Part shown: in pieces, positions 1 through 33,224 of the stretch
Position numbering within the stretch: the stretch's first letter is position 1
Layout: every line of letters begins with the position of its first letter
The notes under the pieces: model-generated
Databases searched by the model: none
What the model was told of the DNA's origin: nothing
What the model saw: only the letters and a program-made list of their open reading frames with translations
Program-made: the position numbers and the translations under genes
DNA from: a virus
Lineage: Duplodnaviria; Heunggongvirae; Uroviricota; Caudoviricetes
Length of the DNA: 33,224 nucleotides
Virus record (IMG/VR): IMGVR_UViG_2698536361_000001
Reading direction: 5' to 3' (one strand)

Positions 1-18
1 GCGGCATAATCCCAATGA

Positions 19-147
19 TTACTCCCTGACAGGGTTCGTAGGCCACTCAATATCAGGTGCAGTTGATGTATCAACACGGTTCAGCAGCATCCGATACTTT
101 TTCCAGGCTTCCAGCAACGGGGTTTCTTCCTCCGTTGCATATACAGC
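19..147 (-). pseudogene. tfa: 3' remnant of a tail fibre assembly (Tfa) gene: 42 codons, no start codon, in-frame TGA immediately upstream
   Basis: Minus-strand frame translates to [42 protein letters not shown], matching the conserved C-terminus of lambda-family Tfa proteins as I remember them; lies directly downstream of the stop of the 158..451 ORF. Confidence 0.55.
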
Positions 148-157
148 TCACCTTTTT

Positions 158-451
158 TCACCCACGATTAACCAACAGCCAGACCAGCAGACACGCCACC
201 ACCGGCACAGCAAAATCCATCAGGCTTGCCACATCCCATGCACGTGTATCAAAACCGCCCCACCACGGCATATTCATTCGCTTGCCATGCCCGAACATTT
301 CGATCCAGCGATATTCTGCCTGGGTGTGTTCACGCGCAATGAAGAACGTACAACCGGCTATCGCCCCGTAAGCCCAGTTCCCGGTAAAAAGACCAATCAG
401 TAGCTGCGCAGCCACAGCACAAAGCGCATGAAGGAAAGGTGTTATATCCAT
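158..451 (-). CDS. Hypothetical small membrane protein (about 97 aa from MDITPF; the ORF track extends to 466 with a non-ATG first codon)
   Basis: ORF 158..466; AGGA 5 nt upstream of the ATG at 451; three hydrophobic stretches (e.g. ALCAVAAQLLIGLF, AVPVVACLLVWLLV); no family recognised. Confidence 0.5.
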   Translation of the reverse strand: MDITPFLHALCAVAAQLLIGLFTGNWAYGAIAGCTFFIAREHTQAEYRWIEMFGHGKRMNMPWWGGFDTRAWDVASLMDFAVPVVACLLVWLLVNRG

Positions 452-460
452 TTTCATCCT

Positions 461-488
461 ACCCAATAAAACGGGGCGCTCGGCCCCT
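461..488 (-). terminator. Putative intrinsic terminator downstream of the 346-aa gene
   Basis: Minus-strand GGGGC-CGAGC-GCCCC hairpin followed by GTTTTATTGGG. Confidence 0.4.
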
Positions 489-493
489 TAATA

Positions 494-1534
494 TTATTTA
501 GACGCAAGCGCCGCCTCAATTGCAGATAATCTTTGTCTTAATTCTGCGTTTTCTTCTTCCAGTGCTGTTATTCTGTCGTCTGACTCTCTGGCTACCTGAA
601 CAAGCAAGCCAGTAACACCAGAATAATCTACTGTGTAATAACGTTCACCTTCTTCACCTTCCGATCCGCTCGCACCGTCCTGATATTTCATTGCGGAACC
701 TACAACTTCTGGGATTGCTTCCAGAGCTTCCTGTGCAATGACACCAGCATAGGGCATACCGTTTTCTTTAAGCGTGTATGTATAGCCGTTCATTTTACGG
801 ATGCGGTCGGTTGCATTATCGATCACCTGAATGTTGTCTTTCAGATCCCGGTCGGAATGCTGGTTAAATGCGGTGGCATGACATGCACCATTAACGCTTA
901 ACATATAGGTGTTATCGGTATTTTTCTGCGCATAGAACATATAAGCGCCACCATCAACACCGACTTCATAAACAACAGGACGGCTGGAGTTGCCCCACAA
1001 TTGAGCAGTAACACCAGCATAAGCGGTTCCCTGTGTGTTTAATGTCATGGTTGACCCATGATTGGCATATTTGATCTGTAATGTGTCGGTGTAATCAAAT
1101 TTAATAAGCGCGTTACTTCCACGCTTGCTGTATGACATAAGGCAGTTACCCATTTTGAGGTATCCGCTGTCACCGGGAAAAATCATCGTACCGCCATAAA
1201 GGTTGGTAAAGTCCCAGCAAATGTTTGTCCCGTTATCGTTCAGGTTAAGGCGCGCCATTGCGTTACCTGGACTGTCTATCCATTTTTTGAGGTATAGTTC
1301 GCAATACGCATCCTCAACACCTGCCGTCCTGTGAGTTGAGCGGAGTTTTCTCCCAAATATAGCTCCGCTAGTTGGCAATACCTGCTGATACCATGAAGCA
1401 GACCAGTCACCAACGATTTCATCTTTGCTGTCTACATATAATTTTGTTGCGTAGCTTCCTTGATCGTTTTTTAATTTGCTAACGTCGGATTTTAGCGTTT
1501 TGATGTCATCAGGAATTACTGTCGATGTAGCCAT
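494..1534 (-). CDS. Tail fibre / tailspike-like protein (346 aa) with a C-terminal intramolecular chaperone (peptidase S74-like) autoprocessing domain
   Basis: ORF with AGGAAGAAAA-ATG RBS; C-terminal 120 aa show the S74 pattern (HSDRDLKDNIQVID...GVIAQEALEAIPEVV...coiled coil RITALEEENAELRQRLSAIEAALASK), as in T5 pb1 and endosialidase chaperone domains. Confidence 0.7.
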   Translation of the reverse strand: MATSTVIPDDIKTLKSDVSKLKNDQGSYATKLYVDSKDEIVGDWSASWYQQVLPTSGAIFGRKLRSTHRTAGVEDAYCELYLKKWIDSPGNAMARLNLNDNGTNICWDFTNLYGGTMIFPGDSGYLKMGNCLMSYSKRGSNALIKFDYTDTLQIKYANHGSTMTLNTQGTAYAGVTAQLWGNSSRPVVYEVGVDGGAYMFYAQKNTDNTYMLSVNGACHATAFNQHSDRDLKDNIQVIDNATDRIRKMNGYTYTLKENGMPYAGVIAQEALEAIPEVVGSAMKYQDGASGSEGEEGERYYTVDYSGVTGLLVQVARESDDRITALEEENAELRQRLSAIEAALASK

Positions 1535-1543
1535 TTTTCTTCC

Positions 1544-1825
1544 TCACATCCAGCCACGAAGTTGATGCTCAACAGCAACCACGTATTCATCGAATAATGA
1601 CGATATTTGCGAATCATTAATGATGCGCACGTTTACAAAATATCCGTCTTCCTTAACACATACCGGTTCGCCATCTTCAGTCAGTTCTCCGGTTTCTTTG
1701 TACACGTTACCTATCACGTCGATAAGAATATCATCCTGCATCGACTCGTCATCATAATAGCCAATACTCTCCATAAAGGCCGAAAAGTCGGCCCTGTCTT
1801 CAAATTTGAGTGTTAAATCTTTCAT
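1544..1825 (-). CDS. Hypothetical acidic 93-aa protein, translationally coupled to stf
   Basis: ATG at 1825 overlaps the stf stop as TAATG; Asp/Glu-rich; no family recognised. Confidence 0.55.
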   Translation of the reverse strand: MKDLTLKFEDRADFSAFMESIGYYDDESMQDDILIDVIGNVYKETGELTEDGEPVCVKEDGYFVNVRIINDSQISSLFDEYVVAVEHQLRGWM

Positions 1826-4035
1826 TAGATTGACTCCCCCATTTGTGCCTCAGTTAATTCTTTATGCCAAATGCGTAAATTTTTCACATGACCGAACAGG
1901 TGTCTGTTGCCACTGGATGATTGTCCACCGATATTAATATTACCGGCAGTATAACGTTGCAATGTATGCAGAGACGGGGAGCTGCCACCTAAAATTCCAT
2001 CAACAACAACCTGCAACTGTTTATCTTCTGTAAACTTAAAGCCAGTAACAAATTTCCTTTTCTCTCTATTCCCATATGCTTTATATTCTGTTTTTGTTCC
2101 TTTGCCATTGGTGATAATTAGCCTTTTACCACGAGTGGTAAAACCAAAATACATATAACTTTCATCAGAAACTTCAGTCGTCGCCCCTGTAATTGAGATA
2201 TTAAGCAAACGCGCAGAGCCTTCTAAATTAGGCATTTCAGAATCCCAATTAACATTAACTTCCATGAGAACACTAACTGGTGGAGTTGCCCAATTGAAAG
2301 GTATAGGTATGATTACCTGGTCACTTGCTCTCGTGGCACCGACCTCTGTTGTGATGATAAAAGATGACGCGTTTAGTCCCTTTTCGAATTGAGGGGTTGT
2401 TAACATTAATTTATCGCCAGACTTGATTGATCGTTGATGTGCTCCAAACTCAAAACGCCCATACATATTTTTTGCTTCTGGTGATTTGTAGGTAAACTCA
2501 ACACGAATCCATCCATTAGACTCTCTGAATATGTTATAAGTTGCCGCCTCACCTCCAGAATAACTCAACATATCGCCAGTCTCGCAATCAATATATGCGC
2601 CAGCGGTCAGTGTGTTACTTGAGCCATCGTCGTTAACATATGATATTCTTGGACGCAACGTGATAATACCATCCCCACTTACTTTTTTAACTCTGCAGGA
2701 TAAAGTAACTGATTCATTTGCCGAAACTGAAATAACCCTGGTATATCCAGTAGAAATTAATGTCGCCCTTTCAGTTGTGGATGTTTCTTTAACGCCAAAC
2801 AAACCATAACTGAAACCATACTCATCAACTCCCGTGGTAATAGTTAAGTTAGCAGTGTCATAGTTCCACGATACTGGTGTATTCGTATAAGAAAAAGTAT
2901 TCGTTCTCTGACCTTCAATGAGCAGACCATCTTTTTCAAAACGTGGTTCATTTATCGCTGATTCAGCAAAACACCCAGACTTATCTATATACGTTGCAGT
3001 TGACGCCCTGGTAAATGAAACAACCTTTTCAGACGGCAATGCAATAACATCGTCACCAACTGTGATGCTCTTATATCCAGGAGCAAACCCGGTAATCATA
3101 TCCAGTGAATCGTTAAACGGTATCCACACCTCAGGTAACGGCTGTAAGACATATTTATACGGCTCCGCAGCCTGGCTTGCGTACTCTCTGGCTGCATCTT
3201 CGCTTGCTTTAGCTGCCGTCTGGCTTGCTGCCGATGCTTTCGCTGAGTTCGCAGCCGCTGTTTCGCTCGCCTTTGCGTTGGTTTCACTGGTTTTTGCTGC
3301 TTTTTGACTGTTAGCTGATGCAGTGGCAGAAGCAGCCGCCGCACTTGCAGAACCAGCTGCAGCACTCTCGCTTTCGGCTGCTGCAGCCTGACTACTTTTC
3401 GCCGCAGTTTCGCTGGCTTTGGCATTCGTTTCGCTGGTTTTCGCTGCCGTCTGGCTGGACTTCGCGTTGGTTTCGCTCGTCTTTGCGGCTGTCTCACTGT
3501 TTTTCGCGTTGGTTTCTGATTTTTTGGCTGCAGTCGCGGAGTTTGCCGATGCAGTCTGTGAGGCCGCTGCCGCCTGTGCGCTGTTAGCTGCGTTCGTTTC
3601 TGAGGTTTTCGCCGCGTTCTTCGATGATGCCGCTGCTGTTTCGGATTTCTTTGCCGCCGCTGCGCTCTGAGAGGCGGCTTCAGCGTTGCGTGCCGCTTCT
3701 TCCACCATTTCCTCAAAACGACGCAATGCCTCCGGCATGACATCATCTTCCGTCATGGCACCGAGAAAATCATTCAGCGTCCCCGGCTTAGAATCTTCAT
3801 ACACGGTGATGGTCCCGGCATGTGAAGGCGGAAAACCTTCAACCAGCAGGATAACGCTGTACTGGCCATACTCAACATCCATGCTGTAACGCCCGGCTTC
3901 ATCCGGATTTTCAGAGGCCACCGTGTTCACCAGTACCGTGGTGCTGTTACGCTTTGCCTTCAGTTGAATAGTGCAGTTCTGTATTGGTTTTCCCGCACCA
4001 TCTTTCAGCACACCTGAGATTTTTACTGCTGCCAT
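1825..4035 (-). CDS. stf: Side tail fibre protein Stf, chimeric: lambda-like N-terminus, Ala/Ser/Thr-rich repeat shaft, divergent C-terminal region ending in a LamG/ConA-like motif
   Basis: N-terminus MAAVKISGVLKDGAGKPIQNCTIQLKAKRNST matches lambda Stf; repeat units KTSETNAKxS; C-terminus GHVKNLRIWHKELTEAQM resembles a LamG jelly-roll end. ATG at 4035 preceded by GGAG (the ORF track starts at a GTG at 4041). Confidence 0.85.
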   Translation of the reverse strand: MAAVKISGVLKDGAGKPIQNCTIQLKAKRNSTTVLVNTVASENPDEAGRYSMDVEYGQYSVILLVEGFPPSHAGTITVYEDSKPGTLNDFLGAMTEDDVMPEALRRFEEMVEEAARNAEAASQSAAAAKKSETAAASSKNAAKTSETNAANSAQAAAASQTASANSATAAKKSETNAKNSETAAKTSETNAKSSQTAAKTSETNAKASETAAKSSQAAAAESESAAAGSASAAAASATASANSQKAAKTSETNAKASETAAANSAKASAASQTAAKASEDAAREYASQAAEPYKYVLQPLPEVWIPFNDSLDMITGFAPGYKSITVGDDVIALPSEKVVSFTRASTATYIDKSGCFAESAINEPRFEKDGLLIEGQRTNTFSYTNTPVSWNYDTANLTITTGVDEYGFSYGLFGVKETSTTERATLISTGYTRVISVSANESVTLSCRVKKVSGDGIITLRPRISYVNDDGSSNTLTAGAYIDCETGDMLSYSGGEAATYNIFRESNGWIRVEFTYKSPEAKNMYGRFEFGAHQRSIKSGDKLMLTTPQFEKGLNASSFIITTEVGATRASDQVIIPIPFNWATPPVSVLMEVNVNWDSEMPNLEGSARLLNISITGATTEVSDESYMYFGFTTRGKRLIITNGKGTKTEYKAYGNREKRKFVTGFKFTEDKQLQVVVDGILGGSSPSLHTLQRYTAGNINIGGQSSSGNRHLFGHVKNLRIWHKELTEAQMGESI

Positions 4036-4046
4036 ATCCACTCCAC

Positions 4047-4073
4047 AAAAAAGCCCGCCTGAACCGGCGGGCT
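4047..4073 (-). terminator. Intrinsic terminator between lom and stf
   Basis: Minus-strand AGCCCGCC-loop-GGCGGGCT hairpin followed by TTTTTT. Confidence 0.55.
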
Positions 4074-4099
4074 GTCATAACACTGTGTTACCTGGCTAA

Positions 4100-4699
4100 T
4101 CAGAACTTATAACCGACACCCACGATGAAACCGTCAGTGCGCCAGTCACCACTGCCGGAGCCTTCATAAGCAATATCAATGGCCACGGATTCGGTCGGGT
4201 TAAACTGCACGCCAGCTCCCCACGCCAGAGACGTGTTGCTGTGGCGACCGTCATCACTTCCGGTCAGCACATCGTGCGTTTTCCCCTTGTTGTCAGTTAC
4301 GCGGAGGTAATCCCCGGAAAAAGTCGAAACACGGCTGTAAGCCATACCCGCCATCGCATACGCGCTGAACCATTCATTCACGCGCACAGACGGCCCCGCC
4401 ATCACGCTGAACCAGCGGTTACGCACGGAATCTTTATGCCAGCGGGTATCGCTGTAACGGGTCAGCTGACGATTCTTGTATCCTGCATAACTGAATGACG
4501 TCACCAGCCCCAGCGTGTCCGTAAATTCATAACGGTATTTCACGTTAATGCCCTTCAGGTCATCACTGCCTGGCATATCAGTATGGGTCTGAAGATACCC
4601 GGCGCTTAGTGTGGACTGATGCTCTGCTGCGCTCGCTGGCGTACCAGCGGCAACCAGCCAGACTACTGCGGACAGAATAACAGCACATAATTTACGCAT
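4100..4699 (-). CDS. lom: Outer membrane protein Lom (Ail/Lom family beta-barrel)
   Basis: 199 aa, signal peptide MRKLCAVILSAVVWLVAAGTPASA, ends ...GFIVGVGYKF; matches lambda Lom; RBS GAGAGG before the ATG. Confidence 0.9.
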   Translation of the reverse strand: MRKLCAVILSAVVWLVAAGTPASAAEHQSTLSAGYLQTHTDMPGSDDLKGINVKYRYEFTDTLGLVTSFSYAGYKNRQLTRYSDTRWHKDSVRNRWFSVMAGPSVRVNEWFSAYAMAGMAYSRVSTFSGDYLRVTDNKGKTHDVLTGSDDGRHSNTSLAWGAGVQFNPTESVAIDIAYEGSGSGDWRTDGFIVGVGYKF

Positions 4700-4723
4700 A
4701 ATTACCTCTCGCTTTTCTGCAAT

Positions 4724-4747
4724 AAAAAAGGCGTCATTTCTGACGCC
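4724..4747 (-). terminator. Intrinsic terminator between J and lom
   Basis: Minus-strand GGCGTCA-GAAA-TGACGCC hairpin followed by TTTTTT. Confidence 0.55.
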
Positions 4748-4766
4748 CGTATTGGGGTTATAAAAT

Positions 4767-7700
4767 TCAGCTGATACTGATGCCTGCAGTGGCTTTCTTC
4801 ATCACAACAACCAGCAAATCGCTGATACTTGCTGTGGGATACCAACCATTTACCCACCATGCTGATACAGAAAACTCCAGTGTCATTACACCACTGCCTG
4901 CAGGCATATCAATAACACCCGTGTAAATCAGAGTATTATCCAGAGCCGTTCGGTTATAAATTTCAGCCCCGTTTTTCTTCACTATCAGGCGGCATGACGA
5001 ATAAGTATCGCTATTCTCCCGCTCATGTCTGGCACCGCAGAAAGCCACCGCTGGAATAACAATTTGCCGGTCAAACGACTGATCGTCATAAACCCTGACG
5101 GTAATAGTCCCTGATGGCCACCGCTCCGGTGCACGGGAGTCCCGGGGGAAAGCTTTGCCCACTGTTTTAACGAGATCGCCTTCAATCTGGTTCGCGGACA
5201 GTTTTCCCAGAACCCGACAGTTCTCGTTAATCGTGACATTATTGAGCGTCCCGGAGTTCGCATTCACGTTACCGCTGATATCGGCATTTTTCGCCGTCAG
5301 CCGCCCGTCCGGTGTCAGGGAAAATACCGGAGGATTGCCGCCACTGGTAATGGTGGGAGCCGTCAGATACTTCAGGAACACTTCGTTCATGAATATCTGG
5401 TTGCCCTGCGCCACAAACATCGGCGTTTCATTCCCGTTTGCCGGGTCAATAAACGCGATACGGTTAGCGGCAACCAGGAACTGGCTCAGTTTGCCTTCCT
5501 CCGTATCCTCCATACTAAGGCCAAGCCCCGCGACATAATGCCTGCCGTCTTCGGTCTGCTCAATTTTGACGCCCCACATGGCATTCCATTTATCGTTGGC
5601 GTCCTTCCACTCTTTCGAAAACTCCTCCAGTTTGCTGGCGTTATCCTCCGTCAGCTCGACTTTTTCCAGCAGCTCCTTGCCGAGATGGGATTCGGTTATC
5701 TGGCCTTTGAAAAAATCCAGGTAACCTTCCGCATCATCGCTCGGCTGACCAACAGCCTCCACGAATGCCGATTTGCCAACGGTGTTCACACTGCGGATAT
5801 AAAAGTAATAATCATGGCCCGGTTTGATATTGATACTGGCAGCTATCCAGTACAGCGCCGTACCAAGATAGCGGGCTGTGGTCTCAACCTGCCTGATATC
5901 GGTAATCCGCTTTTCCGAGAACCAGAACTCAAACTGTACCGTCGGATCATAAACCGCAAGATGCGGCGTGGCAGTTATCTGAAAATAGCCCGGCGTCAGC
6001 TCAATCCGCGACGGCGCTGCCGGTGCGGCAATCCGGAACGATACCGATGCCGGATCGCCCTGCTGTCCCCACGCATTTACCGCCCGGACCGTCAGCGTGT
6101 AACGCCCCAGCGCCAGTTGCCTGAAGCGGTATGTGGTTTCCGTCGTCCTGGCCGTGCTGACCAGCCGCTCACTGCCGTCATCCGCTGCCACGGTCAGGCG
6201 AAGCATAAAGCTCACCCCCTTCACCACCTTCGGCGTATCCCAGCGCGCCAGCACCTGATACTCCCCGCTGTCTGAGGTGACTTCGGCAGTCAGGTGCTGC
6301 ACCGCAGGCGGCGTGACACCATTCACCGTGCCGCTCTGGTCGCCGTCAAAGTGCGCCCCGTTATCCACGATGGCCTCTTTTTCCGGCACATGCTGCACGG
6401 CGGTGATGGCATACGTGCCGTCGTCGTTCTCACGGATACTCACGCAGCGGAACAGGCGCTGGCGCAGCGTCGGCAGCTTCAGCCCCCATACGCTGTATTC
6501 AGCAACACCGTCAGGAACACGGCTCACTTTTACCTTCACGCCGTCGGTGACGGACTGAACCTCCACGCTGACCGGATTGCCACTTCCGTCAACCAGACTT
6601 ATCAGCGTGGTACCGGAGGATGGCAGCGTGATTTCACGGTCGAGCGTCAGCGTCCGGGTCTGGCTGTTCACCGCCAGCACGCGCCCGCCGATGCTGATAC
6701 CCGCATAGTCATCATCACAGATTTCAATGACATCCCCCGGTACATGGCGAAGCCCTTCCGCACCCACGCTGAAGTCCACGGTCTGCGTTTCCAGCAGTTC
6801 CGTTTTAATCAGCCACAGCCCGGCGCGGTGCGCCTGCCCCCGGCTGGTACAGCCAAAGGCATCCATCTTCGTGACGTTACGACCGTAACGGGCAATGGCC
6901 TGCGTATCTTCAACAAGCTCTGTCGCCGTCTCCCAGCCGTTGTTCGGGTCAATCCAGTTCACCTCAACGGCATTATGGCGGTCCTTCAGGGCGCTGAAGC
7001 TGTAGCGGAACGGCGCGCCATCATCCGGCATCACCACATTACTGCGGTTATAGGTCCACACCTTATCTGATGGTCGGTCCTGCACGAACGTCAGCGTCTG
7101 CCCGTTCCATACCGGCATACAGCGCATCGCCGAGCAGAAATCACTGAGCACATCCCACGCCTTGCGCTGTGTGGTCAGCCAGGCATTACAGGTGATGCGC
7201 GGCTCCGTGCCACCAAAGCCATCCGGCACCGACTGGTCGCAATTCTGGCCGATGACATACAGCGCCCATTTGTCCACATCCGCCGCACCGAGACGCTTCC
7301 CCATGCCGTAGCGCGGATGGGTCAGCATATCCCACAGACACCAGGCCATGTTGTTGCTGTATGCTGGCTTAAACGTTCCGTCCCAGATACCGCTGTATTG
7401 TCGCGTCTGCGGGTTATAGTTCGACGGCACCTGCAGAATGCGCCCGCGAAGATGATAATTACGACTCACCTGCTGGCTGCCGAACTGCTCCGAGTCCACC
7501 TGTACGCTGACCAGTGCCGTGTTCGGGTAGCACTGTTTCACATCGATGATTTCGGTGTATGACGACCAGAGCGTTTTGTTCTGCAGCTGGTCTGTGGTGC
7601 TGTCCGGCGTCATCCTGCGCATCCGGATATTAAACGGGCGCGGCGGCAGGTTATCCACCACCACCGAGGCCAGATACTGCGAGGTGGTTTTGCCTTTAAT

Positions 7701-8162
7701 GGTGATGTCTTTTTCCGTCACCCAGCCACCGTTACGCTGTATCTGAACCAGCAGGCGGACTTCCGACGGATTCCGGTCCCCCTTTGAGGTGGTTTCCACC
7801 AGTGCCTGCACACCGAAGGTAAAGCGCAGACGGTCGATGTTTGCAGACGTGATGGTCCGGGTAATCGGCGTGTCGTACTTCACTTCCGTACCCAGCACCG
7901 TCTCGGAGCCGGAGGATTCAAATCCCTCCGGCGGTGTCTGCTCCTGCTCACCTGCCCGGAACACCACCGTGACACCGGAGATATTGGTATTCCCCTCACT
8001 GTCCAGCACCGGCGTACTGTTCAGCAGCACACTTTTTAATCCGTCCACCGGACCTTCAATCGGCCCTTCACTGATGGCGTCTATCACGCTCAGCATCTGG
8101 GATGATTTCAGGTTGTCCTTCGCTTCGCGCGGGGTATGCCCCTTACTGCTGCCTTTACCCAT
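4767..8162 (-). CDS. J: Tail tip host-specificity protein J (central tail fibre)
   Basis: 1131 aa, [20 protein letters not shown]..., same length and order as lambda J. Confidence 0.95.
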
Positions 8163-8222
8163 TCCTCACGCTCCAGAAACGACAAAACCGCCCTGAGGCG
8201 GTTTCACACAAAACATTCTGCA

Positions 8223-8870
8223 TCAACGACCAATCACCACAACCTGACCACCATCTCCTTCATCTGCCGTGCTGATCTCCTGCGAAATCACCCGTGACCC
8301 CACGCGCATTTCACCGTACAGAACCGGCAGAACATTGCCCTGGGCAACCATGTTATCCAGTGAGGAGAAATAGGTGTTCTGTTTGCCGTTATCCGTTGTC
8401 TGTGTACGGGGAGTTCTGGCTTTCGGTGCCAGCATCTGCGCCACACCACCGAGCACCATACTGGCCCCCGCACCATACATTCCTGTAATTGCGGCAGCCC
8501 CCAACCAACCTGCAGGGTTCCACCATGCCACCGCAATCAGCGCCGCCCCCAGCACAGCCTGAAAAAGACCGCCACTTTTGGCTCCCGCCAGACGCGGCAC
8601 AATGTGGATCACGGCACCATTTGCCAGCGGTTCATTAAGACGGGCTGATAATTCAGTTTCACCTGCATCACGCCCGGCAATACGTACCTGATACCAGCCG
8701 TCGCTCAGTTTCTGACGAAACGCCGGAAGCTGTGTGGTCAGCGCCCGGACTGCTTCGGCCCCCGTTTTCACACGCAGGTCGATGCGGCGGCCAAATCGTT
8801 GTAAATCCCCGTAAAGGCAGATTCGCGCCATGCCCGGTGACGCCAGAGGGAGTGTGTGCGTTGCTGCCAT
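8223..8870 (-). CDS. I: Tail assembly protein I
   Basis: 215 aa; overlaps K by 103 bp in another frame, as in lambda. Confidence 0.85.
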   Translation of the reverse strand: MAATHTLPLASPGMARICLYGDLQRFGRRIDLRVKTGAEAVRALTTQLPAFRQKLSDGWYQVRIAGRDAGETELSARLNEPLANGAVIHIVPRLAGAKSGGLFQAVLGAALIAVAWWNPAGWLGAAAITGMYGAGASMVLGGVAQMLAPKARTPRTQTTDNGKQNTYFSSLDNMVAQGNVLPVLYGEMRVGSRVISQEISTADEGDGGQVVVIGR

Positions 8871-9511
8871 TTGTCGGTATACCTCTCTCGTTTACTCAGT
8901 TGTTCAGGAATATGGTGCAGCAGCTCGCCGTCACCACAGTAAATGGCGGCATGATTCGGCACCGATGAACCAAAACAGCACAGCAGCACATCACCCGGTT
9001 GTGCTGATGACAACGGCACCTGATACAGCCCTGTGGCCTCCAGATTATCCAGATAGAGATTCTGGCCGTTACGCCACCAGTCATCCTCACGATGAAAATC
9101 CGGCATCTCAATCCCCGCCAGATGGTAAGCGTCCCGGAACAGCGTGTAACAATCCGTCACCCCGTGCTCAAAGCGCCGCCCGGTAAGATGCGGCACACAG
9201 CGGAATTTATGAATCGCCCCCCGGCAGACCAGCCACCATGGCAAATCACTCTGCACCTGCAGCCGCCGGTCAGCCTCACTCAGCCAGGGCAGGCCACCGG
9301 GGTGGCTGTGGACCAGCGCCACAATCTCACCCTGCATCTCTGCCCGCAGCCAGTCCTCCGGCGACATCCGGAAATAATCCTCCGGCTCACCGGAGATATT
9401 CACGCAGGGAAAATATCTTTCCCCTTCCGACGTTCTCACCACGAAGCCGCACGACTCCGCTGGCGCACATCGCCGGGCGTGCGCCAGAATCGCTGATTCT
9501 GTCTCTGTCAT
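8768..9511 (-). CDS. K: Tail tip assembly protein K (MPN/JAMM plus NlpC/P60 domains); long 247-aa form, with an alternative internal ATG at 9367
   Basis: JAMM motif HSHPGGLPWLSEAD; the ORF starts 6 bp after the L stop. Confidence 0.85.
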   Translation of the reverse strand: MTETESAILAHARRCAPAESCGFVVRTSEGERYFPCVNISGEPEDYFRMSPEDWLRAEMQGEIVALVHSHPGGLPWLSEADRRLQVQSDLPWWLVCRGAIHKFRCVPHLTGRRFEHGVTDCYTLFRDAYHLAGIEMPDFHREDDWWRNGQNLYLDNLEATGLYQVPLSSAQPGDVLLCCFGSSVPNHAAIYCGDGELLHHIPEQLSKRERYTDKWQQRTHSLWRHRAWRESAFTGIYNDLAAASTCV

Positions 9512-9516
9512 GGGAT

Positions 9517-10215
9517 TTACTGCGAAAGTTTGTTAATGGAAAGGAAGCCGCCAAAGTTGCCGACATTATTGCGGAACTTACAGCCACTCAGGCATTTGCT
9601 GCATTTATCCTTCGTGATTTCGGATGTCGGCTGGTCATATTCATCCGCGACCGCCGGACCGTGATAACCGCACTCATCACCGCGATAGGTCCAGGTGCAG
9701 GTATTAGCAAGCATGATGCGCCCCGGAAAAACGGCACCATCCGTTTCCGTCGGCGTGGACAGTACAAAAGAGGCACTGACCGCGCTCAGTTCGCTGCACT
9801 GCTCGATGCGCCAGCGGCTGATCACCTCCTGCTCCGGATCGGCGTCGCTGTTTCCGTTGACGAAGTTCACCGCATCCAGAAAACGGGCATAAACCTTACG
9901 CCTGACCACCGTTCCGCCGACCAGACTCTGCAGGTCTTCCGCCATCCCGGTGACCATACCGTACAGGTTAGAAACCGTCAGCGTGGGGCGCGTACTGGTG
10001 CCTTTGCCATTCAGTTCAAAACCACTCCCCTGAATGGGATACGGCTGATACTGTCGCCCCTGCCAGGTGACCGGCTCACCTTTTTCGTTCTGCTCATTAC
10101 AGAAAAAATAACGTTCTCCACCGACCTCTGTCAGGTCGATTTCCCAGAGCACCACGCTGGCCGACTGCTCCGCACGGGTGCATTCATTCAGTGTTTCCTG
10201 CCGGATATCCTGCAT
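9517..10215 (-). CDS. L: Minor tail protein L
   Basis: 232 aa, 699 bp, lambda L position and length. Confidence 0.9.
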   Translation of the reverse strand: MQDIRQETLNECTRAEQSASVVLWEIDLTEVGGERYFFCNEQNEKGEPVTWQGRQYQPYPIQGSGFELNGKGTSTRPTLTVSNLYGMVTGMAEDLQSLVGGTVVRRKVYARFLDAVNFVNGNSDADPEQEVISRWRIEQCSELSAVSASFVLSTPTETDGAVFPGRIMLANTCTWTYRGDECGYHGPAVADEYDQPTSEITKDKCSKCLSGCKFRNNVGNFGGFLSINKLSQ

Positions 10216-10544
10216 CAGTTCACCACCTGTTCAAACTCTGCGCTGAACTCAACACGCAGCATACTGACCCGCGACGACCATTTTGCGCAGGTCACCTTTA
10301 TCTGCCGCCACTCATAAGGCGGCGTCCACAGAAAGGCTTTCCAGCCCCCGTGCTCTTCCAGAAACGACTCCAGCGCCGCGGCCTCCCAACGGGGAACAGA
10401 AAGCGTCACGCTGTACGTTTTCAGGTTGGCATTCAGCCCGGCAGGCGCTCGCTGGGAATAGCCATCACCAAAGCGCACCTTTCTTACAGAAGGGGCCGAA
10501 GCCACATCCATACCGGGTTTCACTTTCCAGCGGAAGGTTTTCAT
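10215..10544 (-). CDS. M: Minor tail protein M
   Basis: 109 aa; start/stop overlap with L and H as in lambda. Confidence 0.9.
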   Translation of the reverse strand: MKTFRWKVKPGMDVASAPSVRKVRFGDGYSQRAPAGLNANLKTYSVTLSVPRWEAAALESFLEEHGGWKAFLWTPPYEWRQIKVTCAKWSSRVSMLRVEFSAEFEQVVN

Positions 10545-13105
10545 CGTCCACCTCCGGAGAACAGACCACCATCACGCATCTGCCCGGTCACAACATCCAT
10601 TGCCGCCTTACGGGCTACGTCATAAACAGCCTTCAGCGCCTGTGGCCCTATCTGACCGTTCGTGCCGTCGTTGTTAATCACCACATGGTTATTCTGCTCA
10701 AACGTCCCGGACGCCTGCGACCGACTGTCCGCCATGCTGCCCGGTGTACCGACATAACCGCCGGTGGCATAGCCGCGCATAAGCCGGTAAAGATTCCCCA
10801 CGCCAATCCGGCTGGTTGCCTCCTTCGTGAAGACAAATTCACCACGGTGAACAATCCCCGCTGGCTCATATTTGCCGCCGGTTCCCGTAAATCCTCCGGT
10901 CGCAAAATGGAATTTCGCCGCAGATGCCTGAATGGCTGTACCGCCTGACGCTGATGCACCGCCAATGACACTCCCGACACTCCCGACGATCCCCACCATT
11001 GCCTGCTTAAGCAGAATTTCTGTCATCATGGACAGCACGGAACGGGTGAAGCTGCGCCAGTTCTGTTCACTGCCGGTCAGCATCGCCGCCATATTCTGTG
11101 CAATACCATCAAAGGTCTGCGTGGCTGCACTTTTTACCTGCGACATACTGTCCGTGGCGCTCTCTTCCCACTCACTCCAGCCGGACTTCAGGCCTGCCAT
11201 CCAGTTCCCGCGAAGCTGGTCTTCAGCCGCCCAGGTCTTTTTCTGCTCTGACATGACGTTATTCAGCGCCAGCGGATTATCGCCATACTGTTCCTTCAGG
11301 CGCTGTTCCGTGGCGTCCCGCGCTGCCTGCCGGTCAGTCAGCCCCCGGTTTTTCGCCTCAATGGCTGCCCGTTTTGCCCGTTGCTGCTGTGCGAATTTAT
11401 CCGCCTGCTGCGCCAGCGCGTTCAGGTGCTCCTGATACGTGACCTTATCGCCAAGTGCAGCCAGCTGGCGTTTGTACTCCAGCGTCTCATCTTTATGCGC
11501 CAGCAGGGATTTCTCCTGTGCGGACAGCTGGCGACGTTGCGCCGCCTCCTCCAGTACCGCGAACTGACTTTCCGCCTTCCACAAATCCCGGCGCTGCTGG
11601 CTGATTTTCTCATTCGCTCCGGCATGCTTCTCCAGTGTCCGGAGTTCTGCCTGAAGCGTCAGCAGGGCAGCATGAGCACTGTCTTCCTGACGATCGCCCG
11701 CAGACACTTTCACGCCGGACTGCTTCGGCTTTTTCAGCGTCGCTTCATAGTCCTTTTTCGCCGCCGCCATCAGCGTGTTGTAATCTGCCTGCAGGATTTT
11801 TCCGTCTTTCAGTGCCTTATTCAGTTCCTCCTGGCGGGCGGTATATTTCTCCAGCGGTGTCTGCAGGCGTTCGTAAGCCTTCTGCGCCTCTTCGGTATAT
11901 TTCAGCCGTGATGCCTCAGACTCGGCCCGATCTTTTGCTGCCATCTCACTGGCCTTTTCAAGATCTGCCTGCAACGTGGCGGCTGAAAGCCCAAGTCGCG
12001 CATTCTCTCTCTTCTCCCATGCCCCCCGGAGATTGGCAAGAAATGCTGACGTTTTACCGCGCCGGTGGCTTCGGCTCTGATACCACTGCCATTTTTTATC
12101 CGCTTCATCAAAAGCCTTTTCAGCTTTGGCGAGCATATCTGCAGAGGAGTCCGGGCGACCAATATCCAGCACCGCATCCCACATGGATTTGAATGCCTGT
12201 GCAGTCTTGTCTGCCCAGGTCTCCAGCGTACCCATGTTATCTTTCAGTTTACGGGTCTGGTCATCAAACCCTTTCGTTGCGGCCTCGTTCGCCGCCTGCA
12301 ATGCCCCGGCCCCATCGCCGGAACGCTGCAACTGAGCAACATACGCAATCTGTTCCGCCGTCACGTTATGGAACTGGCGCGCCATCGCCGTCAACCCAGA
12401 CGTCGGGTCAGTGGTCAGCTTCCCGAAGGCTTCAGCGACCTTGTCCACCTCCACGCCGGATGCAGAGGAGAAACGCGCCACACTCTGGCTGATTGCCTCA
12501 AACTGCTCACCACCACGCACACCGGCATTCACCAGCGCCGTCAGTGACTCGCTGGTCTGGTTAAACGTCAGCCCTGCCGCCTGCCCGGATCTGGACAGGG
12601 CCAGCATACGATCTGCCGTCAGTCCCGCCTGATTACCGGAAAGGACCAGCGTTTTATTGAAATTGGACAGGGTTGAGTCACCCTGATACCAGGCATACGC
12701 CAGCGCACCGGTCGCCACCGCCAGCGAAGTGATACCAACCATCGGCAGGGTGATCGCACCGGCAAGCCCCCTGAACATGGGGATCATCCCGCCGAAGGAG
12801 TCCTTCACCTGACCACCCTGTTGCAGCAGGATGAGCCACGGATTCTGCCCCCCTGCAAGCTGCGTGGCCACGTCGGTGAACTGCGCAGGCAGCATACGCA
12901 TGGCAGCTTTATACTGCCCGACGGAAATCCCCGCTTTCTGTGCAGCCAGCGCCTGCCGGTTCATTGACTGTTCAACGACTGCCGCTGTTTTTTTCGCATC
13001 ACTTTCCGTACCGGAAAAATGACGCCTGACTCTGGCCATCTGCTCGTCAAATCTGGCCGCATCCAGACTTAAATCAACGACCAGATCGCCTACCGGTTCA
13101 GCCAT
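10541..13105 (-). CDS. H: Tail tape measure protein H
   Basis: 854 aa, MAEPVGDLVVDLSLDAARFDEQMARVRRHF..., coiled-coil rich, ends ...GLFSGGGR. Confidence 0.95.
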   Translation of the reverse strand: MAEPVGDLVVDLSLDAARFDEQMARVRRHFSGTESDAKKTAAVVEQSMNRQALAAQKAGISVGQYKAAMRMLPAQFTDVATQLAGGQNPWLILLQQGGQVKDSFGGMIPMFRGLAGAITLPMVGITSLAVATGALAYAWYQGDSTLSNFNKTLVLSGNQAGLTADRMLALSRSGQAAGLTFNQTSESLTALVNAGVRGGEQFEAISQSVARFSSASGVEVDKVAEAFGKLTTDPTSGLTAMARQFHNVTAEQIAYVAQLQRSGDGAGALQAANEAATKGFDDQTRKLKDNMGTLETWADKTAQAFKSMWDAVLDIGRPDSSADMLAKAEKAFDEADKKWQWYQSRSHRRGKTSAFLANLRGAWEKRENARLGLSAATLQADLEKASEMAAKDRAESEASRLKYTEEAQKAYERLQTPLEKYTARQEELNKALKDGKILQADYNTLMAAAKKDYEATLKKPKQSGVKVSAGDRQEDSAHAALLTLQAELRTLEKHAGANEKISQQRRDLWKAESQFAVLEEAAQRRQLSAQEKSLLAHKDETLEYKRQLAALGDKVTYQEHLNALAQQADKFAQQQRAKRAAIEAKNRGLTDRQAARDATEQRLKEQYGDNPLALNNVMSEQKKTWAAEDQLRGNWMAGLKSGWSEWEESATDSMSQVKSAATQTFDGIAQNMAAMLTGSEQNWRSFTRSVLSMMTEILLKQAMVGIVGSVGSVIGGASASGGTAIQASAAKFHFATGGFTGTGGKYEPAGIVHRGEFVFTKEATSRIGVGNLYRLMRGYATGGYVGTPGSMADSRSQASGTFEQNNHVVINNDGTNGQIGPQALKAVYDVARKAAMDVVTGQMRDGGLFSGGGR

Positions 13106-13532
13106 ACCGGACTCCTCCTGCGATCCCTTCTGATACTGTCATCAGCATTACGTCATCCTCCATCATGTCCGCCACATACGGGGAAGCGGGGATAACTTCA
13201 TTCCCGTCCGGGCCAAAACGAACGCCTCCGGCAAGCCCTGCCGCTTTCTGCATCAGCACATCATCTTCAGGCTCTTCGTCAGCCTCGCGCCGGTTAAGCA
13301 GACTGAAATCCAGCGGATGCATATCCGGATCGCTGAAAAACAGGCTGAGCACGGTGTACGTCAGCCCGGAAAAGTGCATATCCAGCAGAACATCATGAAA
13401 ATAATGGGTACTGTAAAAGCGGTGCCAGTCGGCATACTCCGTGGATGACATCCCGGCAAGCATGGCGCGCCAGTCGGGTCGCCCCATCTCACGCGCCAGT
13501 TTCAGGGCAAAACTCAGCTCACCGACGAACAC
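13098..13532 (-). CDS. T: T-frame portion of the tail assembly chaperone GT (made by -1 frameshift from G)
   Basis: ORF in the -1 frame overlapping the G 3' end and the H start by 8 bp, as in lambda. Confidence 0.75.
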   Translation of the reverse strand: MFVGELSFALKLAREMGRPDWRAMLAGMSSTEYADWHRFYSTHYFHDVLLDMHFSGLTYTVLSLFFSDPDMHPLDFSLLNRREADEEPEDDVLMQKAAGLAGGVRFGPDGNEVIPASPYVADMMEDDVMLMTVSEGIAGGVRYG

Positions 13533-13936
13533 TTTCCCGCAGAAACAGGCTCTGCAGGCCCGGCGTCATCTGCCTGTTCAGGGGAATTATTCACCACAAA
13601 CTCAGACATTCCGGACAGACGTAACACCACGTTTTCAGCCTGAGCAATTGCCTCCGTGGGCCAGGTGGTAAGCACTTCCTGCTCAATCTGCGTAATGGCT
13701 TCATTCATGGACGGCAGCTTTGTCTTCTGCGGATGGTTATGCCACAGAGACATCGCCACCAGAAACGCCCCGCCTCTGATAAGATCCTCTACAGACACCT
13801 GCAGGTTGCCGCTGGATTCAGCCTTTTTTTCCTGCTCTTTCAACCAGGCAAGATGCTCAATACGCTGCAGGGCTGACAGTTCAGAAAGCGTGACGGTCAC
13901 GCCGTTATGTTCAAATGATTCTGTTTTCAGGAACAT
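13514..13936 (-). CDS. G: Tail assembly chaperone G
   Basis: 140 aa, 423 bp, lambda G position. Confidence 0.9.
   Translation of the reverse strand: MFLKTESFEHNGVTVTLSELSALQRIEHLAWLKEQEKKAESSGNLQVSVEDLIRGGAFLVAMSLWHNHPQKTKLPSMNEAITQIEQEVLTTWPTEAIAQAENVVLRLSGMSEFVVNNSPEQADDAGPAEPVSAGKCSSVS
13532..13538 (-). promoter_or_regulatory. Programmed -1 ribosomal frameshift slippery heptamer GGGAAAG (G to GT)
   Basis: Minus-strand GGGAAAG six codons before the G stop; identical to the lambda G-T slippery site. Confidence 0.7.
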
Positions 13937-13951
13937 CGCTGACTCTCCGGA

Positions 13952-14692
13952 TTAACTGGCGGTGACGGTGATTTCTGCAACCGCAGCAAACTCACCATTA
14001 CCGGATACAACCGGAATGTTGACCTTGCCTGCAGCAACGCCGTTCACGGTGATGGTCATACCACTGACCGACACGGTGGCTTTTGTTTTATCCGCTGACA
14101 CCGCACGGAAGCTCTTGTCGGTTGCGCCTTCCGGCTGGAATGCCACGGTCAGCGTCGTGCTCTGCCCTTTCACTACGGAAGCACTGGCTGGCGTTACCGT
14201 CATGCCGGTGGCCGCTGTTACCGTGCTGCGATCTTCTGCCATCGACGGGCGTCCCACATTGGTGACCTTCACCGTGCGGGTGATCACTTCCTTCGCCGTC
14301 ACCGCTTTACCGATACTGCTGACCCAGCCACGGAACACATCGACCGTGCCGTTCGGGAAGCGGATTTTATAGGCACGGGTATCACCTTCATTAAACCACG
14401 CCAGCAGCGCCTGCTGCCCCTGCTCTCCGGGCATCCACGCCAGCGTGAAGCTGGTATCTCCGGCTGATTTCTGCCCCTGCCCGGTCGCAGTCCAGTCCGC
14501 ATCCTCATCATCGAGATAACTGTCGTCATAGGACTCAGCGGTCAGTTCGCCGGGCGTCAGGTCTTTAACTTTTGCCAGACGCGACCAGTCAACGTCTGAA
14601 AGCGGGTTCGCATAAGGGTCACCGTTCCCCTTATAAACCCATAGTGTGGTCCCGGCCCCTTTCACCGGCATTGTAGGATTTGGTACAGGCAT
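13952..14692 (-). CDS. V: Major tail tube protein V (with C-terminal Ig-like domain)
   Basis: Matches lambda V from [22 protein letters not shown] (741 bp); the ORF track extends 30 bp further upstream. Confidence 0.9.
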
Positions 14693-14699
14693 ATCGTCC

Positions 14700-15095
14700 T
14701 CACATTTCATAGGTAATGACATACGTCAGATCGGCTGAACTCCACAGGCCCGCATCATCGTCGCGTCGGTAGTCATAGCCACTGGCCACCATACTGGTGA
14801 TCAAATCTGACAGTGCCGGAATATCGCTCATCACCGGATAAATCCGGGACTCCATCCACGAATCCAGCTCTGAATCCGGCACCTGAGCAGGCAGGAAAAC
14901 TTCAATATGCAGCTCCGCCTGCCAGGTATCGCTGTCCAGCTCTTCGCCCGTGTATTCAGCGCCGGTGAGATAAACGGCAATTGCCGGAAAATCCGCCTCA
15001 TCAAAAACAGCGGGGCGACCATCAAAAAGCGTCGCCCCGGTGTCATGCTTCTCCAGTGCATCCAGTACGGCTGCACGGAGTTCAGTATGTTTCAT
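14700..15095 (-). CDS. U: Tail terminator protein U
   Basis: 131 aa, 396 bp, lambda U position. Confidence 0.9.
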
Positions 15096-15670
15096 CGCTT
15101 TATTACCATTCTCAGTTGATGCTGCAGCGCATAGCCCAGCTCTTTCGGAAGACGCTCACGCCGTATCCGTTCAATATTCTGTTTAAACGCCGTGGTCAGT
15201 GGCACCGCCATCGGGATTTTCACCACATCAATGGGGTAACGGTTTTTCCCGGCCACACGCTGCATAACATGCCAGCGGCCATTTTTCAGTTGCTGAATAA
15301 ACGCGCCGGGAATACGACGGTTTCCCACCACAAGCACGCTGCCGCCACCTTTCAGGGCTGAACGCTGCCCCTTTTTACGACGCCTGCGTCGGGACAGGAC
15401 AATCCGCGCGTTACCCAGCTTTATTACGGGCAAATCCCCCCGGTTAACCTTGATTCTGGCCTGCGGATTTTTAACCGTGGCCCTTTTCAGCCTGGCCCTT
15501 TCCTTTACCAGTTTCCGGCGTACCTTTGTCTCACGGGCAACCTGTGACGCCGACTGCGATATCGCGGATGAAGCAACGCGGTTAATGGCCATTGCGGCGG
15601 CACCAGGCACCGCCGTTTTGCTGATACGGCTGAGGTTTTCAACGGCCTGCTCAAGACCTTTTATGGCCAT
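15092..15670 (-). CDS. Z: Tail completion protein Z
   Basis: 192 aa, 579 bp, overlaps U start by 4 bp. Confidence 0.9.
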   Translation of the reverse strand: MAIKGLEQAVENLSRISKTAVPGAAAMAINRVASSAISQSASQVARETKVRRKLVKERARLKRATVKNPQARIKVNRGDLPVIKLGNARIVLSRRRRRKKGQRSALKGGGSVLVVGNRRIPGAFIQQLKNGRWHVMQRVAGKNRYPIDVVKIPMAVPLTTAFKQNIERIRRERLPKELGYALQHQLRMVIKR

Positions 15671-15681
15671 ACATCCCCCTT

Positions 15682-16035
15682 TCAGCGGCGACGGTTAACG
15701 GCAGGCGGTACGCCCCGTCCAAGCCAGAGATGACAGCTTCCGCCATCATCCGGCGAAACACGATCTATCCAGAAGTTTTCCTCACCGATGGTCAGCGTGT
15801 CTCCACGCCGCAGTTGCCGCACATCATCAGTCCGGACAAACAGGGACGGGCTGGAGCCTTCAACGCGCACGCCCTGTCCGGCATAGCTGATATTTTCAGG
15901 GTCATCAAAAACACCACGTATTACTGCGCCGGACTGCTCACCGGATGTCATGGTGGCTGACGTTCCCATGTACCCGCGTATCGTTTCATCGGTGCGGGCA
16001 ATGGCAGCATCGAACAGGTTATCGAAATCAGCCAC
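15682..16035 (-). CDS. FII: Head-tail connector protein FII
   Basis: 117 aa, 354 bp. Confidence 0.9.
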   Translation of the reverse strand: MADFDNLFDAAIARTDETIRGYMGTSATMTSGEQSGAVIRGVFDDPENISYAGQGVRVEGSSPSLFVRTDDVRQLRRGDTLTIGEENFWIDRVSPDDGGSCHLWLGRGVPPAVNRRR

Positions 16036-16046
16036 AGCGCCTCCCG

Positions 16047-16445
16047 TTATTGCATTCTGGCCAGGCCGCGCTCTGTCATTTCAGCTGCCACACCGGCAGA
16101 GACACGGAACGCCGTTCCCGGCAGCACAAATGCCACAGGTTCATCCCGCGTGGCGTGAAGTGCATCAGTATGCAGCGTCACCAGTGCCACGACCGTGACC
16201 AGTTCAGCCGTATCCTGAATCACGGTATCCGGCTGCGCTGATACCACCTCATGTTCATGCCCGGTCAGCACATTTTCCGGGCTGAGAGGGGTATCCTGAC
16301 CGGCAGTGTCGCCCGTGTCATCAAGCTCCTCTTCCAGCTCTGCCACACGGAGCGCCAGTTCTTCTTTCGTCCCCGTCAGACTGACATCACGGTTCAGTTG
16401 TTCACCCAGCGAGCGGAGACGGGCAATCAGTTCATCTTTCGTCAT
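16047..16445 (-). CDS. FI: DNA packaging / head assembly protein FI
   Basis: Matches lambda FI from MTKDELIARLRSLGEQL (399 bp). Confidence 0.85.
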   Translation of the reverse strand: MTKDELIARLRSLGEQLNRDVSLTGTKEELALRVAELEEELDDTGDTAGQDTPLSPENVLTGHEHEVVSAQPDTVIQDTAELVTVVALVTLHTDALHATRDEPVAFVLPGTAFRVSAGVAAEMTERGLARMQ

Positions 16446-16486
16446 GGACTCCTCCACAGAGAGAAAATGGCCCCGAAGGGCCACGA

Positions 16487-17512
16487 TTACGCCAGTTGTA
16501 CGGACACGAACTCATCAGGGTCAGCCAGCAGCATCAGCGGTGCTGACTGAATCATGGTGAACTCACGCGCCGGATCGCCGGTGGTCACCCAGTTTTTCGG
16601 GTAACGGGCAGAGGCGTTAATGCCTTCGCGCTGTGCGTCCGCATCCTGAATACAGCCATAGGTACGCAGACCGCGTGCCTGAGTGTTCCCCAGCACCATC
16701 GTGTTGTCCGGCAGGAAGTTCTTTTTGACGCCGTTTTCCACGTACTGTCCGGAATACACGACGATGGCAACATCGCCATACATCCCCTTATAGGACACCG
16801 CTTTACCCAGGTCTTTCACCGCTGTCTCCAGCTCGGAATTAGAGCCACGACGGGTATCCAGCTTCTCCTTGACGGCTTTGAAGGAACGGAACAGCGCCCA
16901 GCCTTTCGGATCAAACACGATGATATTCACCACACCGCTGGCGTTCAGCGCGTAGGCTTCGATATCGTCGGTCGGGTCATACGTGGACTTGTCACGCTTG
17001 CTCCACTCCGTGCCGCCGGACTGCGTGATGTTATTCGCCGCACTGCGGCCCATATCCACCTCAACCGGATCGAAGGCTTCACCGGTCATGGTGTATTTGC
17101 CCTTAAGCACGGCAGAAACGGCCTGCATCTCTTCGACCTGAGCAATGGCCAGCTCTTCGTCACGCATGTTCTGCATGATGATGCGACGGCGGCGGTAAGC
17201 CGGGTCCGCCAGATTCTGCGGATCTTCATCCGGCAGGCGACGCAGGGTCATCTGCGGATTCACCTCATGCTTCGGCTTGACATATCCCGGCGTAAATTCA
17301 GAGGTGGATCCGCCACGGGAACGGATAACCTCACCGGAAACAATCGGCGAAACGTACAGCGCCATGTTTACCAGTCCCGGAATTTGTGAGAGATAGACTT
17401 TCTCCGTGGTGAAGGGATAGCTCTCACGGAAAAAGAGACGCAGAAACAGCGGATCAAACTTAAATTTCTGCTCATTTGCCGCCAGCAGCTGGGCGGTTGT
17501 GTACATCGACAT
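16487..17512 (-). CDS. E: Major capsid protein E
   Basis: 341 aa, MSMYTTAQLLAANEQKFKFDPLFLRLFFRESYPF..., lambda E. Confidence 0.95.
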   Translation of the reverse strand: MSMYTTAQLLAANEQKFKFDPLFLRLFFRESYPFTTEKVYLSQIPGLVNMALYVSPIVSGEVIRSRGGSTSEFTPGYVKPKHEVNPQMTLRRLPDEDPQNLADPAYRRRRIIMQNMRDEELAIAQVEEMQAVSAVLKGKYTMTGEAFDPVEVDMGRSAANNITQSGGTEWSKRDKSTYDPTDDIEAYALNASGVVNIIVFDPKGWALFRSFKAVKEKLDTRRGSNSELETAVKDLGKAVSYKGMYGDVAIVVYSGQYVENGVKKNFLPDNTMVLGNTQARGLRTYGCIQDADAQREGINASARYPKNWVTTGDPAREFTMIQSAPLMLLADPDEFVSVQLA

Positions 17513-17568
17513 AAAAAAAATCCCGTAAAAAAAGCCGCACAGGCGGCCTTTAGTGATGAAGGGTAAAG

Positions 17569-17901
17569 TTAAACGATGCTGATTGCCGTTCCGGCAAACG
17601 CGGTCCGTTTTTTCGTCTCGTCGCTGGCAGCCTCCGGCCAGAGCACATCCTCATAACGGAACGTGCCGGACTTGTAGAACGTCAGTGTGGTGCTGGTCTG
17701 GTCAGCAGCAACTGCAAGAATGCCAACGGCAGCACCGTCGGTGGTGCCATCCCACGCAACCAGCTTACGGGTGGAGGTGTCCAGCATCAGCGGGGTCATT
17801 GCAGGCGCTTTCGCACTCAATCCGCCGGGCGCGGTTGCGGTATGAGCCGGGTCACTGTTGCCCAGCGGCTGGTAATGGGTAAAGGTTTCTTTGCTCGTCA
17901 T
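17569..17901 (-). CDS. D: Head decoration protein D
   Basis: [27 protein letters not shown]... 110 aa, lambda gpD. Confidence 0.9.
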
Positions 17902-17910
17902 AAACATCCC

Positions 17911-18516
17911 TTACACTGGTGTGTTCAGCAAATCGTTAACGGCATCAGATGCCGGGTTACCTGCAGCCAGCGGTGCCGGTGCCCCCTGCATCAGACGATC
18001 CAGCGCAGTGTCACTGCGCGCCTGTGCACTCTGTGGTGCTGCGGCCAGAATACGGCGGGCCGTTTCCACGGTCATACCGGGGGTTTCGGCCAGCACGCAT
18101 GCCTGTTCTTCGCGTCCGTGAGCCTCCTCACAGTTGAGGATCCCCATAATGCGACTGTTTTCTGCCGCAACCGCTGCGGTGATCTGCGCGTTCACGTCCG
18201 GCTGCGCAGCGCTGGCGTTCTCGCCCTCCGTCGCTTGCACCACGCCAGTAACGTCAGCCTGCGAAGCAGTGGCTGAAACAGTTGTTGATTGAGTCTCTTT
18301 GGTCATTCGCCCTCCTGAGAGACGGGATTTACGTGCATCCAGTGCATCACGCATGACGGTGATCGCATCGGTGCTGTTAACAAGTTCATCAGCCAGTCCG
18401 GCATCAATGGCCTCCTGACCGCTGTACACTGCAGCCTCGGTATCCAGCACAGCCTGCACAGACAGGCCGGTATATGCCGACACCTTCTGCGCAAACATCT
18501 GGCGGGTTGCATCCAT
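17911..18516 (-). CDS. nu3: Scaffold protein Nu3 (in-frame internal start within C)
   Basis: Internal Met (MDATRQMFAQKV...) 606 bp before the C stop, as for lambda Nu3. Confidence 0.7.
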   Translation of the reverse strand: MDATRQMFAQKVSAYTGLSVQAVLDTEAAVYSGQEAIDAGLADELVNSTDAITVMRDALDARKSRLSGGRMTKETQSTTVSATASQADVTGVVQATEGENASAAQPDVNAQITAAVAAENSRIMGILNCEEAHGREEQACVLAETPGMTVETARRILAAAPQSAQARSDTALDRLMQGAPAPLAAGNPASDAVNDLLNTPV

Positions 18517-19210
18517 CCGGGACTGCAGTGTCTCCCGGACGTCATCCAGAAGATGGCTGTAGGGGTTGCCATCCACCTTATGGCTGCCGCTGTAAATCAG
18601 CGTGATTTCCACACCCTGTTTCTCCAGCGCAGCACCGTAATTACTGTGAGCCATCATGACGCCGATGGAGCCTGTCCGGGCGGTCTGCGTGACCAGACGC
18701 CGGGAGGCAGCACTGGCAAGCAGCTGACCTGCACTGCAGTTCATGTCGTTGGCCAGCGCCCATACCGGTTTTATGTCACGCACACGGGCGATGATGTCAG
18801 CGCAGTCAAATGCTCCCGCCACCATTCCGCCTGGCGTGTCCATATCGAGCAGAATGCCGTCCACCATCGGATCGCTGGCAGCCTGTTGCAGACGGGCGAT
18901 AATGCCGTTGTAACCGGTCATCCCCGAATACGGCTGCAGCGCCCGCGTCCGGCTGACCAGCGTGCCGGACACCGGCAGCACGGCGATGCCGTTCATGACC
19001 TGATAACTGCGGGCCTGTCGTGGTCCGTCATCATCACCGGATAACGCCAGCGTCGCGGGTGCCTCTCCGGCAGTCAGACTGTCGCCGGATACCGCATCCG
19101 TCAGGCGGCTGATCCCAAGCTGGCCTGCAAGCGCACAAAAGAAAACCCGCGCATAGGCGGGTTCAAGCATCAGCGGCTCATTAAAGGCCATACTGGCAAT
19201 ATGCGGGAGA

Positions 19211-19230
<20 letters not shown>
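17911..19230 (-). CDS. C: Capsid assembly protease C (probable GTG start)
   Basis: 1320 bp from a GTG (VTAELRNLPHIASMAFNEPLML); overlaps the B 3' end by 20 bp as in lambda. Confidence 0.85.
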
Positions 19231-22911
<3,681 letters not shown>

Positions 22912-22937
<26 letters not shown>

Positions 22938-23457
22938 TCAGCAACCCCGGTATCAGTTCATCCAGCGCGGCTGCTTTGTTCATGGCTTTGATGATATCCC
23001 GTTTCAGGAAATCAACATGTCGGTTTTCCAGTTCCGGAAAACGCCGCTGCACCGACAGGGGGATCCCGTCGAGAATACTGGCAATTTCACCTGCGATACG
23101 CGACAGCACGAAAGTACAGAATGCGGTTTCCACCACTTCAGCGGAGTCTCTGGCATTTTTCAGCTCCTGTGCATCGGCCTGCGCACGCGTAAGTCGATGG
23201 CGTTCGTACTCAATAGTCCCTGGCTGGAGATCTGTCTCGCTGGCCTGCAGCAGTTCTTCAACCTCCCGGCGCAGCTTTTCGTTCTCAATTTCAGCATCCC
23301 TTTCGGCATACCATTTTATGACGGCGGCAGAGTCATAAAGCACCTCATTACCCTTGCCACCGCCTCGCAGAACGGGCATTCCCTGTTCCTGCCAGTTCTG
23401 AATGGTACGGATACTCGCACCGAAAATGTCAGCCAGCTGCTTTTTGTTGACTTCCAT
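22912..23457 (-). CDS. nu1: Terminase small subunit Nu1
   Basis: 181 aa, MEVNKKQLADIFGASIRTIQNWQEQGMPVLRGGGKG..., lambda Nu1. Confidence 0.95.
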
Positions 23458-23760
23458 TGCTCATTCCACGGACAAAAACAGAGAAAGGAAACGACAGAGG
23501 CCAAAAAGCTCGCTTTCAGGACCTGTCGTTTCCTTTCTTTTCAGGGGGTGTTTTAAATAAAAACATTAGGTTACGGCGAAGAAGAACGGAAACACCTTAA
23601 ACCGGAAAATTTTCATAAATAGCGAAAACCCGCGAGGTCGCCGCCCCGTAACCTGTCGGATCGCCGGAAAGGACCCGTTGGCCGTTCTGGTCTACTTCGT
23701 AATGGGATTTAATAGCTGAACGACAAAAGTCTTGCGACCACAGTCACACAGACCTGAATA
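23458..23760. other. cos: cos region; cosN 12-nt cohesive end at 23635..23646, with cosB between cosN and nu1 and cosQ on the bor side
   Basis: Plus strand AGGTCGCCGCCC is the reverse complement of the lambda cohesive end GGGCGGCGACCT; flanks match the lambda left and right ends. Confidence 0.75.
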
Positions 23761-24124
23761 CACGTCCTGTTTCTTCCACCCCCGCACAGGACTGGCGAGC
23801 ATGAGGGCCCCCCCCCCGCGAACCATAAACGCGGTAAAAACCCGGTGTGCATCGTTTTTGATTATTCCCGCACACTCACGCAGAAGGAATTCCCCGTCGG
23901 GCTACGGTCATGGTTAATGCGGGAATACGGCGACGATACAGCGCAGCTAAAAGGGTAATGGACAGATAGAGCGGTTTATTTCATTCCACAGGATTCTGAG
24001 TGCCTCCCTCCTCCAATAGGCTGAGCATCCACCTATATAGTTTTAATTTTCATCAATCCATTTAACTATCGTTTAATTGTTGTCACATAGGATTCTGCCG
24101 TTTTTAACAATGCAGGATAATAAG

Positions 24125-24418
24125 ATGAAAAAAATGTTGTTTTCTGCCGCTCTGGCAATGCTTATTACAGGATGTGCTCAACAGACGTTTACTGTTGGAA
24201 ACAAACCGACAGCAGTAACACCAAAGGAAACCATCACCCATCATTTCTTCGTTTCGGGAATTGGACAGGAGAAAACTGTTGATGCAGCCAAAATTTGTGG
24301 CGGCGCAGAAAATGTTGTTAAAACAGAAACCCAGCAAACATTCGTAAATGGATTGCTCGGTTTTATTACTTTAGGCATTTATACTCCGCTGGAAGCGCGT
24401 GTCTATTGCTCACAATAA
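24125..24418 (+). CDS. bor: Bor lipoprotein (serum-resistance associated)
   Basis: MKKMLFSAALAMLITGCAQQTFTV... 97 aa, lipobox LITGC; near-identical to lambda Bor. Confidence 0.9.
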   Translation: MKKMLFSAALAMLITGCAQQTFTVGNKPTAVTPKETITHHFFVSGIGQEKTVDAAKICGGAENVVKTETQQTFVNGLLGFITLGIYTPLEARVYCSQ

Positions 24419-24424
24419 TTGCAT

Positions 24425-24450
24425 GAGTTGCCCATCGATATGGGCAGCTC
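24425..24450. terminator. Hairpin between convergent bor and Rz (possible bidirectional terminator)
   Basis: Inverted repeat TGCCCAT-CGAT-ATGGGCA. Confidence 0.35.
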
Positions 24451-24911
24451 TATCTGCACTGCTCATTAATATACTTCTGGGTTCCTTCCAGTTGTTTTTG
24501 CATCGTGATCAGCCTCTCTCTGAGGGTGAAATAATCCCGTTCAGCGGTGTCTGCCAGTCGGGGGGAGGCTGCATTATCCACGCCGGAGGCGGTGGTGGCT
24601 TCACGCACTGACTGACAGACTGCTTTGATGTGCAACCGACGACGACCAGCGGCAACATCATCACGCAGAGCATCATTTTCAGCTTTCGCATCAGCTAACT
24701 CCTTCGTGTATTTTGCATCGAGCGCAGCAACATCACGCTGACGCATCTGCATGTCAGTAATTGCCGCATTCGCCAGCTTCAGTTCTCTGGCATTTTTGTC
24801 GCGCTGGGCTTTGTAGGTAATGGCGTTATCACGGTAATGATTAACAGTCCATAACAGGCAGACGATGATGCAGATGAGCAGAGCGGAGATAATCGCGGTT
24901 AACCGACTCAT
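24450..24911 (-). CDS. Rz: Spanin inner-membrane subunit Rz
   Basis: 153 aa from [21 protein letters not shown]...; lambda Rz. Confidence 0.9.
24509..24691 (-). CDS. Rz1: Spanin outer-membrane lipoprotein Rz1 (embedded in Rz, +1 frame)
   Basis: 60 aa, lipobox VVGC, proline-rich [21 protein letters not shown]. Confidence 0.85.
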
Positions 24912-24999
24912 GACATCAACACTCCAACAGCCAGAAACCACGGCCACGCATCGTTGCCATTGAATGCGAGCAACGCTGCCATGAAAAAGCAAATCATGC

Positions 25000-25497
25000 T
25001 CATTGTTGCCCCCACAAACAGACTTCACGCTCAATCTCACGGCGAGTCATCAGCCCTTTCCATTGCTTACCGCCAGCGTATGTCCAGCGCCGTAGCTGAT
25101 CACATGCGCCTTTGATATCGCCCTGGTTTATTTTGCGAAGAAGCGTCGATGTTCTGAAATTGCCAGCGCCCACGTTGTAAACGAATGAGTAAAGAGCGCC
25201 GCGCGTTGTTTCCGGTATATCGACTGTGATGTACGGGTTAATTTGTCTGGCGACAGTGGCAAGGTCTTTATTCAGGAGGGCTTTGCATTCTGCTTCGGTA
25301 TACGTTTTACCGAGCATGATGTCTTTTCCGGTGTGTCCGTGACATACAGTCCATACGCCAACGATATCTTTGTATGGTATGTAGCTGACACCTTCCAGGC
25401 CATCGTCACCACTCGGACCAGTGATGAGCACAGACGCTATGGCAACAGCCCCACCACCAATAGCAGCAGCAATAGCCTTGCGTAATGATGGCGACAT
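25000..25497 (-). CDS. R: SAR endolysin (T4-lysozyme fold, signal-anchor-release type; phage 21 R-like)
   Basis: 165 aa; N-terminal SAR segment [20 protein letters not shown]. Confidence 0.9.
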
Positions 25498-25712
25498 TAT
25501 TCACCTCTCGCAGCCTTACGCTTATCTTCTTTAATCTTGAAATAAAGGTTTGTCAGATACGTCAGCAAGCCAAATACCAGACTACCCAGCACACCTATTG
25601 CCGCCCACTGTGAGGGCGTGACTTTATCGAGCAACTGTAAAAACCAGTACCCGGCACTACCTGCTGAGGTGCCATAGGCGACACCCGTTGTTAACTTATC
25701 CATGGATTTCAT
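25497..25712 (-). CDS. S: Pinholin (class II holin, phage 21 S-like)
   Basis: 71 aa, [25 protein letters not shown]...; dual start (M1/M4); stop overlaps the R start as TAATG. Confidence 0.9.
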
Positions 25713-25852
25713 AACCCCACCTCGCAGACAAAGCGGGTGTAAATTAAGGGGATACTACGTATCGCAATAAAGGCAGAAACGTAACAGATTTGGAGTCAGT
25801 GAATAACTCAGGTATTGGGTTATCAGCTAATATCGAGACTCAAAAAATGGAA

Positions 25853-25874
25853 AAACCCGCTCGACGGCGGGTTT
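25853..25874 (-). terminator. Putative intrinsic terminator on the late strand about 140 bp upstream of S
   Basis: Minus-strand AAACCCGC-loop-GCGGGTTT followed by TTTTTCCATTTTTT. Confidence 0.4.
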
Positions 25875-26301
25875 AAGCTGTGTGACGAAGTAACCACTCT
25901 TAACAGCATAACCAATTTTTTACGTACGTAAACTACTAAATGATATTTGTGAGAATGCCACCGAGTGTTCAAAACACCACCACAAATACATAAGAAAACT
26001 TCAACAAATAACCAATGAATAATTTCCGATGTTATTTTTAGTTTGTTTAAATTAAGCTAAAGAATTATAGAGCGCTTATAAATAAGTGCCATTAATATAA
26101 ATTAGCTAATAGATTTATTTTCGTTCAAACAAGAGCCATGAATAGGATTAGATAGAAAAGGTTCAGATAAAAATAGAGATCTACTTCACAAATTAAATGA
26201 GAAACTAAAACTTACATCTTGAAATAATCGCATTGATTAGATGAATATTTATCGCGCAGTGACATCATTTTTTAATAATAGTTCAAAAAAAAGGGCGTAC
26301 A

Positions 26302-27384
26302 ATGAAAAAATTAACAGTGGCAATTTCTGCTGTAGCTGCATCAGTACTGATGGCGATGTCTGCTCAGGCAGCTGAAATTTATAATAAAGACAGTAACAAG
26401 CTGGATCTATACGGGAAAGTTAATGCCAAGCACTACTTTTCCTCTAATGATGCAGATGATGGTGATACTACTTATGCCCGTCTTGGCTTCAAAGGTGAAA
26501 CCCAAATCAACGATCAACTGACTGGTTTCGGTCAGTGGGAATATGAATTCAAAGGCAACCGTGCTGAATCTCAAGGTTCTTCCAAAGACAAAACCCGTCT
26601 TGCATTTGCAGGCCTGAAATTTGGTGATTACGGCTCAATCGATTACGGCCGTAACTACGGTGTAGCATACGACATCGGTGCGTGGACTGACGTCCTGCCA
26701 GAATTCGGTGGTGATACCTGGACCCAAACAGATGTGTTCATGACTGGTCGCACCACAGGTGTTGCAACCTATCGTAACAACGACTTCTTTGGTCTGGTCG
26801 ATGGCCTGAACTTTGCTGCTCAGTATCAGGGTAAAAATGACCGCACTGACGTAACTGAAGCCAATGGTGATGGTTTCGGTTTCTCCACTACTTATGAGTA
26901 TGAAGGATTCGGCGTGGGTGCAACCTATGCTAAATCAGATCGCACTGACGGTCAGGTCGCCTATGGTAAGAGCAAATTCAATGCCTCCGGCAAAAATGCG
27001 GAAGTATGGGCTGCAGGCCTGAAATATGATGCGAACAATATCTATCTGGCTACCACATATTCTGAAACTCAGAATATGACCGTTTTTGGTAATAACCATA
27101 TTGCAAACAAAGCACAAAACTTTGAAGCAGTAGCACAATATCAGTTTGACTTCGGTCTGCGACCATCTGTTGCTTACCTTCAGTCAAAAGGTAAAGACCT
27201 TGGTGTTCATGGTGACCGAGACTTAGTCAAGTATGTCGATGTCGGTGCTACTTACTACTTTAATAAAAACATGTCCACTTTTGTTGATTACAAAATCAAC
27301 TTAATTGACGATAGTAAGTTTACCAAAACAGCTGGTATTGATACCGACGACATCGTCGCTGTAGGTCTGGTTTATCAGTTCTAA
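26302..27384 (+). CDS. nmpC: Outer-membrane general porin, OmpC/OmpF family (phage-borne NmpC/Lc type)
   Basis: 360 aa, signal peptide ...AMSAQA, porin C-terminus ...VAVGLVYQF; matches NmpC/Lc as remembered. Confidence 0.95.
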
Positions 27385-27392
27385 TCTGACTT

Positions 27393-27435
27393 ACGAAAAA
27401 GATATGTTGCGGGAGGCTTTGCCTCCGCAACATAT
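27393..27435 (-). terminator. Intrinsic terminator on the minus strand (candidate tR' or Q-operon terminator) abutting the porin stop
   Basis: 15-bp stem ATATGTTGCGGAGGC / GCCTCCCGCAACATAT followed by CTTTTTCG on the minus strand. Confidence 0.45.
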
Positions 27436-27521
27436 AAGTGGAGCCCTCAAGCCACTTCCTTTAGAAGCACTACCTTGCTTCTTACTATATAAACCTTCTG
27501 TTATATATTACCCTTTATTTT

Positions 27522-27549
27522 GGGGGCGTTTCCACGCCCCATTTTTAAT
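27522..27549 (+). terminator. Intrinsic terminator on the plus strand (likely the porin terminator)
   Basis: GGGGCGT-TTCC-ACGCCCC followed by ATTTTTAAT. Confidence 0.5.
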
Positions 27550-27572
27550 AACTTTTAGTAAACAATTGCATA

Positions 27573-27956
27573 TCAATTAGAATTATTAGCAACGATATCC
27601 ATATCTAACCGGATATCTAATGCCATTAACATCCCTTCAATTATGCCCTCAGCCTTCTGTAACCTTTTCCCGATATAACCATCCGAGCAGCAATGCTTAC
27701 TTGCCAGTGACATGAATGTCATACCACATACATAATAATCTACTAATAAATCGTGTAAATCGCTGTTGTTCTTTTTCAGACGGGCCATGCACCCGCAAAT
27801 GATCATCGCGTCATCGTCACAACATTGCGGGCGAGATTTTACTTTTGAAGGAATTAATCCCTTAAAACCGGCGGCAACGGACGACCAGGTCACATCTTCA
27901 TGATTATTAGCCGCCCACGCTCCCCAACGCTCAAGAACCATCTGAATATCACGCAT
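27573..27956 (-). CDS. quuD: Late-gene antiterminator Q (phage 82 / DLP12 QuuD type)
   Basis: [24 protein letters not shown]... 127 aa; matches QuuD as remembered; the ORF track extends 5 codons upstream. Confidence 0.85.
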
Positions 27957-28041
27957 CAACTTACTCCACAAAAATCAGACCAGAACGCCAATTACAAGCA
28001 AAAATCAACAAAACAGTATTAGTTGATTGTTATCTCTGACT

Positions 28042-28182
28042 TCATACTCCTGCTCCTGTCAGGGTTTTGGCGTAATTCTTCAGTATTCGGTAATCGGTCA
28101 AAACAGAACCAGGAAAACGATATAAGCGCAGGCGCACCCAGCGGCGGCGAAGACGCTCTGCCATATAAGACTCAAACATCAT
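28042..28182 (-). CDS. ylcG: Small basic protein YlcG-like (46 aa)
   Basis: [46 protein letters not shown]; start overlaps the rusA stop (ATGA); below the ORF-track length cutoff. Confidence 0.5.
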
Positions 28183-28541
28183 TCATCTCCCAGTTCGGTG
28201 ATGGTCAGCTCCAGCTTCCCACCTTTGGTAACGGGCATCTTCACAACACGGTAATCAACGACCTGAATATCATCCAGCCAGAAACCTGCTTTGGTGAGTG
28301 CGTCAAAAGCGGCTTTTTGCAGATTATCCAGGTCACGGCGACGGCGATCCGGCATGTGGCACTCAATACGGATTTTCACTGGCATAGCCAAGCCGATATC
28401 CAGCATTGCGTTTTTAATGATTCGGGCGACGTTATCGCAGTATGCCTGCCCCTCTGCGCTGACGTGCGTGCGCCCACGATTATGGCGGTAATAGCGATTA
28501 TTGCTCGGAGGCCAAGGTAATGTGATGCTGTAGGTATTCAC
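28179..28541 (-). CDS. rusA: Holliday junction resolvase RusA
   Basis: 120 aa, [34 protein letters not shown]..., DLP12 RusA. Confidence 0.9.
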
Positions 28542-28828
28542 GCCTCAATAACCCCCTCTTTCAACCAGATAACCTGTGTTCTCGCCATACCTTCCAGCGC
28601 GCATTCTTTTGCATATCCAGCGTCAACAAAATGCGTGCGACGGTCGATTTCGTCGTGGCAGGCAGAACATGCAATGGTGGCAATCAGGTCTGGCGGTTTG
28701 ATACCGGTACCGCACAATCCAGCCAGCCGGATATGTGCCAGTACTGACGTTTCAGGATTGCCATTACATACGCCAGGGATTCTTACCTGGCATTCCCGAC
28801 CACGCGCTGCTTTTCTCAAATCAGCCAT
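28538..28828 (-). CDS. ybcO: YbcO-like protein (DUF1364, putative nuclease)
   Basis: 96 aa from [28 protein letters not shown]...; Cys-rich. Confidence 0.8.
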
Positions 28829-28991
28829 GATTCCTCCTTGCTGCCAGTCGCAACCATTTTTTATCAACCAGGCTGGCGGTATACCCGAGCAGTGTTGGTA
28901 TTTCGGATGGCTTCAGCTCAGGTTTACGCTTACGACGATTTGGTACTTTGTAGATGTGTCCGTTCATGATACGAATAAGCGGTGTAGCCAT
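28821..28991 (-). CDS. ninE: NinE family protein (56 aa)
   Basis: [56 protein letters not shown]; start overlaps the ybcN stop as TAATG; below the ORF-track cutoff. Confidence 0.7.
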   Translation of the reverse strand: MATPLIRIMNGHIYKVPNRRKRKPELKPSEIPTLLGYTASLVDKKWLRLAARRNHG

Positions 28992-29446
28992 TACGCCTCC
29001 TGCTTGTCGCGCAGCAGCTGGAACTCGCAGCGCTGCGGAATAGTCAGGTGGCAGCCAATATTCATCGCCCAGGCTTCAACCTTACACAGGAAGACATACA
29101 TCTCTCCGGTATCAAGATCGGAGGTATGGCGTAACGACTGGATAGTAGTGATTTCGCCGGTTACGACATCAACCAGGTCCTTGGTTTCATAACCGAGGTA
29201 TGTGTGTTTGAGAGCATCTTTTACCCATGCTGCGGTAGCGAACGATTTCCCCCTGCTGATGAGGTATTCACTGATTTCGCTGTACCACATATGGCTGAGT
29301 GCATTCTGGGAAAGACTGCGTTTCTCACGCCACGGTTTAAGCACCATGCGAAAGCATTTTCCGTCCTCCAGATAAGGCTGGATCTGCTGGCCGAAAGCGG
29401 TGAAGTTGCCGCGATGCAATTTGATGCCATCTTGTGGGAGGTTCAC
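28991..29446 (-). CDS. ybcN: YbcN family protein (nin-region protein of DLP12-type phages)
   Basis: 151 aa, matches DLP12 YbcN as remembered. Confidence 0.8.
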
Positions 29447-29929
29447 GATTCACCTCCGCAGAGGCCAAACGCTGGATGCAAAAAATCGCAGGTGCATTTC
29501 TGCATCTGTGAATGGAGAAGATAGGTTGGATTGTATGTGCGCATAAACGTCCCCGTTTAGCGCAGAAGTCACAGGAGTTGTTCAGGCTCCGGTGATACAA
29601 TTATGGCGAATTGATTATTCATAATCAAACAAGATAAGGTCTCAAACTTCATGCAAGCCAAGATTTATTTCTGACAGAATTATACAAAGAAGCTATTGGT
29701 CAGAATCTACTCGGACTGTAAAACATACGCATAACCTTAAGCTCTCACTTTAAGCATTGTTGAAATAATAGCCGTCAAGTACAACCTTAACCACGACTGG
29801 GATATTTCCCTAGCTACCACGAGTTGTACTGCTATTAAACTGCCGTTAAATTCAGTAAGAGAATTTCATCCGATAAGTCAAGGCATGTAAAACATAAAAA
29901 TTAACAAGATATTATCATCTGCAACACTA

Positions 29930-30937
29930 TTGTATGGTATGTCAATGGCCATGTCGGTCGGGAGTTGTGCAACACCTGTCCAGACTAATTTTCCTGGTTA
30001 CACCCCGGGTGCAGATATCATTAGTGTTTCACCCACCAGAAACCAGGTCGATCTCATTGGTGATGTTGTTTATTCCCAGATAAAAGGAACTCGTTCTGTC
30101 AGACAGCTTCACATGTCAGTTCTTGTCCCGCGAACAAATGATTTAAAACCAGCCATTATTTATTATCCCGGCGGCGGATTCATGTCTTCTGAACATGACA
30201 AATTTATTGAAATGAGAATGGCTCTGGCTGAAGCTGGTTTTGTTGTGGCCGCTGTAGAATACAGAACAATTCCTGATACATTTCCAGCACCAGTTGAGGA
30301 TGGGAAAGCTGCAATACGTTACTTGAGAGAACATGCCAGCGATTATGGGATTGATCCTCAAAGAATCGGAGTTCTGGGTGACTCTGCCGGTGGATGGCTT
30401 GCCCAGATGATGGGAACTACAAATGGTGACAAAACCTTTAATAAAGGTGACTTTCTTCAGCAATCAGCAGATGTTCAGGCAGTTGCCACACTTTATGGGA
30501 TTTCTGACTTGTTGAATATTGGCGAGGGGTTCCCTGAATCAGTGCAGGAGGTTCATCGATCTCCTGCCGTAACCGAAGCCTTAATGATCAATGGCCCTGC
30601 ATTCAGAAGTTTTGCGGGAGCCCCCATAACAGCGTCAAAAGAAAAAGCGCTAAACGCCAGTCCAATCGGACATATGAAAGGAGTAAAACCCCCATTTCTT
30701 ATTATGCATGGTAGCAAAGACACTCTGGTTTCACCTGAGCAAAGCGCCAAACTATTCAGGATGTTGAAGAAGAACGGCGATAACGCTGAGTACGTTCTGG
30801 TAGAAGGGGCTGAGCATGGCGATAATACATGGTATCAGCCAATTATTATAAACAGAGTTGTTGAGTGGTTTACTAAAAACCTGGGAACCCCCATAAAAAC
30901 CGCTACCCAACAACAAAAAACAAACGCTGACCTGTAA
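29930..30937 (+). CDS. Alpha/beta-hydrolase esterase/lipase (HSL-like), probably an ex-lipoprotein with a damaged 5' end
   Basis: Oxyanion-hole YPGGGF, nucleophile elbow GDSAGG, downstream Asp/His (HGSKDT, AEHGD). First codon of the listed ORF is TTG; in-frame ATG-TAA at 29885..29890 precedes a lipoprotein-like leader. Confidence 0.75.
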   Translation: MYGMSMAMSVGSCATPVQTNFPGYTPGADIISVSPTRNQVDLIGDVVYSQIKGTRSVRQLHMSVLVPRTNDLKPAIIYYPGGGFMSSEHDKFIEMRMALAEAGFVVAAVEYRTIPDTFPAPVEDGKAAIRYLREHASDYGIDPQRIGVLGDSAGGWLAQMMGTTNGDKTFNKGDFLQQSADVQAVATLYGISDLLNIGEGFPESVQEVHRSPAVTEALMINGPAFRSFAGAPITASKEKALNASPIGHMKGVKPPFLIMHGSKDTLVSPEQSAKLFRMLKKNGDNAEYVLVEGAEHGDNTWYQPIIINRVVEWFTKNLGTPIKTATQQQKTNADL

Positions 30938-30945
30938 AAAGCAGC

Positions 30946-30963
30946 CCGCACTTATGCGGGCTA
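30946..30963 (+). terminator. Putative terminator hairpin after the esterase gene
   Basis: GCCCGCA-CTTA-TGCGGGC immediately after the stop; weak U-tract. Confidence 0.35.
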
Positions 30964-31286
30964 ACCTATTTCACTCGATTCAAAAGAAATTATTTTTAAT
31001 GGGGGCGTGACCAGCCTCTCGGTGCTCAGATACTTAATGAAGTGGAGTGGCATTCAGGCAAGAGGTTAACATCACCTGTTCGCCATAACCAAGCACGTGC
31101 ACAAAGTTTGTTATCAGTGAATTGTTTTGTGATTGGGTATTGTTGAGCTACTAGAGCAAGAATGCCAACATCCAGTGGCAGTGCCTATAGTAAAACTATA
31201 GCTCAGGGCGCTTCGTTCAAGATAGTTAATATCATATTAGTCACTTTACTTTCATACCATAGCACGGTTGAAAAAGTGATTATTAC

Positions 31287-32813
31287 TCAAAAATAAATCT
31301 CACCATCAACCATATATTTAAGAGTACTTATCGCCTGCTGGGCGGATATTACTTTCATTAAAGGATAGTGTTTAAAAACAATGCCATTCATAAAATAGAT
31401 ATCACAGGTTTTATTATCTGTATTAATTATAATTTTTTCGAATATTTTATAGGCAAGTGTACGACATAGCTCTCGCCCATTTTTACTGGTTAAATCAATA
31501 GCATGAAAATCACCAAGTGAACTCACCCCTTTACTCTTCAAAGTTTTTAATGATACCGAAGCCCTTCGTAATTCCTTATCTAATAGTCTTATTTTCTCTG
31601 CTATAGCGGTAACTTCAGGCGCGACAGACAATGCAACGATTAAATTATTAATTTTCATCTGAAGCTCAATAATTTTTAACTCTAAAGTTTCATTAGCATC
31701 TTTCTTGTTTTCAACTGGTTGAATTTTGCTACAATTAAAAAGCAATTCATTAATGATATTATAATCAACCAAATCTCTTTTTATTGATGGTCTGTCACAT
31801 CGATGTAATCTTCTCATCGGACAAACATAATAGCCATGCAAACTTCCAGATACCGCATGAACAATCATGGTATTACCACAAGCCTCACACTTCATAACTG
31901 TTCGAAGTAGATTTATTAGCATAGGATTCTTGCTACTATTGCTAATACCAAAAGGTGCCAACCGAATTTCCTGTACAGCGTAAAACAAATCATCTGATAT
32001 GACTCTGGGATAATAGCCAGCGATTTCACTTATCCCTTTCCCTCTTGCACGATATGAAGGTACGCATATACCTATCAGAGCTTTATTCGCTAATAATTTT
32101 TCAATTACAGAAGGTCCCCATGCACTTTCTTTTCCTGAGAAATTCTTTACAGCATGATCATTTAAATACTTGGCTATTGCATTCAATGAGCGCCTTTCCA
32201 TCCTGAGTTTAAAAATTAGCTCAATAGTTTTCACCCTGTCGGGGTCTGGAACAAAAGCCGTTCTTTTGTCATCCAATGAGAGCCATCTCGGACAAGAAGC
32301 CGTCATAATCGTGCCTGACTCCAGTGCATCCTGCCGTTTTTTCTTCCATGATAATTTAACCCGACTTGACTTTATCTCGCTTTCTTCATTTGCCCTTTGT
32401 GCTATAAGTATGGCTTTTATTAATGAATATGGCTCATTCAATGAGTCAATATTATAGACTGTATTATCGCAAAGAGTTATAACATCAATACCGTGATTCA
32501 AAATCAATTTCAGACGCTCAATCGCTTCACCGACTTTTTCTCTTGAAAGTCTGTCCAGACTTTCAACTAACAATGTAGTCCCTGGCAATATATAACCATG
32601 TTCTATAGCATCTAAAAATTCCGAAAAAGCTCCTGATTGTGCATGCTTTCCATTGAATGCGCTTAACCCCAAATCTTCATACGTTACGGTATCAAGGTAA
32701 TAATCACTATTTACCTTTAGCCATTCAGTAATAAGCCTTCTCTGGCGGTTTAATGAATCACCAGACATCTGACCTGGTGATGAAAATCGCATATATGCTA
32801 TGGCTTTTTTCAT
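31287..32813 (-). CDS. ybcK: Large serine recombinase (YbcK-like, resolvase/invertase catalytic domain plus C-terminal zinc-ribbon)
   Basis: 508 aa; N-terminal AIAYMRFSSPGQ catalytic-serine motif; Cys cluster CEACGN...CPMRRLHRCDR. Confidence 0.9.
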   Translation of the reverse strand: MKKAIAYMRFSSPGQMSGDSLNRQRRLITEWLKVNSDYYLDTVTYEDLGLSAFNGKHAQSGAFSEFLDAIEHGYILPGTTLLVESLDRLSREKVGEAIERLKLILNHGIDVITLCDNTVYNIDSLNEPYSLIKAILIAQRANEESEIKSSRVKLSWKKKRQDALESGTIMTASCPRWLSLDDKRTAFVPDPDRVKTIELIFKLRMERRSLNAIAKYLNDHAVKNFSGKESAWGPSVIEKLLANKALIGICVPSYRARGKGISEIAGYYPRVISDDLFYAVQEIRLAPFGISNSSKNPMLINLLRTVMKCEACGNTMIVHAVSGSLHGYYVCPMRRLHRCDRPSIKRDLVDYNIINELLFNCSKIQPVENKKDANETLELKIIELQMKINNLIVALSVAPEVTAIAEKIRLLDKELRRASVSLKTLKSKGVSSLGDFHAIDLTSKNGRELCRTLAYKIFEKIIINTDNKTCDIYFMNGIVFKHYPLMKVISAQQAISTLKYMVDGEIYF

Positions 32814-33068
32814 GGTGACACCTGCTAAAGTATGCTTTTATAAACCTTAGTGGTGAGATATGATTTTTGTTTAATTTTTATTTAAAAAGACAATTAAGGT
32901 CACATTATCTTGAATATACAACAATAATCGCATTGCAATTTTCTTACACCATAATCTTGAAAGCACAAAAGAATGAATAAAAACTAAAGACATTAACAAA
33001 AAGCATAAAACGAGGCCCATATAAATATACGAGCCTCCATATTTTAGTCGTTTAAAAACAAATTATTT

Positions 33069-33224
33069 TTAATGTGGTGTGCTTCGTGACAATAAATTAA
33101 TAACCAACACACCGGCACAAATCAACATCATGCCTATAATGGCTGGCAGGTCCAACCGTTGGCCGAAAAATCCCCATGATAGTAAGCTAATCAGGACAAT
33201 ACCGACTCCTGACCAGATAGCATA
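33069..33224 (-). CDS. emrE: Multidrug SMR efflux transporter EmrE, 3' end only (gene runs off the window)
   Basis: Minus-strand translation [51 protein letters not shown] matches the EmrE C-terminus. Confidence 0.85.

Follow-up and report, generated by a model that had tools for sequence, protein, structure and literature searches.

A putative two-fibre module in place of the lambda stf-tfa arrangement at the tail-fibre end of a phage-21-like E. coli prophage

Organization of the tail-fibre end

The window, which is the whole stretch of 33,224 nucleotides that was analysed, includes the tail-fibre end of a phage-21-like E. coli prophage, and the fibre module spans positions 1-4041 (Table 1). 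In the closest genomes the prophage is located at icd and adjoins sitABCD. The open reading frames that an earlier note on this DNA had placed here were all recovered at the same coordinates, on the minus strand. The stf stop codon and the start codon of the 93-aa gene overlap (TAATG), and only 9 nt separate the stop of the 93-aa gene from the start of the 346-aa gene, which is preceded by GGAAG. The hairpin that follows the 346-aa gene is terminator-like (GGGGC-loop-GCCCC followed by GTTTTATT), and the gene for a small membrane protein lies downstream of it, outside the stf/93-aa/346-aa unit. On the other side of stf, terminator-like hairpins flank lom, one at 4729-4748 and one at 4052-4073. 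The region had been described as AT-rich, and its GC content is indeed 0.38-0.46 across 501-3000 versus 0.55-0.64 for the morphogenesis operon.

Table 1. Features at the tail-fibre end, with positions in the window.
Feature	Position	Strand	Basis or remark
stf, side tail fibre Stf, 738 aa (collar domain, repeat coiled-coil shaft, lectin-like head)	1825..4041	-	ORF; PF08400; phrog_1419
Stf N-terminal collar (tail-attachment) domain, residues 5-134	3640..4029	-	PF08400, E 1.4e-68 (Pfam)
Stf Ala/Ser/Thr-rich 'KTSETNA' repeat shaft, residues about 135-295	3157..3639	-	Aligns to lambda orf-401 repeats
Stf non-lambda distal head, residues 300-738	1828..3144	-	Hypervariable core about 1900-2900
GTA head-spike-fibre domain, Stf residues 374-572	2326-2922	-	NF048003, E 4.8e-18
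ConA/laminin-G-like C-terminus, Stf residues 628-733	1843-2160	-	PF13385 (Laminin_G_3), E 9.4e-6, just under the Pfam cut-off (26.3 vs 27.6 bits)
93-aa ORF, acidic protein, phrog_1361	1544..1825	-	ORF; TAATG overlap with stf
346-aa ORF, second fibre protein (predicted), phrog_4563	494..1534	-	ORF; PF13884; PDB matches
346-aa protein, conserved N-terminal anchor motif, residues 1-32	1439-1534	-	Common to third-gene forms
346-aa protein, C-terminal S74 intramolecular chaperone, residues 227-346	497-856	-	Predicted cleavage before S227
Intrinsic-terminator-like hairpin	473..487	-	End of stf/93-aa/346-aa unit
Membrane-protein ORF, phrog_1443	158-466; 97 aa from ATG at 451, 102 aa from TTG at 466	-	
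tfa 3' remnant without start codon	19..147	-	tblastn with lambda Tfa
lom, Ail/Lom outer-membrane protein	4100..4699	-	PF06316, E 6e-122

The Stf fibre

Stf matches phrog_1419 over its full length (E 0), and residues 5-97 match PDB 9e7m ('Tail fiber protein', E 1.8e-50), which is the collar of Ur-lambda gpStfN (PMC12617516). Lambda orf-401 aligns with Stf residues 5-261 at 58% identity, repeats included. The description of Stf as a lambda-like N-terminus joined to a non-lambda C-terminal region stands, but the shaft, which had been taken as part of the departure from lambda, does not belong to it, since orf-401 aligns through the repeats. Alanine, serine and threonine account for 66% of the shaft, and 42-nt tandem repeats occur within it at 3396-3499. 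The protein is 63 codons shorter, in frame inside the repeats, than the 801-aa version of the closest genomes (L001), and the shaft is a site of length polymorphism.

At the protein level the switch away from lambda falls at about Stf residue 290-300 (approximately 295), and at the nucleotide level the breakpoints relative to lambda map to about window positions 139 and 3683. Alignment of the head distal to the switch reveals conserved blocks interspersed with variable loops, and the head is at least 90% identical in only 14% of loci. Homologues that align with the head end to end are Gp22 of IrisVonRoten (39% identity) and the lateral fibres of KarlJaspers and KarlBarth (36-39%), and the C-terminus of a 1479-aa rV5-like fibre is also homologous to it (E 4.6e-40). 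Each of these head homologues, in IrisVonRoten, KarlJaspers, KarlBarth and the rV5-like phage, is directly followed by a homologue of the 93-aa gene.

Replacement of distal stf and tfa

In lambda and Ur-lambda, where stf consists of orf-401 and orf-314 and tfa is orf-194, the fibre genes occupy the same position after J and lom as they do here. The collar domain (PF08400; 9e7m) and the KTSETNA repeat shaft are homologous to those of the window Stf. Lambda orf-314 encodes a gp37-like distal tip that binds OmpC. The window lacks homology to orf-314 and lacks a functional tfa; it differs from lambda in having a lectin-like globular distal half in Stf, followed by the 93-aa partner gene and the gene for the presumptive second fibre. 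What is left of tfa was located with tblastn, in which lambda Tfa residues 156-194 match window positions 22-138 at 85% identity, and the remnant is 88.7% identical to the 3' end of lambda tfa at the nucleotide level. RefSeq lists it as a partial tail fiber assembly protein, and it is common to many loci. The remnant is best read as a scar left by recombination where the module ends distally, and relative to lambda distal stf and tfa are replaced. The truncation of tfa proposed earlier is borne out, with 39-42 codons left, and the full-length copy that would have argued against it was not found in the window: there is no further Tfa match, and the complete Nu1-to-J operon contains no member of a tail-fibre assembly family.

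The 93-aa protein

With a pI of 4.05 and 22 D/E vs 7 K/R, the 93-aa protein is acidic. Its AF2 model (pLDDT 87.6) has the fold of a generic alpha+beta sandwich for which no informative fold relatives were found. The gene is very tightly associated with the Stf head, which is directly followed by a 93-aa-family gene in 80 of the 80 loci picked by the 93-aa gene and in 75 of the 75 picked by the 346-aa gene. A divergent 89-aa subtype of the family co-occurs with a divergent Stf C-terminus. Phage 21, ev243, 4A7 and rV5-like phages have the Stf head and the 93-aa gene without a third gene. Based on this pattern of conservation, the 93-aa protein is most likely a dedicated partner of the Stf head and a putative assembly factor or accessory subunit.

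Alternatively, the 93-aa protein could be a joint in the virion that links the Stf head to the N-terminus of a distal fibre, rather than an assembly chaperone, by analogy with T4 gp35, the knee protein of that phage's long tail fibre. In favour of this reading, a 93-aa-family gene lies upstream of every third gene examined (75/75), and in lambdoid, T5-like, Drexlerviridae and Dhillonvirus phages the 93-aa gene sits between the two fibre genes. In addition, the C-terminal end of Stf, the 93-aa gene and the N-terminus of the third gene form one conserved block, and the IrisVonRoten homologue carries the GenBank label 'tail fiber protein'. The block could, however, be a recombination linker and not a protein interface. 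The 93-aa gene is kept intact in the phages named above in which no distal fibre gene follows, so holding a distal fibre cannot be its primary role, and the generic fold also argues against a joint. We consider the adaptor unlikely and favour a partner dedicated to the Stf head.

The 346-aa protein

In the 346-aa protein, Pfam recognizes an S74 domain (PF13884, E 4.8e-14) at residues 227-278, and the sequence S227-D-R-D-L-K at the start of the domain is nearly invariant. The body of the protein is variable and includes a T4 gp34-like domain, with PDB matches to 5nxf/4uxe (T4 gp34) and 6f45 as well as IMC matches. Residues 132-342 correspond to the C-terminal tips of fibres of 1200-1570 aa (phrog_6578 and phrog_5668), and the phrog_6578 long-fibre family also matches the N-terminus of Stf. 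A helix is predicted at residues 11-29, and the model of the monomer is poor (pLDDT 60.5) and was left out of account. The third gene has alternative forms with only the first ~32 residues in common, and the same N-terminal motif is found in the alternative 234-aa protein and in proteins of T5-like, Drexlerviridae and Dhillonvirus phages, including IrisVonRoten Gp24 and the KarlJaspers and KarlBarth proteins. Judging from these features, the 346-aa protein is predicted to be a second short fibre, with an S74 domain that folds the chain it belongs to, rather than a chaperone of Stf.

S74 domains, such as those of endosialidase, T5 pb1 and their relatives, work in cis, on the chain that carries them, and undergo auto-cleavage. 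This argues against the possibility that the 346-aa protein is a trans-acting chaperone which has replaced Tfa and folds the chimeric Stf, as a different chaperone logic for a single fibre. That possibility is suggested by the location of the 346-aa gene at the position of lambda tfa, by the name of PF13884 ('chaperone of endosialidase') and by the BASEL annotation of the short homologue in KarlJaspers as a 'putative lateral tail fiber chaperone'; moreover, the alternative 234-aa form would retain only ~115 mature residues. It is difficult to reconcile with the phages in which no third gene accompanies the head and the 93-aa gene, with the T4 gp34-like domain and long-fibre tip matches, and with the independent assortment of 346-aa and Stf head alleles. 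A later BASEL paper treats the homologues as receptor-binding fibres (10.1101/2024.09.12.612763). We regard a trans-acting chaperone as quite improbable. The earlier suggestion of a different chaperone logic for this fibre thus holds insofar as Tfa would not be used, but not in its assignment of the S74 protein as the chaperone of Stf, and we continue with the 346-aa protein as a self-folding second fibre.

The membrane protein and the linkage of the downstream genes

The membrane protein has hydrophobic N-terminal and C-terminal segments and no match in Pfam, NCBIfam or PADLOC. It is 93-97% identical across phage 21, 4A7, ev243 and L056, its gene is present in 49 of the 51 loci with the 346-aa gene, and it stays constant across loci that differ in their alleles of Stf, J and the third gene. 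The gene is restricted to temperate phages and is absent beside the homologous fibre genes of virulent phages. Given this absence and its position after the terminator, the membrane protein is probably outside fibre assembly, and its inclusion in the fibre cassette by the earlier note is not upheld. It is highly improbable that the genes following stf are all unlinked morons, cargo unrelated to the fibre: the constancy and temperate-only, post-terminator location of the membrane-protein gene, the AT-richness of the region and the adjoining lom, a classic moron, would fit, but the 93-aa and 346-aa genes are absolutely linked with coupled starts, the 346-aa protein contains fibre as well as IMC domains, and virulent phages, in which morons are few, have homologous gene sets. 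The moron model possibly holds for the membrane protein only.

Distribution and variation of the module

Among 5426 complete E. coli genomes, 988 carry the 93-aa gene, as do 181 phage records. Gene order is identical in the cultured phages 2G7b, Tritos and PhiR46_1, phage 21 has the same order without the third gene, and homologous gene sets are found in T5-like, Drexlerviridae, Dhillonvirus and rV5-like phages. The module is a widespread standard alternative to lambda stf-tfa in lambdoid coliphages and not a one-off. A swap of distal stf and tfa relative to lambda, as proposed in the earlier note, is retained, but not as an event peculiar to this element, which shares the module with many E. 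coli genomes and the tfa scar with many loci and would have inherited it.

In a conservation map across loci, two cassettes stand out as hypervariable, one in the Stf head (1900-2900) and one in the third gene (500-1440). These reassort freely, and the module is predicted on that basis to determine host range, in agreement with the initial proposal of a host-range module.

Proposed model and related systems

We propose as fairly probable, from homology, that the module specifies a fibre with two receptor-binding units, consisting of Stf, the 93-aa protein as partner of its head, and a self-folding 346-aa fibre docked on the Stf/93-aa assembly. Stf would attach to the tail through its lambda-type collar domain, extend on a lambda-type repeat coiled coil, and end in a globular lectin-like head related to gene-transfer-agent head-spike fibres and ConA/laminin-G folds. 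Since Stf does not end in the gp37-like tip of lambda, Tfa would not be needed. The 93-aa protein, translationally coupled to stf, would serve as the dedicated assembly factor or accessory subunit of the head. The 346-aa protein would form a second, short trimeric fibre in which the S74 domain would fold the chain that bears it and then be removed by cleavage ahead of Ser227, and the motif M-[AV]-T-x-T-[VN]-I-P-x-D-I-x-x-L-K would dock it onto the Stf/93-aa assembly, giving a fibre comparable to the modelled Gp22/Gp24 fibre of IrisVonRoten. Host range would shift by swapping of the Stf head core and the third-gene body. Three conserved linkers, formed by the shaft, the block of the 93-aa gene and that of the membrane-protein gene, would delimit these exchanges. 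The membrane protein would be temperate-phage-specific cargo and the tfa remnant an old recombination scar, both outside fibre assembly.

Gene order is also identical in the T5-like phage IrisVonRoten (Bas32), with the proximal fibre Gp22, Gp23 and the T-shaped fibre Gp24 with its IMC. Gp22 aligns at 39% identity with Stf residues 126-738, a span that takes in the C-terminal galectin/ConA-like head. Gp23 and the 93-aa protein are likewise 39% identical, and Gp24 shares with the 346-aa protein the N-terminal motif MxTxTVIPxDIxxLK and the C-terminal IMC. IMC-bearing Gp24 has been modelled attached to Gp22 with its C-terminal galectin-like domain, and Gp36 of JakobBernoulli consists of a coiled coil, a T5-like tip and an IMC (10.1101/2024.09.12.612763). 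The tail-attachment end differs, with the T5 LtfC collar system in IrisVonRoten versus the lambda collar domain in the window; Gp24 is 574 aa and has two receptor-binding domains, whereas the window protein, at 346 aa, has a different body; and IrisVonRoten lacks the membrane-protein gene.

The branched LtfA/LtfB fibres of DT57C and DT571/2 are encoded by tandem receptor-binding fibre genes, and the second protein is attached through the first and has a C-terminal S74 auto-cleaving chaperone (PMC4728585, PMC10713586). As published, they resemble the window in the tandem fibres and in the S74 domain on the second. DT57C LtfA also ends in S74, in contrast to the lectin-like head of the window Stf, and a 93-aa partner is not discussed in the papers on these fibres (PMC4728585, PMC10713586). 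The S74 fibres and spikes K1F endosialidase, T5 pb1 and S16 gp37 likewise have a C-terminal PF13884 with the conserved Ser-Asp...Lys motif and a fibre domain before it; the 346-aa protein differs from them in being very short and in having only the ~32-residue N-terminal motif and no tail-attachment domain.

Phage 21 (OL657228) is the same type of element, with the P21 holin, sitABCD beside the module and, in the closest genomes to the window, the icd site. Its tail-fibre end reads J, stf, a 92-aa ORF, a 97-aa membrane protein and sitDCBA. Identity with the window is 46% for Stf over its full length, 54% for the 93-aa homologue and 95% for the membrane protein, and phage 21 differs in lacking lom and the third (346-aa) gene and in carrying a different Stf head allele.

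Gene content and organization

The side tail fibre (Stf) region of the window is an ordinary, widespread phage-21-type side-fibre module in which stf is followed by genes for a 93-aa protein, a 346-aa protein and a membrane protein. Taken as a whole, the evidence is best explained by a fibre with two receptor-binding units, Stf and a 346-aa protein docked on it, an arrangement that we consider reasonably probable. ORF calling recovered all of the features named in the earlier note, each on the minus strand.

Features of the side-fibre region in order of transcription
Feature	Coordinates	Strand	Basis
J	4767-8162	minus	ORF
lom	4100-4699	minus	ORF; Pfam Ail/Lom
Stf, 738 aa	1825-4041	minus	ORF; PF08400
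93-aa ORF	1544-1825	minus	ORF
346-aa ORF	494-1534	minus	ORF; PF13884
Membrane-protein ORF	158-466, 97 aa from ATG at 451	minus	ORF

With its place after J and lom, where the late operon ends, stf occupies the position of lambda-type stf genes. Its stop codon overlaps the start codon of the 93-aa gene in the sequence TAATG, and the 346-aa gene begins 9 nt past the stop codon of the 93-aa gene with GGAAG ahead of its start. In lambda, the distal tip encoded by orf-314 is assembled with the side-fibre assembly protein Tfa, whereas the window has neither. A tblastn search of the window gave no match to orf-314 (the gp37-like distal tip), and the match to lambda Tfa is limited to positions 22-138, which correspond to Tfa residues 156-194 (39 residues, 85% identity). 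No full-length tfa was found after the fibre gene or elsewhere in the window, where the Nu1-to-J, lysis and nin-region ORFs were scanned; the Nu1-to-J ORFs make up a complete lambda-type morphogenesis set, and the other scanned ORFs are lysis, Q, nin-region and cargo genes. As the earlier note had proposed, tfa is thus reduced to a 3' remnant. The frame that matches Tfa begins immediately behind a stop codon, lacks a start codon and is annotated as a partial pseudogene, so the remnant was rejected as a functional small ORF. The AT-richness ascribed to the region is also borne out, with a GC content of 0.38-0.46 across 501-3000 compared with 0.55-0.64 in genes for the head and tail. Close similarity to lambda at the nucleotide level stops at approximately 3683, and the distal breakpoint relative to lambda lies at approximately 139, within tfa.

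In some related prophages, such as the comparison locus L056, the tfa remnant (9311-9440) is followed by a gene for a Pin/Hin-type serine invertase of 196 aa (9528-10118), an association that resembles the invertible tail-fibre segments of e14, Mu and P1. The tfa scar may be derived from an invertible segment of this kind.

The side tail fibre protein

Residues 5-134 of Stf match PF08400 (E 1.4e-68; 229 bits against a Pfam cut-off of 26.6), and residues 5-97 match the solved collar domain of Ur-lambda (PDB 9e7m; E 1.8e-50), twelve copies of which clamp the gpV/gpM junction in the virion (PMC12617516). Stf shares with its lambda counterpart the collar domain, the shaft and the position after J and lom. 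The Ala/Ser/Thr shaft had been taken for a departure from lambda, which is wrong, as the shaft is shared with lambda, whose orf-401 is 58% identical to Stf 5-261 over an alignment that takes in the repeats. The KTSETNA repeats were rejected as a chimeric junction for the same reason. Stf diverges from lambda at about residue 290-300, and residues 300-738 form a distal end of a different kind from that of lambda.

In the closest genomes Stf is 801 aa long, and the Stf of the window is shorter by 63 codons (189 nt), missing in frame from the KTSETNA repeats (window 3254-3501 versus 9443-9690 in the closest-genome locus, L001). This loss is a polymorphism in shaft length and not a defect. The RefSeq annotation produced by PGAP splits the intact 801-aa stf ORF into three pieces labelled pseudogene or partial, apparently an artefact of annotating the repeats. 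Long ORFs in alternative frames lie over the shaft (3096-3746 on the minus strand, 2918-3307 and 3419-3670 on the plus strand), one of them encoding 216 aa rich in Arg, Gln and Lys; these arise mechanically from repetitive codons rich in GC. A similar antisense ORF, orf206b, is annotated at the same place in the lambda record.

Within the distal end, residues 374-572 match an NCBIfam gene-transfer-agent (GTA) head-spike-fibre domain, and residues 628-733 give a Laminin_G_3/ConA-like match slightly below the Pfam cut-off. GTA head-spike fibres, to which the Stf head is related, bind capsule. Strongly conserved blocks in the alignment of Stf homologues, including LQPLPDVWIPFNDSLDM...EPRFEKDGLLIEGQRTN, TPQxExG..ASSFIIT...TRASD and IGGQ..G.RHLFGH.RN.RIWHK.L, are interleaved with variable stretches, a pattern that fits a jelly-roll lectin-like head with variable loops. 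Homologous fibres occur outside the lambdoid phages. Residues 124-796 of Gp22 from the T5-like phage IrisVonRoten are 39% identical to Stf 126-738 (E 2e-112), the lectin-like C-terminal head being homologous. The lateral fibres of KarlJaspers and KarlBarth are 36-39% identical to the Stf head, which also matches the last 420 residues of an rV5-like fibre of 1479 aa (E 4.6e-40). Each of these fibre genes is followed by a homologue of the 93-aa gene whose start is overlapping or adjacent.

The 93-aa protein

The 93-aa protein is acidic (pI 4.05) and belongs to phrog_1361, a family of unknown function. It matched no Pfam or NCBIfam family, and a search of its sequence against the PDB returned nothing significant. 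Only 63 clusters at 50% identity were found among 1.84 billion representative proteins; the diverse homologues come from that search, and a profile search of 5.8 billion proteins listed only close relatives. Gp23 of IrisVonRoten, encoded by a gene of approximately 92 aa between the fibre genes, is 39% identical to the 93-aa protein (E 5e-24). The gene is intact without a third gene in phage 21, ev243, 4A7 and rV5-like phages. Because it is kept where no third gene exists, the Stf head must be the primary partner of the 93-aa protein, which is probably an assembly factor or accessory subunit of that head. A role as a structural joint, which overlaps with the two-receptor-unit fibre, seems rather improbable.

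A 2.8-kb contig assigned to a 'Collinsella sp.' MAG (L168; GTDB JAGZNZ010000051.1) encodes a 93-aa protein 91% identical to that of the window and is almost certainly a mis-binned fragment of an Escherichia phage. In a narrow-alignment scan of GTDB species representatives, the sole hits were two Escherichia species and a MAG that is probably mis-binned.

The product of the third gene

The 346-aa protein belongs to phrog_4563, annotated as 'tail fiber protein', and residues 227-278 match the S74 intramolecular chaperone (IMC) domain PF13884 (Peptidase_S74; 52.8 bits against a cut-off of 22). Residues S227 D228 R229 D230 L231 K232 are near-invariant among 32 homologues and fit S-D-x-x-x-K, and S227 is the putative cleavage-site serine, at the position of self-release in S74 domains. 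A fibre domain lies upstream of the chaperone in the same chain. The profile of the 32 homologues matches the T4 gp34 fibre domain (PDB 5nxf/4uxe; E 4e-9; positions 162-238) and also the S16 gp37 tip (6f45), and residues 132-342 match the C-terminal ends of fibre families of 1200-1570 aa (phrog_6578 and phrog_5668). Since phrog_6578 also matches the N terminus of Stf, some phages carry this tip as a fusion to an Stf-type fibre. An AlphaFold2 monomer of the 346-aa protein (pLDDT 60.5) was too poor for a fold search and was left unused. The earlier note read the S74 protein as a different chaperone logic for Stf, which would make it a trans-acting chaperone. This is quite unlikely, as the 346-aa protein itself contains fibre domains and the head-bearing fibre is present without the third gene in several phages.

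The first 15 or so residues of the 346-aa protein, MATSTVIPDDIKTLK, recur in IrisVonRoten Gp24 as MVTKTVIPTDITKLK, and both proteins combine this N-terminal motif with a C-terminal IMC. Counterparts of the motif occur in the third genes of KarlJaspers (MATVTNIPADITALK) and KarlBarth (MVTKTNIPADITALK) as well as in an alternative 234-aa protein, and beyond it these third-gene products are unrelated. The third gene comes in at least three forms, namely the window type, another whose N-terminal half is 55-63% identical, and the 234-aa protein, which has only its first 32 residues in common with the window type and has an ending that is S74-like by eye (...SSIRYK...GLIAEEV...). A putative N-terminal anchor that stays constant while the distal parts vary is what characterises an exchangeable receptor-binding protein.

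Distribution and allelic variation

The region is 99.2% identical to prophages in complete E. coli chromosomes, where the module abuts sitDCBA and a truncated icd. The order in phage 21 is J, stf, a 92-aa ORF, a 97-aa membrane protein and sitDCBA; from this gene order, the sitDCBA context and the P21-type holin in the window, the element is therefore a phage-21-like lambdoid prophage. The four-gene arrangement is found in the cultured lambdoid phages 2G7b, Tritos, HannyBb and IdasGreatGrand and in the N15-like PhiR46_1. Of 5426 complete E. coli genomes, 988 have the 93-aa gene, which is also present in 181 phage records. In 80/80 IMG/VR loci retrieved by the 93-aa protein, this gene immediately follows one for an Stf with the same architecture. 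Likewise, all 75 loci retrieved by the 346-aa protein have the Stf head and a gene of the 93-aa family directly upstream (the window type in 61 and a divergent 89-aa subtype, which accompanies a divergent Stf C terminus, in 14), and the membrane-protein gene comes next in 49 of the 51 that reach far enough. That the three downstream ORFs are unlinked morons fails for the 93-aa and 346-aa genes and may hold for the membrane protein.

Because the module and the tfa remnant are common to many loci, the replacement relative to lambda is old and inherited and is not an event of this element. The distal part of stf and tfa has indeed been replaced, as the earlier note held, but the swap is not special to this prophage.

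A variation map was prepared by laying 49 spanning loci on the window and scoring the share of loci with at least 90% nucleotide identity. This share was 96% for the membrane-protein gene, 92% for the collar, shaft, lom and the end of J, 82% for the 93-aa gene together with the last 25 or so Stf codons (100% at an identity of at least 70%), 53% for the 346-aa gene and 14% for the core of the Stf head (1900-2900). Nearly every combination of Stf-head and third-gene alleles was found; these are thus two independent variable cassettes with conserved linkers between them.

A proposed fibre with two receptor-binding units

In the proposed fibre, the collar domain would clamp Stf trimers to the tail, the repeat coiled coil would form the shaft, and a lectin-like head would make up the far end, with the 93-aa protein either aiding the assembly of this head or assembling along with it. 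Trimerisation of the 346-aa protein would be assisted by its own C-terminal S74 domain, which would then be released, and the N-terminal motif would dock the protein on distal Stf to give two receptor-binding units per fibre. Host range would evolve when either variable cassette is swapped across the conserved linkers.

A T5-like counterpart of the module is already modelled in the literature. The BASEL study placed IrisVonRoten Gp24 on the proximal fibre Gp22 in a model that is a prediction, described the galectin-like C-terminal domain of Gp22 as protruding and forming an extra binding domain, and described homologues such as JakobBernoulli Gp36 as a coiled coil followed by a T5-like tip and an IMC (10.1101/2024.09.12.612763). 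LtfA and LtfB of DT57C are an experimental precedent for branched fibres (PMC4728585, PMC10713586). No paper directly describing this lambdoid module was found in the literature on lambdoid side-fibre modules with an IMC or on phage 21 and sitABCD. A more tentative possibility is that phrog_1361 is an undescribed family acting as a dedicated assembly factor or joint for lectin-headed fibres, conserved across lambdoid siphoviruses, T5-like phages and rV5-like phages, and that together with the third-gene N-terminal motif it forms a plug-and-play socket for interchangeable self-chaperoned distal fibres.

The module bears on host recognition in that, besides J, virions would present two independent exchangeable glycan- or surface-binding units on every side fibre. 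Natural junctions for engineering lambda-based delivery particles would be offered by the conserved linkers, namely the end of the shaft, the 93-aa block and the third-gene N-terminal motif, and no Tfa-type chaperone would be needed. The region is otherwise ordinary tail-fibre mosaicism, and scientific interest centres on the roles of the 93-aa protein, found in some 18% of complete E. coli genomes and several virulent phage families, and of the conserved 97-aa membrane protein.

The membrane protein and neighbouring cargo genes

The membrane protein belongs to phrog_1443, has hydrophobic segments at its N and C termini, and shows 93-97% identity to its counterparts in phage 21, 4A7, ev243 and other prophages. 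As a candidate moron or superinfection-exclusion gene of the Cor/Llp type, which neighbours receptor-binding genes, it was examined for a known exclusion family and for a promoter and terminator of its own. Searches of Pfam, NCBIfam and PADLOC gave no match. Its gene lies beyond a terminator-like hairpin (473-487), and no promoter-like site emerged from a consensus scan; in phage 21 it has its own RBS and comes straight after the 93-aa gene. It is missing beside the homologous fibre genes of virulent phages. Because it does not change with the alleles of Stf, J and the third gene, the membrane protein is tied to no particular receptor, and it is treated here as linked cargo of temperate phages. 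PADLOC gave no hits for the three downstream proteins, so a defence role is unsupported.

Phages 2G7b (L002, 3941-4964) and ev243 (L090, 4775-5929) carry a SAM-dependent methyltransferase gene between the membrane-protein gene and further tfa fragments, and cargo genes for an OmpT-like protease and a lactone hydrolase come next. At its distal border the module has an insertion hot spot for cargo, occupied by sitABCD in the lineage of the window and in phage 21.

Elsewhere in the window, a complete OmpC/NmpC-type porin gene (26302-27384; PF00267, E 2e-151) is on the opposite, plus strand between the genes for the Q antiterminator (27573-27971) and the P21-type holin, lysozyme and Rz (24450-25712). 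The local GC content is 0.32, and the gene looks like an nmpC-like moron, as in DLP12. The AT-rich early/nin region holds a gene for an alpha/beta-hydrolase of the BD-FAE/esterase family (29930-30937, plus strand; E 3e-44) adjoined by one for a 508-aa large serine recombinase with Resolvase, Recombinase and Zn-ribbon domains (31287-32813, minus strand). These two genes may be cargo or may have an integration or inversion function.

Follow-up and report, generated by a model that had tools for sequence, protein, structure and literature searches.

An orphan 3' end of tfa at the right-hand junction of a replaced tail-fibre block in lambda-like prophages of Escherichia coli

Results

Gene order around the fibre block

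The window, by which we mean the whole 33,224-nt stretch analysed here (IMG/VR record IMGVR_UViG_2698536361_000001), is a lambda-like prophage that carries on its minus strand Q, the lysis, terminase, head and tail genes, J, lom and stf. Many E. coli chromosomes contain the same sequence at the icd (phage 21) attachment site, where sitABCD converges from the window's left on a short fragment of tfa, here termed tfa-prime, giving the order J-lom-stf...tfa-prime-sitDCBA-icd'. Elsewhere in the window are a plus-strand porin gene (26302..27384) situated between the oppositely oriented Q and lysis genes, a plus-strand BD-FAE/alpha-beta hydrolase gene (29930..30937) and, close to the window's far end, a large serine recombinase (31287..32813, minus strand).

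Two blocks of lambda homology, both on the minus strand, frame the fibre region. The left block (3683..4227; lambda 19458..19999) covers the end of lom, the intergenic region and the first ~117 codons of stf. The right block (1..139) comprises the last 39 codons of tfa (22..138), the stop codon and 18 nt of post-tfa DNA, and the similarity continues beyond window position 1. The 3.5 kb between the two has no similarity to lambda DNA; this foreign block stands in for the distal part of lambda stf and the first ~155 codons of tfa. Its left breakpoint is the inner edge of the left homology block, a boundary (~3680-3698) common to HK629 and many Stx phages. On the right, an initial annotation of this DNA had taken tfa-prime to mark the breakpoint of a fibre-module replacement. 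The restriction of lambda similarity to 4227..3683 and 139..1 places the right-hand edge of the replaced block there, with the refinement that the junction abuts a small membrane-protein gene and that the fibre gene next to it would be a separate mosaic piece, added later.

Read towards tfa-prime, the region begins with stf (1825..4041, minus strand), which joins a lambda-like N-terminal domain to a foreign C-terminal part (spike-fibre, Laminin_G_3). Its Ala/Ser/Thr-rich repeats (AAKTSETNAK-type, 3096..3746) give rise to long spurious ORFs in further reading frames of both strands, among them one of 216 aa in another minus-strand frame and one of 129 aa on the plus strand. A gene for a 93-aa protein of phrog_1361 (1544..1825, minus strand) sits where lambda has tfa; its start overlaps the stf stop, both touching position 1825, and lambda tfa overlaps the stf stop too. 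It is followed by the gene of a 346-aa tail fibre with a C-terminal Peptidase_S74 intramolecular-chaperone domain (494..1534, minus strand), a gene that only some relatives carry. The right boundary of the S74 gene maps to ~460-493, with phage matches ending at 460 versus 500. A terminator-like hairpin, GGGGCCGAGCGCCCC then GTTTTATT (473..487, minus strand), lies between the S74 and membrane-protein genes and coincides with the mosaic boundary beyond which relatives with and without the S74 gene differ.

The imported fibre block ends with a gene for a 97-aa small membrane protein of phrog_1443 (158..451, minus strand; TTG-extended to 466), which stops at a TGA (158..160) in another frame than tfa-prime. 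The phage 21 record lists it as 'putative membrane protein', with two TMDs. Searches of Pfam, NCBIfam and PHROG matched both this protein and the 93-aa protein to PHROGs of unknown function only; the membrane protein may be holin-like, act in exclusion or have another role. In E. coli phages, the 97-aa two-TMD protein always closes the imported fibre block.

Homologues of the membrane gene with 53-63% identity occur in Aeromonas, Comamonas, Pantoea, Silvania and Leclercia, and none of these non-Escherichia homologues is followed by tfa-prime. A LamG-type fibre is encoded upstream of the homologue in Pantoea and Comamonas, and in Pantoea a weak homologue of the 93-aa gene (33% over 69 aa) precedes it. 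From the upstream genes in these two genera and the missing tfa-prime outside Escherichia, the fibre tip, the 93-aa gene and the membrane gene appear to form one imported unit that closes with the membrane gene. The 93-aa protein, for which a single-sequence AlphaFold model reached a pLDDT of 47.7, too low for use, may be a cognate chaperone of the imported fibre tip, and this, if true, would explain why tfa was redundant. In Comamonas prophages, the membrane homologue is located between fibre genes and ORFs that by eye resemble lysis genes, being peptidase/lysozyme-like and Rz-like.

Tfa-prime is the C-terminal end of a tfa gene

Tfa-prime is an orphan frame of 42 codons plus a TAA stop (19..21) at 19..147 on the minus strand, and translation of this strand bore out the initial description of it. 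An 18-nt spacer (140..157) separates the stop of the membrane gene from the onset of tfa homology, so that the junction lies at about 139/140. The spacer contains the in-frame TGA (148..150) that had been reported immediately upstream; it is the codon directly 5' of the frame.

The proposed resemblance to the Tfa C-terminus was recovered at both the protein and the nucleotide level. The Pfam profile PF02413 (Caudo_TAP) matches tfa-prime with E 1.9e-16 and 60.9 bits (cut-off 22.1) over profile positions 95-130 of 131, a stretch that includes the conserved C-terminal segment (...DIEWP...), and PHROG tail-fibre-assembly families match with E 1e-11 to 1e-17, at C-terminal profile positions only. 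In blastn searches lambda tfa aligns with 89% identity over 141 nt (E 3e-47; lambda 22437..22576), and the 3' end and flank of K-12 tfaD with 92% over 175 nt, through the stop into the flanking hairpin. By eye, the tfaD alignment has zero mismatches from just past the codons changed from V to M/Leu through the stop and ~20 nt beyond. A tblastn comparison, suggested as a check in the initial annotation, aligned lambda Tfa by residues 156-194 only (85% amino-acid identity), and the C-terminal alignment of K-12 TfaD is confined to residues 149-187 (95%). With these two queries, no other tfa-derived piece was found in the 33-kb window. TfaD residues 1-78 match 22757..22542, where they are 64% identical to the N-terminus of the prophage large terminase. 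This identity argues that the match is no tfa piece and that K-12 tfaD (locus L113, 4535..5098) is itself, judging from the alignment, a deletion fusion of terminase and tfa.

Tfa-prime thus resembles lambda tfa (orf-194) and DLP12 tfaD in its last 39 codons, its stop and the hairpin that follows, including the CCGCAG...CTGCGG stem. Unlike them, it lacks a start and the first ~155 codons, which correspond to the N-terminal four-fifths of the Pfam profile (~95 positions, ~150 residues in lambda). A tfa gene has its own start directly after the gene of its cognate fibre, and the two usually overlap. Tfa-prime instead follows a membrane-protein gene with no cognate stf C-terminus adjoining, and the neighbouring fibres are of other types, namely the LamG/spike-fibre tip and the self-chaperoning S74 fibre. 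The membrane protein does not resemble Tfa (best blastp E 1.5), in keeping with the earlier statement that the neighbour is unrelated and in a different frame.

A C-terminus only, a headless frame, a stop upstream and an unrelated neighbour all agree with the initial verdict of a recombination scar rather than a functional gene. The remnant is already annotated: PGAP/RefSeq labels the identical sequence in UPEC132 (window positions 19..138) a pseudogene, with the entry 'tail fiber assembly protein; incomplete; missing N-terminus'. Like other tfa pseudogenes of prophages (K-12 tfaX-like), tfa-prime combines partial tfa homology and an incomplete reading frame with a place between the fibre and cargo genes of a lambdoid prophage.

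The absence of a start codon, also claimed initially, holds for the head of the frame, which contains no ATG, GTG or TTG. It does not hold further in, where a TTG is codon 11 and an ATG codon 20, and the ORF listing contains a TTG-initiated ORF of 32 aa at 19..117. A GGAGG is located 11 nt upstream of this TTG; intact lambda tfa reads GAAGG at the equivalent spot, and since so similar a sequence occurs within an intact gene, the motif is no evidence of use. A simple promoter/terminator scan found no promoter-like sites around the fragment. By inspection, the A-run GTGAAAAAAGG resembles a slippery site, and we considered a recoding fusion, by frameshift or readthrough, of the membrane gene and the remnant. 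Such a fusion is impossible, as the membrane frame stops before the A-run and the tfa frame meets a TGA right after it.

The junction is shared by many phages and E. coli genomes

The junction TGAAAAAAGGTGAGCTGTATA|TGCAACGG, in longer form ...GTTAATCGTGGGTGAAAAAAGGTGAGCTGTATA|TGCAACGGAGG..., is identical in phages 21, 2E9 (Lambda_2E9), 2G7b and PhiR63_1 and in the UPEC132 prophage, and all 30 phage matches listed (the best 30 of 81 records) span it. With a 91-nt query centred on the junction (window 100..190) and at least 80% coverage required, 2704 occurrences were found, spread over 1737 of 5426 complete E. coli genomes. The scar initially described is therefore present in this prophage and by no means specific to it. 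The unit of membrane gene and tfa-prime is mosaic on both sides. Upstream lies an S74 fibre gene at 100%, 84% or 79% identity, a different gene of ~700 nt or, in phage 21, nothing; downstream follow sitD, pin, a ybcY-like methyltransferase gene or other sequence. Because the junction is identical across phages, is spanned by 30 of 30 listed matches and recurs in 1737 genomes, we infer that the scar is old and shared by descent from one ancestral event.

For a non-circular test we scanned IMG/VR with a pattern internal to the membrane gene, which returned at least 120 stretches; about 83 contigs were classifiable by their downstream sequence. Among the matches listed, ~53 of the ~83 carry the tfa-prime junction after the membrane gene (type A), making it the commonest of at least four right-hand junctions. 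Another 21 (type B) have a few alternative last codons followed at once by the CCGCAG...CTGCGG hairpin and the same sequence downstream (79% over 102 nt), with no tfa-prime. Different flanks follow in two sets of four contigs each (types C and D), and one further contig falls outside types A-D. By this comparison, the remnant is apparently dispensable in an otherwise equivalent architecture.

The end of the remnant co-varies with the downstream cargo

Different versions of the distal third of the fragment go with different genes after it. A tail of ...DIEWPALP leads to pin in 23 of 23 copies, and ...DIEWP(T/V/A)N(P/S)VRE to a ybcY-like methyltransferase gene in 20; in K-12 DLP12 such a methyltransferase gene likewise follows tfaD. 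The window-type tail, of the ...WP(T/V/A)N(P/S)VRE class, is followed by sitD at +347 (2 copies), and a phage 21-type deletion by sitD at +87 (11 copies). These tails are also found on intact tfa genes. Substitutions in the head of the fragment that are unique to orphans each pair with two to four different tails, and all four gametes are present, which argues for crossovers within the ~120 nt after the truncation.

The strict link between tail and cargo would also be expected if the fragment had come with the downstream DNA, each block (sit, pin or methyltransferase) bringing its own tfa 3' end. The arrangement in DLP12, where tfaD with an intact end precedes ybcY just as tfa-prime precedes the methyltransferase gene in 2G7b, fits such an origin, as does the identity of at least 92% between the window type and K-12 tfaD through the stop into the flank. 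Yet the proximal part of the fragment and its exact junction with the membrane gene are constant in all cargo types, and the orphan-specific head substitutions pair with several tails. A constant junction combined with shuffled heads and tails points to one truncation followed by homologous swaps, not to repeated insertions at the same nucleotide, and we regard a separate origin with each cargo as very unlikely indeed. For the distal codons, it refines the single-truncation reading more than it competes with it.

Exchange of this kind has precedent. Lambda has exchanged DNA with the Rac and Qin prophages via regions of identity in stf/tfa, and one third of the right-hand crossovers between lambda and Rac fell in a 95%-identity region of tfa (De Paepe et al., 2014; PMC3945230). 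Crossovers inside tfa are common to the present case and those mosaics, which arise by relaxed homologous recombination of lambdoid phages with defective prophages, and the swapping of tails and cargo is what the mechanism predicts. Unlike there, one partner here is merely a 120-nt remnant, and the truncating event itself has no flanking homology; it looks illegitimate, unless its traces have been erased.

Copies of the remnant are disrupted independently

Phage 21 has the same membrane gene and junction, the first ~20 tfa-derived codons, sitABCD and the icd attachment site. Unlike the window, it is without the S74 fibre gene and has a further deletion of 260 nt that removed the rest of the remnant and the hairpin. 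This deletion, in which position ~82 is joined to sequence near sitD so that 1..81 (minus strand; part of remnant and flank) is absent, also occurs in Lambda_2E9-type phages; 11-12 IMG/VR contigs carry it as well. Codons ~20-42 and the hairpin are gone, and sitD starts 87 nt after the junction instead of 347 nt in the window type. By inspection, a short TGCTG-type repeat seems to be present at both ends of the deletion. The corresponding loci are L002 5985..6077 in phage 21 and L003 6806..7157; in the phage 21 record, the stretch between CPT_21_24 (the membrane protein) and sitD is unannotated.

Other copies are damaged in different ways. Truncation leaves 25 codons in two of them and 14 in one. 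Of two IMG/VR contigs (L244/L218), one has its copy cut by an IS end, TGAACCGCCCCGGG..., right after the junction, and the other has it cut after nine codons and fused to C-terminal tyrosine-recombinase-like (integrase-like) sequence. One copy has a frameshift of 1 nt, and at an Escherichia sp. locus the remnant is divided over two frames. Substitutions found in orphans only are S10P, L12R, W15R/L, V20M and the allele AAWKAC for EAWKKY. They fall in a core over which 79 intact tfa genes show a single variant, A to V (2/79), and none of the orphan substitutions (0/79).

The open frame of 39-42 codons is nevertheless kept in 71 of 88 copies. Synonymous and non-synonymous polymorphisms do not differ between orphan (22/17) and intact genes (17/11; Fisher p = 0.80), in a comparison weakened by a narrow intact sample (94-100% identical to lambda Tfa) and by orphan variation that is largely imported from intact alleles. 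Substitution patterns alone therefore do not establish relaxed constraint; what speaks against function is the structure, together with the independent disruptions and absences. Nothing in these comparisons indicates a coding function of the remnant.

These data bear on the possibility that the remnant is translated from the internal TTG (32 aa) or ATG (23 aa) into a micro-protein equivalent to the conserved C-terminal segment of Tfa, which would act in fibre assembly or on fibres encoded by co-resident prophages. Most copies keep the frame open, no segment of the Tfa family is better conserved, and the ORF at 19..117 has its GGAGG. Surroundings similar to those of the TTG, however, occur in intact tfa, where they encode TEEETSLL, and are inherited rather than evolved for initiation; the ATG (V to M) is missing from the majority of copies. 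Phage 21-type copies have lost everything past codon ~20, 21 contigs among the matches listed have no remnant at all, and the core has accepted radical changes (W to R, L to R, EAWKKY to AAWKAC). Neither NCBIfam nor PGAP counts the remnant as a gene. A micro-protein is, in our view, hardly credible.

A conserved hairpin follows the remnant

Directly past the tfa stop, lambda, K-12 DLP12, 2G7b and this prophage share the conserved CCGCAG...CTGCGG hairpin, its pairing kept despite sequence differences. It maps to L003 6960..7012, mostly left of window position 1, with window 1..7 forming the first arm. The main hairpin has a dG of -18.6 to -24.4 across the lambda, DLP12, 2G7b and window types, and the window-type sequence in L003 has a folding z of -4.4 on the minus (late-operon) strand. 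Given its position between the convergent late operon and sitD, the hairpin is likely, as a prediction, to terminate transcription between the two; the simple terminator scan did not call it.

Rfam RF02111 (IS009) matches window 62..160 with 62.8 bits and E 1e-13, far below the gathering threshold of 117. The alignment covers only the last ~70 model positions, which are unstructured, instead of the whole model, and requires large internal deletions. The K-12 seed of IS009 is located inside the tfaD coding sequence of DLP12 (L113 4857..5055). We therefore rejected an IS009 small RNA, as the match restates the tfa homology. Rfam IS009 is built on tfaD coding sequence, and caution is advisable since matches to it in prophages largely report tfa 3' homology. 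The sRNA svsR of NC-SV-like icd prophages was also rejected, because it is located elsewhere, at the 3' end of cI.

The fragment might still have been kept as an RNA element, be it a 3'UTR-derived or IS009-like sRNA or part of the terminator between the convergent late operon and sitABCD. The IS009 match and the strongly folding hairpins directly past the stop, with a stem preserved despite sequence differences, are what such a role would lead one to expect. Against it, the matched IS009 columns contain no base pairs and their score is far too low, the hairpin lies outside the fragment and almost wholly left of window position 1, it made no impression on the terminator scan, and in type B contigs it persists without tfa-prime. 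We consider retention as an RNA element very unlikely.

Discussion

The observations are very probably explained by a non-coding relic at 19..147, in which the last 39 codons of a TfaD/lambda-type tfa are preceded by three unrelated codons and a stop, left by one replacement and since then a target for crossovers. A single old recombination in a lambda-like phage would have exchanged the distal end of stf and the first ~155 tfa codons for foreign DNA. The incoming foreign block would have brought the fibre tip, the 93-aa gene and the small membrane-protein gene, its right end being joined inside tfa. Transcription of the remnant, which has neither a start nor a partner fibre, presumably occurs only at the 3' end of late-operon transcripts, upstream of the hairpin.

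About 120 nt of it have remained 89-100% identical to the 3' ends of many intact tfa genes of E. coli prophages, and this high identity would keep the remnant a passive target for homologous recombination. Crossovers inside it may then have linked one fibre block to sitABCD, as here, to the pin invertase or to the ybcY-like methyltransferase. We infer that the remnant serves as a passive crossover site between a tfa-less fibre block and interchangeable cargo; nothing suggests selection for this role. That it was retained as a selected homology adapter, or is expressed as a peptide of 23-32 aa or a 3'UTR RNA, appears improbable. If true, such an adapter would let tfa-less fibre blocks keep swapping sitABCD, pin and methyltransferase cargo with tfa-bearing prophages.

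As a gene, the remnant is of no importance, and its value, as a marker, is modest. Its junction, which about one in three complete E. coli genomes contains, marks a single ancient exchange of a tail-fibre block, and the way the remnant's tail switches with the cargo illustrates, in nature, how short conserved gene ends serve as sites of crossover in lambdoid mosaicism.

Partial tfa frames also occur in K-12. We take tfaS in CPS-53 to be an annotated tfa remnant of a cryptic prophage. The tfaX of DLP12 resembles tfa-prime in being a partial tfa frame in the equivalent of the prophage 'b-region', near the cargo genes ybcY, appY and ompT. It differs in being a middle piece that ends with ...EIATEEERSLLEA* and stops roughly where the conservation of tfa-prime starts, whereas tfa-prime complements it as the 3' end and adjoins a foreign fibre block. 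Serial insertions of cargo seem to leave stacked tfa remnants. In 2G7b (L001 4941..5239) and at several IMG/VR loci, further tfa fragments with frames of 89 codons, like tfaX, are located beyond the ybcY-like methyltransferase gene.

What the first reader, a model, noticed from the sequence alone, without database searches (positions are those of the whole stretch)
158..451. Small three-helix membrane protein inserted between the fibre module and the tfa remnant
A roughly 97-aa ORF with three hydrophobic segments follows a terminator hairpin (461..488) and ends 10 bp before the tfa remnant. It occupies a classic moron position. Small membrane proteins here are often lysogenic-conversion or superinfection-exclusion factors, but nothing in the sequence assigns a function.
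Basis: inference. Interest (0 to 1): 0.45.

Follow-up and report, generated by a model that had tools for sequence, protein, structure and literature searches.

The report
Conserved small membrane protein after tail-fibre genes
This is a real 97-residue inner-membrane protein of unknown function, found in prophages of about a third of E. coli genomes and sitting just after the tail-fibre genes in many unrelated phages, and nobody has tested what it does.

Summary
The ORF at 158..451 (minus strand, 97 aa) is real. It has an AGGA ribosome-binding site, three predicted helices (AlphaFold2 pLDDT 94) and dN/dS of about 0.11. It matches phrog_1443 (unknown function) and is 95% identical to phage 21 CPT_21_24. 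It occurs in 1900 of 5426 complete E. coli genomes, always as "hypothetical protein". Pfam, NCBIfam, PADLOC, PDB and Foldseek give no match.

It is not an insert. It is the constant last gene of the late operon, flanking a variable receptor-binding cassette. The S74 fibre plus hairpin (463..1534) is the inserted piece. Across lambda-like, P2-like and P22-like phages of several bacterial groups it lies directly 3' of the fibre or spike gene, often overlapping it.

Virulent coliphages with the same lateral fibre and 93-aa gene lack it, so it is accessory. It has no promoter of its own. Related copies lie in non-phage chromosomal sites in Sphingomonadales (bamD-recN-ligA-X).

The core H8 / R40-E41-x-x-Q44-A45-E46 / W72 / P83 is near-invariant and does not track fibre type. 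This argues against receptor-specific masking.

Best guess, at low confidence: an accessory envelope-directed factor (exclusion or conversion) acting on a conserved inner-membrane target.

The parts
158..451 (-). 97-aa ORF encoding a three-helix inner-membrane protein. Member of phrog_1443; 95% identical to phage 21 CPT_21_24.
457..460 (-). Shine-Dalgarno-like AGGA, 5 nt upstream of the ATG at 451.
   Evidence: Read directly from the sequence. Phage 21 has AAGGAGG at the equivalent place.
463..487 (-). Weak terminator-like hairpin: a 5-bp G+C stem at 473-487 plus a U-rich tail at 463-472. It lies between the S74 fibre gene and the ORF and belongs to the inserted S74 cassette.
19..150 (-). 3' remnant of a lambda-type tail-fibre assembly gene (tfa), encoding ...[43 protein letters not shown] annotates 19..138. 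The remnant is in frame with the ORF's stop codon. The junction is common to all E. coli versions examined.
494..1534 (-). 346-aa short fibre with a C-terminal Peptidase_S74 intramolecular chaperone domain. This cassette is absent from the phage 21-type arrangement.
1544..1825 (-). 93-aa acidic protein (phrog_1361) that always follows the lateral fibre gene. Only 54% identical to its phage 21 counterpart.
1825..4041 (-). 738-aa side tail fibre (Stf-type). It has a conserved N-terminus, Ala/Ser/Thr-rich repeats and a variable distal domain.

Best explanation
The ORF encodes a conserved, accessory, three-helix inner-membrane protein. It is the constant terminal gene of the lambdoid late operon, immediately 3' of the exchangeable receptor-binding (fibre) cassette.

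Shown:
- It is a real gene under purifying selection.
- It is a stand-alone gene with no obligate partner.
- It sits next to fibre or spike genes in many phage types.
- It does not co-vary with the fibre.
- It is not needed by virulent phages that use the same fibre.
- It has chromosomal relatives outside phages.

Inferred:
- It is transcribed with the late genes by Q-antiterminated read-through of the weak hairpin, and at most weakly in the lysogen.
- Its near-invariant polar cluster is H8 on helix 1, R40-E41-x-x-Q44-A45-E46 at the end of helix 2, the MPWWGGFD loop, W72, and D79/P83 on helix 3. All of these lie at one face of the membrane and would form a binding or catalytic site for a component conserved across Proteobacteria.
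- That component would be a conserved inner-membrane protein or a lipid-linked envelope precursor, not a phage-specific receptor.

The most likely biological role is a generic envelope-directed accessory function, either blocking incoming phage at the inner membrane or remodelling the envelope. This role benefits temperate phages or their hosts. It is not virion assembly. The descriptive part is well supported; the confidence of 0.35 refers to the functional part.
For: Real gene.
-.
- dN/dS 0.11.
- pLDDT 94.4.

Constant flank of a variable cassette.
- The protein is 94.8% identical between the window and phage 21, while the adjacent 93-aa protein is only 54% identical.
- Similarity to phage 21 starts at the ATG, and the tfa junction is shared.

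Fibre adjacency across phage types.
- Lambda-like E. coli prophages.
- P2-like Aeromonas, with an ATGA overlap onto an 875-aa fibre.
- Halomonas phiHAP-1, after tfa.
- Comamonas, after a J-like protein.
- Desulfovibrio, with zero gap after an S74 spike.
- Of 29 diverse IMG/VR loci, 20 have the gene directly after a large gene and 24 within one small ORF.
- Those upstream proteins hit tail-fibre and tail-spike PHROGs.

Accessory, and mainly in temperate phages.
- The 93-aa family is in 181 phage records, including virulent Drexlerviridae, T5-like and rV5-like phages. The 97-aa gene is in 73 records, mostly lambdoid.
- Phages tunus and VogelGryff lack it.
- HC6-like phages carry a broken remnant.

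Conserved site.
- R40, E41, Q44, E46, W72 and P83 are invariant, and H8 and A45 are at least 90% conserved, over 86 diverse members.
- Variation among E. coli alleles is confined to helix 1 and the C-terminus.
Against: - No promoter scores 9/12 or better and there is no downstream terminator. Expression in a lysogen, which a classical exclusion or conversion role needs, is therefore unsupported.
- Late expression is an odd time for exclusion.
- Known exclusion proteins usually evolve fast. This one is near-invariant, and it has close relatives in non-phage chromosomal sites (bamD-recN-ligA-X, after pnp, near ftsZ, PBP1A and thiC). Those features fit a generic biochemical activity better than an arms-race protein.
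- Intact copies exist in jumbo, presumably virulent, Aeromonas phages.
- Topology is unresolved. Lys+Arg counts favour a cytoplasmic loop. Arg-rich C-tails and basic helix 1-helix 2 turns in the alpha-proteobacterial members favour a periplasmic loop.
- There is no similarity to any known exclusion, conversion or defence family.
Confidence: 0.35

Rival explanations
1. Host-fitness or biochemical module unrelated to phage resistance. The protein would be a minimal membrane enzyme, or an ion- or ligand-binding unit, whose cellular version works in envelope or membrane homeostasis. Phages would carry it as cargo that benefits the lysogen.
For: - An invariant polar constellation (H, R, E, Q, E, W, P) is conserved over Alpha-, Beta- and Gamma-proteobacteria and Desulfovibrio.
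- Conserved small or polar residues line one face of each helix: H8-A12-Q16-G20-G24, G29-G33, and D79-P83-C87.
- Chromosomal copies sit in housekeeping neighbourhoods with no phage Pfam families among 91 neighbours.
- IMG/VR holds no close relative of the alpha-type copies; the best match is 53% identical.
Against: - No fold or sequence similarity to any known enzyme or transporter.
- Distribution among alpha-proteobacterial species is sporadic, and the chromosomal sites vary.
- The very consistent position directly 3' of fibre genes in unrelated phages is not explained by generic cargo.
Confidence: 0.25
2. Lysis-associated membrane protein: a holin, antiholin or lysis-timing modulator made at the end of the late transcript.
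For: - It is about 100 aa with three helices, like class I holins.
- In a Comamonas prophage it is followed by two membrane ORFs and a phrog_3108 protein. In Aeromonas phage 62AhydR11PP it is preceded by phrog_3108 and a glycine-rich membrane protein.
- Accessory lysis regulators are dispensable, which fits its absence from virulent relatives.
Against: - The window prophage and phage 21 have complete lysis cassettes elsewhere (essD-rrrD-rzpD).
- phrog_3108 has no assigned function and no Pfam or PDB match.
- The long conserved loop and very short C-tail are unlike holins.
- There are no significant Pfam or PHROG holin hits; the only one is a single member at E=0.0036.
- Chromosomal copies lie next to ligA and pnp.
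- Only 2 of about 100 contexts examined are near putative lysis genes.
Confidence: 0.1
3. Fibre or receptor-binding-protein maturation factor: a membrane-associated helper needed to fold, modify or mount the adjacent fibre.
For: It is tightly packed or overlapping with fibre genes in many lineages, which implies co-expression. In a P2-like Aeromonas prophage it occupies the slot directly after the fibre gene.
Against: - It stays 95% identical while the fibre and the 93-aa protein diverge to 54%.
- It follows unrelated fibre types: Stf, P2 H-type, S74 spikes and J-like proteins.
- Virulent phages with the same lateral fibre and 93-aa gene lack it.
- It is pseudogenised in HC6-like phages that keep the fibre.
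- Chromosomal non-phage copies exist.
Confidence: 0.07
4. Receptor-specific superinfection exclusion of the Cor or Llp type, in which the protein masks or removes the receptor used by the neighbouring fibre.
For: Its position next to the receptor-binding gene is the same as that of cor, llp and the O-antigen conversion genes. That comparison rests on established knowledge and was not tested here. The gene is enriched in temperate phages.
Against: - The protein does not co-vary with the fibre.
- The same conserved core follows unrelated fibres in hosts with different surfaces.
- It is a polytopic inner-membrane protein, not an outer-membrane lipoprotein.
- There are up to 7 near-identical copies per genome.
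Confidence: 0.05

Closest known systems
phrog_1443 / phage 21 CPT_21_24 'putative membrane protein' (UMO75439.1) / RefSeq WP_000355602.1
   Same: Same family. The match to phrog_1443 is full length at E=2.8e-58. The protein is 94.8% identical to the phage 21 protein and sits at the same position after the side tail fibre and the 92-aa gene.
   Different: Nothing substantive differs, apart from the S74 fibre and hairpin inserted upstream in the window. None of these entries has a function.
Small inner-membrane superinfection-exclusion proteins (T4 Imm, HK97 gp15, P22 SieA). Comparison from established knowledge.
   Same: A small phage-encoded inner-membrane protein that is dispensable for virion formation, sits within or at the end of structural gene clusters, and is found mainly in temperate phages.
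   Different: - No sequence or profile similarity.
- No promoter of its own.
- Near-invariant across phyla rather than fast-evolving.
- Has chromosomal non-phage relatives.
- No phenotype is known.
Fibre-adjacent exclusion and conversion genes (cor of phi80/N15/T1, llp of T5, gtrABC of P22, oac of Sf6, iap of D3). Comparison from established knowledge.
   Same: It lies immediately next to the receptor-binding gene and encodes an envelope protein.
   Different: Those genes are matched to the receptor or O-antigen of the neighbouring fibre or spike. This protein is constant across unrelated fibres. It gives no hit to GtrA or acyltransferase families.
Class I holins (lambda S105)
   Same: About 100 aa with three helices. 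In the window arrangement there is an in-frame upstream ATG giving M-K-M, which resembles a dual start.
   Different: - A 35-residue highly conserved loop and almost no charged C-terminal tail.
- Separate from the lysis cassette.
- The M-K-M start is absent in phage 21.
- No significant holin family hits.

Membership tests
phrog_1443 (PHROGs, unknown function) | Full-length profile HMM match | tested here: met
   E=2.8e-58, residues 1-96 against profile positions 1-96 of 97.
Moron (autonomous accessory transcription unit in a phage genome) | Own promoter upstream and terminator downstream | tested here: not met
   No sigma-70-like site at 9/12 or better lies near the ORF, and there is no terminator-like site downstream. 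The only hairpin is upstream. A weak 8/12 site (TTGAGG-17-TAATAT, 519..491) is no better than chance.
Moron (autonomous accessory transcription unit in a phage genome) | Dispensable, and present or absent among otherwise related phages | tested here: met
   Absent from virulent phages with the same fibre and 93-aa module. Decayed in HC6-like phages.
Moron (autonomous accessory transcription unit in a phage genome) | Expressed from the repressed prophage | not testable with these tools
   Needs RNA-seq or 5'-end mapping in a lysogen.
Known superinfection-exclusion / anti-phage defence families (Imm, SieA, SieB, gp15, Cor, Llp; PADLOC models) | Sequence or profile similarity to a described family | tested here: not met
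   PHROGs returns only phrog_1443 and phrog_34165, both of unknown function. PADLOC gives 0 hits. Pfam gives 0 significant hits for the protein and for 86 relatives.
Known superinfection-exclusion / anti-phage defence families (Imm, SieA, SieB, gp15, Cor, Llp; PADLOC models) | Reduces plating, adsorption or DNA entry of phages when expressed | not testable with these tools
   Needs plating and injection assays.
Class I holin | Three transmembrane helices in a protein of about 100 aa | tested here: met
   Helices at 4-23, 26-52 and 74-96, with matching hydropathy.
Class I holin | Charged C-terminal tail, short loops, and a gene next to the endolysin | tested here: not met
   The C-tail is 'NRG' and the loop is 35 residues. 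The lysis genes essD-rrrD-rzpD lie about 25 kb away.
Tail-fibre assembly chaperone (Tfa-like) | Co-occurs and co-varies with its fibre; soluble protein | tested here: not met
   It is 95% conserved while the neighbouring fibre module diverges. It is missing where the fibre is present. It is a membrane protein.
GtrA-like / O-antigen conversion proteins | Match to GtrA, acyltransferase or glycosyltransferase families | tested here: not met
   No such Pfam, NCBIfam or PHROG hit.

The most novel reading that the evidence does not exclude
The family is a minimal three-helix membrane enzyme or ligand- or ion-binding module. Its invariant His / Arg-Glu-x-x-Gln-Ala-Glu / Trp / Asp-Pro site at one membrane face would act on an envelope component common to Alpha-, Beta- and Gamma-proteobacteria and Desulfovibrio. 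Candidates are a polyprenyl-phosphate-linked intermediate or the inner-membrane site where phage genomes enter. Phages would have captured it from a cellular ancestor and parked it on the 3' flank of the exchangeable fibre cassette, as a receptor-independent, generic conversion or exclusion device.
Probability: 0.15. Interest if true: 0.7.

Novelty: new member of a known kind. Interest (0 to 1): 0.38.

Why it matters
The gene is one of the commonest uncharacterised prophage genes in E. coli. It occurs in 35% of complete genomes, with up to 7 copies per genome. It holds the same slot next to the receptor-binding gene in unrelated phages of several proteobacterial classes.

If it excludes phages or remodels the envelope in a receptor-independent way, it would affect phage-therapy host-range predictions. 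It would also add a new small-protein mechanism to the list of prophage functions.

If it is a minimal membrane enzyme shared with Sphingomonadales chromosomes, it would be a new small-enzyme fold.

If it does nothing detectable, it is simply a conserved flank that serves as a recombination anchor for fibre-cassette exchange.

Tried and rejected
- Curated libraries. Pfam, NCBIfam and PADLOC gave nothing. Pfam on 86 diverse relatives gave only noise.
- Structure. Foldseek against PDB and BFVD gave nothing at E<=0.001. The one meaningful row is a 42-aa fragment homologue in phage anhysbys. A profile search against PDB sequences gave nothing.
- Obligate partner gene. Clustering the neighbours of 70 loci found no family shared by more than 8 loci.
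- Association with Peptidase_S74 fibres. Only 2 of 70 genome loci show it, so this was rejected.
- Lipoprotein idea. I-A-G-C34 looks like a lipobox. I rejected it because there is no basic N-region, the 'signal' would be 33 residues long, and C34 is not conserved family-wide.
- Dual-start (M-K-M) holin-like regulation. This occurs only in the S74 arrangement and is absent from phage 21, so it is probably an accident of the junction.
- Lysis-cassette membership. It rests on two contexts and on phrog_3108, which has no known function.
- Failed search. A genome-contig scan with the most diverse alignment failed because no stretch was conserved enough. I repeated it with the closer alignment.
- Literature. 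Accession numbers, the PHROG id and the motif strings returned no paper. The phage 21 genome announcement and the infant-gut coliphage paper do not discuss the gene.
- Topology. Positive-inside counting gave conflicting signals.

Full report
**1. The observation**

The window's left end is the distal end of a lambdoid prophage late operon on the minus strand. The order is J, lom, a 738-aa Stf-type side fibre (1825..4041), a 93-aa acidic protein (1544..1825), a 346-aa short fibre with a Peptidase_S74 domain (494..1534), a hairpin, the ORF (158..451) and a tfa 3' remnant.

In identical copies in complete E. coli genomes, the next genes are sitDCBA, convergent with the ORF, and then the icd region.

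The ORF is exactly 97 aa. It has AGGA 5 nt before the ATG.

The hairpin is a 5-bp G+C stem at 473-487 with a U-rich tail. It meets the terminator pattern but is weak, and it is not distinguishable from shuffled sequence by energy (z=-0.56).

**2. It is a real gene**

- PGAP calls it as WP_000355602.1.
- It matches phrog_1443 over its full length.
- It has 453 homologues in the large protein collection and 438 clusters at 50% identity. All are stand-alone proteins of about 90-130 aa, with no fusions.
- Forty distinct E. coli alleles give a median dN/dS of 0.11. Amino-acid variation is confined to helix 1 and the C-terminus.
- AlphaFold2 with a 59-sequence alignment gives pLDDT 94.4 and three helices at 4-23, 26-52 and 74-96.

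**3. What is conserved**

Among close relatives (55-90% identity) from Escherichia, Leclercia, Citrobacter, Salmonella, Aeromonas and Comamonas, the stretch AREHTQAEYRWI...G.GKR.NMPWWGGFD.R.W is almost invariant.

Over 86 much more diverse members (mean column identity 27%), R40, E41, Q44, E46, W72 and P83 are invariant. H8 and A45 are at least 90% conserved.

All of these lie at the same face of the membrane: the start of helix 1, the end of helix 2, the loop, and the start of helix 3. Conserved small or polar residues also line one face of each helix (H8-A12-Q16-G20-G24; G29-G33; D79-P83-C87). That these form one site is my inference.

Which side of the membrane this face is on remains unresolved.
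- Lys+Arg counts are 5.55 in the loop, against 0.14 in the helix 1-helix 2 turn and 0.76 in the C-tail. This favours a cytoplasmic loop.
- The alpha-proteobacterial members have Arg-rich C-tails and basic turns. This favours the opposite orientation.
- The phage 21 record cites TMHMM as predicting two transmembrane segments, N-in and C-in.

**4. No known family**

- Pfam, NCBIfam and PADLOC give nothing for the protein.
- Pfam gives nothing for 86 relatives.
- PHROGs returns only unknown-function families.
- Foldseek against PDB and BFVD gives nothing at E<=0.001.
- A profile search of PDB sequences gives nothing.
- All source names are 'hypothetical protein'.
- No paper mentions the accessions, the PHROG id or the motifs.

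**5. Context in E. coli**

The ORF is present in 1900 of 5426 complete genomes. There are 3885 places, a median of 2 per genome and up to 7. A few copies are on phage-plasmids.

The commoner arrangement is Stf, then the 92/93-aa gene, then the ORF, as in phage 21 and in prophages at potB or next to sit. The window's arrangement, with the S74 fibre and hairpin in between, occurs in 414 genomes.

A four-way DNA alignment shows three things.
- Similarity between the window and phage 21 begins at the ORF's start codon.
- The upstream ribosome-binding region differs (AAGGAGG in phage 21).
- The ORF-tfa junction is shared by all versions. Phage 21 retains about 60 nt of the remnant.

So the ORF was not inserted between the fibre and tfa. 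The S74 fibre with its hairpin is the insertion, and the ORF-tfa junction is ancestral.

The ORF is 94.8% identical between the window and phage 21, whereas the adjacent 93-aa protein is only 54% identical. The ORF is therefore a constant flank of a variable receptor-binding cassette.

**6. Context elsewhere**

| Source | Position of the gene |
|---|---|
| Aeromonas P2-like prophage | overlaps the stop of an 875-aa fibre (ATGA) |
| Halomonas phiHAP-1 | overlaps tfa and precedes the sheath gene |
| Comamonas | follows a J-like protein and a 72-aa ORF |
| Enterobacterales prophages | follows J (1028 aa) and a 550-860-aa fibre |
| Desulfovibrio | abuts a 935-aa pectate-lyase/S74 spike |
| P22-like Aeromonas phage | lies among the tail genes |

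Of 29 diverse IMG/VR loci, 20 have the gene directly after a large same-strand gene, and 24 have it within one small ORF. Those upstream proteins hit tail-fibre and tail-spike PHROGs (also for genome loci).

No neighbour family is shared widely, so there is no obligate partner. Association with S74 domains is rare (2 of 70 loci).

**7. Accessory nature**

The 93-aa family occurs in 181 phage records, including virulent Drexlerviridae, Seuratvirus, T5-like and rV5-like phages. The 97-aa protein occurs in 73 records, mostly temperate lambdoids.

Phages tunus and VogelGryff have the fibre and the 92-aa gene but no membrane gene. HC6-like virulent siphophages have only a broken remnant directly after their S74 fibre.

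The gene is therefore not needed to build or use these fibres. However, a jumbo Aeromonas phage keeps an intact 87-aa copy.

**8. Non-phage relatives**

A scan of one genome per species found 68 loci. About 30 are in Sphingomonadales and other alpha-proteobacteria.

There the gene lies after bamD-recN-ligA in three genomes, after pnp, or near ftsZ, a class A PBP, thiC or kpsF. Among 91 neighbouring proteins, the top 25 Pfam families include no phage family.

These proteins keep the same core. Their closest IMG/VR relative is only 53% identical.

The distribution is sporadic and the sites vary. I therefore call them chromosomal copies, not a proven housekeeping gene.

**9. Expression**

No promoter-like site at 9/12 or better lies near the ORF in the window or in phage 21, and no terminator follows it. 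A weak 8/12 site at 519..491 is no better than chance.

Together with the overlaps onto fibre genes in other phages, this points to transcription from the late promoter. In the window, the weak hairpin would be read through under Q antitermination. That step is an inference from established lambdoid biology.

**10. Interpretation**

The gene is a conserved accessory inner-membrane protein. It is physically tied to the 3' flank of receptor-binding genes but functionally independent of their specificity.

- Receptor-specific masking and fibre maturation are disfavoured.
- A lysis role has thin support. It rests on two contexts next to membrane ORFs and phrog_3108, which has no known function.
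- Two readings remain. One is a generic envelope-directed accessory function (exclusion or conversion) acting through the conserved polar site. The other is a small biochemical module of cellular origin carried as cargo.

I favour the first at low confidence (0.35). The second is close behind (0.25). The two overlap in mechanism.

**11. Novelty and verdict**

The ORF is already catalogued (RefSeq, PHROGs, the phage 21 record) but has no function and no literature. As a kind of thing, it is a small accessory phage membrane protein next to the fibre genes, which is familiar.

The unusual points are its breadth, the near-invariant polar core, its independence from fibre type, and the chromosomal relatives.

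Interest is moderate (0.38).

Noticed in passing
window 463..1534: The 346-aa Peptidase_S74 short fibre and its hairpin form a cassette inserted between the 93-aa gene and the ORF, relative to the phage 21 arrangement. This arrangement is in 414 E. coli genomes, against 1868 with a near-complete ORF copy. It also occurs on a 106-kb plasmid (L162).
   Followed up: partly
window 1544..1825: The 93-aa acidic protein (phrog_1361) overlaps the stop of the side fibre gene. It occurs in 181 phage records, including virulent Drexlerviridae, Seuratvirus, T5-like and rV5-like phages, always after a lateral fibre. It is probably a fibre-associated helper. It is only 54% identical between the window and phage 21.
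   Followed up: partly
window 449..457: An in-frame ATG two codons upstream gives M-K-M-D..., which resembles the lambda S dual start. It is seen only in the S74-cassette arrangement (also in L218 and L233) and not in phage 21, so it is probably accidental.
   Followed up: partly
window 19..160: The ORF's TGA is in frame with the tfa remnant (...[22 protein letters not shown]...). Longer variants of 118 and 146 aa in metagenome assemblies (P0003, P0004) look like frameshift or read-through products.
   Followed up: no
L165 3465..3620 (Escherichia phage HC6): Virulent HC6-like siphophages carry a broken, unannotated remnant of the gene directly after their 859-aa S74 fibre. It is a 51-aa ORF that keeps RRRANIPWWGGFDWRAWDLPSLLD. 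This suggests the fibre end and the gene moved together and the gene then decayed.
   Followed up: partly
L139, L154, L157 (about 5.9-6.3 kb in each): In Sphingomonadales and related alpha-proteobacterial genomes, a close family member lies directly after bamD-recN-ligA. A nearly identical protein lies after pnp in a related metagenome-assembled genome (L134).
   Followed up: partly
L004 2499..3780; L005 6001..7521: In an Aeromonas phage and a Comamonas prophage, the gene lies within three genes of a phrog_3108 protein (unknown function; contains an ESRF...GFWQFE motif) and of other small membrane ORFs. This is possibly a lysis cassette.
   Followed up: partly
proteins P0146, P0193, P0253: Three family members of 140-146 aa carry an acidic, aromatic-rich insertion of about 45 residues in the conserved loop, between ...FG and LRANMPWWGG.
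   Followed up: no
window about 3439 onwards (Stf repeat region): The window differs from strain UPEC132 from position 3439, in the Ala/Ser/Thr-rich repeat part of stf. PGAP splits stf into pieces in UPEC132, whereas the window has one intact 738-aa ORF.
   Followed up: no
window about 4.3, 24.3, 26.5 and 33.2 kb (coordinates from L166; may be shifted by indels): The prophage carries several other accessory envelope genes, as annotated in the near-identical UPEC132 copy: lom, iss (bor-like lipoprotein), an ompC-like porin and emrE. sitABCD lies just outside the left end.
   Followed up: no

What the first reader, a model, noticed from the sequence alone, without database searches (positions are those of the whole stretch)
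494..1534. Short stand-alone protein carrying a C-terminal intramolecular-chaperone (S74-like) autoprocessing domain
The last 120 residues (from about Ser227, HSDRDLKDNIQVID... through the coiled coil RITALEEENAELRQRLSAIEAALASK) match the pattern of self-cleaving chaperone domains found at the ends of long tailspikes and fibres. Here it is attached to only about 226 N-terminal residues and sits where Tfa would be. Predicted behaviour is trimerisation and autocleavage before Ser227, giving a small fibre or tip protein, possibly a second receptor-binding or depolymerase-like appendage. The domain assignment rests on remembered motif patterns.
Basis: partly seen in the sequence, partly recalled or inferred. 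Interest (0 to 1): 0.6.

Follow-up and report, generated by a model that had tools for sequence, protein, structure and literature searches.

The report
Short self-cleaving phage tail fibre
This gene in an E. coli lambda-like prophage encodes a small tail-fibre protein whose built-in folding helper probably cuts itself off. It is the third gene of a fibre cassette shared by several unrelated coliphage groups, so it is a correct but fairly ordinary finding.

Summary
Window 494..1534 (minus strand) is a 346-aa ORF. Residues 227-278 hit Pfam PF13884 (Peptidase_S74, intramolecular chaperone) at E 4.8e-14, well above threshold, and the Ser227/Lys232 dyad is conserved. The mature part would be 24.9 kDa.

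It is a common gene, not a curiosity. PHROG 4563 "tail fiber protein" matches end to end. It is 100% identical in many E. coli genomes and about 97% identical in cultured lambdoid phages (2G7b, Tritos, HannyBb).

New here: it is the third gene of a conserved cassette, made of a long lateral fibre with a conserved C-terminal region carrying GTA-spike-fibre and lectin-like (Laminin_G_3) matches, a ~92-aa protein, and a short S74 fibre. The cassette recurs in lambdoid, T5-like, T1-like and 9g-like siphoviruses. All third-gene proteins share the N-terminal motif MxTxTxIPxDIxxLK followed by a coiled coil, but carry different tips.

Most likely it is a trimeric accessory or distal receptor-binding fibre that docks by its N-terminus on the primary side fibre and matures by autocleavage before Ser227. 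Published models exist for T5-like relatives (IrisVonRoten Gp22-24; DT57C LtfA/LtfB is the functional analogue).

No Tfa-family or depolymerase domain was detected. A Tfa scar lies further downstream. Verdict: new member of a known kind.

The parts
494..1534 (-). Gene for the 346-aa short fibre protein with a C-terminal S74 chaperone domain (stop codon 494..496)
   Evidence: ORF list; PHROG 4563 'tail fiber protein' matched 1-346 of 346, E 1e-220; 100% identical copies in E. coli annotated 'tail fiber domain-containing protein'; pooled pN/pS 0.28 over 27 alleles
1430..1534 (-). Residues 1-35: conserved N-terminal motif MATSTVIPDDIKTLK followed by a heptad/coiled-coil start; proposed docking (anchor) segment
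   Evidence: M1, T5, I7, D10, I11 and L14 are invariant in 16 homologues of 38-99% identity. The same motif heads a different 227-234-aa S74 protein in the same slot, IrisVonRoten Gp24 and KarlJaspers bas06_0035. Helix 9-29 in the AF2 model. At least 89% aa identity among 27 alleles
1085..1429 (-). Residues 36-150: variable beta-rich region; residues 36-92 are the most divergent part of the protein
   Evidence: Minimum aa identity 32% for residues 36-92, with pN/pS 0.52; beta strands in the AF2 model; from about residue 61-92 onward it matches the C-terminal ends of long fibres (PHROGs 6921, 5668, 10316)
857..1084 (-). Residues 151-226: knob domain with the motif WGNSxRPvVyEvG...FYAQkN...vNG just before the cleavage site
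   Evidence: Family profile versus PDB: T4 gp34 C-terminal region 5nxh E 3.7e-10, 4uxe 1.1e-9; W180, G181 and R185 invariant; AF2 pLDDT 83-90
497..856 (-). Residues 227-346: intramolecular chaperone (Peptidase_S74) domain ending in a long helix; Ser227 codon 854..856, Lys232 codon 839..841
   Evidence: PF13884 E 4.8e-14; S16 gp37; MyRF ICA; codons read from the sequence
1539..1545 (-). Ribosome-binding site GAGGAAG overlapping the stop codon of the 93-aa ORF
   Evidence: Sequence upstream of the start. Similar 9-11-nt spacing between the ~92-aa gene and the S74 gene in L003, L004, L006 and IrisVonRoten
465..487 (-). Terminator-like hairpin GGGGCCGAGCGCCCC followed by GTTTTATT, directly after the stop codon
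   Evidence: Consensus scan. It lies in the segment that is absent from phage 21. Function not shown
1544..1825 (-). 93-aa ORF always found between the long fibre gene and the S74 gene; small alpha/beta protein of unknown role (adaptor or assembly factor)
1825..4041 (-). 738-aa side-tail-fibre protein: lambda-Stf-type N-terminus, Ala/Ser/Thr/Lys-rich shaft, and a conserved C-terminal ~440 aa with GTA-spike-fibre and ConA/lectin-like matches; proposed carrier of the short fibre
   Evidence: PF08400 E 1.4e-68, PF13385 (below its cut-off); NF048003. The C-terminal part is conserved across phage groups with different N-termini, with invariant blocks at 301-381 and 705-729
158..466 (-). Small membrane protein gene (probably 97 aa, starting at 451) flanking the cassette
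   Evidence: PHROG 1443; 94.8% identical DNA in phage 21, annotated as a 2-TMD membrane protein; PGAP calls it 97 aa

Best explanation
The gene encodes a short homotrimeric accessory tail-fibre protein of a lambdoid (pro)phage.

Shown by sequence:
- It has four parts: a conserved N-terminal segment (MATSTVIPDDIKTLK plus coiled coil), a variable beta-rich region, a T4-gp34-like knob, and a C-terminal S74 intramolecular chaperone with a Ser227/Lys232 dyad.
- It is the last gene of a tightly spaced three-gene cassette: long side fibre, 93-aa protein, short S74 fibre.

Inferred from characterised homologues (T5 pb1, K1F endosialidase, S16 gp37):
- The chaperone domain nucleates trimer folding from the C-terminus.
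- It then cleaves the chain just before Ser227 and leaves, exposing the distal tip of a 24.9-kDa mature subunit.

Inferred from comparative genomics:
- The conserved N-terminus docks the trimer onto the conserved C-terminal region of the 738-aa side fibre, possibly with the 93-aa protein. This would give a two-part or branched lateral fibre.
- The exchangeable middle and tip of the short protein would then add or change specificity for a variable surface glycan, probably O-antigen.
- The gene is optional, because phage 21-type phages carry the long fibre and the small protein without it.
For: - Domain and dyad.
- Mechanism in homologues: in T5 pb1 Ser1264/Lys1269 act as the dyad, the mature chain ends at Thr1263, and chaperone removal unmasks receptor binding (PMC4690869).
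- Fibre nature of the mature part: PHROG 4563 full length, and 132-342 matches positions 988-1200 of the 1210-position PHROG 6578 fibre profile, whose N-terminal part matches this window's own Stf. There is a gp34 knob. Dozens of 600-1400-aa fibres end in the same knob plus chaperone.
- Cassette: homologues of 38-44% identity lie in the order long fibre, ~92 aa, S74 protein in a T5-like 111-kb contig, a 59.6-kb queuosine-gene contig and a 50-kb contig. The same order is seen in IrisVonRoten bas32_0022-0024 and KarlJaspers bas06_0037-0035.
- Adjacency: in 17 cultured phages the N-motif ORF starts about 10-20 nt after the ~92-aa gene (coordinates).
- Modular anchor: in 80 IMG/VR loci the slot after the 93-aa gene holds, where the contig extends far enough to judge, either the 346-aa type or a 227-234-aa S74 protein sharing only the first ~32 residues.
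- Carrier conservation: the long fibres have different N-termini but a conserved C-terminal ~440 aa.
- Functional gene: pN/pS 0.28, with the chaperone part at 0.16. It is present in plaque-forming phages 2G7b, Tritos, HannyBb and PhiR63_1.
- Optional gene: phage 21 has 72 bp where this window has 1154 bp.
- Precedent: BASEL preprint 10.1101/2024.09.12.612763 models IrisVonRoten Gp24 (same N-motif) attached to proximal fibre Gp22. DT57C LtfB attaches through LtfA (PMC4728585, PMC10713586).
Against: - No experiment on this protein or a close relative was found. Cleavage, trimerisation, virion incorporation and receptor binding are all inferred.
- The AF2 monomer model is poor (pLDDT 63.7, pTM 0.33) and gave no significant Foldseek match. 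No multimer model could be run, so the docking site is unknown.
- The long fibre has its own globular lectin-like C-terminal domain and works without the short fibre in phage 21-type phages. Docking at its tip is therefore not obligatory, and the geometry (in series or branched) is open.
- The N-motif is unrelated to the DT57C LtfB / phiEco32 gp15 anchor.
- Some database curators annotate relatives as 'lateral tail fiber chaperone'.
Confidence: 0.65

Rival explanations
1. It is a trans-acting assembly chaperone for the 738-aa side fibre, a functional replacement for Tfa, and not a virion component.
For: It lies downstream of the fibre gene, where Tfa-type chaperones are usually encoded. Relatives are annotated 'putative lateral tail fiber chaperone' or 'chaperone of endosialidase' (KarlJaspers bas06_0035, HMD-P4, JK16). 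The 227-234-aa alleles would leave a mature part of only about 115 aa.
Against: - S74 chaperones described so far act in cis on the chain they end (PMC4690869).
- Phage 21-type phages have the homologous long fibre and ~92-aa protein without this gene, so that fibre type evidently does not require it.
- The mature part carries fibre modules (coiled coil, gp34-like knob) identical in kind to the C-terminal ends of 600-1400-aa fibres.
- Residues 36-92 are hypervariable, as expected for an exposed binding surface.
- No Tfa-family Pfam hit was returned.
Confidence: 0.1
2. It is a genuine short fibre but attaches directly to the tail tip (J / tip complex) or elsewhere, independently of the 738-aa side fibre. 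The conserved gene order would then reflect only co-transfer of receptor-binding genes.
For: No direct evidence for the docking partner was obtained. The long fibre has its own terminal lectin-like domain. In DT57C, weak density near the tail tip was tentatively assigned to LtfB (PMC10713586).
Against: The same N-terminal motif is used in lambdoid, T5-like, T1-like and 9g-like phages, whose tail tips differ. The features shared by all of them in the regions examined are the conserved C-terminal part of the long fibre and the ~92-aa protein. In every locus examined the gene follows the ~92-aa gene.
Confidence: 0.15
3. It is a non-functional recombination remnant: the 3' end of a longer tail-fibre gene left behind in a prophage hot-spot for cargo genes.
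For: Residues from about 84 onward are homologous to the C-terminal ends of long fibres. The region is mosaic and carries a Tfa scar and, in related prophages, sitABCD cargo.
Against: - It has its own start codon and ribosome-binding site.
- Its length of about 307-366 aa and its N-terminal motif are conserved across homologues down to 38% identity.
- It is under purifying selection.
- It is present in cultured phages of four groups.
- The apparent 254-aa truncations are contig-edge artefacts.
Confidence: 0.05

Closest known systems
IrisVonRoten (Bas32, Tequintavirus) Gp24 distal 'T-shaped' lateral tail fibre, with Gp22 and Gp23 (bas32_0022-0024)
   Same: Same three-gene order: long fibre, 92-aa protein, fibre with a C-terminal chaperone. 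The 92-aa proteins are 39% identical. The N-terminus MVTKTVIPTDITKLK carries the same motif, and the chaperone domains are 30% identical. The long fibres share the conserved C-terminal region (via the T5-like locus L003). The published AlphaFold-Multimer model places Gp24 on proximal fibre Gp22.
   Different: Gp24 is 574 aa and is described as having two receptor-binding domains (Gp12-like and T5-like). The window protein is 346 aa, aligns with Gp24 only at the N-motif and the chaperone, and has a gp34-like knob instead. The host phage is lambdoid and temperate, and its carrier fibre has a lambda-Stf N-terminus.
KarlJaspers (Bas06, Drexlerviridae) bas06_0035 'putative lateral tail fiber chaperone' and the 227-234-aa allele in lambdoid prophages (e.g. 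L036:4292-4996)
   Same: Same slot after the ~92-aa gene, same N-terminal motif, and a C-terminal PF13884 domain.
   Different: Only the first ~30 residues align with the window protein. Their mature part is about 115 aa and lacks the knob.
T5 L-shaped tail fibre pb1, C-terminal receptor-binding domain plus intramolecular chaperone (PDB 4UW8, 5AQ5)
   Same: C-terminal S74 chaperone with a Ser/Lys dyad at +5 spacing. Cleavage before the Ser releases the chaperone and unmasks an O-antigen-binding tip (PMC4690869). Both are lateral fibres of a siphovirus.
   Different: pb1 is one 1396-aa chain attached directly to the tail. No sequence-level match to pb1 was obtained, even with the family profile.
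DT57C / DT571/2 LtfA-LtfB branched lateral fibres (and phiEco32 gp14-gp15)
   Same: A second fibre protein with its own S74 chaperone, encoded after the primary fibre. It attaches through a short conserved N-terminal segment to the primary fibre and extends O-antigen host range (PMC4728585; PMC10713586).
   Different: The anchor sequences are unrelated (phiEco32 gp15 N-terminus). The LtfA carrier itself ends in an S74 domain, whereas the carrier here ends in a lectin-like domain. No ~92-aa partner is described there.
Phage S16 gp37 long-tail-fibre tip (PDB 6f45) and T4 gp34 C-terminal knobs (5nxh, 5nxf, 4uxe)
   Same: These are the only solved structures with significant sequence matches: the gp37 chaperone region (E 2.6e-7) and the gp34 knob (E 3.7e-10) with the family profile.
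   Different: Both are parts of long myovirus fibres of hundreds to over a thousand residues, not a short separate protein.

Membership tests
Peptidase S74 / intramolecular chaperone of tail fibres and spikes (Pfam PF13884) | Profile match above the curated threshold | tested here: met
   E 4.8e-14, 52.8 bits against a cut-off of 22, residues 227-278, profile 1-57 of 58
Peptidase S74 / intramolecular chaperone of tail fibres and spikes (Pfam PF13884) | Catalytic Ser with Lys five residues downstream at the start of the domain | tested here: met
   S227-D-R-D-L-K232. Both residues are at least 90% conserved in 16 and 53 homologues and align with SDRRIK of S16 gp37. Same spacing as T5 Ser1264/Lys1269
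Peptidase S74 / intramolecular chaperone of tail fibres and spikes (Pfam PF13884) | Located at the extreme C-terminus, after a fibre/beta-structure domain, and ending in a trimeric coiled-coil helix | tested here: met
   The domain spans 227-346 of 346. It is preceded by a gp34-like knob. Helix 304-345 has pLDDT 84-91. The trimeric state itself was not tested
Peptidase S74 / intramolecular chaperone of tail fibres and spikes (Pfam PF13884) | Autoproteolytic release of the domain after trimer folding | not testable with these tools
   Needs expression with S227A/K232A controls
Two-part lateral fibre of the IrisVonRoten Gp22-Gp23-Gp24 type | Gene order: long fibre with conserved lectin-like C-terminal region, then a ~92-aa protein, then a fibre with a C-terminal chaperone | tested here: met
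   Window 1825..4041, 1544..1825 and 494..1534. Same order. Alignments A3 and A4
Two-part lateral fibre of the IrisVonRoten Gp22-Gp23-Gp24 type | Shared N-terminal motif MxTxTxIPxDIxxLK on the distal protein | tested here: met
   10 of 17 identical to Gp24; invariant positions listed; the motif is also on alternative alleles
Two-part lateral fibre of the IrisVonRoten Gp22-Gp23-Gp24 type | Physical attachment of the distal protein to the proximal fibre | not testable with these tools
   Only single-chain prediction was available. The literature model is itself a prediction
DT57C LtfB / phiEco32 gp15 type branch fibre | N-terminal ~45 aa homologous to phiEco32 gp15 | tested here: not met
   No alignment of the N-termini. 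It works like this family but is not a member
Tfa-type tail fibre assembly protein (lambda Tfa / Mu Tfa) | Match to Tfa family profiles | tested here: not met
Tailspike / depolymerase | Enzymatic domain (beta-helix lyase/hydrolase, sialidase, esterase) in the mature part | tested here: not met
   Pfam found no domain other than S74 and weak coiled-coil matches. Every annotated PHROG match is a tail-fibre or other virion structural family. A mature part of 226 aa with a coiled coil and a knob leaves little room

The most novel reading that the evidence does not exclude
The ~92-aa protein, together with the 15-35-residue N-terminal motif, could form a portable 'socket and plug'. Such a system would let otherwise unrelated siphoviruses (lambdoid, T1-like, T5-like, 9g-like, perhaps rV5-like myoviruses) mount and swap short, self-maturing tip fibres on one conserved lectin-ended lateral fibre. 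The 92-aa protein would then be a new kind of fibre adaptor or assembly factor, and this cassette a general host-range exchange unit among coliphages.
Probability: 0.3. Interest if true: 0.55.

Novelty: new member of a known kind. Interest (0 to 1): 0.3.

Why it matters
This is practical rather than conceptual.

- **Prevalence and naming.** The gene is present in roughly a tenth of complete E. coli genomes (512 of 5426 with at least 80% coverage) and in cultured temperate and virulent coliphages. Its names are inconsistent: tail fibre, endosialidase chaperone, fibre chaperone, hypothetical.
- **Use of the cassette.** If it is the exchangeable third part of a cross-family lateral-fibre cassette, that gives a rule for annotating these loci. 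It would also give a handle for predicting or engineering host range, by swapping the region between the conserved N-terminal anchor and the chaperone.
- **Open question.** The uncharacterised 92-aa partner stands out as the piece whose role is unknown.
- **Limit.** None of this overturns current understanding of phage fibres.

Tried and rejected
- **NCBIfam.** No family for the 346-aa, 93-aa or 102-aa proteins.
- **Depolymerase idea.** Rejected, because no enzymatic domain was found.
- **Tfa idea.** Rejected, because no Tfa-family hit was returned and the Tfa scar lies elsewhere.
- **Membership in the LtfB / phiEco32 gp15 anchor type.** Rejected.
- **254-aa truncated 'isoforms'.** These are contig-edge artefacts.
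- **Scan of one genome per species.** It found a full-length copy only in Escherichia ruysiae, plus distant S74 domains in unrelated bacteria, so it was uninformative on spread.
- **Literature.** Searches for HannyBb and ECOR13 prophage papers found nothing on this gene.
- **First dN/dS run.** It was biased by saturated pairs and was replaced by pooled pN/pS.

Full report
**1. What is at the coordinates**

Window 494..1534 holds a 346-aa ORF on the minus strand. It starts with ATG, 4 nt after a GAGGAAG ribosome-binding site that overlaps the stop codon of the preceding 93-aa ORF. It lies at the end of a lambda-type tail gene row on the same strand:
- J-like tip protein, 4767..8162
- Lom-like protein, 4100..4699
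- 738-aa side-tail-fibre protein, 1825..4041
- 93-aa ORF, 1544..1825
- the 346-aa ORF
- small membrane-protein ORF, 158..466

Terminator-like hairpins on the minus strand sit after J, after lom and directly after the 346-aa ORF (487..473).

**2.

- Pfam PF13884 (Peptidase_S74, 'chaperone of endosialidase') matches residues 227-278 with E 4.8e-14 and 52.8 bits, against a cut-off of 22.
- The motif is S227-D-R-D-L-K232. Ser227 and Lys232 are at least 90% conserved in alignments of 16 short homologues (38-99% identity) and of 53 mixed homologues.
- In T5 pb1 the corresponding Ser1264/Lys1269 form the catalytic dyad, the mature chain ends at Thr1263, and removal of the chaperone unmasks receptor binding (PMC4690869).
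- The calculated mature fragment (1-226) is 24.9 kDa and the released part is 13.2 kDa.

**3. It is a common, conserved gene**

- PHROG 4563 ('tail fiber protein', 346 positions) matches end to end at E 1e-220.
- Identical DNA occurs in many complete E. coli genomes: 512 of 5426 carry at least 80% of it, annotated 'tail fiber domain-containing protein'.
- Cultured lambdoid phages 2G7b, Tritos, HannyBb and PhiR63_1 carry the surrounding region, including this gene, at about 97% identity. ESCO3 carries a related copy annotated 'endosialidase chaperone'.
- Pooled pN/pS over 27 distinct full-length alleles from IMG/VR loci is 0.28. By region:

| Region (aa) | pN/pS | Note |
|---|---|---|
| 1-35 | 0.41 | very few changes; at least 89% aa identity |
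| 36-92 | 0.52 | most divergent part; aa identity down to 32% |
| 93-150 | 0.22 | |
| 151-226 (knob) | 0.21 | |
| 227-346 (chaperone) | 0.16 | |

. These are uncorrected and pool non-independent pairs, so they are only a rough sign of purifying selection.

**4. Anatomy of the mature part**

- Residues 1-15 (MATSTVIPDDIKTLK) are followed by a helix (9-29 in the AF2 model). In homologues this helix is extended by a variable number of heptad repeats of the TLKSDVS type.
- Residues from about 61-92 onward match the C-terminal ends of long fibres. These include PHROG 6921 (738-position profile), PHROG 5668 (1567 positions) and PHROG 6578 (1210 positions), plus dozens of 600-1400-aa representatives in the all-against-library search.
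- PHROG 6578 is informative. Its positions 1-197 match this window's own Stf, and its positions 988-1200 match the 346-aa protein. In other phages, therefore, one chain carries what is split here.
- Residues 151-226 carry the motif WGNSxRPvVyEvG...FYAQkN...vNG. With the family profile this matches the C-terminal knob region of T4 gp34 at E 3.7e-10.
- Pfam returned no enzymatic domain, and every annotated PHROG match is a tail-fibre or other virion structural family.

**5. The surroundings change the picture: a three-gene cassette shared across phage groups**

Distant short homologues (P0089 326 aa, P0046 348 aa, P0042 338 aa; 38-44% identity) lie in the same order, long fibre (653-783 aa) then ~92-aa protein then S74 protein, with 9-11-nt spacing. 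The backbones are:
- a T5-like 111-kb contig, downstream of pb4 and LtfC
- a 59.6-kb contig with queuosine genes
- a 50-kb contig

The same order is annotated in BASEL phages IrisVonRoten (Tequintavirus; bas32_0022, 0023, 0024) and KarlJaspers (Drexlerviridae; bas06_0037, 0036, 0035).

The ~92-aa proteins are 38-54% identical. The long fibres have different N-termini: lambda Stf type (PF08400) here and in the 59.6-kb contig, a different N-terminus in the T5-like contig (which follows pb4 and LtfC), and another type in the 50-kb contig. All share a conserved C-terminal ~440 aa with invariant blocks at 301-381 and 705-729 in window Stf numbering.

tblastn finds the ~92-aa protein in 181 cultured phage records. 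For 17 phages listed in both tables, the ORF bearing the N-terminal motif starts about 10-20 nt after it.

**6. The N-terminus behaves as a modular anchor**

- In 80 IMG/VR loci holding the 93-aa gene (94-100% identity), the next slot holds one of two proteins wherever the contig extends far enough to judge: the 346-aa type, or a 227-234-aa protein that shares only the first ~32 residues (66-72%).
- The shorter protein also has a PF13884 domain (E 4.6e-6). It is 59% identical to KarlJaspers bas06_0035.
- IrisVonRoten Gp24 (574 aa) shares the N-motif (MVTKTVIPTDITKLK) and the chaperone domain, but nothing in between.
- So three different distal bodies share one N-terminal segment and are always found beside the same two partner genes.

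**7. The gene is optional**

Phage 21 and many other lambdoids carry the long fibre, the ~92-aa gene and the membrane-protein gene without it. Window 460..1614 (1154 bp) corresponds to 72 bp in phage 21, so the gene plus its terminator-like hairpin is an insertion/deletion unit.

**8. Best explanation**

It is a short trimeric accessory fibre. Its C-terminal chaperone would fold the trimer and then cut itself off before Ser227 (inferred from T5 pb1, K1F endosialidase and S16 gp37). Its conserved N-terminus would dock on the conserved C-terminal region of the side fibre, possibly with the 93-aa protein (inferred from gene order and the pattern of conservation). Its variable middle and tip would supply an extra or alternative specificity, most plausibly for O-antigen.

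The last point is an analogy with two published cases. IrisVonRoten Gp24 is modelled on proximal fibre Gp22 in preprint 10.1101/2024.09.12.612763. In DT57C, LtfB needs LtfA for attachment and extends host range to O81 (PMC4728585, PMC10713586).

The anchor here is unrelated in sequence to the LtfB / phiEco32 gp15 anchor. The protein therefore works like that system but belongs to the IrisVonRoten Gp24 type.

**9. Rivals**

- A trans-acting chaperone for the long fibre is suggested by some annotations. It fits poorly with the cis action of S74 domains, the fibre modules and hypervariable region of the mature part, and the fact that phage 21-type fibres exist without it.
- Direct attachment to the tail tip cannot be excluded. 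It would however require one N-motif to fit four different tail tips.
- A dead remnant is contradicted by conservation and by the gene's presence in plaque-forming phages.

**10. The Tfa and depolymerase points**

- The 346-aa protein returned no Tfa-family Pfam hit.
- A true Tfa 3' remnant (…[28 protein letters not shown]) lies at about 34..147 on the minus strand. PGAP annotates it as an incomplete tail fibre assembly protein in UPEC132. This suggests the present cassette replaced a lambda-type stf-tfa pair.

**11. Limits**

- Only single-chain prediction was available, and the monomer model of the 346-aa protein is poor. Fold searches with it are not evidence.
- Cleavage, trimer state, virion incorporation, docking partner and receptor are all untested.

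**12. Verdict**

The gene is a new (lambdoid) member of a known kind of phage part. The more interesting residue is the cross-family cassette and its uncharacterised 92-aa partner.

Noticed in passing
window 34..147 (-): Remnant of the 3' end of a Tfa-type tail fibre assembly gene (…[38 protein letters not shown], preceded by a stop). PGAP annotates the same stretch in UPEC132 as an incomplete tail fibre assembly protein. It suggests the present fibre cassette replaced a lambda-type stf-tfa pair.
   Followed up: partly
window 1544..1825 (-): 93-aa ORF of unknown function (PHROG 1361), translationally coupled to the fibre gene by a 1-nt overlap. It is always present with the lectin-ended lateral fibre in lambdoid, T1-like, T5-like and 9g-like phages, and partially in rV5-like phages. 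The AF2 model is confident (pLDDT 83) but has no informative structural neighbour.
   Followed up: partly
window 158..466 (-), probable start at 451: Small two-helix membrane protein (PHROG 1443, unknown function) conserved next to the fibre cassette. It is 94.8% identical at DNA level in phage 21. Its role next to tail fibre genes is unexplained.
   Followed up: no
window 1825..4041 (-): The side-fibre C-terminal ~440 aa (NCBIfam 'GTA head spike fiber' domain plus a sub-threshold Laminin_G_3 match) is only 39-52% identical in most loci that carry near-identical 93-aa and 346-aa genes. Recombination therefore shuffles the three genes independently, while blocks 301-381 and 705-729 stay invariant.
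   Followed up: partly
proteins P0078-P0080 (557-564 aa, E. coli; up to 12 contigs): These proteins have an N-terminal PF20691 TET-associated glycosyltransferase domain joined to the same knob plus S74 C-terminus. This could be a real fusion or a recombination chimera.
   Followed up: no
L036:4292-4996 and about 27 other IMG/VR loci: Alternative 227-234-aa S74 protein in the same slot. It shares only the N-terminal ~32 residues and would leave a mature part of about 115 aa. It is 59% identical to KarlJaspers bas06_0035, which is annotated as a 'chaperone'.
   Followed up: partly
L089 (UPEC132) and L002 (phage 21), downstream of the cassette: The sitABCD iron/manganese transporter genes sit just beyond the fibre cassette as prophage cargo. 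In UPEC132 a partial isocitrate/isopropylmalate-family dehydrogenase pseudogene lies nearby, possibly marking integration at icd.
   Followed up: no
protein P0015 and other 254-aa 'truncated' versions: Hundreds of database entries starting at Met93 are contig-edge artefacts. In the one example checked, the gene begins 29 nt from a contig end.
   Followed up: yes

What the first reader, a model, noticed from the sequence alone, without database searches (positions are those of the whole stretch)
1544..1825. Translationally coupled acidic 93-aa ORF between Stf and the S74-domain protein
Its start codon overlaps the stf stop (TAATG), implying stoichiometric co-expression with the fibre. It is small, strongly acidic, and not recognisable as any family. 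Position and coupling suggest a dedicated fibre chaperone or adaptor for the new C-terminal Stf domain.
Basis: inference. Interest (0 to 1): 0.45.

Follow-up and report, generated by a model that had tools for sequence, protein, structure and literature searches.

The report
Small acidic partner of tail fibres
This is a real, conserved 93-residue gene that travels with one type of phage tail-fibre end across many unrelated phages; it most likely helps that fibre fold or assemble, but nobody has tested its function.

Summary
The ORF exists as described: window 1544..1825, minus strand, 93 aa, pI 4.05. Its ATG shares one base with the stf stop codon (TAATG), and a GGAG lies 8 nt upstream.

It is a real gene. 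dN/dS is 0.20 over 37 alleles, and the region is present in 1068 of 5426 complete E. coli genomes.

It has no Pfam or NCBIfam match, but it belongs to PHROG 1361 (function unknown).

Homologues sit directly after a fibre gene whose C-terminal ~440 residues match Stf 301-738. The stop and start overlap or lie within 3 nt. This holds in lambdoid, T1-like, Dhillonvirus, Nonagvirus, T5-like, rV5-like and P1-like elements, and in Aeromonas and Burkholderiales prophages. The pairing also holds when loci are sampled from the fibre or from the downstream fibre.

Within three genera, fibre alleles ending in a self-cleaving S74 chaperone domain lack the ORF. Alleles ending in the Laminin-G-like module have it. 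One MAG protein fuses the family domain to DUF4376, the domain of proven fibre chaperones.

Best reading: a trans-acting assembly chaperone or cap for the basic Laminin-G-like fibre end. Main rival: a structural adaptor that docks the second fibre. The function is untested.

The parts
1544..1825 (-). The 93-aa acidic ORF, a PHROG 1361 member and the subject of the finding
   Evidence: The AF2 model has mean pLDDT 87 and a beta-alpha-alpha-beta4-alpha layout with a less confident C-terminal tail.
1823..1827 (-). TAATG junction: the stf stop TAA and the ORF start ATG share base 1825
   Evidence: Equivalent junctions occur in the related loci: TAATG, ATGA and TAAATG, plus TAAAATG, TAAAAATG and TAAAGTG and TAAGTG in AKFV33.
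1834..1840 (-). Shine-Dalgarno-like GGGGGAG inside the last stf codons, 8 nt before the ATG
   Evidence: Read from the sequence. AGGAG or GGGAG lies at the same place in the other lineages.
1825..4041 (-). stf, the side tail fibre gene (738 aa) with a lambda-type N-terminus (PF08400)
1828..3141 (-). Stf residues 301-738: the C-terminal module that always accompanies the small ORF. It has a conserved head (301-400), a variable GTA-spike-fibre-like part (374-572) and a basic Laminin_G_3-like end (628-738).
1535..1543 (-). 9-nt spacer (GGAAGAAAA; the GAGGAAG Shine-Dalgarno sequence begins in the ORF's TGA stop codon) between the small ORF and the S74 fibre gene
   Evidence: The gap is 9 nt in nearly all related loci.
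494..1534 (-). Second fibre ('B'), 346 aa, with a C-terminal S74 intramolecular chaperone domain
1439..1534 (-). N-terminal 32 residues of fibre B (MATSTVIPDDIKTLK...). This motif is conserved even where the rest of B is unrelated, and it is a candidate docking peptide.
473..487 (-). GC-rich hairpin followed by a T run: terminator-like site closing the stf / small ORF / fibre B unit

Best explanation
The ORF encodes an accessory protein of the upstream fibre, tied to the fibre's C-terminal module (Stf residues 301-738). It is transcribed with stf and fibre B as one unit. It is translated from a start that overlaps the stf stop and has its own Shine-Dalgarno sequence. The most likely mechanism is that the small acidic alpha/beta protein binds the basic Laminin-G-like end of the newly made fibre chains. 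There it would act in trans as a folding and trimerisation chaperone, possibly staying on for a time as a cap. That is the job which other alleles of the same fibres perform in cis with a self-cleaving S74 domain. What is shown: the gene is real, it is under purifying selection, and it is invariably paired with this fibre module. What is inferred: binding to the Laminin-G-like end, chaperone activity, and absence from or transient presence on the virion.
For: (1) Sampling from the ORF: in 90 of 91 loci a long fibre ORF ends within 0-4 nt overlap of the family ORF start. In 90 of those 91 loci that fibre aligns to the C-terminal part of Stf (L090 gave no such match); most alignments run to residue 738.
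(2) Sampling from the fibre motif in one genome per species: the next ORF is a family member in E. ruysiae (two prophages), Silvania, Buttiauxella, Leclercia (two), Aeromonas (three), a contig binned as Collinsella, and a Noviherbaspirillum MAG (HMM E 1e-43 to 1e-5, except L108, read by eye). Two alphaproteobacterial MAGs carry small acidic ORFs with a VWA/AWA motif.
(3) The ORF is kept where no second fibre follows: phage 21, ev243, 4A7, rV5-like nimi, Aeromonas and L117.
(4) A P1-like element has two tandem fibre-plus-small-ORF pairs, so each fibre of this type has its own copy.
(5) Allele contrasts within genera. rV5 gp41 and nimi_170 are 91% identical over residues 1-1049; rV5 then ends in an S74 domain with no small ORF, while nimi ends in the module plus the ORF. 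Nonagvirus ChristophMerian (S74 end, no ORF) contrasts with BRET. In Tequintavirus, DT57C LtfA ends in an S74 domain and the neighbouring gene numbers are adjacent (gp108/gp107; PMC4728585, PMC10713586), and SP3 has a single long fibre gene with no small ORF beside it (its C-terminus was not examined). These contrast with IrisVonRoten, AKFV33, SP15 and Lindwurm.
(6) In L111 the family domain (hhalign probability 96%, E 1.6e-9) is fused to DUF4376 (E 4.9e-24). DUF4376 is the domain of the experimentally shown fibre chaperones V22 gp27 and A5 gp9 (PMC7289586, PMC10579305).
(7) Charge: the 30 aligned family sequences have pI 4.05-4.74. The last 111 fibre residues have a median net charge of +5 and median pI 9.4, and in the window +9 and pI 10.05.
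(8) There is a terminator-like site only after fibre B, and promoter-like matches are no more frequent than in shuffled sequence.
Against: There is no experiment on any family member. The ORF shows no homology to known chaperones (Pfam, NCBIfam and PDB sequence searches negative; fold search without a meaningful match). Comparison with the N-terminus of V22 gp27 is not significant. The DUF4376 fusion is a single case. The ORF is nearly invariant while the fibre's receptor-binding part varies from 15 to 100% identity. This is unlike Tfa or gp38, which co-vary with fibre tips, so if it binds the fibre it must bind the conserved parts. The conserved 9-12 nt link to a second fibre with a conserved N-terminal peptide fits an adaptor role just as well. 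The published virion mass spectrometry that was read looked only at gel bands of 19 kDa and above, so it says nothing about a 10.6-kDa protein.
Confidence: 0.55

Rival explanations
1. The protein is a structural adaptor for a branched fibre. It stays on fibre A and captures the conserved N-terminal peptide of fibre B, so that B, which has no tail-attachment domain of its own, is carried on A.
For: In lambdoid, Drexlerviridae, Dhillonvirus, Nonagvirus (BRET), JenP-like and T5-like loci the ORF is followed after 2-12 nt (mostly 9) by a fibre. That fibre starts M[AVT]T.T.IP.DI..LK even when the rest of it differs. A second ORF subfamily (Leclercia, Silvania, P1-like) goes with a different N-terminal motif, MA.R.DSI.LT. 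Sampling from fibre B gave the ORF in 4 of 4 loci. Where the B body is part of a single-chain fibre (SP3, ChristophMerian), the module, the ORF and the N-terminal peptide are all missing. Fibres A and B are both virion proteins in SIA3lw (PMC12752171). Branched A/B fibres are established in T5-like phages (PMC4728585). The ORF, Stf 301-400 and B 1-32 are the conserved islands in a mosaic region.
Against: The ORF persists, with its conserved C-terminal P.R.WA tail, in lineages that have no fibre B (phage 21, ev243, rV5-like, Aeromonas, L117, and the second copy in the P1-like element). DT57C builds a branched LtfA/LtfB fibre with no such protein. The ORF is translationally linked to A, not to B. 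There is no evidence that it is in virions.
Confidence: 0.25
2. The protein has a function unrelated to the fibre, for example an acidic DNA-mimic anti-restriction protein, an anti-defence factor or a lysogenic-conversion 'moron' that happens to lie in the variable region after stf.
For: It is small and very acidic. The region after lambdoid fibre genes often carries accessory genes; here lom lies upstream and a membrane protein downstream.
Against: Its position against a fibre stop codon is conserved in virulent and temperate phages of unrelated families and in several bacterial orders. Its presence follows the fibre's C-terminal allele within genera. It has no promoter of its own above chance. 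It gives no PADLOC, Pfam or NCBIfam hit. The predicted fold is a compact alpha/beta domain; that this is unlike an elongated DNA mimic is my own judgement, not a test.
Confidence: 0.04
3. The ORF is a chance open frame or an annotation artefact.
For: It is short, and many random ORFs of similar size exist in the window.
Against: dN/dS is 0.20 in this frame. Four of the other five frames give 0.83-2.0; one antisense frame gives 0.27, read here as the mirror effect of shared wobble positions. It has full-length homologues down to about 25% identity with conserved motifs. Forty-nine further clusters at 50% identity were found in an exhaustive search (51 hits in all, two judged spurious). The AF2 model is confident.
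Confidence: 0.01

Closest known systems
Lambda Tfa, Mu Tfa and P2 G tail fibre assembly proteins (Pfam Caudo_TAP, PF02413)
   Same: They are encoded directly after the side or lateral fibre gene and act on the fibre's C-terminal end. In lambda itself Tfa occupies the position this ORF has here.
   Different: No sequence similarity was found (Pfam scan at E up to 1 gave nothing). The ORF is about half the size. It does not co-vary with the receptor-binding part of the fibre. From my own knowledge, not tested here: Tfa proteins are about 175-195 aa, and Mu Tfa stays on the fibre tip.
DUF4376-type intermolecular fibre chaperones (Alteromonas phages V22 gp27 and A5 gp9)
   Same: They are encoded just after the fibre. 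V22 gp27 is required for a functional receptor-binding fibre and is not a stable part of it (PMC7289586; the A5 fibre works without its chaperone, PMC10579305). One MAG protein (L111) joins this ORF's family domain to DUF4376, directly after a fibre of the same type.
   Different: The window protein has no DUF4376 domain. The N-terminus of V22 gp27 shows no significant similarity to the family profile (probability 2%). Only one fusion was found.
Peptidase_S74 intramolecular chaperone domain (PF13884), as in T5 pb1, K1F endosialidase and DT57C LtfA/LtfB
   Same: It occupies the same place at the end of otherwise near-identical fibres. Alleles carry either an S74 end or the Laminin-G-like module plus this ORF. 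This suggests equivalent roles in fibre maturation.
   Different: S74 acts in cis and is cleaved off, whereas this is a separate polypeptide. There is no homology. The equivalence is inferred from allele distribution only.
Branched lateral fibres of T5-like phages (DT57C LtfA/LtfB) and phiEco32 gp14/gp15
   Same: Both are two-fibre systems in which the second fibre lacks a tail-attachment domain and rides on the first (PMC4728585, PMC10713586). The window has the same A-then-B gene order.
   Different: In DT57C no small gene lies between ltfA and ltfB, to judge from the adjacent gene numbers, and LtfA ends in an S74 domain. Fibre-B relatives outside the A/ORF/B arrangement matched only from residue 27 onward of the IrisVonRoten fibre-B query; DT57C and phiEco32 themselves were not aligned here.
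T4 gp57A
   Same: It is a small acidic protein needed for fibre assembly (my own knowledge).
   Different: From my own knowledge, gp57A is an unlinked, helical, general chaperone. This ORF is predicted alpha/beta and is strictly linked to one fibre module. No sequence comparison beyond the negative Pfam and PDB searches was made.

Membership tests
PHROG 1361 (phage protein family of unknown function) | Significant full-length match to the family profile | tested here: met
   E 2.5e-46, residues 1-93 against profile positions 1-92 of 92.
Caudo_TAP / lambda-type Tfa tail fibre assembly proteins | Match to Pfam PF02413 or to any Tfa-like model | tested here: not met
   No Pfam family at E up to 1 and no NCBIfam family at E up to 0.1.
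DUF4376 intermolecular fibre chaperones | Presence of the DUF4376 domain (PF14301) | tested here: not met
   The domain is absent from the window protein. It is present only in the fused relative L111 (E 4.9e-24). The family profile against V22 gp27 is not significant.
Tail fibre chaperone (functional class) | Encoded immediately downstream of, and co-transcribed with, the fibre it serves | tested here: met
   1-nt overlap in the window. Overlap of 0-4 nt in 90 of 91 loci and gaps of 0-2 nt in four more. The only terminator-like site comes after fibre B.
Tail fibre chaperone (functional class) | Presence follows the type of fibre C-terminus | tested here: met
   Three within-genus allele contrasts (19, 39). 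Sampling from the fibre motif also gave the pairing.
Tail fibre chaperone (functional class) | Required for folding or trimerisation of the fibre, and binds its C-terminal part | not testable with these tools
Only charge complementarity was found.
Tail fibre chaperone (functional class) | Absent from, or only transiently on, the mature virion | not tested
   The published virion proteomes that were read covered gel bands of 19 kDa and above, or only four bands.
Fibre-to-fibre adaptor (branched fibre connector) | Always accompanied by a second fibre that needs docking | tested here: not met
   No second fibre follows in phage 21, ev243, 4A7, nimi, Aeromonas or L117, nor after the second copy in the P1-like element.
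Fibre-to-fibre adaptor (branched fibre connector) | Stable virion component that contacts both fibres | not testable with these tools
Anti-phage defence or known defence-associated proteins | Match to a PADLOC model | tested here: not met
   No hit at E up to 0.1.

The most novel reading that the evidence does not exclude
The small protein is the socket of a portable plug-and-socket junction. It would sit on the basic Laminin-G-like end of fibre A and bind the conserved N-terminal peptide of fibre B. Any A and any B could then be combined without covalent linkage. That would explain why the ORF, Stf 301-400 and B 1-32 are the conserved islands in a region where both receptor-binding parts are freely shuffled across at least six phage groups. 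In lineages without B it would keep only a chaperone or cap role.
Probability: 0.2. Interest if true: 0.7.

Novelty: new variant of a known kind. Interest (0 to 1): 0.42.

Why it matters
Fibre accessory proteins decide whether swapped or engineered receptor-binding fibres fold and work. This family accompanies a fibre module present in about a fifth of complete E. coli genomes and in T1-, T5-, rV5- and lambda-like phages used for therapy, typing and DNA delivery. It is annotated only as hypothetical and is ignored in published fibre models. If it is a chaperone, it must be co-transferred when such fibres are grafted. If it is an adaptor, it defines a simple, reusable way to hang a second receptor-binding protein on a fibre. 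The comparative data also point to ready test phages (BASEL IrisVonRoten and KarlJaspers) in which a clean deletion should have an O-antigen-dependent phenotype.

Tried and rejected
- **Co-folding the ORF with the fibre B N-terminus.** No interface prediction was therefore possible.
- **AF2 of Stf 556-738 without an alignment.** It gave pLDDT 31 and is unusable. It was not sent to fold search.
- **Fold search of the ORF model.** The best PDB matches were generic two-layer alpha/beta folds (NusG N-terminal domain, ribosomal S10, PII) with TM 0.3-0.48 and none at E below 1e-3, so I judged them uninformative. BFVD gave only uncharacterised phage proteins.
- **PDB sequence searches.** The ORF gave only chance-level hits (GAPDH, E 0.04). 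The Stf module gave none.
- **Two of the three large homologue searches.** The first profile search mostly returned near-identical E. coli proteins, because only 120 rows are listed. The divergent-profile search added mainly Aeromonas stand-alone proteins. Neither showed a further DUF4376 fusion among the listed rows.
- **Profile-based locus search with the ORF alignment.** It failed because no stretch was conserved enough.
- **Giant Ig-repeat surface proteins P0161 and P0168.** They hit residues 33-63 repeatedly. I judged this spurious after a Pfam scan.
- **Stop-codon read-through idea.** The ORF and fibre B are in the same frame in the window (9-nt gap). I dropped the idea because gaps of 2, 10, 11 and 12 nt occur elsewhere.
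- **Literature.** I found no paper that characterises the family. The BASEL, DT57C, AKFV33, rV5, SIA3lw and base-editing (lambda STF chimera) papers do not address it.
- **RcGTA head-spike genes.** I checked them because Stf 374-572 matches that domain. The passages read mention no small partner gene.

Full report
**Observation**

The window is the late region of a lambda-like E. coli prophage, read on the minus strand. The order is J (4767..8162), lom (4100..4699), stf (1825..4041, 738 aa), the 93-aa ORF (1544..1825), a 346-aa protein with a C-terminal Peptidase_S74 domain (494..1534), a hairpin with a T run (473..487), and a 102-aa membrane protein (158..466).

GGAG lies 8 nt upstream, inside the last stf codons. 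The product has 22 acidic and 7 basic residues and a pI of 4.05.

It has no Pfam or NCBIfam match. It does match PHROG 1361 end to end (E 2.5e-46), a family of unknown function.

**The gene is real**

- Across 81 close loci there are 37 nucleotide alleles. dN/dS is 0.20 in the ORF's frame. Four of the other five frames give 0.83-2.0; one antisense frame gives 0.27, which I read as the mirror effect of shared wobble positions. Variable sites number 10/13/27 at codon positions 1/2/3.
- The 601-base query spanning the ORF and its flanks (window 1400-2000) matches in 1068 of 5426 complete E. coli genomes, 419 of them over at least 80% of the query. In the twelve records listed, the ORF is annotated as a hypothetical protein.
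- An exhaustive search of 1.84 billion representative proteins found only 51 clusters at 50% identity, so the family is small and phage-restricted. Two of those hits are giant Ig-repeat proteins that I judged spurious.
- Family members keep their length and the motifs MKDL.LKF, D.IG, GY.VN.R and a C-terminal P.R.WA.
- AF2 with an 18-sequence alignment gives a confident compact fold (pLDDT 87, pTM 0.73): beta-alpha-alpha-beta4-alpha, with a less confident tail at residues 82-93.
- The model has no meaningful PDB neighbour (best TM 0.3-0.48, none at E below 1e-3). It has only uncharacterised phage neighbours in BFVD.

**Pairing with the fibre, tested in three directions**

*Sampling from the ORF.* tblastn finds it in 181 phage records: lambdoid, Drexlerviridae, Dhillonvirus, T5-like and rV5-like phages, plus some mislabelled records. 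In nearly all of the 60 rows shown (a spread sample) the match overlaps an annotated fibre gene. In 91 fetched loci, a long upstream ORF ends with 0-4 nt overlap of the family start in 90 cases, through TAATG, ATGA or TAAATG junctions. In 90 of the 91, that upstream protein aligns to the C-terminal part of Stf (L090 gave no such match), and most alignments run to residue 738. In rV5-like nimi the match is Stf 302-738 against residues 1060-1478 of a 1479-aa fibre.

*Sampling from the fibre.* I used the conserved head of the module (QPLPDVWIPF...PRFE.DGLLIEGQRTN) to scan one genome per species. The ORF directly after the fibre is a family member (overlap 1 or 4 nt where the fibre is intact) in E. 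ruysiae (two prophages), Silvania, Buttiauxella, Leclercia (two), Aeromonas rivipollensis (three prophages), a contig binned as Collinsella, and a Noviherbaspirillum MAG. Ten of these score against the family HMM (E 1e-43 to 1e-5); the L108 member was recognised by eye. Two alphaproteobacterial MAGs have small acidic ORFs at the same spot carrying a VWA or AWA motif. The other three loci are a fragment, a case with no ORF found, and a different arrangement.

*Sampling from the downstream fibre.* AKFV33, BRET, SP15 and Lindwurm all carry the ORF between the two fibres (HMM E 1e-22 to 1e-25), with 0-2 nt between the fibre stop and the ORF start.

**What the ORF does and does not follow**

Stf residues 1-300 are lambda-specific. 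Residues 301-400 are 58-71% identical across all phage groups except rV5-like nimi (33%). Residues 401-680 vary from 15 to 100%. The last 58 residues are about 40-70% identical and carry the RHLFGH.RN.RIWH..LT signature.

Pfam gives a just-sub-threshold Laminin_G_3 match at 628-733 (26.3 bits against a cutoff of 27.6). NCBIfam gives a GTA head-spike-fibre domain at 374-572 (E 4.8e-18). That domain belongs to a capsule-binding fibre of the Rhodobacter gene transfer agent (PMC5026251).

The ORF stays 94-100% identical next to at least 12 Stf receptor-binding types and 6 types of downstream fibre. It is therefore not allele-specific. If it touches the fibre, it touches the conserved parts.

**Evidence bearing on mechanism**

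- *Presence without a second fibre.* The ORF is kept where nothing fibre-like follows: phage 21, ev243 and 4A7 (a membrane protein is next), nimi, Aeromonas and L117.
- *One copy per fibre.* A P1-like element has fibre / small ORF / fibre / small ORF. Both fibres end in the same signature and both small ORFs are family members.
- *Allele contrasts within genera.* rV5 gp41 and nimi_170 are 91% identical to residue 1049. rV5 then ends in an S74 domain and has no small ORF, while nimi ends in the module and has it. ChristophMerian has a single-chain fibre with an S74 end and no ORF, while BRET of the same genus has the module, the ORF and a second fibre. DT57C LtfA and LtfB both end in S74 domains and have adjacent gene numbers, and SP3 has a single long fibre gene with no small ORF beside it, whereas IrisVonRoten, AKFV33, SP15 and Lindwurm have the module and the ORF. 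A cis chaperone and 'module plus ORF' thus replace each other.
- *Domain fusion.* In the Noviherbaspirillum MAG the protein after the fibre is 204 aa. Residues 1-83 match the family profile (hhalign probability 96%, E 1.6e-9). Residues 90-195 are DUF4376 (E 4.9e-24). DUF4376 marks V22 gp27 and A5 gp9. V22 gp27 is needed for a functional fibre and is not part of the final complex, and both were proposed to act as transient caps (PMC7289586, PMC10579305).
- *Charge.* The family is uniformly acidic (pI 4.05-4.74 in the 30 aligned sequences). The last 111 residues of the fibres are basic: median net charge +5 and median pI 9.4 over 35 distinct sequences, and +9 and pI 10.05 in the window.

**The rival: an adaptor for a branched fibre**

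In six phage groups the ORF is followed after 2-12 nt (mostly 9) by a fibre that begins M[AVT]T.T.IP.DI..LK, whatever its body. Bodies include the 346-aa S74 type, a 234-aa type, 224-aa S74 types in T1-like phages, and 574-586-aa T-shaped fibres in T5-like phages.

A second ORF subfamily goes with a different N-terminal motif. Relatives of the fibre-B body outside this arrangement match only from residue 27 onward; in the two checked (SP3, ChristophMerian) that part lies inside a single-chain fibre, without the first ~26 residues, the module or the ORF.

Both fibres are virion proteins in SIA3lw. This fits a junction cassette in which the ORF could be the connector. Against it stand the lineages without a second fibre and DT57C's branched fibre without such a protein. 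A dual role is possible.

**What could not be done**

- The single-sequence model of the Laminin-G-like end failed, with pLDDT 31.
- The published virion proteomes that were read did not look below 19 kDa.
- No paper found addresses the family. The 2025 BASEL paper says that Gp24 of IrisVonRoten connects to a long proximal fibre 'Gp23', but in the GenBank record bas32_0023 is the 92-aa protein and bas32_0022 is the long fibre.

**Verdict**

This is an ordinary member of a widespread but uncharacterised family of fibre accessory proteins. My confidence that it serves the upstream fibre's C-terminal module is about 0.85. For the trans chaperone or cap mechanism it is about 0.55, and for the adaptor role about 0.25.

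The protein is unrelated in sequence, and apparently in fold, to Tfa, DUF4376 proteins and S74 domains (no match in the Pfam, NCBIfam and PDB searches); for gp38 and gp57A this rests only on the negative database searches. I therefore rate it a new variant of a known kind, of moderate interest.

Noticed in passing
window 1439-1534 (-), N-terminus of the S74 protein: The first 15-32 residues (MATSTVIPDDIKTLK...) are conserved in downstream fibres of six phage groups, even when the rest of the protein is unrelated. Homologous fibre bodies that are part of single-chain fibres lack them. This looks like a docking peptide.
   Followed up: partly
window 158-466 (-): A 102-aa two-TM membrane protein (phrog_1443; two TM helices per the phage 21 record's annotation of its homologue) recurs right after the fibre cassette in phage 21, ev243, 4A7, E. 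ruysiae and a P1-like element (L118 5398-5685). It seems to travel with the cassette; its function is unknown.
   Followed up: no
window 2326-2922 (-), Stf residues 374-572: The variable middle of the Stf module matches NCBIfam NF048003, the head-spike fibre domain of the Rhodobacter gene transfer agent, which binds capsule. PGAP names the E. coli protein accordingly.
   Followed up: partly
L118-L120 (P1-like contigs), 1-5288: Two tandem pairs of fibre plus small family ORF. The second fibre (980 aa) starts 10 nt after the first small ORF and has its own small ORF.
   Followed up: yes
L111 5891-6505 (Noviherbaspirillum MAG): A 204-aa protein fuses the small-ORF family domain to DUF4376, directly after a fibre of the same type. 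It is the only such fusion found.
   Followed up: partly
L003 5270-5947 (KarlJaspers bas06_0035) and L095 3194-3868 (swan01): A gene annotated 'putative lateral tail fiber chaperone' (or 'hypothetical protein') is a short fibre of the downstream type, with the conserved N-terminal motif and a C-terminus that resembles an S74 domain by eye (no Pfam scan was run on it). The annotation is probably wrong.
   Followed up: partly
L004 5001-5279 (IrisVonRoten bas32_0023): The 2025 BASEL paper calls 'Gp23' the long proximal fibre that carries Gp24. In the GenBank record gene 0023 is the 92-aa small protein and 0022 is the long fibre. This is either a numbering slip or the small protein was overlooked.
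   Followed up: no
L092 2417-4833 (phage 4A7): The stf gene is interrupted by an insertion with three transposase CDS. The small ORF and the membrane protein remain intact downstream.
   Followed up: no
window 3326-3499 (-): There are imperfect 21- and 42-nt tandem repeats in the alanine- and serine-rich Stf shaft (repeats of the K.SETNAK type). This is ordinary for lambda-type fibres.
   Followed up: no
L100 (contig binned as Collinsella sp. MAG): A 2.8-kb contig carrying an E. coli-type fibre end, the small ORF (about 95% identical) and the 234-aa downstream fibre is assigned to an actinobacterial MAG. This is probably a binning error.
   Followed up: no

Follow-up and report, generated by a model that had tools for sequence, protein, structure and literature searches.

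The lysis system of phage 21, with S21 and R21, is the model of holin-triggered, membrane-potential-dependent endolysin activation and is usually described as consisting of four genes. Mosaicism of lambdoid phages is textbook knowledge, and classical morons bring a promoter and a terminator of their own. The morons of lambdoid phages, as Juhala et al. and Hendrix et al. are said to have described them in 2000, are extra genes inserted between conserved genes. The closest described relatives of the locus analysed here are phage 21, phage 434 and the DLP12 genes essD-rrrD-rzpD/rzoD, which comprise the same four lysis genes in the same order with protein identities of 86-100%. A dual-start pinholin, a SAR endolysin, a lambda-like embedded spanin and a downstream bor/iss gene are common to all of them and to the present locus, which also resembles the 434B record in having a porin gene between Q and S.

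The whole stretch of DNA analysed (33,224 nt, referred to below as the window) is 100% identical to positions 2906774-2939997 of the E. coli UPEC132 genome (NZ_CP040456), in which a lambda-like prophage lies at the DLP12 site, adjoining ybcK and emrE. In phages 21 and 434 the R and Rz genes overlap by ATGA, whereas the window carries a 92-nt insertion at this point, which adds an apparent fifth gene of 31 codons. This gene stands outside the described four-gene system, is largely unannotated and has apparently not been studied; a search of the full-text literature found no description of the small ORF or of its PHROG.

Canonical genes of the lysis cassette

The S gene (minus strand, 25712..25497, 71 codons) matches the Pfam profile PF04971 (Phage_holin_2_1) with E = 2e-35, above the gathering score, and its product is 100% identical to S of phage 434 and 86% identical to S21. 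A dual start can be read from the sequence as MKSM, with Met1 at 25712 and Met4 at 25703; the same start is found in phage 21, the record of which annotates both products (S71 antiholin and S68 holin). By profile, identity to S21 and dual-start motif, S is classed as a pinholin/antipinholin gene of the phage 21 type.

The R gene (minus strand, 25497..25000, 165 aa) matches PF00959 (Phage_lysozyme) with E = 1.3e-45, and the protein identities are 95% to R21 and 96% to R of phage 434. Residues E35, D44 and T50 are present, which we take to be the Glu-Asp-Thr catalytic triad at the positions known from the R21 literature, and residues 8-27 form a weakly hydrophobic, Gly/Ala-rich N-terminal SAR segment nearly identical to that of R21. 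The catalytic domain and the SAR segment together mark the predicted product as an R21-type SAR endolysin (GH24 lysozyme).

The i-spanin gene Rz (minus strand, 24911..24450, 153 aa; PF03245, E = 2.6e-54) encodes a protein with 97% identity to lambda Rz and 95% identity to Rz of phage 21. The gene of the o-spanin lipoprotein Rz1 (minus strand, 24691..24509, 60 aa; PF06085, E = 2.9e-20) is wholly embedded in the +1 frame of Rz, and its product is 100% identical to Rz1 of phage 21 and 98% identical to lambda Rz1. To judge from these matches, Rz/Rz1 is a two-component embedded spanin of the lambda family. The bor/iss lipoprotein gene (plus strand, 24125..24418, as annotated in the identical UPEC132 record) is convergent with the lysis operon, an arrangement which the window shares with lambda, 21 and 434. 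The initial annotation had identified S, R, Rz and Rz1 in 24450-25712, together with the 88-bp gap at 24912..24999 and the overlap of R and Rz in lambda, and all of this was borne out.

The interval between R and Rz

The R stop codon occupies 25002..25000 and the Rz start codon 24911..24909, so that 88 bases lie between the two genes, as against an overlap of 4 nt in lambda. Relative to phages 21 and 434 and most E. coli prophages, the window carries 92 additional nucleotides (megablast yielded two-piece alignments 92 nt shorter), which are flanked by an imperfect repeat (ATGAGC/ATGAGT) and which, when aligned with phages 21, 434 and lambda, fall precisely into the space that separates the stop of R from the start of Rz. 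Alignment with phage 21 and lambda had been proposed as the check on a recombination junction in the gap; what it places there is an insertion holding a complete ORF.

This small ORF (minus strand, 25003..24908; 31 codons, 96 nt) is joined to both of its neighbours. Its ATG at 25003 overlaps the R stop as ATGA (the end of R reads CAA-TGA), and its TGA at 24910..24908 overlaps the Rz ATG, again as ATGA. A G-run (GGGGG, minus strand, 25013..25009) located 5 nt upstream of the ATG is the probable Shine-Dalgarno sequence of the small ORF; the homologous run in phage 21 is annotated as the ribosome-binding site of Rz (RBS at 2202-2205 of the locus, Rz at 2211). For Rz itself the window offers a weak and distant Shine-Dalgarno sequence (GGAG, minus strand, 24925..24922), which lies within the small ORF, 10 nt upstream of the Rz ATG (-14 to -11), and because of this weakness and distance the translation of Rz is probably coupled to the termination of small-ORF translation. 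Neither a promoter-like nor a terminator-like site was found on the minus strand within or beside 24908..25003. The small ORF resembles a moron in being an optional gene of some close relatives, placed precisely between two conserved genes; as a classical moron it was rejected, given the lack of a promoter and terminator of its own and the ATGA coupling on both sides.

A scan of IMG/VR confirmed 129 loci; the sequences of 80 of them were retrieved and, together with the reference loci, comprised 23 distinct DNA alleles. The frame of the small ORF is open in all 23, whereas stop codons occur in 23 and in 8 alleles in the other two frames. Variable sites fall at the third codon position in 21 of 34 cases, and 23 of 43 changes are synonymous, compared with an expectation of 20% (binomial p = 1.6e-6). 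A structured RNA or a known RNA family was also considered for the interval and was rejected, as Rfam yielded no match and the predicted RNA fold was unremarkable (z = -1.26). The small ORF is thus very probably a real gene, and on these substitution patterns the 88-base interval is read as conserved coding sequence, not as a non-coding seam.

Annotation of the small ORF is sparse. It is missing from the PGAP annotation of the identical UPEC132 record and from the RefSeq E. coli records in general; it is annotated in phage Emek (as orf30, YP_006560616.1) and in a few other records, and gene calls on 561 contigs include the exact peptide, each time as 'hypothetical'.

Distribution, family and sequence context

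Among 5426 complete E. coli genomes, 2564 carry most of the cassette, and the 96-nt ORF occurs in 60 (~1%), none of them a K-12 genome; in every case it is flanked by rrrD and an Rz-type gene. The entire cassette recurs in 12 complete E. coli genomes at 100% identity. The small ORF is missing from phages 21 and 434 and from approximately 98% of the similar E. coli prophages, in which R directly overlaps Rz. Likewise, 79 of the 80 closest R homologues have no small ORF beside them, and Rz begins at the ATGA overlap. The small ORF is therefore an optional accessory gene; in the enterobacterial phages that carry it, its place is always behind a SAR endolysin gene.

The small ORF is also present in 18 phage records, including E. 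coli phage 2B8 and the P22-like Salmonella phages BTP1, SEN22, PS34 and Emek. These five carry the same 96-nt ORF (95-99% nucleotide identity) between an R21-type endolysin gene and Rz; their holins differ from that of the window (the P22-like phages have the 67-aa type), and their Rz alleles show 56-62% identity to the window Rz. In the 80 IMG/VR loci the small ORF follows an R21-type endolysin gene wherever the upstream gene was recovered, and it is accompanied by holins of at least four types and by at least four Rz alleles; the gene combination of the window accounts for 5-6 of these loci. No R residue was found that separates ORF-carrying from ORF-lacking cassettes, and the window R itself carries the 'ORF-lacking' variants V18 and D31. 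Co-evolution of the small ORF with particular R alleles was rejected in the absence of such a discriminating residue.

Searches with the peptide (tblastn) revealed relatives of 43-48% identity in the Salmonella phages UPF_BP1, SPN3UB and FSL SP-016 and in the Klebsiella phage RCIP0114, as well as in Enterobacterales prophages, all of them directly downstream of a SAR endolysin gene. The homologues of UPF_BP1 and RCIP0114 have ATGA overlaps at both ends, and that of SPN3UB overlaps the endolysin gene by 8 nt. Length, motif and position are kept in these homologues while the DNA has diverged, and in the Enterobacterales three subfamilies (43-48% identity) hold the slot after SAR endolysins of two clades. 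Among 62 more divergent loci bearing the motif, 34 have a GH24 endolysin gene, the end of which nearly always lies at a fixed 56-57 nt ahead of the motif; the encoded enzymes show ~57-61% identity to the query types.

The members of the family have a short, often basic N-terminus, followed by an Ala/Gly-rich hydrophobic stretch of 13-18 residues, the motif (S/N/T)G(H/N)D(G/A)W(G/P)W and a tail of hydrophobic residues; an alignment of 20 members shows no variation at G, D, W and W. The window peptide conforms to the family architecture of 29-39 aa with a helix, a G-x-D-x-W-x-W turn and a short C-terminal helix. Its own match to phrog_14810 is weak (E = 0.0034, 18.3 bits); the relatives of 43-48% identity match this profile at E = 3e-4 and more distant ones at 1e-7, and all eight divergent members tested did so (E = 1e-7 to 1.4e-3). 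By this transitive similarity the window peptide is tentatively assigned to PHROG 14810, a family of ~30-40 aa peptides with a G(H/N)DGWGW core, from which the window sequence differs in that A and P replace two of the glycines (NGNDAWPW). PHROG 14810 is itself without an assigned function. The attempt to derive a function from Pfam, NCBIfam and PHROG thus returned this family of unknown function as the sole match: Pfam and NCBIfam contain no family for the window peptide, and Pfam and PHROGs gave no match to a holin family. Apart from the cluster of the peptide itself, a single-sequence phmmer search of 1.84 billion representatives retrieved nothing but one chimeric product of read-through.

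Distant members of the family, in prophages of alpha- and beta-proteobacteria and of Pasteurellaceae, are located outside lysis cassettes, for example in the space separating DUF1804 from a large ORF, behind SSB-like genes, or behind a trypsin-like peptidase. A Pfam scan of their neighbours mostly gave no match, the exceptions being DUF1804 and the trypsin-like peptidase. Given these locations, the peptide family is not specific to lysis.

The window peptide is very hydrophobic (31 residues, GRAVY 1.36). A single-sequence AF2 model, with a mean pLDDT of 80, has a helix at residues 2-15, a turn at 16-19 (GNDA) and a second helix at 20-30; the polar residues NGND make up the predicted connection of the two helices, and a W-x-W motif comes next. 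The model points to a helical hairpin that is embedded in the membrane or associated with it. With ~11-14 residues each, its helices are short for membrane spans, so the membrane topology of such a hairpin is uncertain. Homology of the peptide to the R21 SAR domain with its SGNDGLEG segment, or mimicry of it, was also considered and was rejected (hhalign probability 4.5%, with a match of 6 residues). The peptide motif is also kept beside endolysins without the SGNDGLEG segment.

Sliding identity along the cassette varies with the phage compared. Against phage 434, the 5' part of S is 100% identical at 25720-25641, and identity stays at or above 90% on to ~25484. Against 2B8, identity is 89-100% from ~25600 through R and the small ORF into the first Rz codons (ATGAGTCGGTTA), which are of the 2B8/Emek type. 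From ~24815 downward Rz is of the lambda/21 type, and an identity of 97-100% to lambda, 21 and 434 extends through the remainder of Rz/Rz1 into bor. Between the two types of Rz sequence, sliding identity and alignment delimit a near-identical 5' segment of Rz (minus strand, 24899..24815, ~85 nt), which encodes the transmembrane domain and is common to Rz genes of the lambda, 21, P22, 2B8 and WAT types. On these comparisons the crossover that joined the ORF-bearing block to a lambda-type Rz is placed within ~24899..24815, that is ~10-95 nt inside Rz, and a second detectable crossover is placed inside S at ~25600. The cassette can thus be described as a mosaic of three parts: a 434-like 5' part of S, a 2B8-like block that runs from the 3' part of S through R and the small ORF into the start of Rz, and a lambda/21-like remainder (the rest of Rz, Rz1 and bor). 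The mosaic appears to have arisen by homologous exchange in conserved coding sequence, with the interval between R and Rz carried as cargo of one of the blocks. The cassette had also been called a mosaic in the initial annotation, and in this respect that reading holds; the sites of the detectable crossovers, however, are S and the 5' end of Rz and not 24912..24999.

Possible role of the encoded peptide

The gap itself had been read as a recombination junction. A non-coding scar, left where S-R of the phage 21 type was joined to Rz/Rz1 of the lambda type, would fit the absence of the interval from lambda, 21 and 434, and the flanking imperfect direct repeat (ATGAGC/ATGAGT) could mark an illegitimate joining. 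Phages 21 and 434, however, natively pair S21/R21-type genes with a near-lambda Rz/Rz1 and have the ATGA overlap of R and Rz without any interval, so this pairing does not explain the gap; moreover, the interval occurs together with P22-, 2B8- and WAT-type Rz genes as well. Against a scar there are also the coding pattern of substitutions in the conserved 31-codon ORF, its divergent protein homologues at the same position, and the mapping of the crossover to the inside of Rz. A known phage with the same layout had been named as the observation that would speak against a junction, and this is largely what was found: in 2B8, Emek, BTP1, SEN22, PS34 and others the 96-nt ORF likewise stands between R and Rz and overlaps each of them by ATGA, their Rz alleles being different from that of the window. 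We regard a scar as extremely improbable. Alternatively, the interval could act in cis, as a spacer or RNA structure that sets the translation of Rz/Rz1 relative to R, the peptide being irrelevant. ATGA coupling at both ends means that the small ORF necessarily affects the delivery of ribosomes to Rz, and the weak, distant GGAG points the same way. A purely cis-acting element would not account for an amino-acid motif and a length that are kept at 43-48% identity despite divergence of the DNA, nor for the occurrence of the peptide family away from Rz genes; the insignificant fold and the lack of an Rfam family argue against an RNA structure. This explanation, too, is considered very unlikely.

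The ATGA overlaps at both ends imply that the small ORF is read from the same Q-dependent late transcript as S, R and Rz. Its translation would most likely start by way of the G-run that is the Rz ribosome-binding site in phage 21, and ribosomes ending the small ORF would then be handed on to Rz; from position and translational coupling, synthesis of the peptide would have to coincide with that of S, R and Rz, late in infection. It would enter the inner membrane while these proteins accumulate and would there tune the membrane-dependent step of pinholin/SAR-endolysin lysis, with an effect on the timing or the sharpness of release. The likely product is an accessory peptide of the inner membrane that is synthesised along with the lysis proteins, and we assign a probability of about 0.5 to the main reading, namely that it modulates the membrane step of pinholin/SAR-endolysin lysis.

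The chief competitor of this reading grants that the gene is real and takes its product for cargo unrelated to lysis, a membrane peptide that is merely expressed from the late operon and that may act in the exclusion of superinfecting phages or otherwise on the host membrane. The family members with the same motif in non-lysis neighbourhoods of alpha- and beta-proteobacterial and Pasteurellaceae prophages are in accordance with such a role, as are the dispensability of the small ORF, which is absent beside 79 of the 80 closest R homologues, and the lack of co-variation between R and the small ORF. Random insertion of cargo, on the other hand, does not predict the constant slot which the three Enterobacterales subfamilies occupy after SAR endolysins of two clades, and the small ORF has no promoter or terminator of its own. 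Cargo is a possibility to be taken seriously, at rather less than even odds. More specific than the main reading is the proposal that the peptide founds a new class of lysis-cassette component, a SAR-endolysin-linked membrane hairpin that controls the release of the endolysin from the membrane. Such a hairpin may bind to the transmembrane segments of the SAR endolysin or of the pinholin or, alternatively, may form a small ion-conducting oligomer through the buried Asn/His-Asp-Trp turn. We hold this proposal to be doubtful; if true, it would supply a fifth functional component of the pinholin/SAR-endolysin/spanin pathway.

The nearest functional parallel is the releasin of phage Mu. Mu gp25 (DUF2730) is reported to be a small membrane-anchored accessory protein encoded near the SAR endolysin gene, a membrane-tethered cytoplasmic protein that controls the release of the endolysin from the membrane (PMC9239132). 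The likeness is a functional analogy in concept only, namely that of a small membrane protein encoded beside a SAR endolysin gene. Membership of the window peptide in the releasin family was considered and rejected, as no Pfam match to DUF2730 was obtained for it or for eight of its relatives at E values up to 1 and no sequence relationship is apparent. In contrast to Mu gp25 the window peptide has no more than 31 aa, nearly all of them hydrophobic, and the window cassette has a pinholin, whereas Mu has no holin.

The fifth gene is conserved and apparently coupled in translation in exactly this cassette and is found in well-known Salmonella phages such as BTP1. If its product modulates lysis, the phages without it (21 and 434) and those with it (2B8 and the present prophage) would make up a natural presence/absence system for the tuning of SAR endolysin release. 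If it does not, the locus would be a clean example of a mini-gene spread by recombination between conserved flanks. In either case, 'gaps' in compact phage operons deserve to be checked for very short genes.

The comparison also bears on the start of Rz. An Rz reading of 196 codons that begins at 25040 is an in-frame upstream extension through the insert. It had already been suspected to be an artefact, which is supported by the alleles: as stop codons interrupt this frame in 8 of the 23, the extension is not conserved as coding sequence. This result puts right the overly early starts that RefSeq phage records give for Rz. In the RefSeq records of BTP1 and 2B8, Rz is annotated to start 36 nt upstream, inside the small ORF, which is a milder form of the same error.

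Edges of the insertion carrying the small ORF

The 92-nt insertion that carries the small ORF (31 codons, between R and Rz) is bordered by an imperfect direct repeat on the minus strand, ATGAGC at 24998..25003 and ATGAGT at 24906..24911. Since the lambda-type Rz also starts with ATGAGCA, the small ORF was possibly gained or lost at this place, for which recombination at the ATGAGC/ATGAGT microhomology could be the route. At its 3' end, the small ORF has ~25 nt (GTTGGAGTGTTGATGTCATGAG, window 24912..24935, minus strand) that are similar to the final ~25 nt of lambda R (GTCAGAGAGATTGATGTATGAG, about 1445-1470 of the lambda comparison locus L004), which are read in a different frame; this hints at a conserved upstream leader carried with the Rz module.

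The small ORF and its relatives in other genomes

The small ORF is not annotated in the RefSeq records of BTP1 (NC_042346) and 2B8 (NC_049952), in which the Rz start is placed at locus position 1557, within the small ORF and 36 nt upstream of the canonical Rz ATG (locus position 1593, by alignment with lambda). The homologue in the Salmonella phages SPN3UB and FSL SP-016 is likewise unannotated (region at about 1487-1890 of the loci); 3' of it there is a hairpin that ends in a T-run, and beyond this another ORF without annotation (45 codons), which contains a transmembrane segment (VIDISKLIRELRLMIEQLPNWKFILIWLVLFVAAIGYLIGQIRWW) and lies immediately before Rz.

Distant members of the small-protein family were found in non-lysis neighborhoods. 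In those from Pasteurellaceae (L119 and L147), a DUF1804 gene lies on one side and, downstream, a large ORF on the other (269 aa in L119, 556 aa in L147). Three others (L136, L141 and L149) are located 3' of SSB-like genes whose products end in DDDIPF, and one (L137) is located 3' of a trypsin-like peptidase gene.

Region upstream of S and other cargo-like genes

An OmpC/NmpC-like porin gene (26302..27384, plus strand) is located between S and the Q antiterminator gene quuD (27573..27956, minus strand), on the strand opposite to quuD and the lysis genes; the late transcript must therefore cross the porin gene in antisense. A porin gene (NmpC) is likewise found upstream of S in the 434B record. 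About 140 nt upstream of S, on the lysis-gene (minus) strand, positions 25874..25853 contain a terminator-like GC hairpin with a T-run after it; this element may represent a Q-dependent read-through site. A weak match to the Rfam family Trp_leader at the same place (25874..25853, minus strand; E = 0.52) probably reflects just this hairpin.

Annotation of the identical UPEC132 record identified further cargo-like genes in the prophage: an alpha/beta hydrolase gene (29945..30937, plus strand), which has the nin region on one side and the recombinase gene ybcK on the other, and a gene for an Ail/Lom-family outer-membrane protein (4100..4699, minus strand) in the tail-fiber region.

What the first reader, a model, noticed from the sequence alone, without database searches (positions are those of the whole stretch)
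29885..30937. Esterase gene looks like a lipoprotein whose second codon is a stop
The hydrolase frame extends upstream as ATG-TAA-AAC-ATA-AAA-ATT-AAC-AAG-ATA-TTA-TCA-TCT-GCA-ACA-CTA-TTG-TAT-GGT-ATG... If codon 2 were sense, this would encode a textbook lipoprotein leader (basic n-region, hydrophobic core ILSSATLLYGMSMAM, lipobox-like SVGSC). As it stands, translation can only begin at TTG 29930 or ATG 29939, with no Shine-Dalgarno sequence and a decapitated signal peptide. Either the gene is freshly inactivated, there is a base-call error at 29888, or an unusual restart is used.
Basis: seen in the sequence. Interest (0 to 1): 0.65.

Follow-up and report, generated by a model that had tools for sequence, protein, structure and literature searches.

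The report
Start-codon loss in prophage esterase gene
The ATG-TAA is an old, harmless part of the untranslated leader of a phage-borne lipoprotein esterase gene; the real lesion in this strain is that the true start codon 9 bases downstream has mutated from ATG to ATA, an ordinary clone-specific knock-down or knock-out allele.

Summary
The sequence facts are right: ATG-TAA at 29885-29890 lies in frame with a hydrolase ORF whose upstream extension encodes a lipoprotein leader. In 677 of 682 complete E. coli records carrying this gene, and in viable lambdoid phages, the same ATG-TAA is present. There the gene starts 9 nt downstream at ATG-AAA-ATT (window 29894), 10 nt after an AAGG Shine-Dalgarno, giving a 347-aa protein (MKINKILSS...SVGS-C25). 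That ATG-AAA start is shared by homologues at 75-96% identity. The window has ATA there (G->A at 29896). Only 4 complete genomes share it (UPEC132, GN02350, N50, YP3) and 10 of 10 draft assemblies sampled, so it is a real clonal variant, not a base-call error. A sister strain that differs at 11 of 25,000 bases still has ATG. AUA initiates at roughly 0.02-3% of AUG in E. coli, and the in-frame downstream starts lack the n-region and fail the lipobox rule. The exported lipoprotein is therefore largely lost. The protein is a BD-FAE-family esterase with an intact Ser164/Asp276/His308 triad, carried as a moron in a DLP12-type prophage. Relatives sit next to phenolic acid decarboxylase genes, suggesting a feruloyl-type esterase. 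This is ordinary biology, of low interest.

The parts
29880..29883 (+). Shine-Dalgarno-like AAGG that serves the conserved start at 29894 (10-nt gap). It abuts ATG 29885 and so cannot serve it.
   Evidence: The homologue L014 has GAGG at the same 10-nt distance from its ATG-AAA start.
29885..29890 (+). ATG-TAA 'start-stop' in the 5' leader. It is conserved in all E. coli and phage copies and is not the lesion.
   Evidence: The outgroup Escherichia sp. MOD1-EC7003 has ATG-CAA.
29894..29896 (+). ATA at the position of the conserved ATG start codon (G->A at 29896). This is the real lesion of this allele.
   Evidence: Alignments. The ATA 61-mer is exact in 4 of 682 records and the ATG 61-mer in 677 of 682. 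10 of 10 sampled draft assemblies with this allele have ATA.
29894..29968 (+). Coding region for the lipoprotein signal peptide MKINKILSSATLLYGMSMAMSVGS|C, with the Cys25 codon TGT at 29966-29968.
   Evidence: A PROSITE PS51257-type rule is met only by the form that starts at 29894.
29990..29992 (+). Codon 33, TTT (Phe). This is the second clone-specific substitution (C->T at 29990, L33F), at a position that is Leu in 113 of 120 homologues and never Phe.
29894..30937 (+). Full esterase reading frame (347 codons plus stop), BD-FAE / alpha-beta hydrolase. Ser164 is at 30383-30385, Asp276 at 30719-30721 and His308 at 30815-30817.
   Evidence: Pfam PF20434 E=5.5e-45. The triad is invariant in 120 of 120 homologues. 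PGAP aa in ATG alleles.
29945..30937 (+). RefSeq/PGAP gene model for this allele (330 aa, WP_001251751.1), starting at an internal ATG inside the signal peptide.
30942..30963 (.). GC-rich hairpin (CAGCCCGCACTTATGCGGGCTA) just after the stop codon. It is terminator-like, and the T-run lies on the minus-strand side.

Best explanation
The gene is cargo (a 'moron') of a DLP12-type lambdoid prophage. It encodes a 347-aa exported lipoprotein esterase of the BD-FAE family. Its normal translation start is ATG at window position 29894, 10 nt downstream of an AAGG Shine-Dalgarno. The ATG-TAA at 29885-29890 is part of the 5' leader and overlaps the spacer. In the clone this window comes from, a G->A transition at 29896 changed the start codon to ATA. 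Shown here: the mutation, its rarity, its clonality, the conservation of the ATG-AAA start, and the integrity of the rest of the ORF. Inferred: initiation at AUA falls to roughly 0.02-3% of the AUG level. Any initiation at the in-frame ATGs 29939, 29945 or 29951, or at TTG 29930, yields protein without the basic n-region and with too short an h-region. Such protein would stay cytoplasmic and unlipidated. The clone has therefore largely lost the surface or periplasm-facing esterase: it carries a recent hypomorphic or null allele. The likely substrates of the intact enzyme are hydroxycinnamoyl (feruloyl) or acetyl esters of plant material. This is inferred from the family and from gene neighbourhood.
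For: (1) The alignment of seven E. coli alleles differs at the start only in ATA versus ATG, and ATG-TAA is invariant. (2) PGAP starts the 347-aa CDS at the equivalent of 29894 in ATG alleles and in phage 4A7. (3) The ATA 61-mer is exact in 4 of 682 records and the ATG 61-mer in 677 of 682. (4) ATG-AAA is the shared start in homologues at 96%, 80%, 80% and 75% identity, and L014 has GAGG at the same spacing. (5) The four ATA genomes are independent assemblies from the USA, China and Australia plus one of unstated country, from human blood, urine and CSF and a dog uterus. In addition, 10 of 10 draft assemblies carry ATA. It is therefore not a sequencing error. (6) The sister strain MS20658 differs at 11 of 25,000 nt and has ATG, so the change is recent. 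(7) dN/dS among intact alleles is 0.11-0.21, so the gene is normally under purifying selection. (8) The lipobox rule is met only by the 29894 form. (9) AUA initiates at 1-2% (range 0.02-3%) of AUG in E. coli reporters (bioRxiv 10.1101/063800). (10) BD-FAE scores 153.9 bits against a cutoff of 26.8, and Ser164/Asp276/His308 are invariant. (11) Phenolic acid decarboxylase genes lie next to homologues in four enterobacterial loci, a Selenomonas MAG and Erwinia.
Against: There is no expression data, so the size of the drop at AUA in this leader is extrapolated from reporter studies. The ORF is still fully open, and identical over 1,644 bp in every sampled member of the clone. This is compatible either with a very young null allele or with retained low-level function. 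The weak GGU 5 nt before ATG 29945 (dG -2.8) is not much worse than the native AAGG (dG -3.2), so a cytoplasmic truncated esterase could be made in some quantity. No consensus sigma-70 promoter was found upstream. Lipidation and substrate are predictions.
Confidence: 0.85

Rival explanations
1. One reading: the gene originally started at ATG 29885, and a fresh nonsense mutation or a base-call error at 29888 made codon 2 a stop.
For: Two outgroups have a sense codon after the upstream in-frame ATG: CAA in Escherichia sp. MOD1-EC7003 and AAT in L019. TAA is therefore probably derived from CAA.
Against: TAA is present in 677 of 682 exact 61-mers and in viable phages, alongside intact 347-aa genes under purifying selection. 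It is therefore old and tolerated. AAGG abuts ATG 29885 with 1 nt between them, so that ATG has no usable SD. L014 and L016 lack the upstream ATG altogether.
Confidence: 0.03
2. ATA 29894 is a working, if weak, start codon. On this view the clone still makes the full lipoprotein at a few percent of the normal level, and this is a tuned-down allele rather than a dead one. NCBI's pipeline has annotated it this way in many draft genomes.
For: The SD and spacing are untouched. AUA gives measurable initiation. A 347-aa product beginning with M at ATA is recorded on 104 contigs, and all 10 checked have ATA. The ORF is intact in every sampled member.
Against: AUA is 30- to 5000-fold weaker than AUG. 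The ATA codon is confined to one young clone, so nothing shows selection for it. The only other clone-specific change in the gene is L33F at a conserved Leu, which fits relaxed constraint better.
Confidence: 0.3
3. Internal initiation at ATG 29939, 29945 or 29951 (the RefSeq model uses 29945) yields a cytoplasmic, non-lipidated but catalytically intact esterase, so the enzyme is relocalised rather than lost.
For: PGAP calls 29945. A weak GGU lies 5 nt upstream. The catalytic domain, residues ~48-330, is untouched.
Against: There is no real SD. No homologue starts there: 120 of 120 carry an N-terminal leader or are shorter gene calls within the same leader. The N-terminal remnant fails the lipobox rule. 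A secreted-type enzyme may not fold or find substrate in the cytoplasm.
Confidence: 0.2
4. The ATG-TAA is a functional start-stop minimal ORF. It would modulate the main start 3 nt downstream by ribosome occupancy or termination-reinitiation, and could even feed ribosomes to the ATA codon.
For: Start-stops that bind ribosomes and modestly affect host-gene expression exist in E. coli (yecJ, hslR; bioRxiv 10.1101/520783). UAAG lies 7 nt upstream of ATG 29885. CAUGU-AAA-ACAUG can form a small hairpin that joins the two ATGs.
Against: The conservation is no more than that of the surrounding 98-100% identical DNA. The nearest outgroup has CAA, not a stop. There is no properly spaced strong SD. RNA folding is no better than for shuffled sequence (z = -0.6). 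22 such ATG-stops occur in the window by composition alone.
Confidence: 0.07

Closest known systems
RefSeq alpha/beta hydrolase WP_000700204.1 / WP_000700202.1 / WP_001535299.1 (347 aa), the same gene in other E. coli and in phages 4A7, Lambda_4C10, D2, 1W, 3W, Perceval and PhiR47_2
   Same: Same locus and same leader, including ATG-TAA. 97.6-99.8% nucleotide identity.
   Different: Those copies have ATG at the start and Leu33. The window has ATA and Phe33, and RefSeq models it as a 330-aa protein (WP_001251751.1).
BD-FAE family esterases (Pfam PF20434); solved relatives 6nkf (Lip_vut4 C3L), 6mly (bifunctional GH43-CE), 6xyc/6tkx (acetyl xylan / carbohydrate esterases)
   Same: The full domain matches (E=5.5e-45; 6nkf E~1e-37 over residues 48-330). 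GDSAGG nucleophile elbow, PGGG oxyanion motif, Asp and His.
   Different: Identity to the solved proteins is low. This protein has a lipoprotein leader and is phage-borne. Its substrate is untested.
Lambdoid-phage lipoprotein morons such as Bor/Iss
   Same: A small independent gene on the strand opposite to the phage genes, encoding an exported lipoprotein. The same prophage carries iss, a porin gene, lom and emrE.
   Different: This one is an enzyme, not a serum-resistance factor. It occupies the slot held by ybcL-ybcM in K-12 DLP12.
Start-stop minimal ORFs of E. coli (yecJ, hslR; Meydan et al.)
   Same: AUG followed immediately by a stop codon, close to a main-ORF start.
   Different: Those were defined by ribosome occupancy and lie inside genes, out of frame. 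Here there is no occupancy data, no well-spaced SD, and the outgroup lacks the stop.
Natural non-AUG/GUG/UUG starts in E. coli (infC and pcnB use AUU; cited from my own knowledge)
   Same: A near-cognate AUN codon at a position with an intact SD.
   Different: The infC AUU is ancient, conserved and regulatory. This ATA is confined to one recent clone and replaces a conserved ATG.

Membership tests
BD-FAE / alpha-beta hydrolase esterases (PF20434) | Match to the family HMM above the curated gathering score | tested here: met
   153.9 bits against a cutoff of 26.8, residues 80-290 on profile positions 7-214 of 215.
BD-FAE / alpha-beta hydrolase esterases (PF20434) | Catalytic Ser in a G-x-S-x-G elbow, plus acid Asp and base His | tested here: met
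   GDSAGG (Ser164), Asp276 and His308 are invariant in 19 diverse and in 120 homologues, and are present in the window allele.
BD-FAE / alpha-beta hydrolase esterases (PF20434) | Feruloyl or acetyl esterase activity | not testable with these tools
   Context only: phenolic acid decarboxylase genes lie adjacent to homologues, and one source names a Dickeya homologue 'ferulate esterase'.
Bacterial lipoproteins (PROSITE PS51257-type signal) | K/R in the first 7 residues, an uncharged h-region, and a lipobox [LIVMFWSTAG]2-[LIVMFYSTAGCQ]-[AGS]-C with Cys at position 15-35 | tested here: met
   Met by the frame starting at 29894 (K2, K5, SVGS-C25). Not met by forms starting at TTG 29930 or at ATG 29939, 29945 or 29951.
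Bacterial lipoproteins (PROSITE PS51257-type signal) | Lgt/LspA-dependent lipidation and cleavage | not testable with these tools
   Needs globomycin sensitivity or palmitate labelling.
   677 of 682 E. coli records and viable phages carry the same TAA with an intact gene that starts 9 nt downstream. Only outgroups have CAA or AAT.
Start-codon-loss allele | A non-canonical codon at the position of a start codon that is conserved across homologues, with the rest of the ORF and the SD unchanged | tested here: met
Start-stop regulatory minimal ORF | Ribosome initiation at the AUG, a suitably spaced SD, and conservation beyond background | tested here: inconclusive
   The sequence pattern is present. 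The SD is only UAAG at 7 nt. The outgroup has CAA. Ribosome occupancy cannot be tested here.
Phage moron | An independent gene between phage genes, often on the opposite strand with its own terminator, and carried by functional phages | tested here: met
   It lies on the + strand between ybcN/ylcH-like and ybcK on the - strand, followed by a hairpin. It is present in seven deposited lambdoid phage genomes. No own promoter was detected by the consensus scan.

The most novel reading that the evidence does not exclude
In this widespread ExPEC clone the AUA codon, possibly helped by ribosomes that load at the adjacent AUG-UAA start-stop, serves as a genuine low-efficiency start. The phage-borne outer-membrane esterase would then be kept at about 1% of its normal level rather than lost. 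That would make it a natural AUA-initiated E. coli gene.
Probability: 0.1. Interest if true: 0.4.

Novelty: new member of a known kind. Interest (0 to 1): 0.18.

Why it matters
The main value is as a correction. The apparent 'stop at codon 2' is a fixed leader feature, and the true lesion is a start-codon transition. It also exposes an annotation inconsistency. NCBI models the same DNA either as a 347-aa protein starting at ATA or as a 330-aa protein starting inside the signal peptide. This changes the predicted localisation from lipoprotein to cytoplasmic. Biologically, it records that one ExPEC clone, found in human blood, urine and CSF and in a dog uterus on three continents, has largely silenced a phage-carried exported esterase. 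About 12% of complete E. coli genomes keep this gene intact and under purifying selection. The ATG and ATA sister strains form a natural isogenic pair for asking what the enzyme does.

Tried and rejected
(1) I tested whether TAA 29888 is the stop codon of a decayed upstream phenolic acid decarboxylase gene, as the layout in relatives suggested. tblastn of two PAD proteins against window 29301-30000 gave only chance hits (E>0.7), so this was rejected. (2) Riboswitch or sRNA in the leader: there was no Rfam hit at gathering score in the whole window, nor at E<=1 in 29400-30100. (3) Leader RNA structure: MFE z-score -0.6 for both alleles. (4) Sequencing error: rejected because four independent complete genomes and 10 of 10 draft assemblies agree. 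(5) Order of the two clone-specific changes (M1I and L33F): exact-product look-ups could not separate them, because the '347-aa F33' product turned out to be ATA-start annotations. (6) The lipobox Cys->Tyr variant seen in the cluster representative P0001 has no exact match in any complete E. coli genome, so it is a rare variant and not a trend. (7) A literature search for this esterase as a lambdoid moron found nothing specific. (8) No structure prediction was run, because the Pfam and PDB sequence matches were already decisive for the fold.

Full report
OBSERVATION. ATG lies at 29885-29887 and TAA at 29888-29890. They are followed by AAC ATA AAA ATT AAC AAG ATA TTA TCA ..., in frame with a hydrolase ORF that ends at TAA 30935-30937. 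The first canonical start after the stop is TTG 29930, followed by ATG 29939, 29945 and 29951. These downstream starts have no real Shine-Dalgarno: the best anti-SD duplexes are +2.2 to -2.8 kcal/mol. An ATG followed directly by a stop is not unusual in itself. It happens at 22 of the 1209 ATGs in the window.

WHAT THE LOCUS IS. The window is a lambdoid, DLP12-type prophage of E. coli. The minus strand carries rusA, ybcO, ninE, ybcN, a ylcH-like gene, the ybcK recombinase and the tail, head and lysis genes. The plus strand carries cargo genes: iss, an ompC/nmpC-type porin and this hydrolase. In K-12 DLP12 the slot between ybcK and ylcH holds ybcL-ybcM instead. The hydrolase gene occurs in 683 records, that is 682 of 5426 complete E. 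coli genomes. It also occurs, at 100% protein identity to a common allele, in seven deposited lambdoid phage genomes: 4A7, Lambda_4C10, D2, 1W, 3W, Perceval and PhiR47_2. It is therefore a phage moron.

THE KEY COMPARISON. In alleles that are 97.6-99.8% identical, PGAP starts a 347-aa CDS at the equivalent of window 29894. The alignment shows why: those alleles read ...AAGGCATGTAAAACATGAAAATT..., whereas the window and strain UPEC132 read ...AACATAAAAATT.... ATG-TAA is invariant across all of them. The exact 61-mer with ATG, which includes ATG-TAA, is found in 677 of 682 records. The 61-mer with ATA is found in only four: UPEC132, GN02350, N50 and YP3. Phage 4A7 has the same ATG-TAA-AAC-ATG leader.

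More distant homologues confirm that ATG-AAA is the conserved start:
- Escherichia sp. MOD1-EC7003 (96% aa identity) reads ATG-CAA-AAC-ATG-AAA-ATT.
- L019 (80%) reads ATG-AAT-AAA-ATG-AAA-ATA.
- L014 (80%) reads GAGG-N10-ATG-AAA-ATA.
- L016 (75%) reads ATG-AAA-AGA.

In the window, AAGG (29880-29883) lies 10 nt before 29894. This is the same spacing as the GAGG in L014. AAGG is only 1 nt from ATG 29885, so it cannot serve that codon.

The real lesion is G->A at 29896, which changes the start codon from ATG to ATA. The two outgroups that possess the upstream in-frame ATG have a sense codon after it (CAA, AAT). TAA is therefore probably derived from CAA, but the change is old and fixed in E. coli and its phages.

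REAL VARIANT, RECENT AND CLONAL. The four ATA genomes are independent assemblies from different places and sources: USA blood, China urine, a CSF isolate and an Australian dog uterus. They are identical to the window over 25 kb. Products of this allele are recorded on hundreds of contigs in public data: 184 contigs as a 330-aa call, 72 as a 332-aa call and 104 as a 347-aa call. All ten draft assemblies I sampled from the 347-aa group have ATA and are identical to the window over 1,644 bp. This rules out a base-call error. It also shows that NCBI's pipeline sometimes annotates the ATA itself as the start.

The sister strain MS20658 differs from the window at only 11 of 25,000 positions. Two of these fall in this gene: 29896 (start codon) and 29990 (L33F). 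Position 33 is Leu in 113 of 120 homologues and never Phe. Among intact alleles, dN/dS is 0.11-0.21, so the gene is normally under purifying selection.

WHAT THE PROTEIN IS. The 347-aa form matches Pfam BD-FAE (PF20434) at E=5.5e-45, and Abhydrolase_3 more weakly. The closest solved relatives are 6nkf (Lip_vut4), 6mly (bifunctional GH43-CE) and 6xyc/6tkx (acetyl xylan and carbohydrate esterases). The PGGG motif, GDSAGG (Ser164), Asp276 and His308 are invariant in the family and intact in the window.

The N-terminus MKINKILSSATLLYGMSMAMSVGS-C25 satisfies a PROSITE PS51257-type lipobox rule. Forms starting at 29930, 29939, 29945 or 29951 do not. Residue +2 is Ala, so by the standard E. coli Lol sorting rule (established knowledge) the protein would go to the outer membrane. 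Most family members have ordinary signal-peptidase-I leaders. The E. coli protein and its closest relatives have the Cys.

Homologues sit next to phenolic acid decarboxylase genes (PF05870). This is so in four enterobacterial loci, where one has a LysR regulator nearby. It is also so in a Selenomonas MAG and, as a broken copy, in Erwinia tracheiphila. This points to a hydroxycinnamoyl (feruloyl-type) esterase. That function is an inference from context, not a test.

MECHANISM. With the SD intact but AUA in place of AUG, initiation should fall to about 1-2% of the AUG level, within a measured range of 0.02-3% (Hecht et al., bioRxiv 10.1101/063800). Any initiation at the internal ATGs gives a protein without the n-region and with a truncated h-region. 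That protein should not be exported or lipidated. My best reading, at confidence 0.85, is a recent clone-specific hypomorphic or null allele of an exported lipoprotein esterase. What I cannot resolve is how much residual protein is made. It could be residual full-length protein from AUA (rival, 0.3) or a cytoplasmic truncated form from 29945 (rival, 0.2). These two rivals are not mutually exclusive with the main statement.

A regulatory start-stop role for ATG-TAA (compare yecJ and hslR; bioRxiv 10.1101/520783) cannot be excluded. Nothing supports it beyond the sequence pattern. The outgroup has CAA, there is no well-spaced SD, and there is no special RNA structure.

DEAD ENDS.
- There is no remnant of a decarboxylase gene upstream.
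- There are no Rfam matches.
- The leader does not fold better than shuffled sequence.
- The lipobox Cys->Tyr variant of cluster representative P0001 is absent from complete genomes.
- The order of the M1I and L33F changes is unresolved.
- No literature on this gene was found.

VERDICT. This is an ordinary start-codon-loss allele of an annotated accessory gene. It is a useful annotation correction and provides a natural isogenic pair, but it is not surprising. Interest 0.18; novelty: new member of a known kind.

Noticed in passing
window 29945-30937 versus 29894-30937: NCBI annotation of the same DNA is inconsistent. RefSeq complete genomes call a 330-aa protein from ATG 29945 (WP_001251751.1). 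Many GenBank draft assemblies call a 347-aa protein that starts with Met at the ATA codon: 104 contigs, and 10 of 10 checked have ATA. The predicted localisation changes from cytoplasmic to lipoprotein accordingly.
   Followed up: yes
window 29990 (codon 33): There is a second clone-specific substitution in the gene, L33F. The position is Leu in 113 of 120 homologues and never Phe. 2 of the 11 differences from sister strain MS20658 over 25 kb fall in this 1-kb gene, and both are non-synonymous. This hints at relaxed constraint, but the numbers are too small to test.
   Followed up: partly
window 26754, 26757, 26769 (prophage ompC/nmpC-type porin gene, about 26302-27384, + strand): 3 of the 11 differences between the window and strain MS20658 cluster within 16 bp inside the phage-borne porin gene. 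This could be a small recombination patch or selection on an exposed loop.
   Followed up: no
P0001 (E. coli cluster representative) and P0004 (75% homologue), residue aligned to Cys25: Two separate lineages have Tyr in place of the lipobox Cys (TGT->TAT type change). This would turn the lipoprotein into an uncleaved or SPase-I-type protein. The E. coli variant is absent from 682 complete-genome records.
   Followed up: partly
L016-L019, L011, L008: Esterase homologues sit next to phenolic acid decarboxylase genes (PF05870) in enterobacterial metagenome contigs and in a Selenomonas MAG, one enterobacterial locus also having a LysR regulator. Erwinia tracheiphila has a frameshifted copy nearby. 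This suggests a conserved ferulate/p-coumarate release-and-decarboxylation module. The phage copy has lost the partner gene.
   Followed up: partly
L005 (U15A), L006 (A1.S1.65), L004 (S3), L003 (ZH193): Other E. coli strains show independent decay or rearrangement at this locus. There are frameshifted alleles, and a 3' end replaced next to an ISEc23 transposase. In ST131-type strains an inverse-autotransporter gene lies downstream in place of ybcK.
   Followed up: no
window 24125-24418 (iss), 4100-4699 (lom-type), 33069-33224 (emrE, cut), 3669-4035 (tail-fibre pseudogene): The prophage carries several other cargo genes (Iss lipoprotein, Lom/Ail barrel, EmrE efflux pump) and a truncated tail-fibre gene. 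Otherwise it looks structurally complete.
   Followed up: no
window 29884-29896: In ATG alleles, CATGT-AAA-ACATG is a 5-bp inverted repeat that pairs the two ATGs in a small hairpin. The G->A change breaks the last pair. Folding energies are not distinguishable from shuffled sequence.
   Followed up: partly
L007 1426-2544 (Escherichia sp. MOD1-EC7003): With CAA in place of TAA, the ORF in this cryptic-clade Escherichia is open upstream to a TTG 75 nt before the conserved ATG, giving 372 codons. Gene callers may over-extend it. P0003 (370 aa) shows a similar over-extension in L014.
   Followed up: no
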